32,000 bases of DNA, from positions 1,472,180-1,504,179 of the forward strand of contig NZ_LT963434.1 in assembly GCF_900199515.1 (NCBI RefSeq). The letters are read 5' to 3'. Made by a program: the position numbers and the translations under genes. Positions 1 through 32,000 of the stretch are shown here, piece after piece (positions within the stretch are counted from its first letter, which is position 1; each line of letters begins with the position of its first letter). The notes under the pieces were generated by a model. That model was given only the letters and a program-made list of their open reading frames with translations, had not been told where the DNA came from and did not search any database. Source of the stretch: Massilicoli timonensis. Lineage in GTDB: Bacteria > Bacillota_I > Bacilli_A > Erysipelotrichales > Erysipelotrichaceae.

Positions 1-2
1 AC

Positions 3-83
3 TTGCCTGATGCAAGGGCAGAAGTCTTAAAGGATATGAGCGGAAAGGATCGCATGCTGTTTGTGTATTTCGGTATCAAATAG
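3..83 (+). CDS. 3' end of an unidentified upstream gene (partial)
   Basis: Frame 3 is open from the window edge to TAG at 81-83. The tail reads ...LPDARAEVLKDMSGKDRMLFVYFGIK*. Too short to name. Confidence 0.3.
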   Translation: MPDARAEVLKDMSGKDRMLFVYFGIK

Positions 84-214
84 AGAAAAGAATGAAAAAA
101 GGATCGTGAAGCAATGTGAAAGCGATCTTTTTTTGTATGATTTTATTTGAACGGGGAATCCTTTTCGTAATAAATGATCCCGTTAGATTTTACATACTTT
201 TAACTTGGCATGTA

Positions 215-243
215 TTTACGGAAAGAAGAGAATCTGTTAGAAT
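215..243 (+). promoter_or_regulatory. Sigma-A type promoter for the riboswitch/ATPase transcript
   Basis: TTTACG (215-220), 17-nt spacer, TAGAAT (238-243), preceded by a TG extension (TGtTAGAAT, 235-243). The predicted TSS near 250 coincides with the start of the aptamer. Confidence 0.5.
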
Positions 244-250
244 AAATGGC

Positions 251-375
251 AATGAGGGAGTAGTCTCACGAAATGTGTGATGTTGCCAACATACGCGAAT
301 AGAACTCTATTCTGGGGCATCTTAAAGACAAGACTCGTTAAAAGATAGGATCTTTAGCGAACTTGTCTTTTTTGT
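251..375 (+). promoter_or_regulatory. yybP-ykoY-like (Mn2+) riboswitch aptamer plus terminator expression platform
   Basis: The P1 candidate AAUGAG (251-256) pairs with CUCGUU (334-339). Family hallmark strings are present: GGAGUAG (257-263), UUGCCAACAUAC (283-294) and AAAGACAAGAC (324-334). There is a GAAUAG-AACU-CUAUUC hairpin at 297-312. A terminator stem AAAGACAAG (324-332) / CUUGUCUUU (362-370) with a U-run to 373 shares its 5' arm with the conserved 3' aptamer strand. Confidence 0.65.
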
Positions 376-407
376 TTGTTTCGCTAAAGAAGAAGGAGGA
401 GGAAACG

Positions 408-2990
408 ATGTATTATCGAAAACCGGCAGAGGAAGTCATCAAAGAATTCAATTCTTCTAAAGAAGGACTTACTTTAGAACAAGTGAAACAAAATCAGGAA
501 GCATATGGAAGCAATCAATTGGCTCTGACAAAGAAAGATGGGGCATGCAAGATTTTTATCAAGCAGTTTCAAGATCTGCTCGTCATCATCTTGATCATCG
601 CAGCGATGATTTCGGGACTGAGCGGACAGTGGGAAAGTACGGTCGTTATCGTAACCGTTATTGTCATCAATGCCATTCTCGGTACGGTGCAGACGTTAAA
701 AGCAGAAAAATCACTGGACAGCTTAAAGAAACTGTCAATTCCCAAAGCAAAGGTCGTGCGTGAAGGCACGCTTCAGGAAATTGCTTCTTCTGCACTGACC
801 GTCGGCGATATCGTGCAGATCGAAGCAGGCGATGTAGTAAGCGGCGATGGGCGCATCATTCAATGCGCTGCCCTTCAAGTCAATGAGAGCGCATTGACCG
901 GTGAAGTAGAGAGCGTGCATAAAACGGTGGATGCCTTAAATAAAGAGTTAATTGTCGGTGATCAGAAAAACATGGTGTTCTCCGGCAGTCTGGTTACGAA
1001 TGGAACCGGTCGATATGTGGTAACCGCTATTGGCATGCATACCGAAATCGGCAAGATCGCGTCTATGCTGAATCAGGCAAAAGAACGCAAAACTCCGTTA
1101 CAGAAAAGCTTAGATGAATTCAGTGGAAAACTGTCGCTTGTGATCATACTGGTTTCGCTTGTCGTGTTAGGACTCAATCTCTTTTTAGCGAAACAGTCTT
1201 TATTAGATGCGCTGATGATCGCAGTGGCGCTTGCGGTAGCGGCAATCCCGGAAGCGCTTAGTTCGATCGTAACGATCGTTTTATCTGTGAGCACGCAAAA
1301 GATGGTAAAAGAACATGCGATCCTAAAAAACCTGAATGCTGTGGAAAGCTTAGGCTGCGTGTCGGTCATATGCAGCGATAAAACGGGAACGCTGACTCAA
1401 AATAAAATGACGCCGCAGACGATTTACTTTTATGATAACCGCATGCAGATAGAGGACTTGGATTCACAAAATCATGATCATAGCGTTTTATTGAAGTGCT
1501 GTCTGCTTTGCAACAATGCGGTCGTAAATGAAGAACAGCGAATCGGAGATCCGACAGAACTGGCGCTGATCGATCTGGTACAGACGCATACCGAACATGA
1601 TTTTCGCTTTCAAAATACTGCGGTGCGCAGACAAGAGCTGCCTTTTGATTCGGAGCGCAAGCTCATGAGCGTCGCCTCTTTGCATCATATTTATACAAAA
1701 GGCGCGCCGGATGTGATAGTAGAACGCTGCGATACGATCTTGGTAAACGGTAAAAAAGAAGCGCTGACAAGCAAACAGATCGAAACGATCAAACAGGAAA
1801 ACAAGCGCTGTGCGGAAAATGGCCTGCGCGTGCTGGGCTTTGCGTATCGCTCCTTTCAAAAAGAAACATTGACATTTGAAGAGGAATACCATTTGACCTT
1901 TGTCGGACTGGTATCTTTGATGGATCCACCGAGAATAGAAAGCGCGGAAGCGGTAAAGCAGTGTAAATCAGCAGGTATTAGACCGATCATGATTACCGGC
2001 GATCATGTCATTACCGCAAGAGCCATCGCCAAGCAGATCGGGATTTATGAGGATGGAGATCTATCTGTGGAAGGACGAGAACTGGAAGCGATGAGCGAGG
2101 CAGAATTGGCAGACAAACTGCCGCACATCAGCGTCTATGCACGTGTTGCACCGGAGCATAAGATACGAATCGTAGAAGCATGGCAAAAACGCGGTGATAT
2201 CGTGGCGATGACCGGTGATGGTGTGAATGACGCACCGGCCTTAAAACAGAGCGATATCGGTGTTGCAATGGGGATCACCGGGACAGAAGTGTCAAAAGAC
2301 GCCGCAAGCATGATCTTGACTGATGATAATTTTTCCACGATCGTCAAAGCGATCATTACCGGCAGAAATGTTTACCGTAATATCAAAAATGCGATCAATT
2401 ATTTATTATCGGGAAATTTTGCGGGGATCGTATGTGTGTTTGTTTCTTCTTTGTTTTTGTTGCCGACTCCGTTTTATCCGGTGCATCTGCTGTTCATGAA
2501 CTTAATTACCGATTCATTACCTGCGATTGCGATCGGTATGGAGAAAAGCCATCGTGATGTTTTGCGGGAAAAACCTCGTAAAACAGACGAATCATTGTTA
2601 AATCGCAGTACCCTTCTTCAGATCGGCTTTGAAGGAATGATCATTGCCCTTTGTACGATGGGCGCTTATCTGTATGGTTTACAAAGTGATCCTGCACGTG
2701 CTTCGACAATGGCTTTCGCGACCATCTGCTTGGCGCGCTTGCTGCACGGCTTTAACTGCCGAAGTGAAAGCCCGCTGTATCAGGCTGGTGTTTTTTCCAA
2801 TCGCTTCAGTGTGGCCGCGTTTTTGATCGGCGCAGCTCTGCTTCATCTTGTTTTGTTTGTGCCGTTTTTACAGGGCATGTTTCTGATCAAGCCGTTAAGT
2901 ATCTCACAGTTGGCACTTGTTGATCTGTTTGCTTTACTGGTGGTATTGATCGTGCAGCTCAGAAAAAGCATCATGTATAAACAAAGGTGA
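408..2990 (+). CDS. P2-type cation-transporting ATPase (Ca2+/Mn2+ pump-like)
   Basis: P-type motifs are present: LTGE (A domain), CSDKTGTLT (phosphorylation site), MITGDH and MTGDGVNDAPALK. There are about 10 predicted TM segments. ATG 408 follows AAGGAGGAGG (393-402); the 15-codon N-terminal extension in the ORF track has no RBS. Confidence 0.9.
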   Translation: MYYRKPAEEVIKEFNSSKEGLTLEQVKQNQEAYGSNQLALTKKDGACKIFIKQFQDLLVIILIIAAMISGLSGQWESTVVIVTVIVINAILGTVQTLKAEKSLDSLKKLSIPKAKVVREGTLQEIASSALTVGDIVQIEAGDVVSGDGRIIQCAALQVNESALTGEVESVHKTVDALNKELIVGDQKNMVFSGSLVTNGTGRYVVTAIGMHTEIGKIASMLNQAKERKTPLQKSLDEFSGKLSLVIILVSLVVLGLNLFLAKQSLLDALMIAVALAVAAIPEALSSIVTIVLSVSTQKMVKEHAILKNLNAVESLGCVSVICSDKTGTLTQNKMTPQTIYFYDNRMQIEDLDSQNHDHSVLLKCCLLCNNAVVNEEQRIGDPTELALIDLVQTHTEHDFRFQNTAVRRQELPFDSERKLMSVASLHHIYTKGAPDVIVERCDTILVNGKKEALTSKQIETIKQENKRCAENGLRVLGFAYRSFQKETLTFEEEYHLTFVGLVSLMDPPRIESAEAVKQCKSAGIRPIMITGDHVITARAIAKQIGIYEDGDLSVEGRELEAMSEAELADKLPHISVYARVAPEHKIRIVEAWQKRGDIVAMTGDGVNDAPALKQSDIGVAMGITGTEVSKDAASMILTDDNFSTIVKAIITGRNVYRNIKNAINYLLSGNFAGIVCVFVSSLFLLPTPFYPVHLLFMNLITDSLPAIAIGMEKSHRDVLREKPRKTDESLLNRSTLLQIGFEGMIIALCTMGAYLYGLQSDPARASTMAFATICLARLLHGFNCRSESPLYQAGVFSNRFSVAAFLIGAALLHLVLFVPFLQGMFLIKPLSISQLALVDLFALLVVLIVQLRKSIMYKQR

Positions 2991-3307
2991 TTTTGCCAAG
3001 GGCACCGCATAAAGATCACAACAGAAGTGTATTTGATTGAGGCGAATGTTTATGCTTCAAAGAGCACGGTTTCAGTAGTACAGCTGCTTTTTGGCTTGCT
3101 TAACAAGTGCGGCTATAATCTTACGTGGCAGTGTCGCCAAGACTTGGCAAGCATATTTCTTTCTTTTCAGTGGAAGTGATGTGATCCTGCTTTTCAAAAG
3201 AATTCTACAAATTTCTGTTTTCATTTACAGATTATTATTTTATAATAAGAGCCTAAGAGAAAACGATCGACTGATTCTCTTACTGAACCTGTGAAGGGGG
3301 AATTGTG

Positions 3308-3643
3308 ATGTCAAGAAAAACAAGTTCATGGTTAAGACGTCCTTATTGGGGTGTCTGTATCGTATCTGCCATTCTTTGTGCGATGGTTGCGAGCGTGGTC
3401 CTCGTTTATTGTCGGGATCATGGTACGCTGCCGTTGATTGCGACGATCCTGACAGTCGTCTTGCTGGTGATCACTTTATTTCTGCTGGTCAGAAATCTGC
3501 GGATCGCGCGTATTCAAAAGGAAATGCAGGCAGAGCTTTATAACGATCTGAAACGAAAAGGCAGTCATAACTGTCCGAAATGCGGCAACCGTGTCGGCAT
3601 GCACGATGTGTTCTGCAATCACTGCGGCACGAAATTAAGATGA
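3308..3643 (+). CDS. Small membrane protein (2 predicted TM) with C-terminal zinc ribbon
   Basis: RBS GAAGGGGG precedes the ATG at 3308. There are two hydrophobic helices, then CPKC-x13-CNHC near the C-terminus. Confidence 0.6.
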   Translation: MSRKTSSWLRRPYWGVCIVSAILCAMVASVVLVYCRDHGTLPLIATILTVVLLVITLFLLVRNLRIARIQKEMQAELYNDLKRKGSHNCPKCGNRVGMHDVFCNHCGTKLR

Positions 3644-3834
3644 TCGCTGCTGTAATATTGATTTTATTATTGATCGGAATCTCGGTTTGGATCGTTTGGC
3701 GTAAACGCAGCACACACAAGGTGGATCTTTCTAAGATCAACGGTGAAGTATATGATGAGGTGTGCGCGTATTGCGGAAGCATGATGAAAGCAAACGATCG
3801 ATATTGCCCAAACTGTTTGAAGGAGCGAAAGTAG
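3640..3834 (+). CDS. Small membrane protein (1 predicted TM) with C-terminal zinc ribbon
   Basis: The internal ATG at 3640 overlaps the previous stop (ATGA). It starts with an N-terminal hydrophobic helix MIAAVILILLLIGISVWIVW and carries CAYC-x10-CPNC. The upstream 20 codons of the track ORF lie inside the preceding gene. Confidence 0.55.
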   Translation: MIAAVILILLLIGISVWIVWRKRSTHKVDLSKINGEVYDEVCAYCGSMMKANDRYCPNCLKERK

Positions 3835-3850
3835 AAAGGAGGATGCGGCA

Positions 3851-5722
3851 ATGGCGGATATCATTGTGATCGGCGGCGGACATGCCGGTGTAGAAGCGGC
3901 GCTTGCCTGTGCGAGATTAAAAAAAGATACGATTCTCTATACGATGCACATTGATATGATTGCGTCTATGCCGTGTAATCCAAGCATTGGCGGTCCGGCT
4001 AAGGGAATCGTCGTAAGAGAGATCGATGCGCTTGGCGGAGAAATGGGAAAAGCCGCAGATGCGACGGCGCTTCAGTTTAAGATGCTGAATACGACCAAAG
4101 GACCGGGCGTACAGTGTCTGCGGGTACAGTCTGATAAACTGGCCTATGCGCGCTATATGCAAAAACAGGTCCTGAACCAGGAGCATCTGGAAGTAAGAGA
4201 AATGATCGTAGAGCGCATTGTGGTCGAAAACGGTGTGATCAAAGGAGTCGTTTTGGCTGATGGCAGCATGGAGCCATGTCAAGCGCTGATCATGACCAGC
4301 GGGACTTTTATGAGTGCGAAGGTGATGGTCGGACATACGGTTAAGGAAAGCGGTCCGGACGATGAACCGACAACGCCGCATTTATCGCAGTCGCTGCGTG
4401 ATGCGGGCATTTCCACATTCCGCTTAAAGACCGGAACACCGGCTCGCGTCTATACCGACAGCATTGATTTTTCCAAGACCGAAGTGCAGCCGGGAACAGA
4501 TGCTTTTGTATCATTTTCTTATGAAACCAAAAATATTCTCCCTTTCGCAAAACAGCAGGTTTGTTATTTGACCTATACCAATGCGAAAACACATCAGATC
4601 ATTCGTGATAATCTGGAAAAGAGTGCGATGTATTCCGGATTGGTGGAAGGCGTCGGTCCGCGTTATTGCCCGTCGATCGAAGACAAACTGGTACGCTTTG
4701 CCGATAAAGAGCGGCATCAGCTGTTTTTAGAACCGGAATCGCTGGAACTGGATACGACTTACGTACAGGGCTTTTCTACTTCGATGCCGCATGATGTGCA
4801 GGAAGCGATGCTGCATTCTTTGGCGGGATTGGAGCATTGCCGGATCAAAAAATATGCGTATGCGATCGAATATGATGCGATCGACCCATTGCAGATGAAG
4901 CCTTCTTTAGAAAGCAAGGTCGTCGAAAACTTATTTACGGCGGGACAGATCAACGGTACCAGCGGCTATGAGGAAGCGGCCGGTCAGGGACTGCTTGCGG
5001 GCATCAATGCCTGTTTGAAGCTGGATGGGAAAGAACCGCTGATCTTAAGCAGAGATGAAGCGTATCTCGGTGTTTTGATCGATGATCTGGTAACCAAAGG
5101 CACCAAAGAACCTTACCGTTTATTGACTTCACGTGCGGAGTATCGCCTGCTGTTAAGGCATGATAATGCCGATGCCCGGTTAAGCGCATATGGCCATGCG
5201 ATCGGTTTGATCAGTGAAGAACGCTATGACCGTTTTTGCCAAAAGCAGGAAGCGATCAAGCAGCTGCTGGAGTTATTGGAAAACGCGCGCTTTACCCCGA
5301 AATCAGAGATCAATGCTTATCTGGCAGAGCAGGGATATGAAGCGCTGAGCGAAGGGATCAGTGCCAAGGTGCTGTTAAAGCGTCCGCATCTGGATATTCG
5401 CAAAATCTTATCCTATTTGCAGGTAGAAGCAGATGAGGAAGTGATGCAGCAGGTCGCCATTGAATTAAAATATGAAGGCTATATTCAAAAGGCCAGACGT
5501 GATGCCAGACACTTAAAACAGATGGAAGCCGTAAAAATACCGGCAGGTATTGATTATGGAGCGATCGAGCATTTGTCATTGGAAGCCAGACAGAAATTAG
5601 CGCAGATCCAGCCGGTTACGATGGGACAGGCATCTCGCATTTCCGGTGTAAATCCGGCTGATATTGCAGTGCTCTCTGTCTATTTGGAAAATCAGAAACG
5701 CAAAAAGAGGAAATCAGAATAG
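3851..5722 (+). CDS. mnmG: tRNA uridine 5-carboxymethylaminomethyl modification enzyme MnmG (GidA)
   Basis: N-terminal FAD-binding motif VIGGGHAGVEAA, the typical length of about 620 aa, and conserved blocks (GPRYCPSIEDK, AGQINGTSGYEEAA). RBS is GAAAGGAGGA. Confidence 0.95.
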   Translation: MADIIVIGGGHAGVEAALACARLKKDTILYTMHIDMIASMPCNPSIGGPAKGIVVREIDALGGEMGKAADATALQFKMLNTTKGPGVQCLRVQSDKLAYARYMQKQVLNQEHLEVREMIVERIVVENGVIKGVVLADGSMEPCQALIMTSGTFMSAKVMVGHTVKESGPDDEPTTPHLSQSLRDAGISTFRLKTGTPARVYTDSIDFSKTEVQPGTDAFVSFSYETKNILPFAKQQVCYLTYTNAKTHQIIRDNLEKSAMYSGLVEGVGPRYCPSIEDKLVRFADKERHQLFLEPESLELDTTYVQGFSTSMPHDVQEAMLHSLAGLEHCRIKKYAYAIEYDAIDPLQMKPSLESKVVENLFTAGQINGTSGYEEAAGQGLLAGINACLKLDGKEPLILSRDEAYLGVLIDDLVTKGTKEPYRLLTSRAEYRLLLRHDNADARLSAYGHAIGLISEERYDRFCQKQEAIKQLLELLENARFTPKSEINAYLAEQGYEALSEGISAKVLLKRPHLDIRKILSYLQVEADEEVMQQVAIELKYEGYIQKARRDARHLKQMEAVKIPAGIDYGAIEHLSLEARQKLAQIQPVTMGQASRISGVNPADIAVLSVYLENQKRKKRKSE

Positions 5723-5728
5723 GAAGAA

Positions 5729-5766
5729 GCACCCTTCATGCTATCGCACAAAAAGGGTGTTTTTTG
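5729..5766 (+). terminator. Rho-independent terminator after mnmG
   Basis: Stem GCACCCTT (5729-5736) / AAGGGTGT (5753-5760), followed by a T-run at 5760-5765. Confidence 0.75.
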
Positions 5767-5814
5767 CATGTGGTGCTGCTGATAAAAGAAATCGTCGTTA
5801 ATGATCGAACCTAT

Positions 5815-5842
5815 TTAGAAAAACAGATATCGGTGCTATAAT
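5815..5842 (+). promoter_or_regulatory. Promoter of the alaX-like gene
   Basis: TTAGAA (5815-5820), 16-nt spacer, extended -10 TGcTATAAT (5834-5842). Confidence 0.45.
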
Positions 5843-5877
5843 AAAAGAAAAGAAAACGGAAAAAAGGAGAAAGGCAT

Positions 5878-6996
5878 ATGAACAATTATTATGATGATTA
5901 TGAAGTATGTACCTGTACCACAAAGATCAAAGAAGAAAAGGATGGTTATTACGCCTTTGAAGATACGATCTTTTATGGGGAAAAAGGCGGCATGCTTGCA
6001 GATCAGGGGACGATCAATCAGCTGCCGGTCATTGATCTGAAGTGGGAAGGGGAAGAACTTTATCATAAAGTGGCAGGTAGTTTGTGCGATCCGATCGAAA
6101 TGTGTGTCGATGAGGAAACAAGACGCATCAATACAACGGTGCAAAGTGTTTTGCATCTATTAGATGGATATTATGAAAAACAGGGCTTTTCTATTCCTAC
6201 GGTCGGTGTACAGCCGGATAACCAGTGGTATGAGGTCAACAGCAAGACGATCAGCGAAGAAGATCTGAAACAGACAGAAGCTTTTATCAATGAGGTCATT
6301 CGTCAAGATATCAGTATGACGATCACCTATATGAACGGCAAAGACTATCCGGACCCGTTTTATCAAAAATTTGAAGAACTGCGGGTGGTTTCATTTGGCG
6401 ATATCAATACCCAGCCATGCGGTACGCTGCATGTCAATCATATGGGACAGCTGGAAAGCTTTGTGATCTTAGATCATGAAAAGACGGCAAAAGGTACAAA
6501 GGTCTATTTCAGCGTTTATCATGCGACCAACCAGAAATTAAAGGAATGTTACCGTTTGGTAAAAGAAGCTGCCAAAGCAGCCGGTGTAAAGAAAGAAGAA
6601 CTGTGCGCACGCATTGAAGAGTTAAGCAAAAGCACAAAACAGATGAAGAAAGAATTGGCTGAGGTCAAAAAGCAGCTGGTCGCTGTAAAGGTGCAGGAAT
6701 TGTTGCAGAAGGAAGCGGCAGTGATCGCTTATGACGGTGAGGATGCTAACGACATCAGAACAGCGGCACAGGCAATGATGAATCAGGTTGACGGCAATAA
6801 AGTGATTTATATGACAAGCGGTGATGCGATTCATTTTGCGATCGTATCCGGAAAAAATGAAGCCCGCACGATTTTAGAAGCGATCAAGGCATCGTTTGAA
6901 GTAACCGGCGGCGGTTCTCCTAAGATCGTAACGGCAAAAGCAGAGGTAGGCAAAGATGCTTTCTTAGAAGCACTGGCAAAGATCGTATCACAGTAA
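5878..6996 (+). CDS. AlaX-L-like alanyl-tRNA editing protein (tRNA_SAD editing core plus C-terminal DHHA1-like domain)
   Basis: The N-terminal FYGEKGGMLADQGTI block resembles the AlaX/AlaRS FYPxGGGQxxDxG block. There is a CGTLH (CxxxH) zinc motif, and C-terminal GGGSPKIVTAKA resembles the AlaRS/AlaX DHHA1 GGGG loop. RBS is AAAAGGAGAAAGG. Confidence 0.6.
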   Translation: MNNYYDDYEVCTCTTKIKEEKDGYYAFEDTIFYGEKGGMLADQGTINQLPVIDLKWEGEELYHKVAGSLCDPIEMCVDEETRRINTTVQSVLHLLDGYYEKQGFSIPTVGVQPDNQWYEVNSKTISEEDLKQTEAFINEVIRQDISMTITYMNGKDYPDPFYQKFEELRVVSFGDINTQPCGTLHVNHMGQLESFVILDHEKTAKGTKVYFSVYHATNQKLKECYRLVKEAAKAAGVKKEELCARIEELSKSTKQMKKELAEVKKQLVAVKVQELLQKEAAVIAYDGEDANDIRTAAQAMMNQVDGNKVIYMTSGDAIHFAIVSGKNEARTILEAIKASFEVTGGGSPKIVTAKAEVGKDAFLEALAKIVSQ

Positions 6997-7046
6997 GTGA
7001 TAAAACAAAGATGAGCCCTCGGTCATGACGTTTTAGAATATAAAAG

Positions 7047-7118
7047 AAAAGAGGTCGCAGCCAAACAGATGATTTCAAGAAAATGAAATGATTCTATTCG
7101 GAGGCAACGACCTCTTTT
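7047..7118. terminator. Long composite hairpin between convergent genes (probable bidirectional terminator)
   Basis: AAAAGAGGTCG (7047-7057) pairs with CGACCTCTTTT (7108-7118), and pairing extends via GCC/GGC. An inner ATTTCA/TGAAAT hairpin is present. A/T runs flank both sides. Confidence 0.5.
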
Positions 7119-7163
7119 TATGATTGCGGCAGGAGCAGTTTACCGTTTACGGGCAAAATGTTT

Positions 7164-8294
7164 TTATAACATCGCTTCTCCGTGCACATATGTTTGTATC
7201 ACATGGTAATTTCGATCATATACGGTCAAATCGGCAATATATCCTTCTCGGATCAGTCCTTTTTCATGATCGATCCCCAGCATTCTGGCAGGATTGATCG
7301 TTACGGCGTTTACTGCTGTCACAAGTGGCAGTTTGCCTTTTTCTGTCATATCTTTGATATTTGCGATCATCGGTTTTAAGCTGCCGGCGATTTTACCATT
7401 CAATAGTCTGGCGACACCGTCATCACACACTCGGGTCAAACCGCCTTCCGCCTCATAAATACCGGGCGCCAGTCCTTTCAAACTGGTGGAATCGGTTACA
7501 GAAATCAACTTGTCTTTTCCTTTCATTGTTCCGACTAATTGCATGATTGCCGGATGAACATGAATGCCATCGCTCATCACTTCACAATATACGTCATCAC
7601 AAAGCATTGCGGCGGCTGGTAAATTCGGTTCACGGCTCATCATCGGACTCATGCAGTTAAAACAGTGAATCACATTGCTTGCTCCTTCACGGATCGCCTG
7701 CATTGCTTCTTCATAGCGTACACCGCTAAATCCCATACATACTTTAATGCCTTGTTTTACACAATACTTCAATGTTTCATGTTCATGATCTTCTTCTACC
7801 GCCAAACTAATCGTACGAATGGTATTTCTGGAACAAGCGATGTATTCTTTTACCTGTTCTACTGTCGGCGCTTTTAACAAGAACTTGTTATATGTGCCGC
7901 AATACTGATGGCTCATAAACGGCGCCTGTAAAAAGGTACCGTATATTTCCGCGCCATGCGGCTTTTCATCCATTACATCCGCCACGGCAATAAGCGATTT
8001 TTTGATTTTATCTTCCGTAGTCACATTGATTCCGACCAGAAACGTGGTAACACCTTCTTTTACATAGTAATGCGCCCACTTTTTCAAAAACGCCGCATCG
8101 CCGTCGGCGGCACCTCCCCCTTGATAACCGTGCGTATGAATATCGATCAGCCCCGGAATGATGTAATGATCTCCGTAATCTATTGCCTGCTTTGTTTTCT
8201 TTCGGATGATCTGTTTGATGCGATTCCCTTCTATTTCAATAGTTGCAGGTACAAATTCCTCATTCAGCCAAACATGATTTCCTGTAATCAGCAT
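7164..8294 (-). CDS. nagA: N-acetylglucosamine/galactosamine-6-phosphate deacetylase (amidohydrolase family)
   Basis: Metal-binding IDIHTHGYQGG motif, about 376 aa, and a position as last gene of an amino-sugar PTS operon. Confidence 0.8.
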   Translation of the reverse strand: MLITGNHVWLNEEFVPATIEIEGNRIKQIIRKKTKQAIDYGDHYIIPGLIDIHTHGYQGGGAADGDAAFLKKWAHYYVKEGVTTFLVGINVTTEDKIKKSLIAVADVMDEKPHGAEIYGTFLQAPFMSHQYCGTYNKFLLKAPTVEQVKEYIACSRNTIRTISLAVEEDHEHETLKYCVKQGIKVCMGFSGVRYEEAMQAIREGASNVIHCFNCMSPMMSREPNLPAAAMLCDDVYCEVMSDGIHVHPAIMQLVGTMKGKDKLISVTDSTSLKGLAPGIYEAEGGLTRVCDDGVARLLNGKIAGSLKPMIANIKDMTEKGKLPLVTAVNAVTINPARMLGIDHEKGLIREGYIADLTVYDRNYHVIQTYVHGEAML

Positions 8295-8315
8295 GTTCTC
8301 ACTCCTCTCTTCTTC

Positions 8316-8789
8316 CTATAAGTATTTCACGATATCTTCTCTTGGATCAGAAGGCACCATTTGCACAGACAGCGATACCCCCTTTTCCACGAGCATATGT
8401 AGCTGCTCTTCATCTTCCGGTGTGACACAAACTGTTTTTACCAATGTGCGTGAACGCACGGAACCGTTGAGATTGCCGATCGTTACCTCTTTCAGCGGAA
8501 ATCCCTGTTCTAAAAGCCGCACTAGCGTATCAATGGTCTTTACGATGATAAAAATGCGATCTTCTCCGTATTTTTCGCTTTTTATGTTTTTTGTTGCGGT
8601 TTCCACATCTAAAATACTTAGTTTACATACTTTAGGACACGCCATCTTCAAGATACTTTTCATCAGCGTATCTTGAATGACATCATTATCGATCACCATG
8701 ATCCGCGTCGCTTTTAAGGTGCCGGTCCACATCACCGCAACCTGTCCGTGAATGAGTCTTGAATCTACGCGTATGTTTACAATTTCCAT
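8316..8789 (-). CDS. PTS mannose/sorbose/N-acetylgalactosamine family EIIB component
   Basis: N-terminal IRVDSRLIHGQV motif containing the phosphorylatable His. About 157 aa. Confidence 0.85.
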   Translation of the reverse strand: MEIVNIRVDSRLIHGQVAVMWTGTLKATRIMVIDNDVIQDTLMKSILKMACPKVCKLSILDVETATKNIKSEKYGEDRIFIIVKTIDTLVRLLEQGFPLKEVTIGNLNGSVRSRTLVKTVCVTPEDEEQLHMLVEKGVSLSVQMVPSDPREDIVKYL

Positions 8790-8816
8790 GTTTTTCCTCC
8801 TGTCATGACGAATGAC

Positions 8817-9644
8817 TTAAACCGTTAATATACCGAAGTATGACAATACTAAACTGATCGCAATGACGATATAGATCAAACGTGCCGATTTCATGCCGAA
8901 CTTATCTAAAAACTGATAGCATAAGAAAGCGACGATTGCCGATCCGATGTTCGGCAGTATCGCGTCGAACAACTGTGCCTGTACGTTAAATTCAAAACCG
9001 TCAAAAGAAATGGTGCCGAACTTGACGCTTACCATTGTCGCGATCATTGCCCCGATGACCGTTAAGCCTAAGATACTGCCGCACTTTGTCAATTCTGCCA
9101 AACTTTGATTCAGGCTTTCAGTTAGTTTGGTACCTTCCCGATATCCCAAACGGCAAAACCAAGGGCGCAGTACGAACGGCACAAAGACGATCCACGCAAA
9201 CCATAACAGCAGTCCGATAAAATTCCCCTGCAAACCGGTCGAAACCGCAATAGATCCGAAGATCACATCAAATACACTGGAAAATAAAGTATCGCCGATA
9301 CCGGAGAATGGTCCCATCAAACTGGTTTTGACTGCTTGCGCCATCTCCAAACCGTCTTCTCCGAATTCCTCTTGGATCGCAATATCCATTCCGAAAATAA
9401 TTGCGGCTAAGTTCGTTTCGCAATTAAAGAACTGTGATTCTACTTCATAGGCATGTAATCGCGCTTGTTCATCATCTTTATACAGTTTATCTAATACCGG
9501 CGCCATTGTGATCAAATAGCCTGCCGCTTCCATCTTTTCATAATTCCAAATGGTAGCAAGGAAAGTAGACCATCGCCATGTGATGCGATACAATTCTTTA
9601 TTCGTGAATTTCTTTGTCAGATTTGTCTTTTGTTTATTCATCAT
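8817..9644 (-). CDS. PTS mannose family EIID component
   Basis: Multi-TM protein with the IID-type N-terminus (ITWRWSTFLATIWNYEKMEAAGY). The start was moved to ATGATG at 9644/9641, behind GAGGAGGAAGG. It overlaps the IIC stop. Confidence 0.85.
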   Translation of the reverse strand: MMNKQKTNLTKKFTNKELYRITWRWSTFLATIWNYEKMEAAGYLITMAPVLDKLYKDDEQARLHAYEVESQFFNCETNLAAIIFGMDIAIQEEFGEDGLEMAQAVKTSLMGPFSGIGDTLFSSVFDVIFGSIAVSTGLQGNFIGLLLWFAWIVFVPFVLRPWFCRLGYREGTKLTESLNQSLAELTKCGSILGLTVIGAMIATMVSVKFGTISFDGFEFNVQAQLFDAILPNIGSAIVAFLCYQFLDKFGMKSARLIYIVIAISLVLSYFGILTV

Positions 9645-10419
9645 AATTGCCTTCCTCCTCGATACTGATGCCCGTGACAAGTTTTGCCTGATTATTTTTA
9701 TCCATCTGATAAACAAATAAAGCGATGGATAATCCGACCAACGCTACGGCGATGGTAGACGCATTGAAACATGCGGCAAGTACAAAGCCGATGATCAAAT
9801 ACTGGATATTGCCTTTTAACGGCATGTATTTTAGTAAAATGGTAAAGCCGATCGCCGGGAAAATACCGCTTGCGATGGTCAAACCGTTCAATACCCATGC
9901 CGGCATCATTTCATTTAATGTTTCGACAAGGGAAGGACCTACCACCAAACAGATGAATACCGGTATTGCTCTTGTCAAAGACCATGTCAATAAGCCGCCG
10001 GCATTTCGGATCATGATTTTCTTCAAGTCGCCGCTTGGCACTACCGCATCTACTTGATGCTGCCAAAAACTGTTGATGATACGTCCCACGACGTCTAACT
10101 GTACGGTCAGCGTTGCGACCGGGATTCCCACTAACGCGGTAACTTCCGCTATACGGCTCACATCTCCTTTACAAAGCGCTACTACGATAATGGCAGCCAC
10201 TTGATAATTCGGAATAGACGCACCGCCGAAATAGTTTAATCCAAGCGCATATGACTGCATCGTTGCTCCGACGATCAATCCCAACTGCGGATCATTCATA
10301 ATGACGCCCGCGATTACACCGGTAATCATCGTATTATGTACAGTCAAATGCACTGACATAAAATCAATCATGATAAGTCCGGATAAAATCGTCAATAAAA
10401 TAATTTGCATTGTGGTCAT
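9634..10419 (-). CDS. PTS mannose family EIIC component
   Basis: Polytopic membrane protein directly upstream of IID. The start was moved to MTTMQIILL at 10419, behind GAGGAGG. Confidence 0.85.
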   Translation of the reverse strand: MTTMQIILLTILSGLIMIDFMSVHLTVHNTMITGVIAGVIMNDPQLGLIVGATMQSYALGLNYFGGASIPNYQVAAIIVVALCKGDVSRIAEVTALVGIPVATLTVQLDVVGRIINSFWQHQVDAVVPSGDLKKIMIRNAGGLLTWSLTRAIPVFICLVVGPSLVETLNEMMPAWVLNGLTIASGIFPAIGFTILLKYMPLKGNIQYLIIGFVLAACFNASTIAVALVGLSIALFVYQMDKNNQAKLVTGISIEEEGNYDE

Positions 10420-10638
10420 GTCAATACCTCCTCTTCTGTCATTGTCTTGTTCCACAAATGATGAAATAGATCATAATATCTATCTTTTCACATTTATGGT
10501 ATCATCAAGCATGATCGGTATTGATAAAAAACGAAAATTTGTATCTAATTAGTAACGTTTATTGAAATATTATTGATCAGGATGTTTTTTATATGCGTAT
10601 AGAAAAGGAAATAAAATAGATGCGATTTTCAGTGTTAC

Positions 10639-10668
10639 TTGAATCACTTCCTTTTTTCAGTATATAAT
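10639..10668 (+). promoter_or_regulatory. Promoter of the GntR-family regulator gene
   Basis: TTGAAT (10639-10644), 18-nt spacer, TATAAT (10663-10668), then RBS AAAGGAG and the ATG at 10690. Confidence 0.45.
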
Positions 10669-10689
10669 GACAGCGATAAAGGAGCACAC

Positions 10690-11424
10690 ATGACAACAAA
10701 AGAAAAATACAAATACAAGATGATCGAAAACTATATCCATGAACGCATCAGAAGCGGGGCATATCCTTCTGATTCTCTGCTTCCGACGCAGCAGGCGTTT
10801 TGCGAGCAGTTTCAGGTAAGCAGAAGAACGGTAAATAAAGCGATGGAATCACTTGTAGAGAACGGGCTCGTTGAGAAAATACAGGGCAGCGGCTGTTATG
10901 TGCGTACGCCTAAATTAAGTAAGCAAAGCATCTATATGGCTTCTTTTTCGGAAGAATACACCGGGAAAGGATTCGACGTATCGACAAAACTGTTATTTTA
11001 TACGGTAAAGCGCATCACTGATTTTCAAGACCGATCATTATCGAAAAAACTGGGCGTTTTGCCTAACAGTCAAGTGCATTATTTTGAACGAGTGCGTTTT
11101 GGCAATGAACGCCCTTTTGCGGTGCAGTATACTTATATTACAAAAGATATCATTCCCGAGTTACCGCTCGCTTATTTGAAAAGTTCCATTTATTCTTATA
11201 TCGAACATACTTTGAGACTGACGATCGGCGATGGTTCAAGCGTATTGTCGATCATATTGCCGCCAAGCGATATCGCCTTGCTGCTAAAGATAAAGCAAAG
11301 CGAACCGGTCGTTTATATTTCGCATATATCAAGACTTCAAAACGGCGTGATCTTTGAATATTCCGATTCATATATCCGCTATGATACTTTTACTTTGCTT
11401 TACAGCAATAAAAGAGAAAAATAG
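10690..11424 (+). CDS. GntR/HutC-family transcriptional regulator (winged HTH plus UTRA effector domain)
   Basis: N-terminal YIHERIRSGAYPSDSLLPTQQAFCEQFQVSRRTVNKAMESLVENGLV is a typical GntR wHTH. About 245 aa, and divergent from the PTS operon. Confidence 0.85.
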   Translation: MTTKEKYKYKMIENYIHERIRSGAYPSDSLLPTQQAFCEQFQVSRRTVNKAMESLVENGLVEKIQGSGCYVRTPKLSKQSIYMASFSEEYTGKGFDVSTKLLFYTVKRITDFQDRSLSKKLGVLPNSQVHYFERVRFGNERPFAVQYTYITKDIIPELPLAYLKSSIYSYIEHTLRLTIGDGSSVLSIILPPSDIALLLKIKQSEPVVYISHISRLQNGVIFEYSDSYIRYDTFTLLYSNKREK

Positions 11425-11577
11425 CGTTTTACGCGTATTATCGAAAGAAAGAAACGGGAAGAAGCGAGTATTGTTTTTAACGGATACAGACAGCAAAGAA
11501 GAGATAAGAAATCAGCGGTTTTATAATAGCGACAAAGGCGATGGTTGAAAAACGCACTGTGATTTATAACAGATAAA

Positions 11578-11617
11578 GGGCATGCGCTTGTATGGGAACA
11601 GGGCGCATCCTTTTTTT
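11578..11617 (+). terminator. Putative rho-independent terminator
   Basis: Stem ATGCGC (11582-11587) / GCGCAT (11603-11608) with flanking partial pairing, then T7 (11611-11617). It lies about 150 nt after the regulator stop. Confidence 0.5.
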
Positions 11618-11684
11618 ATCAGTCGCGAAAAGGCGTGCTGTGTTTACTATATTAAACTTTTTATTAAAAATATTAAAAAACGGG

Positions 11685-11712
11685 TTGTGTTTTCATCAAA
11701 ATCATGTATAAT
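11685..11712 (+). promoter_or_regulatory. Promoter of the XRE-cupin/pot operon
   Basis: TTGTGT (11685-11690), 16-nt spacer, TATAAT (11707-11712) with an adjacent TG. Confidence 0.4.
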
Positions 11713-11771
11713 GTGTCTTGTTCAATTTATGAAAATAAAAGTTTAGTATCAAGAAACACGGAGGTGATCGG

Positions 11772-12305
11772 ATGAACATCGGCGAAAAGCTGAAAGAGCT
11801 GCGGCTTCGCAATGGTTTGACATTGGAAGAACTGGCTGCGCGAAGCGAGCTGACAAAGGGCTTTTTATCACAGGTCGAACGTGATCTGACAAGTCCCAGC
11901 ATTTCAACGCTGGAGGATCTTTTAGAGGCGCTGGGAACCAATCTGGCTGAGTTTTTCAAATCGGAAAAAGAGGAAAAGATCGTATTTTCACAACAGGACT
12001 TTTTCGTAGCGGAAAAGGATGCGTACACGATCGAATGGATCATTCCCAATGCGCAGAAAAATGAAATGGAGCCGATTCTTTTGACACTGCATCCGCATGA
12101 GCGAAGCATGCTGATGGAAAGTCATAACGGGGAAGAATTCGGTTACGTACTGAAAGGAACGCTGACCCTGGTAAAAGGCAATAAGCATTATCGCTTAAAA
12201 GCAAAGGAAACCTTTTATTTAGACGGCAAGACGAGCCATTATTTGGAAAATACCGGCAGCAGTGATGCAAAGATCCTTTGGATCACAACGCCGCCTATGT
12301 TTTGA
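11772..12305 (+). CDS. XRE-family HTH plus cupin-domain transcriptional regulator (PuuR-like)
   Basis: The N-terminal [36 protein letters not shown] is an XRE HTH. The C-terminal [14 protein letters not shown]...H is cupin-like. It sits immediately upstream of potA. Confidence 0.8.
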
Positions 12306-12325
12306 TCAATCAGGAGGAGAAGGTT

Positions 12326-13909
12326 ATGGAAACGGAAAACAAAAAGTTAATACAGTTTCGCAATATCGTAAAAGAGTTTGACGGACAGATCGTATTAAAG
12401 GGAATCAATCTGGATATTTATGAAAATGAGTTTGTGACGCTGCTTGGACCAAGCGGGTGCGGAAAGACAACGTTGCTGCGCATTCTCGGCGGTTTTTTGG
12501 AAGCGAGTGAGGGAACGGTGATCTTTGATGGCGAAGACATCAGCACACTGCCTGCACATAAGCGGGAACTGAATACCGTATTCCAGAAATATGCGCTATT
12601 TCCGCATATGACGGTTTATGAGAATATCGCATTCGGTTTGAAGATCAAAAAGATGAGCAAGGATGTCATTGAACAAAAGGTCATGAAGATGATGAAGCTG
12701 ATCGGTATGGAAGGATATGAAAACAAGAACGTAACTCTGCTTTCCGGCGGTCAGCAGCAGCGTGTGGCAATCGCCAGAGCGCTTGTCAATGAGCCGAAAG
12801 TGCTCTTGTTAGATGAACCGTTAGGCGCGCTTGATCTGAAGCTGCGCAAAGAAATGCAGTATGAATTAAAACGTATTCAGCAGGAGGTCGGCATCACCTT
12901 TATTTTCGTAACGCATGATCAGGAAGAAGCACTGACGATGTCTGATAAGATCGTCGTTATGAAAGACGGCGAAATTTGTCAGGTGGGAACGCCGCAGGAT
13001 ATTTACAATGAACCGGTCAATCGCTATGTTGCGAATTTTATCGGCGAAAGCAATATCATTCCCGCTGTCATGAAAGAAGACTATAAAGTGAAGTTTGATG
13101 ATATTGTATTTGACTGTGTGGATCATGGCTATGGGGAAAATGAGAAAGTCGATGTCGTGATCCGTCCTGAGGACATTGACATCGTCGATGTGGAAAAAGG
13201 CAAGATGAGCGGCGAGGTGCTGAGCGTATTGTTTAAGGGCGTTCATTATGAAGTAATTGTGGAAACCGTGCCGGGAACGACCGTCAATGTAAAGATGCAC
13301 GTGATCCGCAATCATGATGTTACCTCTGAAAACGGCAAGGAAAAGATCAGTGCCAATGACTTCTATGTCGATATCGAAGACGTAGCGGCATTAGACGATA
13401 AAGAAATCATCGCTCGTGCCGATGCACAGGCATGGTCGCCGGAATCAGATGAATACATCTCCATCAACAAGATCGAATATGATCTGAAAGAAGAATTGGG
13501 AGAATATCCGGTCGTATTCGCTACCGCAAACGGTACCTCGATCGAACGCAAGATCTTTGTCGTCAATCAGCGTGTCGTAAAAAATGAAAAGGCGAATGAA
13601 GCGGTCATGGCGTTTAACTTCTTTAAGACCGTTGATGAGATCAAAGAATCGGTTGCGCTGGATACAGACTTAAAGACATGGGCAAACGCACAGGGCTGGA
13701 AGCTGAGCGATGAAGACGAATCGATCGATATGAGCGTTGATTACGATTTCGATGATGAAAACATCGTAGAAGGTGTTTATAACATCTCATTCTCAACGAC
13801 CGGTCGGGAGTTTAAGATTCATACGACAGATTACGTGGAAGAAGGAAAAGAGGTCGGCTTGACATTCTTCCCGGAAGATATCCATGTCATGGAGAAGATG
13901 GGTTTCTAA
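12326..13909 (+). CDS. potA: Spermidine/putrescine ABC transporter ATP-binding protein PotA, with a large C-terminal insertion
   Basis: Walker [10 protein letters not shown], signature LSGGQQQRV, Walker [13 protein letters not shown]-loop VTHDQ. The TOBE-like ends IRPEDIDIV ... [13 protein letters not shown] are split by about 170 extra residues. The start ATG at 12326 follows CAGGAGGAGAAGG. Confidence 0.85.
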
Positions 13910-14746
13910 ATGAAGCGGTTTTCTCAATTAGCAGTTCCTTATATCGTTTGGGTTGCATTGATGATCGTATTGCCGCTGGTGCTGATCCTGCTTTATGCGC
14001 TTACGGCACAAGGCAATGAGCTGATCACTTTCTCCTTTACGCTGGAACATTTCAAACGCTTTTTTACCGACCTTGATTTTCTATTGATCTTATGGCGCTC
14101 GGTCGTCATTGCCTTTAAGACGACAGTGATCTGTGTATTGCTGGGTTATCCGATTGCTTATTTCATTGCGCGAAGCAATGATCGTCTGCGCAATGTTTTG
14201 ATCTTGGCAATTACACTGCCGATGTGGATCAACATGCTGGTAAGAACCTATGCATGGATCGGCTTGCTTTCTGATGGCGGCCTGCTTCAGCAGCTGCTTG
14301 CATGGATCGGATTAGGGGATGTCAAGCTGTTATATACGGAAGGAGCCGTTTTGCTTGGCATGGTATATAACTTCATTCCGTTTATGATCTTGCAGATCAA
14401 TACATCATTGTCTAAAATGGACAAATCGCTGATTGAAGCAAGTGCGGATCTAGGCGCGAATAAGGTACAGACATTTTTGAAAGTGGTCCTGCCGCTTTCT
14501 TTGCCGGGCGTGGTAAGCGGAATCTCGCTGGTCTTCCTGCCGGCTGTCAGCTCGTTCTTCATTCCGAAGCTATTAGGCGGCGGACAGTACTTCCTGATCG
14601 GAAATGTCATTGAAAATCAGTTTATCACTGTTGGCGAGTGGAATTTCGGCAGTGCGATCTCGATGATCATGGCAGTGGTCATGATGTTCAGCATTTATGT
14701 GATTCGCAAGCTGGAAGAACGAAGCGCTGGAAAGGGGGATAAATAA
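13910..14746 (+). CDS. potB: Spermidine/putrescine ABC transporter permease PotB
   Basis: Six-TM BPD-type permease with an EAAxxxG-like motif (IEASADLGANKVQTF). It abuts the potA stop. Confidence 0.85.
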   Translation: MKRFSQLAVPYIVWVALMIVLPLVLILLYALTAQGNELITFSFTLEHFKRFFTDLDFLLILWRSVVIAFKTTVICVLLGYPIAYFIARSNDRLRNVLILAITLPMWINMLVRTYAWIGLLSDGGLLQQLLAWIGLGDVKLLYTEGAVLLGMVYNFIPFMILQINTSLSKMDKSLIEASADLGANKVQTFLKVVLPLSLPGVVSGISLVFLPAVSSFFIPKLLGGGQYFLIGNVIENQFITVGEWNFGSAISMIMAVVMMFSIYVIRKLEERSAGKGDK

Positions 14747-14747
14747 G

Positions 14748-16619
14748 ATGAAGAAAGAAAAACGCCCGATCGGCAAGATCTTGATGATCTTAACATTGGC
14801 ATTCTTCTATCTGCCGATCTTGTTTATGATGGTATTCTCCTTTAATTCCAGTAAATCACTGACGCATTTCAGCGGATTCTCAACGATCTGGTATGAACGG
14901 ATGTTTGAAAACCGTTCGATGATGGAATCGTTACAGACGACGATCGTGATCGCTTTGATCGCAACTGCTGTTTCTACGCTGATCGGAACGATTAGTGCGA
15001 TCGGTTTATCAAAATCTAAAAAAATCGTGCGCAAGGTCATGATGCAGTTAAATGATTTTCCGATCATGAATCCGGAAATCGTAACGGCGATCGGATTGAT
15101 GTTACTGTTTATCACGCTGCGCATTGAACGCGGTTTTATGACGATGCTTTTGGCACATATCGCTTTCTGTACACCTTATGTTATTTTAAGCATCATGCCG
15201 AAGATCCGCTCACTGGATCCGAATCTGGCTGACGCCGCTATGGATCTTGGGGCAACGCCATGGCAGGCGCTCACGAAGGTGCTGGTGCCGCAGATCATGC
15301 CGGGCATCGTATCCGGTGCGCTGATCGCATTTACGATGTCATTTGATGATTTCATTATCTCTTACTTTGTAACCGGCGGCGGCGTCAAGAATTTGAGCAT
15401 CATGGTCTATACGATGAGCAAACGGGTCAATCCGAGCATCAATGCGATCTCTACTTTGGTAGTCGTACTGATTACGGTTGTCTTGCTGATCATCAATCTC
15501 GTGCCGATGTTTCGCAAAAACAAGCCGGGCAAAAGCAAAAAAGGATGGATCGTACTGGGCATTGCGGCTGCGCTTGGCTTAGGCGCCTTTGCATTAAATT
15601 CATCAAAATCGGAAGGAAAATACGCAGGACAAACACTGTATGTATATAACTGGGGAGAATATACCGGTGAAAATCTGATCCCGATGTTTGAGGAACAAAC
15701 CGGCGCCAAAGTGGTAATGGATCAGTTTGATTCCAATGAGCAGATGTATATCAAAGTCGCAAATGGTGAAGTGTATGACATTTTGGTGCCAAGCGACTAT
15801 ATGATCGAACGACTGATGCAGGAAGATATGCTGCAGAAGCTGGATCAGGATCAGCTCAACTGTCTGGATCTATTATCTGACGGGGTAAAAGGTCTCTCAT
15901 ATGATCCGAAAAATGAATATTCCGTTCCTTATTTCTGGGGTACTGTCGGCATTGTTTATGATAAAAACAAGGTAAGCGAGGAAGATCTGGAGAAAGAAGG
16001 GTTCAATATTTTCCTCGATCAGAAATACAAAGGCGACATTTATCTGTATGATTCAGAACGAGATTCATTCATGATGGCATTAAAAGCGCTTGGTTATTCG
16101 ATGAATACAAGTGATGAAAAAGAATTGAATGAAGCCTATGAATGGCTGCTGGAATGTGTCAATACGATGGAACCGGAAATCGTAACCGATGAAATCATTG
16201 ACAATATGGCGCAGGGCAGAAAAGCGCTGGGCCTTGTGTATTCCGGAGATGCGGCTTATATCATGAGTGAAAATGAAGATATGGGCTTCTATTTACCGGA
16301 AAGCGGAACGAATTTGTGGTCAGATGCCATGGTCATTCCGAAGAATGCGAAGAATGTGGAGCTGGCGCATGCATTTATCAATTTCGTTTCTGAATATGAG
16401 GGAGCAATGGATAATTCCAGCTTTGTCGGCTATACTTCGCCAAATGAAGAAGTCATGCTGGAAATGTCACAGGAAGGCGGCGAATATGAAGGGATCAATG
16501 CGTATTTGCCAAGAACCGGATATGAGAAGGATGAAGTCTTCCAGTATGATGAAGATACAAGAAAGATCATTGCGAACTTATTTGCGAAAGTAAAGGTAGC
16601 GGCTTCCAATGCCAGTTAA
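14748..16619 (+). CDS. potCD: Fused PotC permease / PotD polyamine-binding protein
   Basis: The first ~260 aa are a BPD-type permease (ADAAMDLGATPWQAL). An extra TM helix follows (GWIVLGIAAALGLGAFAL). The last ~330 aa are a PotD-like binding domain (LYVYNWGEYTGENLIPMFEEQTGAKV...YFWGTVGIVY). Confidence 0.8.
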   Translation: MKKEKRPIGKILMILTLAFFYLPILFMMVFSFNSSKSLTHFSGFSTIWYERMFENRSMMESLQTTIVIALIATAVSTLIGTISAIGLSKSKKIVRKVMMQLNDFPIMNPEIVTAIGLMLLFITLRIERGFMTMLLAHIAFCTPYVILSIMPKIRSLDPNLADAAMDLGATPWQALTKVLVPQIMPGIVSGALIAFTMSFDDFIISYFVTGGGVKNLSIMVYTMSKRVNPSINAISTLVVVLITVVLLIINLVPMFRKNKPGKSKKGWIVLGIAAALGLGAFALNSSKSEGKYAGQTLYVYNWGEYTGENLIPMFEEQTGAKVVMDQFDSNEQMYIKVANGEVYDILVPSDYMIERLMQEDMLQKLDQDQLNCLDLLSDGVKGLSYDPKNEYSVPYFWGTVGIVYDKNKVSEEDLEKEGFNIFLDQKYKGDIYLYDSERDSFMMALKALGYSMNTSDEKELNEAYEWLLECVNTMEPEIVTDEIIDNMAQGRKALGLVYSGDAAYIMSENEDMGFYLPESGTNLWSDAMVIPKNAKNVELAHAFINFVSEYEGAMDNSSFVGYTSPNEEVMLEMSQEGGEYEGINAYLPRTGYEKDEVFQYDEDTRKIIANLFAKVKVAASNAS

Positions 16620-16696
16620 ATAAAAGATAAATAAAAAAAACGATGGAAGCACGTGCAGTGTGCGGCAAGGAGAACATGCTTGTGCTTATGGAAATG

Positions 16697-16727
16697 AAAA
16701 GGGATTGTTGTAAAGCAGTCCTTTTTT
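16697..16727 (+). terminator. Weak candidate terminator after potCD
   Basis: AAAGGG (16697-16702) pairs with GTCCTTT (16718-16724), including one G-U pair, followed by a T-run to 16727. Confidence 0.3.
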
Positions 16728-16935
16728 ATAGGCAGGCACTTTTTCAGATTTTTCGCATATCATAGCGGGGATTAGTAAGACAATATTTAGAAAATAGGGA
16801 ATATCCATATTGGCGCAATAAAAAACATAGATATATTCAGGGAAATGTTTTATAATAAAGATGTTTGCAGGAAGTAAAACAAGCGTTGTGAAAGAAACGC
16901 TGTATTGATAAATGAGATCGGGAAGGAGAATATGG

Positions 16936-18201
16936 ATGAAAGAAGTCATTAAGATTGAAGGAGGGCATGCATTAAAGGGAACAGTGCGCATCAGCGGTTC
17001 AAAAAATGCAACGGTAGCGCTGATACCTGCGGCAATCTTGGCGAACGGTCCGGTTACGATCGTAGGGGTACCGAATATATCAGATGTGGAATCACTTGCG
17101 GTTTTATTGCGGGATTTGGGGGTAGATGTCTGCTTTAAGGCACAGGATCACATCATTATTGATCCGACCCATATGCAGAATCGCCCGATGACACAGGATG
17201 CGGTGCAAAAACTGCGTGCTTCTTATTACTTCATGGGCGCATTATTAGGGAAATATGGCAGAGTGGAAATGAAGATGCCGGGAGGCTGCTATTTAGGCCC
17301 AAGACCGATCGATCTGCATTTGAAAGGATTTGAAGCGCTGGGTGCAACAGTCAATTATGAACATGGTGCTTATATTATTGAAGCGAAGGAATTGGTGGGC
17401 ACAAAGATCTTTTTAGATATTTCCAGTGTCGGTGCGACTTTGAATGTCATGATGGCGGCAGTTTATGCAAAGGGGCGCACGATTATCGAGAATGCGGCGA
17501 AAGAACCGGAAATCATTGATGTGGCAACGCTGCTGAATAAAATGGGTGCGCAGATTCGCGGCGTCGGTACCAATGTCATTACGATCGACGGTGTGGAAAC
17601 GCTGGGCGGCTGTTTCCATGAAATTATCCCGGATCGCATTGAAGCGGCAACCTATATCGTGCTGGCAGCGGCAGCCGCAGAGGAAATGACTGTGGAGAAT
17701 ATCATTCCACAGCATTTGGAATCTCTGTTGTCCAAACTGGAGGAAATCGGTGTGGAAATGAAAGTGGATATTGACAAGGTTACCATTAAGGGAAGAAATC
17801 CGCATTTGAAAGCGACAGATATTAAAACATTGCCTTATCCGGGCTTTGCGACGGATATTCAGCAGCCGCTTACTGCTTTATTAACACAGGCGGAAGGACA
17901 GTCGATCGTTACGGAAACGATTTACACAGAGCGCTTTAAGCATTGTCATGAATTGAATAAAATGGGTGCGAATATCAATGTCATGGTACCGAGTTCCTTT
18001 ATCAATGGACCGACACGCTTATCAGGAGCGGAAGTTGTCGCAACAGATCTGCGCTGCGGCGCTTGTCTGGTAATTGCGGGTTTGATTGCGGACGGCATTA
18101 CCGAGATCAGCGAGATTTATCATATTGACCGCGGCTATGAAAATTTAGATGGAAAGCTAAGCGCTTTGGGGGCAAAGATCTGGCGGGAAACGATCGCATA
18201 A
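16936..18201 (+). CDS. murA: UDP-N-acetylglucosamine 1-carboxyvinyltransferase
   Basis: The N-terminal [19 protein letters not shown] is diagnostic of MurA/EPSP-fold enzymes. About 421 aa. The ATG at 16936 follows GGGAAGGAG. Confidence 0.92.
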
Positions 18202-18282
18202 GAAATCGGTGATGGCAAATGTGAACGCCATATAAGGAAGTAATTTGAAAACACATCGAAATATAACTTCATAAGCATGGAA

Positions 18283-18315
18283 GGCGACAGAGAAATATCT
18301 CTCTGCCGCCGTTTT
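18283..18315 (+). terminator. Rho-independent terminator after murA
   Basis: An 11-bp stem GGCGACAGAGA (18283-18293) / TCTCTGCCGCC (18298-18308) with one mismatch and a 4-nt loop, then GTTTTTA. Confidence 0.75.
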
Positions 18316-18490
18316 TATGCAATGCCAGTTACCTTGAAAACATCATGGTGTAAACCGGTAAAAGAATCCAAGCAACGCTCTTTATCCCTGATCGATCGAA
18401 GGTAAATCAATGAAGTTATAACGATATTGATAAGCATGATTTCTTTTGCTTTTGTTTCTTTCTTGATCGTTTCTATTATTTTGGCATTGA

Positions 18491-19396
18491 TCACATTTCT
18501 TTTTCCCATCGGCTTTCAGCAGCTTTCCATTGTTGTGAAAACTCTATTTTTCCAACAGCCGCTAGAAAAGGTTCTGTCAAAAATGCCTTGATCGTTTTAA
18601 GCACAGTGCTGAAATGATCCGTTTTAGTGTCTATCTTCAGGCAGAATGCTTTCCACTTCTTCTGCATAGCAGGATCATCTGCAAAGCGCATAACCTGTTC
18701 AAACTGCTCTATCACAAAGCTATGTTCACGATTTTCGAAAGTTTTTTTCAGTGCTTCACTGAGTACTTTGCCGTCAAAATCAAATTTATTGGCAAGATAA
18801 TAAATATCATAGTAATCTTTCATTCGACTGGAAAATTCCATCAGAGTGAGGATTGCATCTATTTTCTCAGCAATCGTTGTTTCAAGAGAATAGGTATTTA
18901 CCACCGGTGCAGTGAAATCATCAAGCTGCGTCGGGATTTTTCGCTTTTCTTGTTTTGGTACGATCACATCGCCCACACCGAAGTCTATATGAAATGGAGT
19001 TCGCGTATTTTTAATACGAGCCACAATAGAAGTCCCGATACCGGCATATTTCTTAGCAACCGCAATAGGCGCAATATCGTTAATTTCAAAGGTAATAAAA
19101 TCATTGCCGGTAGACATAGATAGGATTTCATCCAGTACAGATTTTAACTGTTCGGGCGTATTTGGTACTTTTTGAAGTAGGAAGTCCACATCCATCGTTA
19201 CCCTACTATCAAAATTGGTAACGGAATAAATAAACAAACCACCTTTGAGGATAAGGTTTTCTGCATATTTGGACTTTTCCAAACGGCGCAAAAATTCTTC
19301 TTGACAGAAAAGTTGGAGGCAAAGCTGATAGCTTCTTCCGCTTTCTTTTGCCTTGTTTTTGAGCCGTGCAAGTACGGATGCGGCAATATCAGCCAT
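18491..19396 (-). CDS. abiEii: AbiEii/AbiGii-family nucleotidyltransferase toxin (DUF1814)
   Basis: The N-terminus SVLARLKNKAKESGRSYQLCLQLFCQEEFLRRL...ILKGG is characteristic of AbiEii toxins. About 300 aa. It overlaps the upstream antitoxin gene by 8 nt. Confidence 0.8.
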   Translation of the reverse strand: MADIAASVLARLKNKAKESGRSYQLCLQLFCQEEFLRRLEKSKYAENLILKGGLFIYSVTNFDSRVTMDVDFLLQKVPNTPEQLKSVLDEILSMSTGNDFITFEINDIAPIAVAKKYAGIGTSIVARIKNTRTPFHIDFGVGDVIVPKQEKRKIPTQLDDFTAPVVNTYSLETTIAEKIDAILTLMEFSSRMKDYYDIYYLANKFDFDGKVLSEALKKTFENREHSFVIEQFEQVMRFADDPAMQKKWKAFCLKIDTKTDHFSTVLKTIKAFLTEPFLAAVGKIEFSQQWKAAESRWEKEM

Positions 19397-20030
19397 TGAT
19401 CAACACCTCCATTACATTCATAACTTTTGTATAAAGATTCATCTCTTTTGCATATTTAGACAAGTTCACAAGGTTCTTTTTTTTATCAGCAGCATAAGCA
19501 TTGACAGCCTTATTGAAAATTTCATTGTCGAGTTTTGTGCGATACTTAAAGCAGTCACAAATTGTTCTTTCGCGGTCATATATAGGAAGCATGACGCCGT
19601 TAAAATTGCTTGTAGTTTTACCCATATCTAGGAAATCCTTTTGAATATAATAAGCCTTCATCGGAAATTCTTCAATATTCTTTACGGCACGGGTGGCTGT
19701 TCGCGGCACAGCAATAGACCATTTGCGAGGAGAAAAATCACTATATCCATAATGGAACAAGGCAGATTCCACACAAATAATTCCTTGTGGAAGGATTTCT
19801 CTTATCCACTGTTCCTCTGTTATATGATTGCTCTTTGGAAGCTGATAAATGCCTCTGCGAACCCTCTCGATAACTCCTTCTTTACAGAAAGCCGCTACTT
19901 CATATTTATTTATTCCGCTAGCGACAAAATCCGAAGTTTTTGCAACTCCTCCGTTATTTTCAATTACTTTTATTAAACTTTCTTTTTTATTCAAGCGAGC
20001 ACCAACTTTCTGCATACAAAAAATAAACAT
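19389..20030 (-). CDS. abiEi: AbiEi-family antitoxin/transcriptional regulator
   Basis: The N-terminal wHTH region (GGVAKTSDFVASGINKYEVAAFCKEGVIERVRRGIYQL) is typical of AbiEi. The start is ambiguous: TTG at 20039, ATG at 20030 or ATG at 20015. None has a clear SD. Confidence 0.75.
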   Translation of the reverse strand: MFIFCMQKVGARLNKKESLIKVIENNGGVAKTSDFVASGINKYEVAAFCKEGVIERVRRGIYQLPKSNHITEEQWIREILPQGIICVESALFHYGYSDFSPRKWSIAVPRTATRAVKNIEEFPMKAYYIQKDFLDMGKTTSNFNGVMLPIYDRERTICDCFKYRTKLDNEIFNKAVNAYAADKKKNLVNLSKYAKEMNLYTKVMNVMEVLING

Positions 20031-20041
20031 TGTATGCAATT

Positions 20042-20070
20042 AGTATATCGTATCGTGTTAGATATTGCAA
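20042..20070 (-). promoter_or_regulatory. abiEi-abiEii promoter
   Basis: On the minus strand: TTGCAA (20070-20065), 17-nt spacer, TATACT (20047-20042). This would give a very short leader or a leaderless mRNA. Confidence 0.5.
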
Positions 20071-20504
20071 CAACTATATGTAGGCAGCATTCTTGGCTTT
20101 ATAGGTTTTCGGTAGTGAACAGGTATGACAGGAAGATAAGCGATTAAGGATGTTGTATTGCACACATCGTGAAATAGCAGGTATTACGGAGCTTATGTCA
20201 ATGTTTGTAAATTACCTGATTCAGCGTATTGCGTCTATAATAACGATAAAGCAAGCGATAAACGTGAATTTTTACTTTACAGTGGCAGAAATAATTGATA
20301 TTTTTTTCGACTGGGAAATTTATGCTATGATTGGGGAAGTTCGAAAAAGCAGGCTTTCAAATTTTTGGTATGATAAAAAGATAGGGTGGAATCTATTTTC
20401 TGAGCTACACCGTTACTCCCTTATTTGATATCCGCAAATATGTCATCGCCTTTTTTATGGCATAGGATATATATTAGCAGAGAAGAAACATCAGAAAATG
20501 ATGC

Positions 20505-20540
20505 AAATAAAAACCGTTTCGCTAAGCATGGAGAAACGGT
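20505..20540 (-). terminator. Rho-independent terminator after the DUF1846 gene
   Basis: Stem ACCGTTTC (20513-20520) / GAAACGGT (20533-20540). The plus-strand A-run at 20505-20512 becomes a U-tail on the minus strand. Confidence 0.7.
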
Positions 20541-20586
20541 CTTCAGATACAGGTAAGATGCTGCATGATGCAGGGATGATCCGGAA

Positions 20587-22074
20587 CTATTTTGGATGAT
20601 ACATTTTCTTTGTCTGATAAGCGGCTTCACAGGTCAGATTCATTTCCAGTTTTCGATAGACATTGCGGTCTACTTCTGAAAGGATCACTGTACTGTGTGC
20701 CTCGCAGCATTTCAGCTTTGACAACTGCTGTAAAGCTAAATGGGAAATCGGATTGGTCGTGGCGGAAATTGCCAGACAGATCAGAATTTCATCGGAATGT
20801 AAACGCGGATTGTTGTTGCCAAGACTGCCGGTCTTTAACTTCTGAATTGGCTCAATGATGCTTGGTGCGATCAGCGGAATATCGTCATTGATATGCCCCA
20901 ATGCTTTTAAGGCGTTTAATAAGGCAGCGGCGCTTGCTCCTAACAGGGAGGAGGTCTTACCGGTTACCACACTTCCATCAGGCAATTCGATCGCCATTGC
21001 CGGAGCCTGCGTCATTTCGGCTTTTTCAAGTGCCGGTTTCACACAGATGCGGCTTTCTTTATCAATGTTTGCCTGAGACATGACAAGTTCGATCTTTTCG
21101 ATCGTCGCCATTTCAACGAGACCTTTTTTATGCCCTTCGCAGGCATGGTAATAGCGTCTGATAATTTCATCGCAGCTTGCTTTTACAGCCGCATCATTAT
21201 CAACGATGCAGTTGCCGACCATATTTACGCCCATGTCGGTAGGGGATTTATAAGGACAGGTGCCGTTGATCTTTTCAAAGATAGTACGCAGCACCGGGAA
21301 GATTTCTACATCGCGATTATAATTAACGGTCGTTTCGCCATATGCCTCCAAATGGAACGGGTCGATCATATTGATGTCGTTTAGATCGGCGGTCGCTGCT
21401 TCATAGGCAAGATTGACCGGATGTTTCAAAGGGAGATTCCAGATCGGGAATGTTTCAAATTTCGCATAGCCTGCTTTGATGCCGTGCTTTTGTTCATGAT
21501 ACATTTGCGAAATACAGGTTGCCATTTTACCGGATCCGGGACCCGGCGCCGTTACGACGACAAGCGGCTTGCTTGTTTTGATATAGTCGTTTTTGCCTAA
21601 TCCTTCTTCGCTCACGATATAGGATACATTATTCGGATAGCCGGGAATCGGATAATGTAAGAAGACCGGTATGTCAAGCGATTCTAATTTCTGTTTGAAA
21701 GCATCGGCAGCTGCCTGATTTTCATATTGGGTTAAAACAACACTGCCGACATATAAGCCGACGCCGCGAAAGGCATCGATCAGGCGCAGTACTTCACCGT
21801 CATAGGAAATACCCAGATCGCTGCGCACTTTGTTTTTTTCAATATCACCGGCATTGATGGCGATGATGACTTCGACCTGTTCTTTTAAGGTCAAAAGCAT
21901 TTTCAGCTTGCTGTCAGGCTCAAACCCCGGCAATACTCTGGCTGCATGGTTATCATCGAATAGTTTACCGCCAAACTCCAAATACAGTTTATTATCAAAT
22001 TGGGAGATCCTTTCTAAAATGTGCTTGGATTGCATCTCTAAATATAATTGATTATCAAATGCTTGTGTTTTCAT
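20587..22074 (-). CDS. DUF1846 / UPF0371 family protein
   Basis: 495 aa. The N-terminus [49 protein letters not shown] matches my recollection of this conserved Firmicutes family. Confidence 0.65.
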
Positions 22075-22103
22075 CCCGAATCCTCTCTTTCATCAACTTC
22101 ATC

Positions 22104-22112
22104 ATTATATCA
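22104..22112 (-). promoter_or_regulatory. Extended -10 element of the DUF1846 gene promoter
   Basis: Minus strand TGaTATAAT, about 30 nt upstream of the RBS AAGAGAGGA. Confidence 0.4.
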
Positions 22113-22476
22113 AAAAATGTGGGGATTTCCTATGTAAAAATAGAGGAATTTTGAGGGGGCGTGTATTCGCTGTACTTAGATAAGTGATTTTTAGTAGTTA
22201 TCTGAGATTGATACGAACTGTTACCTTATTTTTTCATTCTTTGTATCATTTTCATAAAGTTTTAGATGCTGCTTTGATTAAGTCGATTTTTAGGAAATAT
22301 AATTTGAAAAGGATCGCTTTTTGTTATTTTTTCCTTTCAGCATGGCGCTATAGCGGACAAGTAGTACATTCCCCATTTCTACAGACCAATGAATTTCCCA
22401 TATGTCTCTTTCCATAGTCATTTCTATGGGAATAAGGTATAATGAATTATAAGCAATAAAGAAAGGAGCAACGGGA

Positions 22477-24228
22477 ATGGGCATGAGAAAAACTTTGCAA
22501 AAGATATACGCACTGCTGGAATGGAAACAGAAAGTAATCTTTATCATGATTTTGTTGATCATGCTTCTTTCTTCCGCTTTGACACAAGTTACACCAAAAG
22601 CCATTGGCTGGCTGACAGATGACATTTTTGCCGAGGGAAGAATGGCGTTTATCGATTTGCTGCCGATGCTACTGTTGATCTTAATTGTGAATGTCGTAAA
22701 TGAACTGCTTAAAATCTGGCGTAGACTGTTGGTGGAGGATACAGCGACCAAAACTGAAAAGAAAGCGCGCACACTTGTCATTGCTTCTCTCATGAAAGCG
22801 CCGCTGCGTTATTTTAAGGAAAACATGACCGGCAATATCCACGGCAGGTTGAATCGCTGTTTAGAAGGAACGATCAAACTAGAAAAATTGATATTTATGG
22901 ATTTAGCGCCAGCAGTATTTAATAGCATTGCTGCTGTGATTGTGATTTTTACGACCCTGCCTTTTACATTGGCGCTGCCGATGTTGCTGGTAATACCGAT
23001 CGGTGTATTGATCGTACTTCGACAGATCACAACACAAAAAGGCATACGAATTGCATTGCTGGAAACAAAGGCAAATATGGATGGTTCGCTGGTGGAATTG
23101 CTGAATGGAATCGAAGTGATCCGAATGGCAAACAGCACAATGATCGAAGAGCATCGTTTTTCGATCAAATCTGAAGAACTGCGTGAGAAAGAAATGAAGC
23201 ATCATAAACAGATGGCGAAATATGATGCGATGAAGTTTTTTAATGAAGTCTTTTTTACAGTGTTCATTATCGGTGCATCTGCTTATTTGGCGACACAGGG
23301 AATCATCAGTGTCGGTGCAGTGCTGACTGCCTATCTTTGTTTTTCTCAACTGATCAAACCTCTAGAGGAACTGCATCGGATTTTAGATGAATTATCAGAG
23401 AGTTTTGTACTGGCAGAGGATTTTTTCAAAATGGCGGAAATTGCCTGTGATTTTTCTTATCAGCCAGTTTCGGCGAAGCAACTGCTGTTCAAAAAGCACG
23501 ATATGATCTTCGCAGAAAAACTACGGCTAGCCTATGAATCAAATGAAGAAGTGCTGAAAGGCATTGACCTGAAAATAAAGAGCGGTTCTTTTATTGGGAT
23601 AGCCGGGCCCAGTGGGTGTGGTAAATCTTCACTGATCAAAGCAATTTGCAAGTTGGAAAAAAGTGAAGGAGCGCTATATATCGATGGTAGGGAAATAGAA
23701 TCACTGTCGCGGGAAATGTTGTCGGAGTTGATTGCATTGGTACCGCAAAATCCTTTTTTGATCGCAGGAACGATTTATGAGAATATCTGCTATGGATTGA
23801 AAGTGATGCCGAGTGAAGAGGAAGTCATGCAGGCGGTCGCAAAGGCAGGTCTCACGGAATTTGTGGAAAGCCAGCCGCAGAAGCTTCATACGCTGATAGC
23901 GGAAAGAGGCAATAATTTATCAGGCGGGCAACGGCAGCGAATCGCATTGGCGAGGATCTTTTTGCGTAAACCGAAAGTTTTAATTTTAGATGAGGCGACT
24001 TCAGCGCTGGATAATACTACAGAGCGTTTTGTTCAAAAGGAAATTGAGCGGTTGAAAGAAGAAAACGATATGACGATTATCTCCATAGCACACCGATTGA
24101 CGACATTACAAAACTGTGATGAGATCCTGGTAATGTATAACGGAATGATCGTACAGAAAGGGATTTATAAAGAATTGATTGAAAAAGAAGGCATTTTTAA
24201 TGACATGTATCATGGCAGATTAAAATGA
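22477..24228 (+). CDS. Fused ABC exporter (N-terminal 6-TM domain plus C-terminal ATPase; MsbA/MdlB-like half transporter)
   Basis: Walker A GPSGCGKSS, signature LSGGQRQRIALAR, Walker B VLILDEATSALD, H-loop SIAHR. The N-terminal half is hydrophobic. RBS is AAAGGAG. Confidence 0.85.
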   Translation: MGMRKTLQKIYALLEWKQKVIFIMILLIMLLSSALTQVTPKAIGWLTDDIFAEGRMAFIDLLPMLLLILIVNVVNELLKIWRRLLVEDTATKTEKKARTLVIASLMKAPLRYFKENMTGNIHGRLNRCLEGTIKLEKLIFMDLAPAVFNSIAAVIVIFTTLPFTLALPMLLVIPIGVLIVLRQITTQKGIRIALLETKANMDGSLVELLNGIEVIRMANSTMIEEHRFSIKSEELREKEMKHHKQMAKYDAMKFFNEVFFTVFIIGASAYLATQGIISVGAVLTAYLCFSQLIKPLEELHRILDELSESFVLAEDFFKMAEIACDFSYQPVSAKQLLFKKHDMIFAEKLRLAYESNEEVLKGIDLKIKSGSFIGIAGPSGCGKSSLIKAICKLEKSEGALYIDGREIESLSREMLSELIALVPQNPFLIAGTIYENICYGLKVMPSEEEVMQAVAKAGLTEFVESQPQKLHTLIAERGNNLSGGQRQRIALARIFLRKPKVLILDEATSALDNTTERFVQKEIERLKEENDMTIISIAHRLTTLQNCDEILVMYNGMIVQKGIYKELIEKEGIFNDMYHGRLK

Positions 24229-24260
24229 GGACGGTTTTGCTGTGCTGGCAGACTGACGGT

Positions 24261-24289
24261 TTGATAATGAAATAAAGAAACACTATAAT
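24261..24289 (+). promoter_or_regulatory. Near-consensus sigma-A promoter
   Basis: TTGATA (24261-24266), exactly 17 nt, TATAAT (24284-24289). Confidence 0.55.
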
Positions 24290-24390
24290 AGTAAATTCGA
24301 GTTATTTAGGCTACAAGACATAACGAGAGTATTAGTATATGACGAACCTTTTCGAGCACATCAATTCTCAATAGATGCAGTACAGCGAAT

Positions 24391-24876
24391 ATGAAGGGAA
24401 GCGGATTTCGGAAGATCGCAGATGCCTACCATGCTGCTCATAATTATCGGGATGAATTGGAGCTTAAATTTTATTCCGATGCAGCTTCGTTTCAAGTTAC
24501 ACTGTATAATTTGAATTATGGAACTGCAATAAACGCAACTAAAGCTATGATTGAAGATGAAAATGTTGCGATTGCTCCTGATTATCTTGCGATTGAGGTT
24601 GCGATTGATGGATTGAACGCAAGCCAAACTACGATTAAAAAAGCAAAAACAATATTCGCAAGCATGGGCATTGATGGCATCTTTGGACGTTCCGACATAG
24701 CCGCAATTACAAGCGATTCCGTTACTGCTGCCGGCAAACTCATTATAAAGCTGAAAAACGCAGATTTAATTGAAGCCGTCAGCGGGTTTGGAAAAGGGAA
24801 ATACAAATTTAAGGTTCCAAAACAAAAAGATGATACCTGTTATCAGGCATACGGTCGATCATGGACATTCGATTAA
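24391..24876 (+). CDS. Hypothetical protein; resembles the C-terminal part of AlbA_2/HATPase_c_4 putative ATP-binding regulators (possible 5'-truncated remnant)
   Basis: It begins at ..KGSGFRKI.., followed by ELELKFYSDAASFQVTLY and a C-terminal wHTH-like segment. In full-length family members this region sits at the end of a protein of more than 400 aa. There is no SD before the ATG, and the frame stays open upstream only to 24343. Confidence 0.35.
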   Translation: MKGSGFRKIADAYHAAHNYRDELELKFYSDAASFQVTLYNLNYGTAINATKAMIEDENVAIAPDYLAIEVAIDGLNASQTTIKKAKTIFASMGIDGIFGRSDIAAITSDSVTAAGKLIIKLKNADLIEAVSGFGKGKYKFKVPKQKDDTCYQAYGRSWTFD

Positions 24877-25319
24877 GCATATACAAGTTCCGTCAGCACA
24901 ATTTTCTATGCAAAGATGTGAATGATGTTGGGGAGGGGCAAATTACCGAATATCAGTAGGTTTTTGCAAACTAGCATGCAGTATTCTTTCGGAATGCGGA
25001 ATAAGGTAATCGTCTTCCTATGATAAGTGCCACACATCTGTTCAGACAGTGATTTCATAAAATGACAGCCTTTTCTGTATTGGTTTTCAGCGGTCATGCG
25101 GTCCTGTAACTGCATTTCAGTTTATTGCAAATATATGTATCCAGTGGCTGAAATCACCTTTTGCATAACAACTCTTGTACTTCCATTTTGGAAGAATAAA
25201 GATAAAATAGAAAGCCTATTAGATCATAGCAAAAAGGCAAGTGATTTAGCAGAATTCAAAACCTGTAATACGGGATATCCTACATCTCTTGCCTTTTGTT
25301 ACGATTCATTGCATGCCGT

Positions 25320-26564
25320 TTATAATTTACGCTTGATGATTTCTTCAATAAAACGAAGCAGTGTACCTTTGCTGAACTGTTTATAATATAGCGCAAACTC
25401 GTTATATATAATTTGATTTAAGATAGAATTGTCATAAGATATTTCTTTGAAGAAAGAAAATAAGCGTCGTTCTCTTTGATAAATTGGCAGATCGTACTCA
25501 AAATATGTTTTCAGATCTACATAAAGCAAAGAAGCATTTTCCATAATTGCACACTGGCTGATGATTTGGAATGGGTGCTTTGTAATATTGGAAGCGGAAT
25601 AATAAAGCAAGACAGCGATAATAGGAACTTTCGTTTGTAAAAAGTTATCCTCAAATAACTGTATGACTTTATCATATTCTTTATGATCAAACGAGTGAAT
25701 GATCGTATTGATAAGCCAAGCAAATTTCTTTTTCGGGTGAACCGGTTTGGTTTTGATCATCTGCTCCACTTCTTGATAGATTTCTGAATCATCTTCATTG
25801 TTTTCATGCACATAATTCAGTTTCATCACATAGACATCAAAAGAGCGATTATAGTTTTCGTTCTTTAATAAATCGTCCAGTAAAGCGTTGATTTGATAAA
25901 TATGTTTCGGAATGGATACAGTAGAAGTATCATATATCAATAGATCAGTTTCCAAAATGATTGAAGATAAATTCTGCTTTTGTACTTCTTCTAAAACTTT
26001 TCCGCATGCTTTCATATCTAAATGGTATTTATAATAGGAGCGAAAACACAGATCATATAACATGATTTGCAATTCATCGGGGAACAGAAAAGAAACATGC
26101 AAAAAGTGTTCCAATAAGTCGATGTCAATTTTTTCTACCTTATGATGGAAATCTTGAACAGCTTCTAAGAGCAGCCGGTATTCATTTTCAAATACAATAT
26201 CTGCTGCGAGCGGTTTAAGCAATGCTTCGCATAACTGATAGACTCCTTCATAATCAAGATAAAGAAACGCGTGATAGAGCGCATGGACAGTTTCCATATG
26301 CTTGGAAAAATAATCAGAAGCGCCTTCTTCATAACGAAGATCAAACTTGTCAAGCAGTTGAAGATACACTTTATCTTTAATTAAAGTCGGATTTTCAAGT
26401 AGTTTTTGATAAGTATGAAAAGAACAAATCGTTACTAGATTTGCATTGTGCATGGTAAATCCGAATTTTGTTTTAGAAAACAAAGCGTCGCCGTCTTTCG
26501 TGTATGTTTCAGCGCGATAGATTTCCAGTAATTTTGAAAGATGTTCTTTTTCTATGATCGGCAT
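25320..26564 (-). CDS. Hypothetical helical-repeat protein; candidate RNPP/NprR-like peptide-responsive regulator
   Basis: 414 aa with RBS AAGAGGA. It is rich in Y/F/L-spaced helical repeats. The N-terminal ...VTICSFHTYQKLLENPT-LIKDKVYLQLLDKFDL weakly resembles the helix 3-5 region of Rgg/PlcR-type HTH domains (ICxxSxLSxIExG). It lies directly downstream of a secreted-peptide gene. The functional call is inference. Confidence 0.35.
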   Translation of the reverse strand: MPIIEKEHLSKLLEIYRAETYTKDGDALFSKTKFGFTMHNANLVTICSFHTYQKLLENPTLIKDKVYLQLLDKFDLRYEEGASDYFSKHMETVHALYHAFLYLDYEGVYQLCEALLKPLAADIVFENEYRLLLEAVQDFHHKVEKIDIDLLEHFLHVSFLFPDELQIMLYDLCFRSYYKYHLDMKACGKVLEEVQKQNLSSIILETDLLIYDTSTVSIPKHIYQINALLDDLLKNENYNRSFDVYVMKLNYVHENNEDDSEIYQEVEQMIKTKPVHPKKKFAWLINTIIHSFDHKEYDKVIQLFEDNFLQTKVPIIAVLLYYSASNITKHPFQIISQCAIMENASLLYVDLKTYFEYDLPIYQRERRLFSFFKEISYDNSILNQIIYNEFALYYKQFSKGTLLRFIEEIIKRKL

Positions 26565-26594
26565 GGTGTTATTCCTCTTTAATACTCTTCAATG

Positions 26595-26622
26595 ATAAAT
26601 AAAATGTCAGGATCCCCCTGAC
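26595..26622 (-). terminator. Hairpin plus U-rich tract between the peptide gene and the 414-aa gene (attenuator / partial terminator)
   Basis: Minus strand GUCAGG-gggau-CCUGAC (26622-26606), followed by AUUUUAUUUAU. Confidence 0.45.
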
Positions 26623-26627
26623 AAATG

Positions 26628-26765
26628 TTAGTCGATATAATAACAATTTGGCCCTGTGCAATATGGAGCAGGTACCGGATCTCCGTCATTGGCAAATACC
26701 GTTGTCGATGTAAATGCAATCGTGAAGATAAAGCAAGACAATGCCGCTAAAACAACTTTTTTCAT
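26628..26765 (-). CDS. Unannotated 45-aa secreted peptide (Sec signal peptide plus 20-aa two-Cys C-terminal part)
   Basis: Manual reverse-complement translation gives MKKVVLAALSCFIFTIAFTSTTVFA|NDGDPVPAPYCTGPNCYYID*. A strong RBS AAAAGGAGG sits 6 nt before the ATG (26765). It has its own extended -10 promoter and a classic n-h-c signal region with a VFA cleavage motif. It falls below the ORF-track size cutoff. Confidence 0.7.
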   Translation of the reverse strand: MKKVVLAALSCFIFTIAFTSTTVFANDGDPVPAPYCTGPNCYYID

Positions 26766-26795
26766 AATAAACCTCCTTTTCCCCGATTTGGTTAT

Positions 26796-26804
26796 ATTAT
26801 AGCA
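26796..26804 (-). promoter_or_regulatory. Extended -10 promoter element of the secreted-peptide gene
   Basis: Minus strand TGcTATAAT (26804-26796), about 20 nt upstream of the RBS. Confidence 0.5.
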
Positions 26805-26931
26805 TAGTTTAGTATGAGGTGGAACGGCTTTATAGAAATTGCAATAATTAGCAAAACCTGTAAATTATTCGAGGATATTATAAAAAAATGCAAAAACACA
26901 AAATGTATAGATTTCTTTAATAATAGTGTGA

Positions 26932-26948
26932 TATAGTCAGACTATAAT
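26932..26948 (+). promoter_or_regulatory. Perfect palindrome overlapping the -10 box of the maturase operon (candidate operator)
   Basis: TATAGTC-A-GACTATA (26932-26946) has 7-bp arms. TATAAT at 26943-26948 shares 4 nt with the right arm. There is no good -35, which suggests activator dependence. Confidence 0.45.
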
Positions 26949-27003
26949 GTAATGTGTGATTGATTTGATAATTTTTTGGGGACTTTTTGAGGGGAGGGAT
27001 TTG

Positions 27004-28404
27004 ATGCAAACAAGACCTTTCATTCAATTATTTAAGACCACGTCGCATTATTATTTTTACGATGCGTACGTCAATCAAATCTCTGAACTCTCCGCAGCCG
27101 GCTATCAGTATTTGAAAGAGCATCAAATGATTGATTGTTTTTATAATGAAGAAATAGCACAATTATATAAAGAAGGATTTTTGCATGAAAATCCTATTTT
27201 AACATTTCAGCATCCGGCTACGGATTTCGTTGAAGATCTTACGACAAGAAAAGCAGGCACATTGGTCTTACAAATAACGCAGAACTGCAATTTACGCTGT
27301 TCCTACTGCCCTTACTCGCAAAGCGGCGAAAAACACAGGCATCACACCAATCAAAATATGAGCTGGGAGACCGCTAAGAAAGCAGTCGATTTCTACTATG
27401 ATAAATCCATCGATGCCGATACGGCAAATATTTCTTTTTACGGTGGAGAGCCGTTGCTGCAGTTTTCTTTGATGAAAGCAGTCGTCGCCTATTCCAAAAA
27501 GAAATTTGAAGGGAAGAAATGTGTGTTCAGCATTACGACCAACGCAACATTATTGACAAAAGAAATTGCCGATTTTTTGATTACAAATGAGTTTCGTCTG
27601 GCAATCAGTTTAGATGGAGATAAAGAAAGCAATGATCGCAATCGTAAATTTGTTTCTCAAAAAGGCAGCGTATTCGAGAAAGTCATCGAAACATTGCAGT
27701 ATCTCTATGAAAACGCACCGGAATTTGCGAAAAAGATCAACTTAAGCATGGTGATCGATCAAAGAAAAGATCTGAAAGGATTTCTGCATCTGTTTCGGGA
27801 ATATCCGTTTCTGAATCAAATGCAGATCAGCGTCAGCTTAATTGAAGATGATTATTTGGAAAATGAGGTTAGAGAGTCGAAAGCTTTTTATGAAGAATTT
27901 AGCTATTATCGTTTCTTGTCTTATTTAAGTGTCATATCTCCGCTGGATTTTACTGAAGATCTTAAATTTTTCGCTTCGATGAAAGAGAGCTATAAAAAAT
28001 TGGTGCTGCCATTTCAAGCGTCCGCAATCGGTAAAACGGCAATTCCAAGCGGGCAGTGCATTCCGGGCAATACCAAAGTAATGGTAACGGTGCAGGGCAA
28101 ATTATTCCCTTGTGAAAAAGTGAGCGAACGCAGAGAGGATTATTGCATCGGCACGCTTGATACAGGATATGACTACGAAAAGATAAAGGAAATCCTGAAT
28201 TTTTCAAGATATACCTTTGCCCTTTGTCGAAACTGTCCGGCCTTTCGTGAATGCACGCTCTGTTTCAAAACACACGGAGCGGGCGGTTTTAGCAGTACCG
28301 CTACCAAGATGAAATACTGTGCATTATGCAAACAGAATTTCGTTGAAGATTTGCGGGTACGCATGTATTTTAAGGAAATGGCGGATTGGAAAGGACGTGG
28401 ATAA
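27004..28404 (+). CDS. Radical SAM / SPASM-domain peptide maturase (CcpM-like, Cys-rich-peptide maturase type)
   Basis: CNLRCSYCPY (CxxxCxxC) follows a ~95-aa N-terminal domain. A GGEPLL motif is present. The C-terminal auxiliary-cluster cysteines are CIPGN...FPCEK, CRNCPAFRECTLC and YCALC. The ATG at 27004 follows GAGGGGAGGG; the track's GTG extension is unsupported. Confidence 0.85.
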   Translation: MQTRPFIQLFKTTSHYYFYDAYVNQISELSAAGYQYLKEHQMIDCFYNEEIAQLYKEGFLHENPILTFQHPATDFVEDLTTRKAGTLVLQITQNCNLRCSYCPYSQSGEKHRHHTNQNMSWETAKKAVDFYYDKSIDADTANISFYGGEPLLQFSLMKAVVAYSKKKFEGKKCVFSITTNATLLTKEIADFLITNEFRLAISLDGDKESNDRNRKFVSQKGSVFEKVIETLQYLYENAPEFAKKINLSMVIDQRKDLKGFLHLFREYPFLNQMQISVSLIEDDYLENEVRESKAFYEEFSYYRFLSYLSVISPLDFTEDLKFFASMKESYKKLVLPFQASAIGKTAIPSGQCIPGNTKVMVTVQGKLFPCEKVSERREDYCIGTLDTGYDYEKIKEILNFSRYTFALCRNCPAFRECTLCFKTHGAGGFSSTATKMKYCALCKQNFVEDLRVRMYFKEMADWKGRG

Positions 28405-28405
28405 G

Positions 28406-29461
28406 ATGGGGAAAACAGTGATCTTTCCATTTACGCTGGAGAACAGCAGCTTCTGTCAGGCATATTTAGATCAAGATGACGCCTGTGTGCTCGCATCCTT
28501 ATCGGGAACCGGTACGATCGATCAAAGCATTGGCAAAGCGCTGAATCGTTTGGATGGTACAGGCAGGATCGTCGATATCCACAGCATAGACCTTCGTGAG
28601 GTCGATAAGATCATTCTGCTTGAAAGCAAAAACAGCGAACTATATGAACACATTGACGAACTGCTTGTGAAATGGAATGCCTATCAAATAGAAGTGATCA
28701 GTTTTTCAGATAAATGCAGAGAGTTCATGCCGATGGCTGTTTTGCAGTGTCGTGATTTTCATGTTACTGATTCCTATCACTATGTGTTTATCGACAAGCC
28801 GATCATTTTTGTCGGTGGTATCAAAGAAACATCTGAAATTGCATGGCTCTCTTATCAGATCAAAAAAAGATTCGAGAAAAGAAAGCTCAAAAGCATCGTG
28901 ATTTCCCGATACGGATACAGCATCGATCAAGAATGCTATCCATATCCCGATGAATTTGTATCCGATCGTATAAGCGCAGAGTATAAAGTCTTACTGCTGA
29001 ATCAGTATCTGCAGTTTCTGATCCGAAAGCATGAACCGGATGTCATACTCATCGAAGTGATCGGTGGACCGTTAAGATTTGATTATCATGTATTTAATTA
29101 TTTCGGTGTCTATTACTATATCACTTCACAGGCGGTAAGCGCCGACTTATTTCTATGCACACTGCCGATCGGCGAATATGACGATGCGTATTTTATGAAG
29201 CTGAATGATTATATCCGACATAAATTTGATCTTACGATCGACGCTGCCTGTTTGATGAATATCAAATTTGAAGATAGTTTGAGCGTCACGATCGAAAATG
29301 ATGATGAATACTACTATGTATCTGATTCGATCTTGCAGCGATACTTAGAAAAGAACAGACAGGTGCGGGTCGTTCCTTTCGGCGCATGCACAGATGAAAG
29401 TTATTTAGACGCGGTATTTGCCGCCATATTGAAAAAACTGGAAGGTGCAGAAGATGAATGA
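28406..29461 (+). CDS. Peptide-maturation-system protein of unknown function (accessory partner of CcpM-type maturases)
   Basis: 351 aa, with its ATG 1 nt after the maturase stop. I see no recognisable catalytic motif. The position between the rSAM and ACP-like genes matches my recollection of a conserved clostridial cassette. Confidence 0.55.
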   Translation: MGKTVIFPFTLENSSFCQAYLDQDDACVLASLSGTGTIDQSIGKALNRLDGTGRIVDIHSIDLREVDKIILLESKNSELYEHIDELLVKWNAYQIEVISFSDKCREFMPMAVLQCRDFHVTDSYHYVFIDKPIIFVGGIKETSEIAWLSYQIKKRFEKRKLKSIVISRYGYSIDQECYPYPDEFVSDRISAEYKVLLLNQYLQFLIRKHEPDVILIEVIGGPLRFDYHVFNYFGVYYYITSQAVSADLFLCTLPIGEYDDAYFMKLNDYIRHKFDLTIDAACLMNIKFEDSLSVTIENDDEYYYVSDSILQRYLEKNRQVRVVPFGACTDESYLDAVFAAILKKLEGAEDE

Positions 29462-29723
29462 ACGTGAATGGATAGCGGAATTGGAGAAGATATTAGAAAC
29501 GATCTATCAAAAAAAGATCAGGATCGAAACGGTACTGTCAAACAGTCTGTTTGGCGCACCGTATTACTTTACGGCAATCGAACTGGTGTATTTCGTGTAT
29601 TTGCTGGAGAATGATTATTCGATCGCTTTTGACAAAAAATTCTTCTTAGATCGCAGCAATCTTTCTATGCAGGATCTCTTGACGTATTTGGTGCAGGCGA
29701 CGAATAAAAATTCAATAAACTGA
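29454..29723 (+). CDS. Acyl-carrier-protein-related small protein lacking the phosphopantetheine serine
   Basis: 89 aa. The helix pattern ...LFGAPYYFTAIELVYFVYLLENDYSIAF...MQDLLTYL parallels ACP ...DLGLDSLDxVELVMxLEEEFGIEI...V.DLv.Yi, but DSL is replaced by YYF. It overlaps the previous gene by 8 nt. Confidence 0.55.
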   Translation: MNEREWIAELEKILETIYQKKIRIETVLSNSLFGAPYYFTAIELVYFVYLLENDYSIAFDKKFFLDRSNLSMQDLLTYLVQATNKNSIN

Positions 29724-29743
29724 GAAAGAAAGGAGGGAATGAG

Positions 29744-29911
29744 ATGTTGAAGAAAGTAAACAAAGCGACTTTGATGACAACGGAAATTGCGCCGAAGGCA
29801 ACTTGTTACTGTAAGGCGACTTGCTTTGGACCGGCTTCTGAGAGATCGAATTTTTATGAAGCTAATCAACAAGCTGCTTCTAGATACGGCAAAGTTTCAG
29901 ATGTTCAGTAA
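29744..29911 (+). CDS. Unannotated 55-aa RiPP precursor peptide (three Cys in a CYCKATC core)
   Basis: Manual translation gives MLKKVNKATLMTTEIAPKATCYCKATCFGPASERSNFYEANQQAASRYGKVSDVQ*. The RBS AAAGGAGGG (29729-29737) sits 6 nt before the ATG. It is the last gene of the maturase operon and is followed by a GC-rich hairpin. It falls below the ORF-track cutoff. Confidence 0.7.
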   Translation: MLKKVNKATLMTTEIAPKATCYCKATCFGPASERSNFYEANQQAASRYGKVSDVQ

Positions 29912-29920
29912 TCATGGGCA

Positions 29921-29953
29921 ATAGGGGGGAGTACAGGGTTTTGCTCCCCCTAT
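29921..29953 (+). terminator. GC-rich hairpin after the precursor gene (attenuator / stabiliser; no clear U-tail)
   Basis: ATAGGGGGGAG (29921-29931) pairs with CTCCCCCTAT (29944-29953) across a 12-nt loop. Confidence 0.5.
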
Positions 29954-30021
29954 GTCATAATAAAAGAAAAACAATCATAACGAATTGATAAAGAGATATA
30001 GATTAAGAGGAGGGATCAAAT

Positions 30022-30915
30022 ATGGAAAAGATCGTAGAAATTAAGGGATTATGCAAAAAATTCGGTAAGACTGAGGTACTGCATGACGTATCATTTGATA
30101 TTTATGAAGATGAGATCGTCGGATTTATCGGACCAAACGGAGCCGGTAAAAGTACGACAATGAAATGTATGTGCAATCTGATCTTTCCAAGCGCAGGTAC
30201 GATAAAGATATGCGGCTATGACATCGTAAAAGAAAGAGAAAAAGCATTGGCAAAACAGTCCTCGTTGATCGAAACTCCGGGATTGTTTCCAAATTTGACC
30301 GGAAAAGAAAACATCGAATATTTTGCCTCTTATAAAAAAATACCGCAGTCTAAAATAGAAGAGATCATTCAATTCATGAATTTAGGCGATGGTCTTTACA
30401 GACGAACCGCAAAATATTCACTGGGAATGAAACAGCGATTGGCGTTAGGGATCGCCTTGTTATCCGACCCGAAATTGTTGATCTTGGATGAACCGACCAA
30501 CGGGCTGGATCCGGCAGGTGTATTTGACCTTAGAAATCAGTTAAAAACACTGGCAAAAGAAAAGCATGTATCCATACTGGTATCCTCTCATCAGTTAGGA
30601 GAATTAGAGAAAATATCCGACCGCTATATTTGCATCAACAAAGGAAAGATCGTAGAAAATCCAAAGCAGATGAAAAATGACAGCTGCTATCACATTACAA
30701 TGAAAAAAACAGAGCAAGTGGAAAAGTTGATGGAACAGGCAGCATCTGTCTACTCTTACACTTATCAGGAAAACGGATATGTCATACTGGTAAAAGAAAA
30801 TCACAAAATACAGGATATTTTGCATTTATTTCAAAAAGAACAGATCGAATATGAGGACATCACGAAAAAAGTCATTGATATTGAAACCATGTATAGTGAA
30901 CTATATGAGGCATGA
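30022..30915 (+). CDS. ABC-2 type transporter ATP-binding protein (bacteriocin export/immunity type)
   Basis: Walker A GPNGAGKST, signature YSLGMKQRLAL, Walker B LLILDEPTNGLD, H-loop SSHQ. RBS is AAGAGGAGGG. Confidence 0.85.
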   Translation: MEKIVEIKGLCKKFGKTEVLHDVSFDIYEDEIVGFIGPNGAGKSTTMKCMCNLIFPSAGTIKICGYDIVKEREKALAKQSSLIETPGLFPNLTGKENIEYFASYKKIPQSKIEEIIQFMNLGDGLYRRTAKYSLGMKQRLALGIALLSDPKLLILDEPTNGLDPAGVFDLRNQLKTLAKEKHVSILVSSHQLGELEKISDRYICINKGKIVENPKQMKNDSCYHITMKKTEQVEKLMEQAASVYSYTYQENGYVILVKENHKIQDILHLFQKEQIEYEDITKKVIDIETMYSELYEA

Positions 30916-30917
30916 TC

Positions 30918-32000
30918 ATGTTAAAGTTAGAATTGAAACGACTGTTTAAGAGTCCGAAAAATATAGGGGTCGTCTTCTGTATGATCGTGTTTTCGTTTTT
31001 TATCCTGTACCAGTTGAATGAAAAAAGAGTCGAATATGATGAAGTGCAGTTAAAGGAACTGTATGCGGCGAGTGCGATTGCCAAACAAGAAAAAGAACAA
31101 CTGAAATATGTAGAAGAAACGCCGGAAGTGGCAGAAGCAAATGAGTATTGGGATTTCGAGGGCAGATATGCCAGTTATCTGCGCGGAAAATTTAATCCTC
31201 TAAGCGATAAAGATATTTTTACGAAAGAAGAACGAACTACCCTTGAAAAAGATCGTTATCGGCACATATTAGATGCGTGGGATAAAGAATACAATAAGGC
31301 ATATTTGGAACTTGCCAAGACACAGAAGGAATTGAAAAAAGAAATCATATTGCGAGAGTATTTGTTGGGACATAAGATCGAGCAGTATGATACGCCGTAT
31401 GAAGTAAATACGATGAACTATTTAGTGAATTTCTTTCAATCACCGAATGTATTTGTCTTTCTGATTTTAATCGCATTTGCTTCGATCGATGTCATTACCA
31501 AGGATTTTGACTGTGATAGTTATAAACCGTTATATACGATGCCGGTTGCCAGAAAGAAAATTATTCGATCAAAGGTCGAAGCGGTATTGTTGTTTGCGCT
31601 GTTTGCGATTAGTGTTGCCATTCTCCTGCCGTCAGTTGCGGCCGCATGGATCGGTGGAACAGGAACTTTGGAATATCCGCAAGTGATGGAAGATTTCAGT
31701 ATATGGATCGCATTTGATTATGTGCTGAAATGTATGTTGATCTTGCTGGTATTGATTTTGTTTACGATTTCTGTCATTACTTTGGTATCTGTTTCTTTAA
31801 GAAACGGTACATCGGCAATGATGGCGATCGGTTCCTATTTCATTATTTTATATTGCATGAGTGAATTAGAACTTCGCTTCCCCAATGTTTTATACTATAT
31901 TCCGCTTTTCTCTGTTGATGTTGCTTATACCGTTAATGTCAAATACTTTTCGATCCTGCTGTTCAGTGTTTGTTCGCTGTTTATGATTATATTAAGCATC
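30918..32000 (+). CDS. ABC-2 type transporter permease (partial, runs off the window)
   Basis: The ATG lies 2 nt after the ATPase stop. My translation is open for 361 codons to the window end. TM1 (GVVFCMIVFSFFILY) is followed by a ~165-aa charged helical loop and then several TM segments. It is absent from the ORF track because no stop lies in the window. Confidence 0.7.
   Translation, partial: MLKLELKRLFKSPKNIGVVFCMIVFSFFILYQLNEKRVEYDEVQLKELYAASAIAKQEKEQLKYVEETPEVAEANEYWDFEGRYASYLRGKFNPLSDKDIFTKEERTTLEKDRYRHILDAWDKEYNKAYLELAKTQKELKKEIILREYLLGHKIEQYDTPYEVNTMNYLVNFFQSPNVFVFLILIAFASIDVITKDFDCDSYKPLYTMPVARKKIIRSKVEAVLLFALFAISVAILLPSVAAAWIGGTGTLEYPQVMEDFSIWIAFDYVLKCMLILLVLILFTISVITLVSVSLRNGTSAMMAIGSYFIILYCMSELELRFPNVLYYIPLFSVDVAYTVNVKYFSILLFSVCSLFMIILSI

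Follow-up and report, generated by a model that had tools for sequence, protein, structure and literature searches.

Within the window, i.e. the stretch of 32,000 nucleotides of the Massilicoli timonensis (Erysipelotrichaceae) genome that was analysed here, the minus strand carries a small gene encoding a 45-aa peptide, a hairpin and a gene encoding a 414-aa protein, all of which are oriented divergently from a CcpM-like radical-SAM RiPP operon (Table 1). The peptide gene is separated by 60 nt from the gene of the 414-aa protein, which we regard as a candidate peptide receptor and call the receptor in the following. In all strains examined, both the divergent layout and the synteny with the RiPP operon are kept. 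The elements that a preliminary description had put forward, i.e. the small gene with its strong ribosome-binding site and extended -10 promoter, the signal peptide, the hairpin with U-tract and the 414-aa ORF on the same strand, could all be located. However, the peptide gene, which had been called unannotated there, does not lack an annotation everywhere: NCBI already lists its product as hypothetical protein WP_180963113.1.

Table 1 Features of the peptide/receptor locus and of the divergent RiPP operon, with positions in the window.
Feature	Position	Strand	Remarks
Pro-peptide gene	26628..26765	-	45 aa, stop codon included in the coordinates; encodes MKKVVLAALSCFIFTIAFTSTTVFANDGDPVPAPYCTGPNCYYID
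Signal peptide	26691-26765	-	Codons 1-25
Exported 20-mer (predicted)	26631-26690	-	Codons 26-45; NDGDPVPAPYCTGPNCYYID
Allele-defining part of the peptide	26637..26657	-	Codons 37 (T/S), 42 (Y/H/I) and 43 (Y/F); peak of nucleotide diversity
Shine-Dalgarno AAGGAGG	26772..26778 (+ strand numbering)	-	6 nt 5' of the peptide ATG; read from the sequence
Extended -10 TGcTATAAT	26796..26804	-	For the peptide transcript, probably for the receptor too; -35 poor; read from the sequence
Intrinsic-terminator-like hairpin and U-tract	26595..26623 (hairpin 26605-26623)	-	Between peptide stop and receptor start; terminator scan and fold
414-aa helical-repeat (TPR-like) protein, candidate peptide receptor	25320..26564	-	WP_102268728.1, hypothetical protein
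Hypervariable receptor block	25896..25931	-	Codons 212-223; matched to peptide allele; candidate specificity determinant
TPR-like motif HPKKKFAWLINTIIHSFDHKEYDKVIQLFEDNFLQTK	25629..25739 (approximate)	-	About residues 276-312; family profile against consensus TPR, profile positions taken as residue numbers
15-bp perfect palindrome TATAGTCAGACTATA	26932..26948	.	Overlaps a TATAAT -10-like hexamer, ~55 nt upstream of the radical-SAM gene; candidate operator only
RiPP operon, presumed regulatory target	27004..32000	+	NCBIfam matches, synteny
CcpM-like radical-SAM maturase	27004-28404	+	TIGR04068, E = 1e-124, 416.7 bits (cutoff 500)
TIGR04066-like protein	28406-29461	+	E = 6e-33, 114 bits (cutoff 200)
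ACP-like protein	to 29723	+	TIGR04069, weak, 18.5 bits (cutoff 70)
Cys-containing precursor	29744-29911	+	55 aa, canonical position; no NCBIfam match
ABC ATPase, followed by permease	30022-30915 (ATPase)	+	End of the RiPP operon

In the 45-aa product, the n-region with MKK is followed by a hydrophobic h-region and the cleavage motif V-F-A, a succession that fits a Sec type I signal peptide, and among the 130 small ATG-ORFs of the window this was the only one to pass a crude signal-peptide filter. The 20-mer behind the cleavage motif has a net charge of -3, lacks any basic residue and contains the CxxxxC pair that had been proposed for it (Cys36-x4-Cys41). Reading Cys11 as the cysteine of a lipoprotein was rejected on the grounds that it lies too near the N-terminus, with lysines inside the stretch required to be uncharged. 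The extended -10 element had been missed by a consensus promoter scan because of its weak -35. Between the two genes, the hairpin (TGTCAGGgggatCCTGACA, then TTTTATTTAT) has a G+C-rich stem of 7-8 bp and is one of 3 such sites that the terminator scan found in the region against 0.8 expected; it may stop part of the transcripts and in this way determine the ratio of peptide to receptor mRNA.

The locus was compared across 25 loci from strains and metagenomes, which represent 12 distinct haplotypes. In all 25, the 45-aa gene was called independently by gene callers and its frame is intact, so that neither a lack of conservation nor a disrupted reading frame, either of which would have spoken against the earlier proposal, was encountered. 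Nucleotide changes are synonymous at L9, P30, G38, P39 and C41 of the peptide, whereas the encoded amino acid changes only at positions 37, 42 and 43. From the purely synonymous changes at P30, G38, P39 and C41, set against the replacements at these three positions, we conclude that the ORF is translated and under selection. Outside M. timonensis, no homolog of the peptide was found: among 5.8 billion proteins, the search matched nothing but the 96%-identical cluster of the peptide itself.

The 414-aa protein has no apparent signal peptide or transmembrane segment. It matched no family in Pfam and NCBIfam, a sequence search of the PDB gave no match apart from designed TPRs, and no sequence homology to Rap, Rgg, NprR, PlcR, PrgX or AimR was found in these three resources. 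Only 6 matches at E <= 1e-3 were obtained among 1.84 billion representative proteins, and the known relatives amount to about eight distant sequences (15-24% identity). Scans of species-representative genomes with the receptor and with the radical-SAM protein found nothing, the family alignment is too divergent for a pattern search of these genomes, and plasmids and phages searched by tblastn with the receptor yielded no match. Beside the distant homologs (loci L003, L006-L008 and L011) no convincing peptide gene was found; a 26-aa ORF in L003 containing PYDCLSCGY was rejected, as it is not preceded by a ribosome-binding site and differs in its Cys spacing.

Evidence on the fold came from profile and model comparisons. 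The family profile matched designed consensus TPRs in the PDB at E = 3e-5 to 1e-3, and matches to TPR_8, TPR_14 and TPR_19 occur in other family members. While AlphaFold2 on the single sequence gave an unusable model (pLDDT 41), the prediction from an 8-sequence alignment reached a pLDDT of 69 and a pTM of 0.63, with residues 70-330 at 75-91 and poor quality at residues 1-70 and 330-414. The model is all-helical. Foldseek against 350,542 PDB chains, a comparison that had been proposed with NprR, PlcR, Rap and Rgg in mind, returned NprR (5dbk, 4gpk), Rap of phage phi3T (8rtc, 8rst), RapF, RapI and AimR as best matches, and thus no sign of a non-TPR fold. Their TM scores were 0.42-0.55 (0.46-0.55 for NprR and Rap) with a weak best E-value of 1.6e-2, compared with 0.15-0.35 for generic TPR proteins in the same search; a fold search of BFVD gave generic TPR or Sel1 matches only, at low TM. 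Since the Foldseek E-values are weak, we assign moderate confidence to the model-based view that the protein is a cytoplasmic receptor with a TPR-like superhelix.

A weak resemblance of the N-terminus to HTH domains, which had also been suggested, found no confirmation in the window protein. Its N-terminus had no Pfam match at E <= 10, a profile search of the PDB for HTH domains with this region was negative, and an hhalign comparison with five XRE domains brought CS..TY..L into register with the recognition helix at a probability of only 1.4%, below significance. HTH_31 was matched at E = 0.026-0.3, which is below the cutoff, and only in the distant P0007-9 branch. In that branch, the same N-terminal region resembles the recognition helix of an XRE domain (VCSADTYSRIENGK). 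Within the receptor family, conservation is highest in the N-terminal 80 residues, where C47, S48, T51 and Y52 are invariant.

We consider it likely, with a probability of roughly 0.7, that the 45-aa and the 414-aa genes form a quorum-sensing pair of the RRNPP type (Rap/Rgg/NprR/PlcR/PrgX-like) in M. timonensis. The earlier proposal of a pro-peptide with a helical-repeat, RNPP-like receptor is upheld by three independent lines of evidence, namely the matches to NprR, Rap, AimR and TPRs, the export marks of the peptide and the matched alleles described below.

The presumed target of the pair is the divergent operon. The scores of its proteins against TIGR04068, TIGR04066 and TIGR04069 all fall below the curated cutoffs, and therefore the operon, judged by its sequence, is a clear relative of the CcpM system (TIGR04065-04069) and not an equivalog. 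The literature on CcpM/TIGR04068 that we searched contained nothing bearing on regulation. The palindrome TATAGTCAGACTATA in the intergenic region is no more than a candidate operator: although it occurs only once in the window, this does not exceed chance, and its conservation is due only to that of the intergenic region as a whole. The intergenic regions of the distant homologs have no motif in common with this one and share among themselves only the -10-like ATAATC[GA]TCAGTTTT.

The most likely output of the pair would be a peptide-dependent control of this RiPP/ABC operon, probably combined with a control of its own expression. With a clearly smaller but still appreciable probability, the two genes are cognate and the receptor works like a Rap protein, i.e. 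it does not bind DNA and sequesters or modifies another protein, or its target genes lie elsewhere, such as those of an ABC exporter, and do not include the RiPP operon. This would be in line with the absence of a demonstrable HTH from the window protein, with the Rap proteins among the best structural matches and with the distant homologs, which associate with ABC-2 exporters (three sit upstream of such genes) and not with RiPP genes. However, the strong conservation of the N-terminal 80 residues and the stretch resembling a recognition helix in the P0007-9 branch argue for DNA binding, and the layout that is kept in all strains argues for the neighbouring operon as target, as does the observation that one-component RRNPP regulators mostly act on neighbouring genes (PMC10075063).

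The strongest argument for a functional connection between the two genes comes from their alleles. Three peptide alleles were found, ending in CTGPNCYYID, CTGPNCHYID and CSGPNCIFID, in which the variable codons are set in an invariant frame (C36-x-G-P-N-C41-x-x-I-D). Across the 12 haplotypes they match receptor residues 212-220 perfectly: CTGPNCYYID always occurs with DTSTVSIPK, CTGPNCHYID with DVYTVSIPK and CSGPNCIFID with NVFTSLIPN, and receptor codon 214 has three states, one for each peptide allele. In receptor codons 212-235, all 15 variable nucleotides are fixed within each pherotype, 14 of which lie in codons 212-223, whereas in the intervening codons 110-209 segregation within pherotypes is seen at 36 of the 40 variable nucleotides; the receptor DNA between the peptide tail and the 212-220 block has thus recombined. 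Two of the loci (L015 and L014) differ at 25 of 1448 nt; 8 of these differences fall into the final 13 codons of the peptide, and receptor codons 212-223 account for 13. Allele frequencies in this set are not unbiased, since the exact receptor sequence was used to retrieve most of the loci, but the numbers of database contigs carrying the three peptide alleles (126, 84 and 83) suggest that these are roughly similar in abundance. Indirectly, this pattern speaks for a cognate peptide/receptor pair of the RRNPP type with three putative pherotypes.

Linkage contributes to the association because the genes lie so close together, and it could be argued that peptide and receptor are unrelated neighbours, whose alleles match as a result of tight linkage or of gene-conversion patches co-imported from divergent strains. 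The short spacing, the small number of haplotypes sampled and the window allele, which differs from the others over the entire N-terminal half of the receptor (codons 8-218) and has the look of an imported block, would fit such a scenario. However, an association due to linkage alone is expected to decay with distance, which was not seen: sites at 330-625 nt from the variable part of the peptide vary inside single pherotypes, whereas for the block, at a distance of about 700 nt, the association is complete. In addition, the differences between the HY and IF alleles are nearly confined to two short patches, the peptide tail and codons 212-223, and the changes in both patches are mostly non-synonymous, which makes the neighbours' being unrelated improbable.

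The idea that the receptor senses the RiPP itself was rejected, as the precursor alleles reassort freely against both peptide and receptor, even against identical receptor proteins, from which we conclude that the receptor tracks the 45-aa peptide and not the RiPP. Very little speaks, in our view, for the 45-aa product being an effector (a Sec-dependent bacteriocin-like peptide or a second radical-SAM substrate) with the 414-aa protein as its immunity, chaperone or recognition partner: co-variation is also seen in toxin/immunity pairs, the peptide gene sits inside the RiPP cluster and the Cys pair together with the C41-x3-D45 spacing is reminiscent of thioether-forming radical-SAM substrates such as the PapB-type ranthipeptides. 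However, its strongly acidic exported part sets the peptide apart from Sec-dependent class II bacteriocins, and a signal peptide of the Sec type does not represent a RiPP leader. The canonical precursor position in the cluster is already occupied by the 55-aa protein, the 414-aa protein has relatives in places that lack RiPP genes altogether, and a cytoplasmic, TPR-like protein with an NprR/Rap-like fold is unlike known immunity proteins.

According to the preferred reading of a quorum-sensing pair, the extended -10 promoter would drive the peptide gene, and a fraction of the transcripts would pass the leaky hairpin and reach the receptor gene. The 45-aa product would be exported by the Sec pathway and cleaved after VFA25, releasing the acidic 20-mer, of which a C-terminal fragment comprising at least residues 37-45 (C-[T/S]-GPNC-[Y/H/I]-[Y/F]-ID) would represent the signal. 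This fragment would be re-imported and bind to the TPR-like groove of the cytoplasmic receptor, in which residues 212-220 would help to decide which of the three peptide alleles is recognised; the receptor would then act on the DNA of the RiPP operon. Opp permease genes were not found within the 32-kb window.

NprR/NprX, an RNPP system of the Bacillus cereus group, is close to the present pair in several respects. NprR, with about 420 aa, is similar in size to the cytoplasmic 414-aa protein, it is the best structural match, and it likewise has an adjoining gene for a Sec-type pro-peptide of about 45 aa. However, the two receptors share no detectable similarity in sequence, no HTH could be demonstrated here, the signal region here contains two invariant cysteines, and the host belongs to the Erysipelotrichaceae instead of the Bacillaceae. 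The gene order differs as well, as had been pointed out before: the peptide gene lies downstream of the receptor gene in NprR/NprX and upstream, separated by the hairpin, in M. timonensis. PlcR, of 285 aa, is much shorter than the receptor, contains an XRE HTH that is clearly recognisable, is encoded upstream of its papR gene, is absent from the top 50 structural matches of the 414-aa model and controls a regulon of virulence factors and not an adjacent RiPP cluster. The Rgg proteins of about 285 aa also have a clear HTH, whereas the receptor found here is NprR-sized.

With respect to allelic diversity, PlcR/PapR offers a parallel: it has four pherotypes, i.e. discrete co-varying alleles within one species group, with variable residues in the C-terminal part of the pro-peptide (PMC2441798), compared with three alleles here, which involve peptide residues 37, 42 and 43 and receptor residues 212-220. 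In Streptococcus pneumoniae and mitis, TprA/PhrA is an RRNPP regulator with an exported peptide beside a RiPP cluster, a lantibiotic cluster that it controls through C-terminal heptapeptides (LDVGKAD or VDLGLAD; PMC5436883). The PhrA signal ends in an acidic D, as does the peptide described here (CYYID), but no sequence homology was found, TprA is a repressor with a PlcR-type HTH, and its cluster encodes a lanthipeptide and not a CcpM-like radical-SAM RiPP. The Rgg/SHP-controlled RaS-RiPP clusters of streptococci resemble our locus in that a quorum-sensing regulator and a small peptide gene directly adjoin the cluster and are divergent from a radical-SAM RiPP operon ending in transporters (PMC13361665, PMC8092268, PMC9389541). 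However, SHPs are short hydrophobic peptides without Sec signal, with PptAB as exporter and Eep as processing protease (PMC7564271, PMC11323143), whereas the peptide of M. timonensis is of the Sec type and acidic.

A survey with RRNPP_detector revealed 196 biosynthetic gene clusters (BGCs) adjoining candidate RRNPP systems, with RiPP BGCs as the commonest neighbours (PMC10075063). Its candidates, TPR receptors of 250-500 aa beside a small ORF with ribosome-binding site and secretion signal, resemble the pair described here, but the tool needs a TPR HMM match and the 414-aa protein has none at Pfam thresholds, so that it would probably be missed. The Erysipelotrichaceae are not among the families given for quorum-sensing-linked BGCs in that survey (PMC10075063), and in the literature that we searched no report joining Erysipelotrichaceae and RRNPP systems was found.

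Quorum-sensing control of RiPP clusters, including pherotypes, is already well established by TprA/PhrA and Rgg/SHP, and the present pair appears to be a sequence-orphan member of the RRNPP-type systems. It may go beyond these precedents, although we regard the following combination as a whole as doubtful: a new receptor family, so far restricted to Erysipelotrichaceae, would sense a signal with a Cys-x4-Cys loop that is disulfide-cyclised or otherwise constrained, and three pherotypes in a commensal of the human gut would gate a RiPP with a hypervariable precursor, resulting in a kin-discrimination module in which the types of signal and weapon reassort independently. To our knowledge, no described RRNPP pheromone contains an invariant Cys-x4-Cys loop. 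The natural series of three alleles provides ready predictions on specificity (peptide residues 37, 42 and 43 versus receptor residues 212-220), and synthetic C-terminal peptides would be a practical handle to activate the silent CcpM-like RiPP cluster of DSM 103513, a gut isolate that can be cultivated. If the proposed reading is true, it would extend RRNPP-type quorum sensing to the gut family Erysipelotrichaceae, by means of a receptor that is invisible to domain-based detectors.

The best-supported model for the 45-aa pro-peptide gene and the 414-aa gene of the human-gut bacterium Massilicoli timonensis (Erysipelotrichaceae; PMC6796691) is an RRNPP-type circuit, i.e. a cytoplasmic receptor of an exported and re-imported peptide. 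The coordinates in the preliminary description were right, but every feature of the pair is on the minus strand. The peptide gene had been called unannotated, which is limited to the ORF track used at that time, since both genes are already present at NCBI as hypothetical proteins (WP_180963113.1, WP_102268728.1). The peptide combines the canonical signal peptide (residues 1-25; n-region +2, hydrophobic core, cleavage motif V-F-A) with an exported 20-mer that is acidic (net -3) and carries the CxxxxC pair as Cys36-x4-Cys41. None of the window's other small ATG-ORFs (130 with 30-80 aa in all) passes a crude signal-peptide filter. The hairpin and U-tract described between the genes were found on the same strand, and no separate promoter is evident for the receptor gene.

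Features of the proposed peptide/receptor locus and its pherotypes (window coordinates)
Feature	Position	Strand	Remarks
45-aa pro-peptide ORF	26628-26765	-	encodes MKKVVLAALSCFIFTIAFTSTTVFA followed by NDGDPVPAPYCTGPNCYYID
Shine-Dalgarno AAGGAGG	6 nt before peptide ATG	-	read from sequence
Extended -10 TGcTATAAT	~30 nt further upstream of AAGGAGG	-	-35 poor
G+C-rich hairpin, then TTTTATTTAT	26605-26623	-	begins 4 bases past peptide stop codon
414-aa ORF	25320-26564	-	starts ~40 nt past hairpin; own ribosome-binding site AAAGAGGAA
Perfect 15-bp palindrome TATAGTCAGACTATA	26932-26946 (to 26948 with TATAAT)		overlaps radical-SAM operon -10
CcpM-like radical-SAM RiPP operon	from 27004	+	opposite strand to the pair
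55-aa RiPP precursor	29744-29911	+	second divergence hot spot of locus
Pherotype YY			peptide …CTGPNCYYID; receptor 212-220 DTSTVSIPK
Pherotype HY			peptide …CTGPNCHYID; receptor 212-220 DVYTVSIPK
Pherotype IF			peptide …CSGPNCIFID; receptor 212-220 NVFTSLIPN

The 414-aa protein is without a sequence match in Pfam, NCBIfam or PDB, and among 5.8 billion proteins a word-indexed search returned only orthologs at least 93% identical to it. Scanning 1.84 billion representatives exhaustively with HMMER yielded six matches of ~410 aa (23-26% identity), and a profile search added three further relatives from Amedibacillus and Longicatena (Erysipelotrichaceae). As judged from these searches, the family is very small and lineage-restricted. 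Its profile matched consensus TPR proteins (profile positions 274-312, E = 3e-5), and some members show weak Pfam TPR matches. AlphaFold prediction from the single sequence was useless (pLDDT 41); an 8-sequence alignment gave pLDDT 69 and pTM 0.63, with pLDDT 75-91 for residues 70-330. Among 350,542 PDB chains, Foldseek ranked NprR first (5dbk_B, 4gpk chains), followed by phage phi3T Rap, RapF, RapI and AimR (TM 0.42-0.55), while generic TPR, PPR and proteasome proteins reached TM 0.15-0.35. With weak Foldseek E-values (0.016 or higher), the assignment of the model to an NprR/Rap/AimR-like fold is good but not conclusive, in agreement with the helical-repeat receptor originally suggested.

Conservation in the family is highest over the N-terminal 80 residues, where C47, S48, T51 and Y52 are invariant, and in the Amedibacillus branch the N-terminus resembles an XRE recognition helix (VCSADTYSRIENGK). 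The weak N-terminal likeness to Rgg/PlcR-type HTH domains noted initially could not be substantiated, every formal HTH test being below significance. Since no HTH reached significance, a genuine pair whose receptor acts Rap-like or on a remote target is kept as an alternative, of low probability.

The decisive part of the case for an RRNPP-type pair is the comparison of strains. It covers 25 independent assemblies, obtained by a metagenome scan and exact look-ups of receptor alleles, in which the pair is tightly linked, with 12 haplotypes only and most loci fetched by receptor identity. The small ORF proved conserved, with the 45-aa gene present and intact and its frame kept in all 25 loci. 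Changes in codons L9, P30, G38, P39 and C41 are exclusively synonymous, so the peptide frame is translated and under selection. Three alleles, …PYCTGPNCYYID (window), …PYCTGPNCHYID and …PYCSGPNCIFID, differ at residues 37, 42 and 43 only, the signal peptide and NDGDPVPAPYC being invariant; they occur on 126, 84 and 83 database contigs, which are counts and not unbiased frequencies. Across the 9.5-kb locus, the window differs by ~2% from L001, a locus of another assembly (97.9% identity over 9,540 nt), with 0-9 differences in most 250-nt bins and hot spots in the receptor N-terminal half (~8%) and the RiPP precursor gene. Two further loci, L015 and L014, show 25 differences in 1448 nt, 8 of them within the final 13 codons of the peptide gene and another 13 within receptor codons 212-223.

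Among the 12 distinct haplotypes there are three versions of receptor residues 212-220, each of which occurs with a single peptide allele, and residue 214 is S, Y or F, one state per pherotype. In receptor codons 212-235 all variable nucleotides (15/15) are fixed within pherotypes, whereas in codons 110-209, which lie between this block and the peptide gene, 36 of 40 segregate inside pherotypes; thus, the peptide tail and a patch ~700 nt away are coupled across recombined DNA. Such coupling is expected when a signal and its receptor have co-adapted, and the PlcR/PapR pherotypes show the same pattern (PMC2441798). Pure linkage as the source of the matched alleles is disfavoured, since the association is non-monotonic along the receptor gene.

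The RiPP precursor has 31 invariant N-terminal residues (MLKKVNKATLMTTEIAPKATCYCKATCFGPA) and a hypervariable C-terminal 24 (window, L001, L014, L026-L037), in which four or more alleles occur, such as SERSNFYEANQQAASRYGKVSDVQ, SEKANFYRANEQAAKDYGKVSDVQ, DQRQNFYEANRLAAATYGKVSDVQ and DQKQNFYRANLQASAVYGKVTEVQ. These combine variously with identical receptor proteins and reassort independently of the peptide/receptor alleles; the receptor thus varies together with the 45-aa peptide, not with the RiPP. A bacteriocin/immunity pair, or the 45-aa peptide as second rSAM substrate, is disfavoured by the Sec signal, the acidic exported part, the canonical precursor already in the operon and receptor-family members without RiPP genes.

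The divergent operon encodes relatives of TIGR04068 (E = 1e-124), TIGR04066 and TIGR04069, then the Cys-containing precursor, an ABC ATPase and a permease, behind a good -10 TATAAT (26943-26948) without a -35. The palindrome at this -10 is a candidate operator, statistically not beyond chance; direct GTGTGAT repeats flank it. In the RRNPP-type circuit, export of the peptide, its processing and uptake, its binding by the receptor, DNA binding by the receptor and the choice of target operon are inferred. The pro-peptide would be exported by Sec, cleaved after A25 and trimmed to a C-terminal fragment necessarily including residues 37-45, which would be re-imported and bind in the TPR groove near receptor residues 212-220. 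The hairpin probably terminates only part of the transcripts, so that peptide transcript would exceed receptor transcript. The circuit is likely to act on the divergent RiPP operon, where an operator over the radical-SAM -10 would fit a repressor like TprA, which is relieved by its peptide (PMC5436883).

Separately, receptor codons 8-209 (window 25938-26543, minus strand) are mosaic: the window receptor differs from other YY types at AA120-121, KV142-143, II202-203 and ET205-206, and from HY/IF types at H8, N58/T60/L61, S87 and GV107-108, which points to repeated recombination within the gene. Divergence is raised in 24250-25000. The plus-strand gene convergent with the receptor (24391-24876) encodes 161 aa in some strains, while L002, L028, L031, L034 and L035 carry a 118-aa gene in its place. 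In one strain (L033 6938-10375, GCA_024462795.1) the 583-aa ABC exporter adjoining the cluster (window 22477-24228) is shortened to 443 aa beside TnpV and a DDE transposase, hence an IS insertion at the cluster edge. Upstream of the cluster lie a 301-aa and a 216-aa ORF (18491-20039, minus strand), possibly a type IV toxin-antitoxin pair; the 216-aa ORF weakly matches an AbiEi antitoxin.

Near the distant receptor homologs P0003 and P0005-P0008, no small ORF made a convincing exported peptide, and no homolog of the peptide was found outside M. timonensis; therefore, deep conservation cannot support the pair, although RRNPP families often include orphan receptors. P0007 and P0008 are solitary or ahead of a DUF1307 lipoprotein gene. 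The genes for P0003, P0005 and P0006 are each followed immediately by a three-gene ABC-2 exporter, their surroundings being otherwise unrelated, and a -10-like ATAATC[GA]TCAGTTTT is conserved in the intergenic regions of these three loci (L003 9233-9330, L008 9239-9336, L011 9236-9334), which suggests control of an adjacent exporter as the ancestral role.

In its mode of working the pair is likened to NprR/NprX and TprA/PhrA, and its genomic logic resembles that of radical-SAM RiPP clusters under Rgg/SHP control (PMC13361665, PMC8092268) and of the 196 candidates that RRNPP_detector linked to BGCs (PMC10075063). The receptor has no sequence homology to established RRNPP subfamilies. Unlike in described systems, the peptide gene comes first, a hairpin separates the genes and the signal region holds an invariant Cys pair; the gene order and Cys pair had been recognized as differences from the outset. 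No RRNPP report on Erysipelotrichaceae was found in the literature searched. By its sequence, the receptor would escape TPR-HMM-based detectors, and the pair offers a useful natural allele series.

Follow-up and report, generated by a model that had tools for sequence, protein, structure and literature searches.

The locus raises the question of what product is made, and by what chemistry, when a gut Erysipelotrichaceae bacterium (here Massilicoli timonensis) harbours a highly divergent version of a widespread peptide-modifying gene set whose chemistry is unsolved. On balance, the cassette is probably the core operon of a RiPP cluster that represents a deep, sub-threshold branch of the CcpM/CLI_3235 family and acts by a thioether mechanism together with a P2-ACP complex.

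The cassette of the analysed stretch of 32,000 nucleotides (the window) is encoded on the plus strand and includes: (i) a CcpM-like radical-SAM/SPASM maturase (rSAM) of 466 aa from its ATG (27004..28404; TIGR04068), (ii) P2, a 351-aa TIGR04066-like accessory protein (28406..29461; TIGR04066, AF2 and Foldseek), (iii) an 89-aa ACP-related protein that is the presumed partner subunit of P2 (29454..29723; TIGR04069 and hhalign), and (iv) a 55-aa precursor peptide with three Cys (29744..29911; precursor HMMs and position). ORF translation confirms the four frames at the sizes and positions (27004-29911) given by an earlier reading of the sequence alone, as well as the spacing it described (a 1-nt gap, then an 8-nt overlap, then a 20-nt gap). 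Shine-Dalgarno-like sequences precede the first gene of the cassette (GAGGGGAGGG, 5' of rSAM) and the fourth (AAAGGAGGGA, 5' of the precursor gene). Gene callers recover the same four-gene set in identical order on 12 independent metagenome (sister) contigs, and the order rSAM-P2-ACP is kept in nearly all of about 80 species-level loci; the recurrence of this triad in some 80 species-level genomes thus excludes a chance arrangement of ORFs. The cassette forms the centre of a larger cluster that extends from an exporter gene at 22477, via an ABC-2 transporter from 30022, to beyond the window end.

The CcpM family comprises 775 representative clusters and is defined only by HMMs. The family names and the accessions TIGR04065, TIGR04066, TIGR04068 and TIGR04069, which the sequence-only reading had named, proved correct when the HMM check was run. 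The rSAM matches TIGR04068 (CcpM) over its full length at 416.7 bits (E 1e-124; curated cut-off 500 bits), P2 matches TIGR04066 at 114.3 bits with residues 3-346 of 351 aligned (E 6e-33; curated cut-off 200 bits, compared to 417 bits for the P2 of the canonical control L007), and the ACP-related protein matches TIGR04069 at 18.6 bits (E 0.0019; curated cut-off 70 bits), so that each of these matches lies below its cut-off. The precursor has no match to TIGR04065 at E <= 0.01 (curated cut-off 26 bits) and none in Pfam at E <= 10. Because the three protein scores are sub-cut-off and the precursor lacks a TIGR04065 match, the window cassette is, as judged by sequence, a divergent sister clade and not a called family member. 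Its closest relatives, L096 and L097, likewise fall short of the TIGR04068 cut-off (443 and 377 bits), and the nearest loci L094-L097 share the triad order with the precursor gene after ACP, followed by an ABC-2 transporter (an ATPase-plus-permease set 3' of the precursor). The L096 precursor passes TIGR04065 (28.9 vs 26 bits) and, thus, links the window branch to the CLI_3235 peptides.

The canonical CcpM systems and the window system have in common the triad order, the 3+7 Cys and five of the six active-site-proximal residues of the maturase, an ACP fold devoid of the carrier Ser, an ABC exporter nearby, and a precursor layout of a short Lys-rich leader, clustered Cys and a polar tail. By contrast, the window rSAM shares 29-37% identity with canonical members and P2 no more than 28%, the three Cys of the precursor compare to 4-9 or more in canonical precursors, and, unlike in canonical clusters, the precursor gene follows ACP and is itself followed by the ABC-2 transporter, while an orphan secreted-peptide/414-aa protein pair resides upstream. 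The sequence-only reading considered the gene set to have no characterised product. This holds for the chemistry, as none is solved for the CcpM family in the searchable literature; however, an active peptide has already been expressed from the canonical SacP23 cluster of Paenibacillus polymyxa, where whole-cluster expression yields a heat-stable anti-MRSA peptide whose links are unsolved (PMC10731318).

The rSAM is CcpM-like, as the earlier reading proposed, with CcpM the best family by a factor of two (417 bits), followed by the lachnocin rSAM (211 bits), RumMC (182 bits; cut-off 720), PapB (175 bits; cut-off 340) and the SCIFF maturase (131 bits; cut-off 425); the anaerobic sulfatase maturases, which that reading had named as a possible misassignment, rank far lower (anSME, 87 bits). 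The CxxxCxxC motif (C95/C99/C102) and the seven Cys of the SPASM domain (352, 370, 408, 411, 417, 420 and 439) are 100% conserved among 70 homologues. At five of the six active-site-proximal positions, the rSAM has the same residue as the 70 family members, including Y146, T178, S202 and E371, which are invariant, while K372 is K/R in the family. A domain of about 90 aa precedes the radical-SAM core and is presumably an RRE-like leader-recognition domain; its alignment to the N-terminal regions of the SCIFF and RumMC models starts at residue 28-33 and that to CteB at residue 50, and no RRE/PqqD model is matched.

The best solved relative of the rSAM is CteB (5wgg, E 1.6e-24; PDB 5wgg/5why), the SCIFF maturase, which is a ranthipeptide synthase that forms thioethers from Cys to the Thr C-gamma. 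The alignment begins where the N-terminal domain ends and includes the SPASM domain, and the two enzymes share CxxxCxxC, the SPASM Cys pattern and proximity residues 3 and 4 (T, S). They differ at positions 1, 2, 5 and 6 (P, Y, E and K in the rSAM, the last K/R in the family, vs F, F, H and Q in CteB) and in the last SPASM spacing (C-x2-C vs C-x3-C), and CteB works without P2 or ACP partners. The next-best characterised HMM matches, RumMC (the maturase of the sactipeptide ruminococcin C) and PapB (the maturase of the ranthipeptide freyrasin), are gut or Firmicute Cys-thioether synthases that act on Cys-rich cores, although their precursor families and accessory genes are unlike those of the window. 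By analogy with these enzymes, Cys thioether cross-linking is the most likely product chemistry, and the argument is by analogy only because no chemistry is known for any family member. In the proposed mechanism, the N-terminal domain of the rSAM would bind the precursor leader of about 20 residues, and the enzyme would then cleave SAM reductively and join the sulfur of Cys21, Cys23 and Cys27 to acceptor carbons in the C-terminal segment, with thioethers formed as in CteB, RumMC and PapB at -2 Da per link. Since all three of these nearest characterised enzymes make Cys thioethers, the product may fall within the sacti- or ranthipeptides, and the earlier proposal of a new RiPP class overreaches.

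A new RiPP class would be defined if the rSAM catalyzed a reaction other than thioether formation, such as C-C or C-O cross-linking, epimerisation or another Cys-derived modification. As positions 5 and 6 are E and K/R vs H and Q, the reaction could indeed differ from that of CteB, and the uncharacterised chemistry of the CcpM family, the differences at proximal positions 1 and 2, the polyfunctional SPASM maturases among close relatives (PMC10288494) and the two universal accessory proteins, which no known sacti- or ranthipeptide synthase needs, all leave room for such a reaction. The clustered Cys that define the substrates in 75 of 75 precursors examined point the other way, as do the T and S shared with CteB at positions 3 and 4 and the finding that all characterised enzymes among the best HMM and PDB matches form Cys thioethers. 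A non-thioether reaction is, on this evidence, unlikely, although it is the likeliest of the rival readings.

The 55-aa precursor is composed of a conserved leader (approximately residues 1-20), an invariant C21-x-C23-x3-C27 motif and a hypervariable C-terminal half (residues 32-53). Of 349 window ORFs, it is the best match to CLI_3235-like precursor HMMs, which were built here from the precursors of the loci (E 0.0067, 0.0016 and 0.00064), and its gene occupies the slot of the precursors in the nearest relatives. New here is a polymorphism of four precursor alleles among strains whose flanking genes differ by 1-2%; the alleles are 9.5-16% apart, with nearly all changes in codons 32-53. Within the precursor gene, 27 of the last 79 nucleotides are changed, compared to a divergence of 1.3-2.1% in flanking genes (binomial P about 1e-28), and none of the first 89 is changed. 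The C-terminal end of the peptide is, thus, sharply different between otherwise near-identical strains. Recombination between alleles, as opposed to selection on the mature product, could account for the hypervariable segment; in the proposed scheme, the variable half would stay in the mature product and set its target or receptor specificity.

The flanking transporters suggest a route for export and self-protection. The likely exporter, as judged by sequence, is a 583-aa ABC half-transporter (22477..24228, plus strand; Pfam and NHLP model) in which Pfam detects ABC_membrane and ABC_tran only; a C39 peptidase domain at the N-terminus is absent. The protein matches positions 137-682 of the NHLP bacteriocin exporter model, and most canonical clusters come with an ABC exporter of this kind. 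This transporter would export the product. Directly 3' of the precursor are the ATPase of an ABC-2 transporter (30022..30915, plus strand), which matches the lantibiotic protection ABC transporter ATP-binding subunit model TIGR03740 at E 5e-59 but below its cut-off, and a first ABC-2 permease that is cut by the window end (30918..32000, plus strand; frame open to the window end). Beyond this permease, the sister contigs encode 0-3 more 456-aa permeases and a 587-591-aa ATPase, and ABC2_membrane genes are called on L001, L088 and L092. By sequence relationship, the ABC-2 transporter is likely a self-immunity system that would protect the producer. Neither the 32-kb window nor the sister contigs encode an S8 subtilase or other leader peptidase, while an S8 subtilase is present in about 50 of 80 canonical loci and is, thus, frequent and not universal. 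As the window branch lost the subtilase of canonical clusters, the leader would be removed by an unlinked protease.

Upstream of the cassette, a second peptide gene lies divergent to the rSAM operon and is called on all sister contigs. By translation it encodes a 45-aa pre-peptide (26628..26765, minus strand) with a Sec-type signal sequence and a 20-aa two-Cys tail (NDGDPVPAPYCTGPNCYYID), and its strain variants (T37S/Y42I/Y43F and Y42H) all fall in this C-terminal tail. The pre-peptide is a candidate signalling peptide. It is separated by a terminator-like hairpin with a T-run, detected by scan (26605..26623, minus strand; TGTCAGGGGGATCCTGACA then TTTTATTTAT), from the gene of a 414-aa protein (25320..26564, minus strand; AF2 and homology search) that has homologues in the same lineage only among 5.8 billion proteins and shows no family match and no HTH in Pfam and NCBIfam. 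The AF2 model of the 414-aa protein is all-helical but unreliable (pLDDT 40), and the region's second hot spot of divergence lies at positions 25900-26040 within its gene, where strains differ by 14-26 aa. The 414-aa protein may act in the cytoplasm as a receptor or regulator that responds to the secreted peptide encoded next to it. The pair might be a quorum-sensing system of the RRNPP type, in which a secreted pro-peptide gene adjoins that of a cytoplasmic TPR-type receptor: the signal sequence and the adjacency are seen, and variation is concentrated in the peptide tail and in one segment of the candidate receptor, but the 414-aa protein shows no family match, no HTH and only the all-helical model of pLDDT 40.

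The discrete alleles of the precursor C-terminal half among near-identical strains resemble pherotype polymorphism, and ranthipeptides are reported as quorum-sensing signals in Clostridia. The cassette product might accordingly be read as a strain-specific signalling peptide (pherotype) and not as an antagonistic bacteriocin. This is rather improbable, as a separate candidate signal-receptor pair (the 45-aa/414-aa pair) is already at the locus, the sole tested relative, SacP23, is antimicrobial, and the transporter directly 3' of the precursor is a multi-permease ABC-2 system of the lantibiotic-protection type. Because these lantibiotic-protection-type genes adjoin the precursor and vary in copy number, immunity fits better than signalling.

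The sequence-only reading saw no recognisable motif in P2; this is not borne out at the level of fold, as the AF2 model is confident (pLDDT 91.2) and is predicted to have a Rossmann-like N-terminal domain and a SIMIBI-like C-terminal domain, the architecture of DUF1611/DgcN. Foldseek of the model retrieves the DUF1611 structures 2obn (best match, E 5.7e-7, TM 0.57) and 2g0t and the N-acetyltransferase DgcN (7xrj), at TM 0.50-0.57, E 6e-7 to 4e-5 and probability 1.00. These proteins share the whole two-domain architecture with P2, in agreement with weak sequence similarity to 2g0t (E 0.037) and, in only one P2 family member, to DUF1611_N (E 7e-4). Identity to P2 is 9-13%, however, and the window P2 has no Pfam match, including to DUF1611 (PF07755/PF17396). 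An intact Walker A is missing from P2, with the P-loop position degenerate (VGGIKETSE), and the invariant polar residues N47, N199, N231, D247 and N285 reside at the C-terminal strand edges. The predicted DUF1611/DgcN-like two-domain fold without Walker A is new here, and no link between TIGR04066 and DUF1611 was found in the searchable literature.

The ACP-related protein aligns with 68 family members, with a G...R/I-D/E-L-V-Y motif in common, and the family is matched to E. coli AcpP by hhalign (probability 89%, E 2e-6), with which it shares the helical-bundle fold and an aligned helix II motif. AcpP has a phosphopantetheine Ser (DSL motif), whereas at the Ser36 column the family has Pro (39), Ala (25), Ser (2) or Tyr (2) (n=68), and the window protein has Ala. 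The earlier term ACP-like, thus, stands for the fold and fails for the carrier Ser; with this Ser replaced by Pro or Ala, the protein is no carrier in the usual sense. P2 and ACP also occur as natural fusions (P0154 and P0028, ACP domain E ~1e-15), and both these fusions and the Ser-less ACP-related protein are new observations. Neither P2 nor the ACP-related protein has a recognisable catalytic motif. The two proteins would form a single complex needed by the maturase, most likely as a non-hydrolytic partner that holds or scaffolds the substrate, though the complex might provide a second modifying activity; this assignment of a role is a guess. A more specific proposal, made tentatively and considered doubtful, is that P2 and the Ser-less ACP-fold protein are an obligatory heterodimer with a direct role in RiPP maturation, either as a presenting chaperone or as a capping transferase. 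If true, the chaperone version would read the hypervariable C-terminal half of the precursor, neither mode would be one used by any known radical-SAM RiPP pathway, and the CcpM family, including the three-Cys Erysipelotrichaceae branch, would make a structurally new peptide class.

A second enzyme formed by P2 and the ACP-related protein, for example a DgcN-related N-acyl/acetyl transferase that caps the N-terminus with the Ser-less ACP as adaptor, would be in keeping with DgcN among the best structural matches of P2, the invariant polar set, the P2-ACP fusions and the N-terminus of recombinant SacP23, which is blocked to Edman degradation (PMC10731318). However, cross-linked peptides often have blocked N-termini for unrelated reasons, P2 is devoid of the conserved His, Cys, Ser or Lys that transferases typically have, its structural match is at fold level only, and the ACP-related protein is unable to carry acyl-phosphopantetheine. 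The second-enzyme reading is distinctly improbable, and a scaffolding partner of the maturase is preferred.

That the substrate is not the 55-aa peptide but the 45-aa two-Cys peptide or the product of an unlinked gene is very improbable. In favour of this reading, the 55-aa ORF fails TIGR04065 and Pfam, and the 45-aa gene, whose product also contains Cys, is a constant neighbour. Against it, the 55-aa ORF is the only one in the window to resemble family precursors, over nearly its full length, sits where the nearest relatives have their precursor, is preceded by a strong RBS and followed by a hairpin, and has a C-x-C-x3-C motif near the C-x-C-x4-C of the L095 and L096 precursors. The 45-aa peptide, in turn, bears a Sec signal sequence, and such sequences do not serve cytoplasmic rSAM maturases as leaders; it also lacks a counterpart in 80 canonical loci. 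Taken together, the interpretation of the sequence-only reading is partly supported.

Two further elements flank these genes. Directly 3' of the precursor stop, RNA folding predicts a stable stem-loop without a U-run (29917..29956, plus strand; -21.8 kcal/mol, z = -3.6; none of 200 shuffled sequences reached this stability), which is kept with small changes on L001 and is probably an mRNA-stabilising or attenuating hairpin. Between the exporter and the 414-aa gene, a 161-aa ORF (24391..24876, plus strand) matches nothing in Pfam or NCBIfam; gene callers give it 118 aa on some sister contigs and 161 aa on others, and it is probably a decaying gene and probably outside the system.

The cassette comprises four genes on the forward strand within 2.9 kb: (i) a 466-aa radical-SAM/SPASM maturase (rSAM, 27004-28404), (ii) a 351-aa protein (P2, 28406-29461), (iii) an 89-aa acyl carrier protein (ACP)-related protein (29454-29723), and (iv) a 55-aa precursor peptide (29744-29911). 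The genes are spaced by a 1-nt gap, an 8-nt overlap and a 20-nt gap, and purine-rich ribosome-binding sites are found 5' of the first (rSAM) and last (precursor) genes. Translation of the window confirms the ORFs, coordinates, sizes and spacing of the sequence-only reading. The four-gene finding is real; the identical gene order is called on 12 independent metagenome contigs, and a hypothetical protein of Massilicoli timonensis (Erysipelotrichaceae) matches the precursor at 100% identity.

The sequence-only reading had assigned the cassette to the CcpM/CLI_3235 system, TIGR04065-TIGR04069. The names of these models hold, but no score reaches the curated cut-off. The rSAM scores 416.7 bits (E 1e-124) against TIGR04068 (CcpM, cut-off 500), P2 114.3 bits (E 6e-33) against TIGR04066 (cut-off 200) and the ACP-related protein 18.6 bits (E 0.0019) against TIGR04069 (cut-off 70), while the precursor has no match to TIGR04065 (cut-off 26). 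The identification is essentially right, but for a sub-threshold branch and not for a called member of the family. Pfam detects Radical_SAM and Fer4_12 in the rSAM only and no domain in P2, the ACP-related protein or the precursor. An anaerobic sulfatase maturase, the identity against which the assignment was to be checked, is ruled out for the rSAM by a score of only 87 bits (compared to 416.7 for CcpM) and by the wrong context. The CcpM model is the best by about twofold, ahead of the lachnocin rSAM (211 bits), RumMC (182), PapB (175) and SCIFF maturase (131) models.

The CcpM family is large, and its HMM names are years old. Searched exhaustively with HMMER, a set of 1.84 billion representatives contains 775 relatives of P2 (representative clusters at 50% identity), which are spread over Clostridia, Paenibacillus and many gut taxa; the nearest full-length relative has only 28% identity. 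Three of the nearest relatives, placed on contigs (L094-L097), share the layout of the window, with rSAM, P2, ACP, precursor and ABC-2 transporter in this order. Their proteins are sub-threshold too, with 443/155/39 bits and 377/97/35 bits against TIGR04068/TIGR04066/TIGR04069. Based on the sub-threshold scores of the window and its nearest relatives, the cassette belongs to a deep CcpM-type branch without a name in the curated models. The branch is linked to the CLI_3235 peptides by the precursor of one of these contigs (L096), which passes TIGR04065 (28.9 bits vs 26). A word-indexed protein search with P2 returns same-lineage matches only, as does one with a 414-aa orphan protein encoded nearby. 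A single-protein pattern scan of the GTDB species-representative genomes detects no close P2 homologue; thus, the cluster may vary between strains, or a homologue may have escaped the scan.

Canonical loci were retrieved from species-level genomes by a pattern scan with P2 sequences, for which an alignment restricted to canonical members (A4) worked and two others (A2 and A3) were too diverse. The 80 loci obtained are from Clostridia, Paenibacillus, Lachnospiraceae, Ruminococcus and a few Bacteroidota MAGs. The order rSAM, P2, ACP is kept in nearly all, an ABC exporter is present in about 55 and a subtilase in about 50. In several canonical loci (L049, L054, L055, L062, L070 and L080) the rSAM-P2 set is present twice or the P2 gene is duplicated, the copies being in tandem or near each other, and others (L012, L013, L035, L043, L068, L072 and L086) have two or three tandem precursor genes. 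Loci outside the Firmicutes (L022, L055, L058 and L077), in MAGs labelled Caulobacteraceae, Bacteroides, Bacteroidetes and Marinilabiliaceae, reflect either horizontal transfer or binning contamination. One canonical P2 representative in A4 has Radical_SAM and Fer4_12 Pfam matches, owing either to fusion of an rSAM with P2 or to a gene-calling error. By accession and family name, the only published accounts retrieved are an in silico note on a Roseburia CcpM-type cluster (PMC4573289), a 2026 pig-microbiome study that names two of the TIGR accessions, and the SacP23 work (PMC10731318). Full-text searches, with most subscription journals outside their coverage, found neither a product structure for any CcpM-family member nor a link between TIGR04066 and DUF1611.

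The 72 distinct precursors of the 80 loci read MKKLGKK...ETVEAY, followed by clustered CxC motifs and a polar tail. The precursor of the window (MLKKVNKATLMTTEIAPKATCYCKATCFGPASERSNFYEANQQAASRYGKVSDVQ) has this canonical layout, but only three Cys residues. Among the 349 ORFs of the window it ranks first with an HMM of the 72 canonical precursors (E 0.0067), with the same HMM after addition of the three intermediate precursors of the nearest relatives (E 0.0016) and with an HMM of the three intermediates alone (E 0.00064, residues 3-49 aligned). The runner-up ORF trails by more than 100-fold in each of these searches. The intermediate precursors have C-x-C-x4-C (L095 and L096) or, with four Cys residues, C-x-C-x3-C-x-C (L097).

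The radical-SAM site of the maturase is formed by C95, C99 and C102, and the SPASM region includes C352, C370, C408, C411, C417, C420 and C439. All ten cysteines are invariant in 70 homologues of 29-37% overall identity. Six 'catalytic site proximity' positions, defined on the SCIFF maturase CteB (PMC10288494), were mapped by phmmer alignment to 5wgg. In the window these are P103, Y146, T178, S202, E371 and K372, as in the CcpM family ([V/A/P], Y, T, S, E, [R/K]). By contrast, CteB has F, F, T, S, H and Q, of which the window shares T and S. Since the active-site shell is the CcpM family's own, the window branch should share the reaction of canonical CcpM. The rSAM is similar, though not identical, to a thioether synthase. 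A new RiPP class, as the sequence-only reading had proposed, is possible but is not the default expectation; thioether cross-linking is the most probable chemistry. Expression of a whole canonical cluster in B. subtilis yields SacP23, a heat-stable anti-MRSA peptide with a blocked N-terminus and an m/z of 3404 vs a predicted core of 4455 Da; the authors state that its thioether links are still to be elucidated (PMC10731318). The N-terminal domain of the rSAM (about 90 residues) has no match to RRE models; it aligns with the N-terminal regions of the SCIFF and RumMC models and presumably serves in leader recognition.

The accessory proteins, which had been described as a protein with no recognisable motif and an ACP-like protein, now have fold assignments and evidence of a complex. 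The AlphaFold2 model of P2 (70-sequence alignment) has a pLDDT of 91.2 and a pTM of 0.91. Its best full-length Foldseek matches in the PDB are the DUF1611 proteins 2obn and 2g0t and the N-acetyltransferase DgcN (7xrj), with TM 0.50-0.57 and E 6e-7 to 4e-5. The next matches cover the C-terminal domain only and are SIMIBI-class NTPases (BioD, ParA/MinD-like, HypB and SRP GTPases). P2 has, in this confident model, a DUF1611/DgcN-like fold. Weak sequence signals agree, with profile matches to 2g0t (E 0.037) and SRP54 (E 0.008) and with one family member that matches DUF1611_N (E 7e-4) and DUF1611 (E 0.071) in Pfam. PDB sequence searches with P2 and the ACP-related protein return nothing usable. 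A role of P2 as an NTPase was considered and rejected for want of a Walker A motif; NTP hydrolysis is unlikely because the Walker A position reads VGGIKETSE (family consensus GGxxExxD, canonical GxxExTxK). By hhalign, the family of the 89-aa protein and E. coli AcpP are homologous (probability 89%, E 2e-6). The family is not, however, one of true carriers, as the residue in the phosphopantetheine-serine column is Pro in 39, Ala in 25 and Ser in only 2 of 68 sequences. Three of the best 150 P2 representatives are natural P2-ACP fusions (P0154, P0028 and P0117, the ACP domains of the first two at E ~1e-15). Together with the 8-nt overlap of the two genes, these fusions argue that P2 and the ACP-related protein act as one complex. 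With the fold, the missing carrier serine and the fusions, the accessory proteins become testable hypotheses.

Four precursor alleles are found in the window and 12 sister contigs. Between the window and sister contig L001, nucleotide divergence is 1.5% in the rSAM, 2.1% in P2, 1.9% in the ACP-related protein and 1.3% in the ABC ATPase gene, compared to 16.1% in the precursor. The precursor has no changes in its first 89 nt and 27 in its last 79 nt (11 changed codons non-synonymous and six synonymous); the binomial probability of this 3'-half divergence against the local background is ~1e-28. In a 9.6-kb sliding-window analysis, the hot spots are the 3' half of the precursor and a segment of the 414-aa gene. 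The leader, Cys motif and FGPA are invariant across the alleles. Within the variable half, N36, F37, Y38, A40, N41, A44, Y48, G49, K50 and V51 are unchanged; their spacing is compatible with a helix face, and they are candidate acceptor or contact positions. A non-synonymous excess in P2 compared to the other cluster genes (12 against 9, vs 16 against 50; Fisher P 0.007) is seen in one strain pair and is not significant in another (P 0.16), and is suggestive only. Similarly suggestive are the P2 haplotypes A92D, Y93H, C115Y and Y171C, which co-segregate with the R39 precursor alleles, a pattern that is indistinguishable from hitch-hiking with four alleles and tight linkage. A fifth variant of 49 aa (protein representative P0007), from a 1349-bp contig only, is without KATCYC, one unit of the near-repeat KATCYC-KATCFG, and so retains only one Cys; either a natural slip deletion or an assembly artefact could account for it. 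The sharply localised core diversity points to competition or recognition among strains of a human-gut bacterium. Together with a simple three-Cys substrate, a compact operon and four natural core alleles on nearly isogenic backgrounds, it makes the window a good experimental entry point to the CcpM family.

Upstream of the cassette are a 583-aa ABC exporter without a peptidase domain and an ORF at 24391-24876 with no family match, which encodes 161 aa or 118 aa across the sister contigs; lying between the exporter and a regulator-like pair, it is probably a gene in decay. The window encodes neither a subtilase nor any other peptidase. On the reverse strand within 25320-26765 are a gene for a 45-aa pre-peptide, with a Sec signal and a two-Cys tail in its translation (NDGDPVPAPYCTGPNCYYID), a terminator-like hairpin, and then the gene for the 414-aa orphan protein, which is all-helical in an AlphaFold2 model of poor quality (pLDDT 40). 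Strain variants of the 45-aa peptide (T37S/Y42I/Y43F and Y42H) all lie in the C-terminal tail, and the 414-aa protein has 14-26 substitutions between strains with a hot spot at 25900-26040. The two genes have the appearance of a peptide-receptor pair that co-evolves and may regulate the divergent operon; neither could be assigned to a family. The 45-aa secreted peptide was also considered as the rSAM substrate and rejected. In L096, a 53-aa ORF directly upstream of the rSAM (5362-5523) has a signal sequence and a tail ending in ...GDGEYFD, which resembles the ...CYYID and ...CIFID of the 45-aa peptide; the sub-branch may recurrently be accompanied by a small secreted peptide.

Rfam detects nothing over 22-32 kb, the divergent promoter region has no convincing repeats or operators, and promoter-like matches are no commoner than in shuffled sequence. 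The G+C content is 33-35% at 25000-27000 (414-aa, 45-aa and promoter region) vs 38-46% in most of the window. The cluster is flanked on one side by a DUF1846 gene and on sister contigs by fhs, and an AbiEi antitoxin/AbiEii nucleotidyltransferase toxin pair (type IV TA; 18491-20039, reverse strand) lies about 2.5 kb upstream. The precursor stop codon is followed by a stable hairpin (-21.8 kcal/mol, z -3.6) and, downstream, by a lantibiotic-protection-like ABC ATPase and ABC-2 permeases. Beyond the window end, permease copies vary between near-identical strains (L001 8504-14169; L088, L089 and L092): the 378-aa permease is followed by 0, 1 (323 aa), 2 or 3 further copies (456 aa) and then by a 587-591-aa ATPase, which could reflect copy-number variation or assembly collapse.

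What the first reader, a model, noticed from the sequence alone, without database searches (positions are those of the whole stretch)
29744..29911. Unannotated precursor peptide: short leader, CYCKATC core and an unusually long Cys-free C-terminal tail
The sequence is MLKKVNKATLMTTEIAPKAT-CYCKATC-FGPASERSNFYEANQQAASRYGKVSDVQ. All three Cys lie within 7 residues (a KATC-Y-CKATC near-repeat), followed by 28 residues without Cys. In sactipeptides, N-terminal Cys donors are bridged to acceptor residues further toward the C-terminus, giving a hairpin. A similar donor/acceptor layout is possible here. The tail could instead be a follower peptide. There is no Gly-Gly or other obvious leader cleavage motif, and no protease gene lies in the window. 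An antisense 85-aa track ORF (29615-29872) overlaps it and is probably spurious.
Basis: partly seen in the sequence, partly recalled or inferred. Interest (0 to 1): 0.8.

Follow-up and report, generated by a model that had tools for sequence, protein, structure and literature searches.

The report
Three-cysteine radical SAM peptide precursor
This is a real 55-codon gene for the substrate peptide of the neighbouring radical-SAM enzyme set; it is a cysteine-poor relative of a bacteriocin family that is known from sequence but not chemically characterised, and its tail differs sharply between otherwise near-identical gut strains.

Summary
The ORF at 29744-29911 is exactly as described and is a real gene. 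It has an AGGAGG ribosome-binding site 7 nt upstream and a stable hairpin after the stop. Four full-length in-frame alleles occur in gut metagenomes, and substitutions in its reading frame are under purifying selection.

It is already called in NCBI (WP_180963115.1, "hypothetical protein", Massilicoli timonensis), so it is uncharacterised rather than unannotated. It is the fourth gene of an operon: radical-SAM/SPASM enzyme, TIGR04066-like protein, ACP-related protein, peptide, then ABC transporters.

Cassettes whose TIGR04066-like protein is only 22-27% identical carry a small ORF in the same slot. These come from Tissierella pigra, [Clostridium] innocuum, a Bacillota MAG and one metagenome contig. 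All have the same build: a ~20-aa leader with an invariant Glu, a cluster opening C-x-C, and a 28-35-aa Cys-free tail.

The canonical CLI_3235/CcpM bacteriocin precursor (SacP23) has this build too, so the long tail is a family trait. The window cassette belongs to a sister clade. It scores below every curated cut-off, has only 3 Cys and lacks the S8 protease.

New here: tail codons 31-47 form an old allelic segment (dS 0.4 to >1) in a locus about 98% identical. Cross-link chemistry is inferred, not shown.

The parts
29731..29736 (+). Shine-Dalgarno AGGAGG, 7 nt before the ATG
   Evidence: Read directly from the sequence. Comparable SD sequences precede the equivalent ORFs in L009, L010, L014 and L015.
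29744..29911 (+). Precursor peptide gene, 55 aa plus stop (WP_180963115.1)
   Evidence: Four full-length in-frame alleles. Same position and architecture in distant cassettes.
29744..29803 (+). Leader-like region, codons 1-20 (boundary approximate). Contains the family-invariant Glu14 in T-E-I-A.
   Evidence: Alignment A4: M1 and E14 are invariant across 9 sequences, including canonical SacP23. The cleavage site is unknown.
29804..29824 (+). Cys cluster C21-Y-C23-K-A-T-C27 (CxCxxxC)
   Evidence: C21, C23 and C27 are invariant in A4. L009 has identical spacing, CSCRAAC. This segment is invariant among the four full-length alleles; a fifth 49-aa allele (P0005/L008) lacks CYCKAT.
29825..29908 (+). 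Cys-free tail, codons 28-55
   Evidence: Equivalent tails of 28-35 aa occur in all relatives and in SacP23.
29833..29884 (+). Allelic hot segment within the tail (codons ~31-47; extends to codon 53 in allele P0004)
   Evidence: 15 mismatches per 60 bp against about 1% background. Four alleles with flanks >98% identical. Tail dS 0.38 to >1.7 and dN 0.19-0.35, against dS <=0.11 and dN <=0.03 for codons 1-31.
29917..29956 (+). Stem-loop just after the stop codon, with no U-tract. Possibly a transcript stabiliser or partial terminator.
   Evidence: MFE -21.8 kcal/mol, z = -3.18. Conserved in the alleles. The simple terminator scan did not call it.
27004..28404 (+). Radical SAM/SPASM maturase, CcpM-like
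   Evidence: TIGR04068 416.5 bits (cut-off 500). The next-best hits include sacti-/ranthipeptide and other thioether-forming maturases. Pfam Radical_SAM. CNLRCSYC motif and C-terminal Cys motifs seen in the translation. Closest solved structure is CteB 5WGG, E = 1.6e-24.
28406..29461 (+). TIGR04066-like maturation-system protein
   Evidence: TIGR04066 113.8 bits (cut-off 200). Nearest non-self relatives <=28% identical. AF2 model pLDDT 86.9 with a DUF1611/DgcN-like fold, TM 0.59.
29454..29723 (+). ACP-related protein lacking the phosphopantetheine Ser
   Evidence: TIGR04069 18.5 bits (cut-off 70). In the alignment with E. coli AcpP the Ser36 column is Ala here and S/P/P/P/A in relatives.
30022..30915 (+). 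ABC transporter ATPase (lantibiotic-protection type); export or immunity candidate
   Evidence: TIGR03740 199.7 bits, Pfam ABC_tran.
30918..32000 (+). ABC-2 permease; runs off the window end
   Evidence: PF12679. Full length is 378 aa in L001.
22477..24228 (+). MsbA-type ABC exporter without a peptidase domain; a conserved element of these cassettes
   Evidence: Equivalent 571-590-aa exporters occur in L005, L009 and L014/L016.
25320..26564 (-). 414-aa helical protein of unknown family, divergent from the operon, with its own allelic hot spot (codons 181-222). Possible regulator; its link to the peptide is not established.
   Evidence: No family or PDB hit. Hot spot seen.
26628..26765 (-). 45-aa ORF with a Sec-type signal peptide and a variable C-terminus; possible pheromone pro-peptide. 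Its link to the peptide is not established.
   Evidence: An analogous regulator plus signal-peptide ORF is present in L009.

Best explanation
The 55-aa product is the ribosomal precursor (substrate) of the co-transcribed CcpM-like radical SAM/SPASM enzyme. The proposed steps are as follows.

1. Residues 1 to about 19 act as a leader that docks on the enzyme. Glu14 is family-invariant.
2. The enzyme uses the thiols of C21, C23 and C27 as donors and makes up to three thioether cross-links to C-H carbons of other residues, each costing 2 Da.
3. The Cys-free tail is present during modification and probably supplies the acceptor carbons, giving a hairpin like those of sactipeptides. One arrangement that fits the conserved positions is C27-F37, C23-N41, C21-A44.
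4. The DUF1611-like TIGR04066 protein and the Ser-less ACP-like protein act as accessory or scaffold partners.
5. The product is exported, and the producer protected, by the flanking ABC transporters.

Shown here: the gene is real, it is the conserved partner of the cassette, and it has the architecture of the CLI_3235 family. Inferred: thioether chemistry, from the enzyme's relatives. Speculative: which residues act as acceptors and how the leader is removed.
For: - **Gene reality.** Shine-Dalgarno site, hairpin after the stop, in-frame alleles, and dN about 0 over codons 1-31.
- **Operon context.** The peptide ATG lies 20 nt after the ACP-like stop codon. The gene order rSAM / TIGR04066-like / ACP-like / peptide / ABC is identical in L001-4 and in [Clostridium] innocuum L016-18.
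- **Conserved partner.** L009, L010, L014 and L015 each carry an SD-preceded small ORF right after the ACP-like gene. Cys clusters are CSCRAAC, CACSRHPCHC, CACKRNCRC and CACKAYKCFC, followed by 28-35 Cys-free residues. In alignment A4, M1, E14, C21, C23 and C27 are invariant.
- **Same build in a canonical member.** SacP23 has this architecture, and its cluster gave antimicrobial activity when expressed in B. subtilis (PMC10731318).
- **Enzyme relatives.** Best hit is TIGR04068 CcpM. Next come the lachnocin maturase, RumMC (sactipeptide), PapB (ranthipeptide), QhpD and the SCIFF maturase; the characterised ones among these form thioethers. The closest solved structure is CteB.
- **Tail is functional, not junk.** It carries deeply diverged alleles with dN/dS below 1, and N36, F37, Y38, A40, N41, A44, Y48, G49, K50, V51, V54 and Q55 are invariant. 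Y-E-x-N-Q is shared with the distant L009 peptide.
Against: - The peptide gives no hit to TIGR04065, even at E <= 10, whereas SacP23 scores 40 bits.
- All three enzyme-side proteins score below their curated cut-offs.
- No CcpM-type product has a published structure in the searched literature, so thioether formation is inferred by analogy only.
- No protease is present to remove a leader.
- The proposed acceptor residues are not conserved in L010, L014 or L015.
- Tail variability does not map significantly onto one helix face (moment 0.38, p = 0.09).
- A one-Cys deletion allele exists, but on a 2x-coverage contig.
Confidence: 0.6

Rival explanations
1. It is the precursor, but the tail is a follower or docking element. 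Cross-links form locally within or next to CYCKATC, as in the short Cys-to-nearby-residue loops of ranthipeptides, and the tail is trimmed off or serves only in recognition or export.
For: The leader and Cys cluster are invariant among the full-length alleles while the tail varies. Thr precedes C21 and C27, and C21 to T26 is an i+5 pair (read from the sequence). The closest solved enzyme, CteB, makes a short-range link (chemistry from prior knowledge). Cys number varies from 3 to 7 across the family while tail length stays at 28-35 aa.
Against: An unconstrained follower would drift at the background rate. Instead the tail has dS 4-15 times the flanks, dN/dS below 1 and twelve invariant positions, which means it is maintained and selected. 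T26 is Ala in L009. No trimming protease is present.
Confidence: 0.2
2. The modified peptide, or its tail, is a strain-specific signal rather than a toxin. Its allelic tail is read by the adjacent 414-aa protein, in the manner of pherotypes.
For: Within about 8.6 kb at about 98% identity, three segments are strongly elevated in divergence: the peptide tail, codons 181-222 of the 414-aa protein, and the C-terminus of the 45-aa secreted ORF. All three differ among the three haplotypes available. The regulator-like hot spot has 10-19 non-synonymous changes, closer to the tail's 10-16 than to the 45-aa ORF's 1-4. There is precedent for quorum-sensing-linked radical-SAM RiPPs (PMC9389541).
Against: The 45-aa signal-peptide ORF immediately upstream of the 414-aa gene is the simpler ligand candidate. 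The 414-aa protein matches no family or structure, and its model is unusable. Three physically linked haplotypes give no statistical power. The ABC-2 'protection'-type transporters suggest a toxic product.
Confidence: 0.12
3. It is a small unmodified Cys peptide, for example metal-binding or regulatory, that only happens to sit in the operon. The true rSAM substrate would then lie elsewhere.
For: There is no precursor-family HMM hit. The canonical cassettes L005 and Roseburia show no obvious adjacent precursor.
Against: Position, leader motif and Cys cluster are conserved across cassettes with 22-27% enzyme identity. The window has no paralogue or other Cys-rich small ORF with such conservation.
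Confidence: 0.05
4. It is a chance ORF, and the antisense 85-aa ORF is the real gene.
For: None beyond the existence of the antisense ORF.
Against: The Shine-Dalgarno site, in-frame conservation, purifying selection in the forward frame, NCBI and metagenome gene calls, and conserved synteny all argue against it.
Confidence: 0.01

Closest known systems
CLI_3235-family bacteriocin precursors (TIGR04065 / PF27803) with the CcpM system (TIGR04068 rSAM, TIGR04066, TIGR04069), for example SacP23 of Paenibacillus polymyxa #23
   Same: Both have the same three enzyme-side protein families. The peptide build is also the same: a ~19-aa basic leader with T-x-E-A, a Cys cluster opening C-x-C, and a ~28-aa Cys-free polar tail. 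An MsbA-type ABC exporter is present in the cluster.
   Different: The peptide is not detected by TIGR04065. The rSAM, TIGR04066-like and ACP-like proteins all score below the curated cut-offs: 416 against 500, 114 against 200, and 18.5 against 70. It has 3 Cys rather than 7. The precursor is encoded after the ACP-like gene rather than at the head of the cluster. There is no S8 protease, and ABC-2 'protection'-type transporters are present instead.
Sactipeptides (subtilosin A, thuricin CD, ruminococcin C)
   Same: The Cys donors lie N-terminal to a Cys-free stretch. The maturase is an rSAM/SPASM enzyme related to RumMC, scoring 181 bits. The cluster also carries ABC export or immunity genes.
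   Different: Cys spacing is CxCxxxC rather than regular i/i+4. Two extra accessory proteins are present (DUF1611-like and ACP-like). Linkage to C-alpha is not demonstrated. The rSAM is well below the RumMC cut-off of 720 bits.
Ranthipeptides (SCIFF/CteA-CteB thermocellin; PapA-PapB freyrasin)
   Same: The closest solved structure is CteB. PapB and SCIFF maturase models score 175 and 131 bits. Substrates are Cys-rich.
   Different: There is no CX3D repeat and no SCIFF six-Cys C-terminal motif. The long Cys-free tail is absent from those precursors. Scores are below the cut-offs.
Quorum-sensing-controlled radical-SAM RiPP clusters of streptococci (streptide, tryglysin; shp/rgg)
   Same: A small secreted pro-peptide gene and a cytoplasmic protein lie divergently upstream of an rSAM-RiPP operon.
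   Different: The 414-aa protein has no detectable Rgg/XRE or TPR domain. No regulation has been shown.

Membership tests
CLI_3235 family bacteriocin precursor (TIGR04065) | Score at or above 26 bits against the TIGR04065 HMM | tested here: not met
   No hit even at E <= 10 for two alleles. The positive control SacP23 scored 40.2 bits.
CLI_3235 family bacteriocin precursor (TIGR04065) | Architecture: short basic leader with a conserved Glu, Cys cluster starting C-x-C, Cys-free C-terminal tail | tested here: met
   In alignment A4 with SacP23 and four sister-clade peptides, M1, E14, C21, C23 and C27 are invariant.
CLI_3235 family bacteriocin precursor (TIGR04065) | Encoded next to the TIGR04068 + TIGR04066 + TIGR04069 trio | tested here: inconclusive
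   All three are the best or only family hits, but each is below the equivalog cut-off: 416.5/500, 113.8/200 and 18.5/70. Canonical L005 passes all three at 618, 417 and 70.2.
CcpM system (canonical cassette) | Subtilisin-like S8 protease in the cluster | tested here: not met
   Present in SacP23, Roseburia and L005. Absent from the window and from L001, L009, L010 and L016.
Radical SAM/SPASM peptide maturase substrate (RiPP precursor in general) | Intact rSAM enzyme with CxxxCxxC and C-terminal auxiliary-cluster cysteines, co-transcribed with a small peptide gene | tested here: met
   Pfam Radical_SAM and Fer4_12. CNLRCSYC and C-terminal Cys motifs in the translation. CteB homology. A 20-nt gap to the preceding gene.
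Sactipeptide | Cys sulfur to alpha-carbon thioether links | not testable with these tools
   This needs MS/MS or NMR of the modified peptide.
Sactipeptide | Maturase meets a sactisynthase model (for example RumMC NF035951, cut-off 720) | tested here: not met
   181.5 bits.
Ranthipeptide | Cys sulfur to beta- or gamma-carbon thioether; PapB or SCIFF-type maturase | tested here: not met
   PapB model 175.2/340 and SCIFF maturase model 130.9/425. The chemistry itself is not testable here.
Double-glycine leader bacteriocins | GG/GA cleavage motif and a C39-peptidase ABC exporter | tested here: not met
   The peptide has no GG. The exporter aligns only from about position 137 of the peptidase-containing ABC models and has no C39 hit.

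The most novel reading that the evidence does not exclude
The Cys-free tail is a strain-specificity module kept polymorphic by balancing selection. On this reading the cross-linked peptide acts as a kin-discriminating signal or toxin, and its tail co-diversifies with the adjacent 414-aa protein of unknown fold and the 45-aa secreted peptide. Together they would form a three-part 'pherotype' locus in a gut Erysipelotrichaceae species.
Probability: 0.15. Interest if true: 0.75.

Novelty: new variant of a known kind. Interest (0 to 1): 0.5.

Why it matters
The CcpM/CLI_3235 family is widespread in gut and soil Firmicutes and is named in NCBI annotation. No product structure and no role for its two odd accessory proteins has been published in the literature searched.

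This sister clade also occurs in the common gut species [Clostridium] innocuum. With only three cysteines it offers the simplest substrate for working out that chemistry. Its precursors are currently labelled 'hypothetical protein', and the curated models miss them.

The sharply bounded, anciently diverged tail alleles point to strain-level selection on the product in the human gut. They sit in genomes about 98% identical, beside two other allelic segments in a putative signal/receptor pair.

Tried and rejected
- **Known-family filing.** TIGR04065 and Pfam scans of the peptide gave no hit, so it is not filed as a family member.
- **Finding relatives.** A word-indexed search with the TIGR04066-like protein gave only 2 hits. 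The exhaustive search gave 775 distant ones. The first 22-sequence alignment was too divergent for locus scanning; a 6-sequence one worked but returned few loci.
- **Canonical cassette L005.** No precursor was found on the contig.
- **Diversity-generating retroelement as the source of tail variation.** Rejected: there is no template repeat or paralogue in the window, and substitutions are of all types.
- **Amphipathic-helix reading of tail variability.** Not significant (moment 0.38, p = 0.09).
- **Structure of the 414-aa protein.** The single-sequence model was unusable (pLDDT 40), and PDB sequence hits were only noise-level (best E = 0.56).
- **Rfam.** Nothing in the window.
- **Simple terminator scan.** It did not call the post-ORF hairpin because there is no U-tract.
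- **Background mismatch count.** Misregistered by indels and discarded; one search is used instead.

Full report
**Observation.** Cys residues are at 21, 23 and 27, followed by 28 residues with no Cys. AGGAGG lies at 29731-29736, 7 nt before the ATG, and the ATG is only 20 nt from the stop of the preceding gene. A stem-loop at 29917-29956 follows the stop (-21.8 kcal/mol, z = -3.2). The KATC near-repeat is real at the DNA level, and a third KAT unit occurs at codons 7-9. No protease domain was found in the main long ORFs of the window that were scanned, and the 583-aa ABC exporter has no C39 peptidase domain. The antisense ORF 29615-29872 overlaps two supported forward genes, has a TTG start without a Shine-Dalgarno sequence, and is not conserved. 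The gene is not unannotated: the identical protein is WP_180963115.1, 'hypothetical protein', from Massilicoli timonensis, Erysipelotrichaceae.

**Is it a gene?** Four further protein variants (76-87% identical) occur in gut metagenomes, on contigs with the same gene order. Codons 1-31 show dN of 0-0.03. One 49-aa variant has lost exactly 18 bp between the two AAGGC(A/G)ACTTG repeats, which leaves a single Cys. It comes from a 2x-coverage contig and may be either an error or a null allele.

**Context.** The peptide is the fourth gene of an operon.

| Gene | Coordinates | Best family hit | Score / curated cut-off |
|---|---|---|---|
| Maturation-system protein | 28406-29461 | TIGR04066 | 113.8 / 200 |
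| ACP-related protein | 29454-29723 | TIGR04069 | 18.5 / 70 |

- These three genes are followed by the peptide, an ABC ATPase and an ABC-2 permease.
- After CcpM, the rSAM's best matches include sacti-/ranthipeptide and other thioether-forming maturases: RumMC, PapB, QhpD, the SCIFF maturase, and the uncharacterised lachnocin maturase.
- Its closest solved relative is CteB, 5WGG, at E = 1.6e-24.

- The TIGR04066-like protein is isolated in sequence space. Its best non-self relatives are at most 28% identical, and 775 relatives score E <= 1e-3.
- Loci recovered with a profile of it, plus exact look-ups, gave cassettes from a Bacillota MAG (L009), Tissierella pigra (L010), [Clostridium] innocuum (L014, L016-18) and one metagenome fragment (L015).
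- In every one, an SD-preceded ORF of 59-64 codons lies immediately after the ACP-like gene:
  - L009: ...EGILRA-CSCRAAC-PGWAKEQKETYEDNQ...
  - L010: ...REIANA-CACSRHPCHC-...
  - L014: ...TIESSTRSAR-CACKRNCRC-...
  - L015: ...TAEKMVNSN-CACKAYKCFC-...
- Each continues with 28-35 Cys-free residues.
- In the joint alignment, M1, E14, C21, C23 and C27 are invariant.
- The ORF is therefore the conserved partner of the cassette. No other small ORF is.

**Relation to the known family.**
- The canonical CLI_3235-family precursor SacP23 reads MRKLVKRSTNVGDTIEAFGCGCSCYCPCSCYCAGSLTRSSNTSRESDGSYRRDNGTGIGN. Its cluster contains TIGR04068, TIGR04066, TIGR04069, an ABC exporter and an S8 protease, and gave anti-MRSA activity in B. 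subtilis (PMC10731318).
- SacP23 has the same plan: short leader, Cys cluster, 28-aa Cys-free tail. The 'unusually long' tail is thus a family trait.
- Membership by the curated models nevertheless fails. SacP23 scores 40 bits on TIGR04065, while the window peptide is not detected at all.
- A canonical cassette (L005) passes all three enzyme cut-offs at 618, 417 and 70 bits. The window, L009, L010 and L014 all fall below them, at 416-458, 111-182 and 18-37 bits.
- This sub-threshold group also differs in three other ways: the precursor lies after the ACP-like gene, there are 3-5 Cys, and ABC-2 transporters replace the S8 protease.
- I treat it as a sister clade of the CcpM system.
- No biochemical characterisation of any CcpM product was found. 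CcpM is mentioned only as a 'previously annotated' cluster.

**New observation: an allelic tail.**
- The window and metagenome haplotypes are about 98% identical over 8.6-10 kb, yet mismatches pile up at 29833-29884: 15 in 60 bp.
- Four alleles share an essentially identical ACP gene, intergenic region, first 31 codons and 3' flank, but differ at most positions of codons 32-47, and up to codon 53 in one allele.
- Both dS (0.38 to >1.7) and dN (0.19-0.35) are raised, with dN/dS below 1. Flanking dS is at most 0.11.
- This is the signature of old alleles kept in a recombining, homogenised background. It is not the signature of a relaxed follower or of recent positive selection alone.
- Twelve tail positions stay invariant: N36, F37, Y38, A40, N41, A44, Y48, G49, K50, V51, V54 and Q55. 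Y-E-x-N-Q is shared with L009.
- The Paenibacillus pair P0161/P0164 and the L009 pair P0160/P0163 likewise vary mainly in the tail.
- There is no template repeat and no base-specific substitution spectrum, so a diversity-generating retroelement is excluded.
- Variability does not map significantly to one helix face (p = 0.09).

**Two further hot spots in the same locus.**
- One is at codons 181-222 of a 414-aa helical protein of unknown family (25320-26564, minus strand). There pS is 0.37-0.45 in comparisons with the window allele, against 0.03-0.12 in the gene's terminal segments (codons 1-55 and 223-414).
- The other is the C-terminus of a 45-aa ORF with a signal peptide just upstream of it, which reads PYCTGPNCYYID, ...CSGPNCIFID or ...CTGPNCHYID in the three haplotypes.
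- All three haplotypes differ at all three sites.
- L009 carries an XRE-type regulator plus a signal-peptide ORF at the equivalent place.
- This resembles a quorum-sensing pair controlling a radical-SAM RiPP operon, for which streptococcal precedents exist (PMC9389541). Nothing here demonstrates it: the 414-aa protein has no family or PDB match, and its model is unusable.

**Accessory proteins.** The TIGR04066-like protein models confidently (pLDDT 86.9, pTM 0.87). It resembles the two-domain DUF1611 proteins TM0796, Ava_3511 and the N-acetyltransferase DgcN at TM about 0.59, and more distantly BioD/MinD-type NTPases. Its Walker-A position reads VGGIKETSE (read from the sequence). The ACP-related protein lacks the phosphopantetheine serine: that column is Ala here and S/P/P/P/A in relatives. 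Both therefore look like non-catalytic or unconventional partners. Their role is unknown.

**Mechanism.**

| Status | Claim | Confidence |
|---|---|---|
| Shown | Real gene; conserved cassette partner; CLI_3235-like architecture | about 0.9 |
| Inferred from enzyme relatives | The three thiols become thioether cross-links | about 0.6 |
| Speculative | The tail supplies the acceptors; C27-F37, C23-N41, C21-A44 fits conserved positions and a near-constant index sum, but is not conserved in L010, L014 or L015 | about 0.35 |

How the leader is removed is unknown, since there is no protease. The main rival is local cross-linking with a processed tail. The most novel reading still open is a pherotype-like specificity role for the tail.

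**Verdict.** It is a Cys-poor, sub-threshold variant of a family that is known bioinformatically but is chemically uncharacterised. The allelic tail is the unexpected feature.

Noticed in passing
window 26628-26765 (-) and 25320-26564 (-): A 45-aa ORF has a Sec-type signal peptide and a haplotype-variable C-terminus, PYC(T/S)GPNC(Y/I/H)(Y/F)ID. It lies directly upstream of a 414-aa helical protein with no family or PDB match, whose codons 181-222 are an allelic hot spot. This may be a pheromone/receptor pair divergent from the RiPP operon.
   Followed up: partly
L009 3371-4297 (-) and 4397-4549 (+): A distant cassette has a 308-aa protein with an XRE-HTH-like N-terminus (by eye; not scanned) and a 50-aa signal-peptide ORF just upstream of its rSAM gene. 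This mirrors the window's arrangement.
   Followed up: no
window 29454-29723 (+): The ACP-related protein has Ala at the position of the phosphopantetheine-attachment Ser, and relatives have S/P/P/P/A. It is unlikely to be a true carrier protein.
   Followed up: yes
window 28406-29461 (+): The TIGR04066-like protein has a DUF1611/DgcN-like two-domain fold (TM about 0.59) with a degenerate Walker A (VGGIKETSE). The SacP23 paper suggested an 'immunity' role for it, which this fold does not support.
   Followed up: partly
L008 559-708: A 49-aa allele has an 18-bp in-frame deletion between the two AAGGC(A/G)ACTTG repeats. This removes CYCKAT and leaves one Cys. The contig has only 2.2x coverage.
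   Followed up: partly
L012 8648-10018; L001 ~10312-10914; L002 10866-11837 (beyond the window end): A second permease-like membrane gene downstream of the ABC-2 permease is intact in one haplotype (456 aa) but carries different deletions in others.
   Followed up: partly
L014 3586-5004 and L017 3263-4669: In some [Clostridium] innocuum contigs the rSAM gene is split into 101/105-aa and 354-aa pieces. It is intact (468 aa) in L016 and L018. This may be strain-level inactivation or a sequencing error.
   Followed up: no
window 18491-20039 (-): An AbiEi/AbiEii type IV toxin-antitoxin pair lies a few kb upstream of the cluster.
   Followed up: no
window 24391-24876 (+): A 161-aa ORF without family hits lies between the ABC exporter and the 414-aa gene. 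It is shortened to 118 aa in L002 and L012.
   Followed up: no
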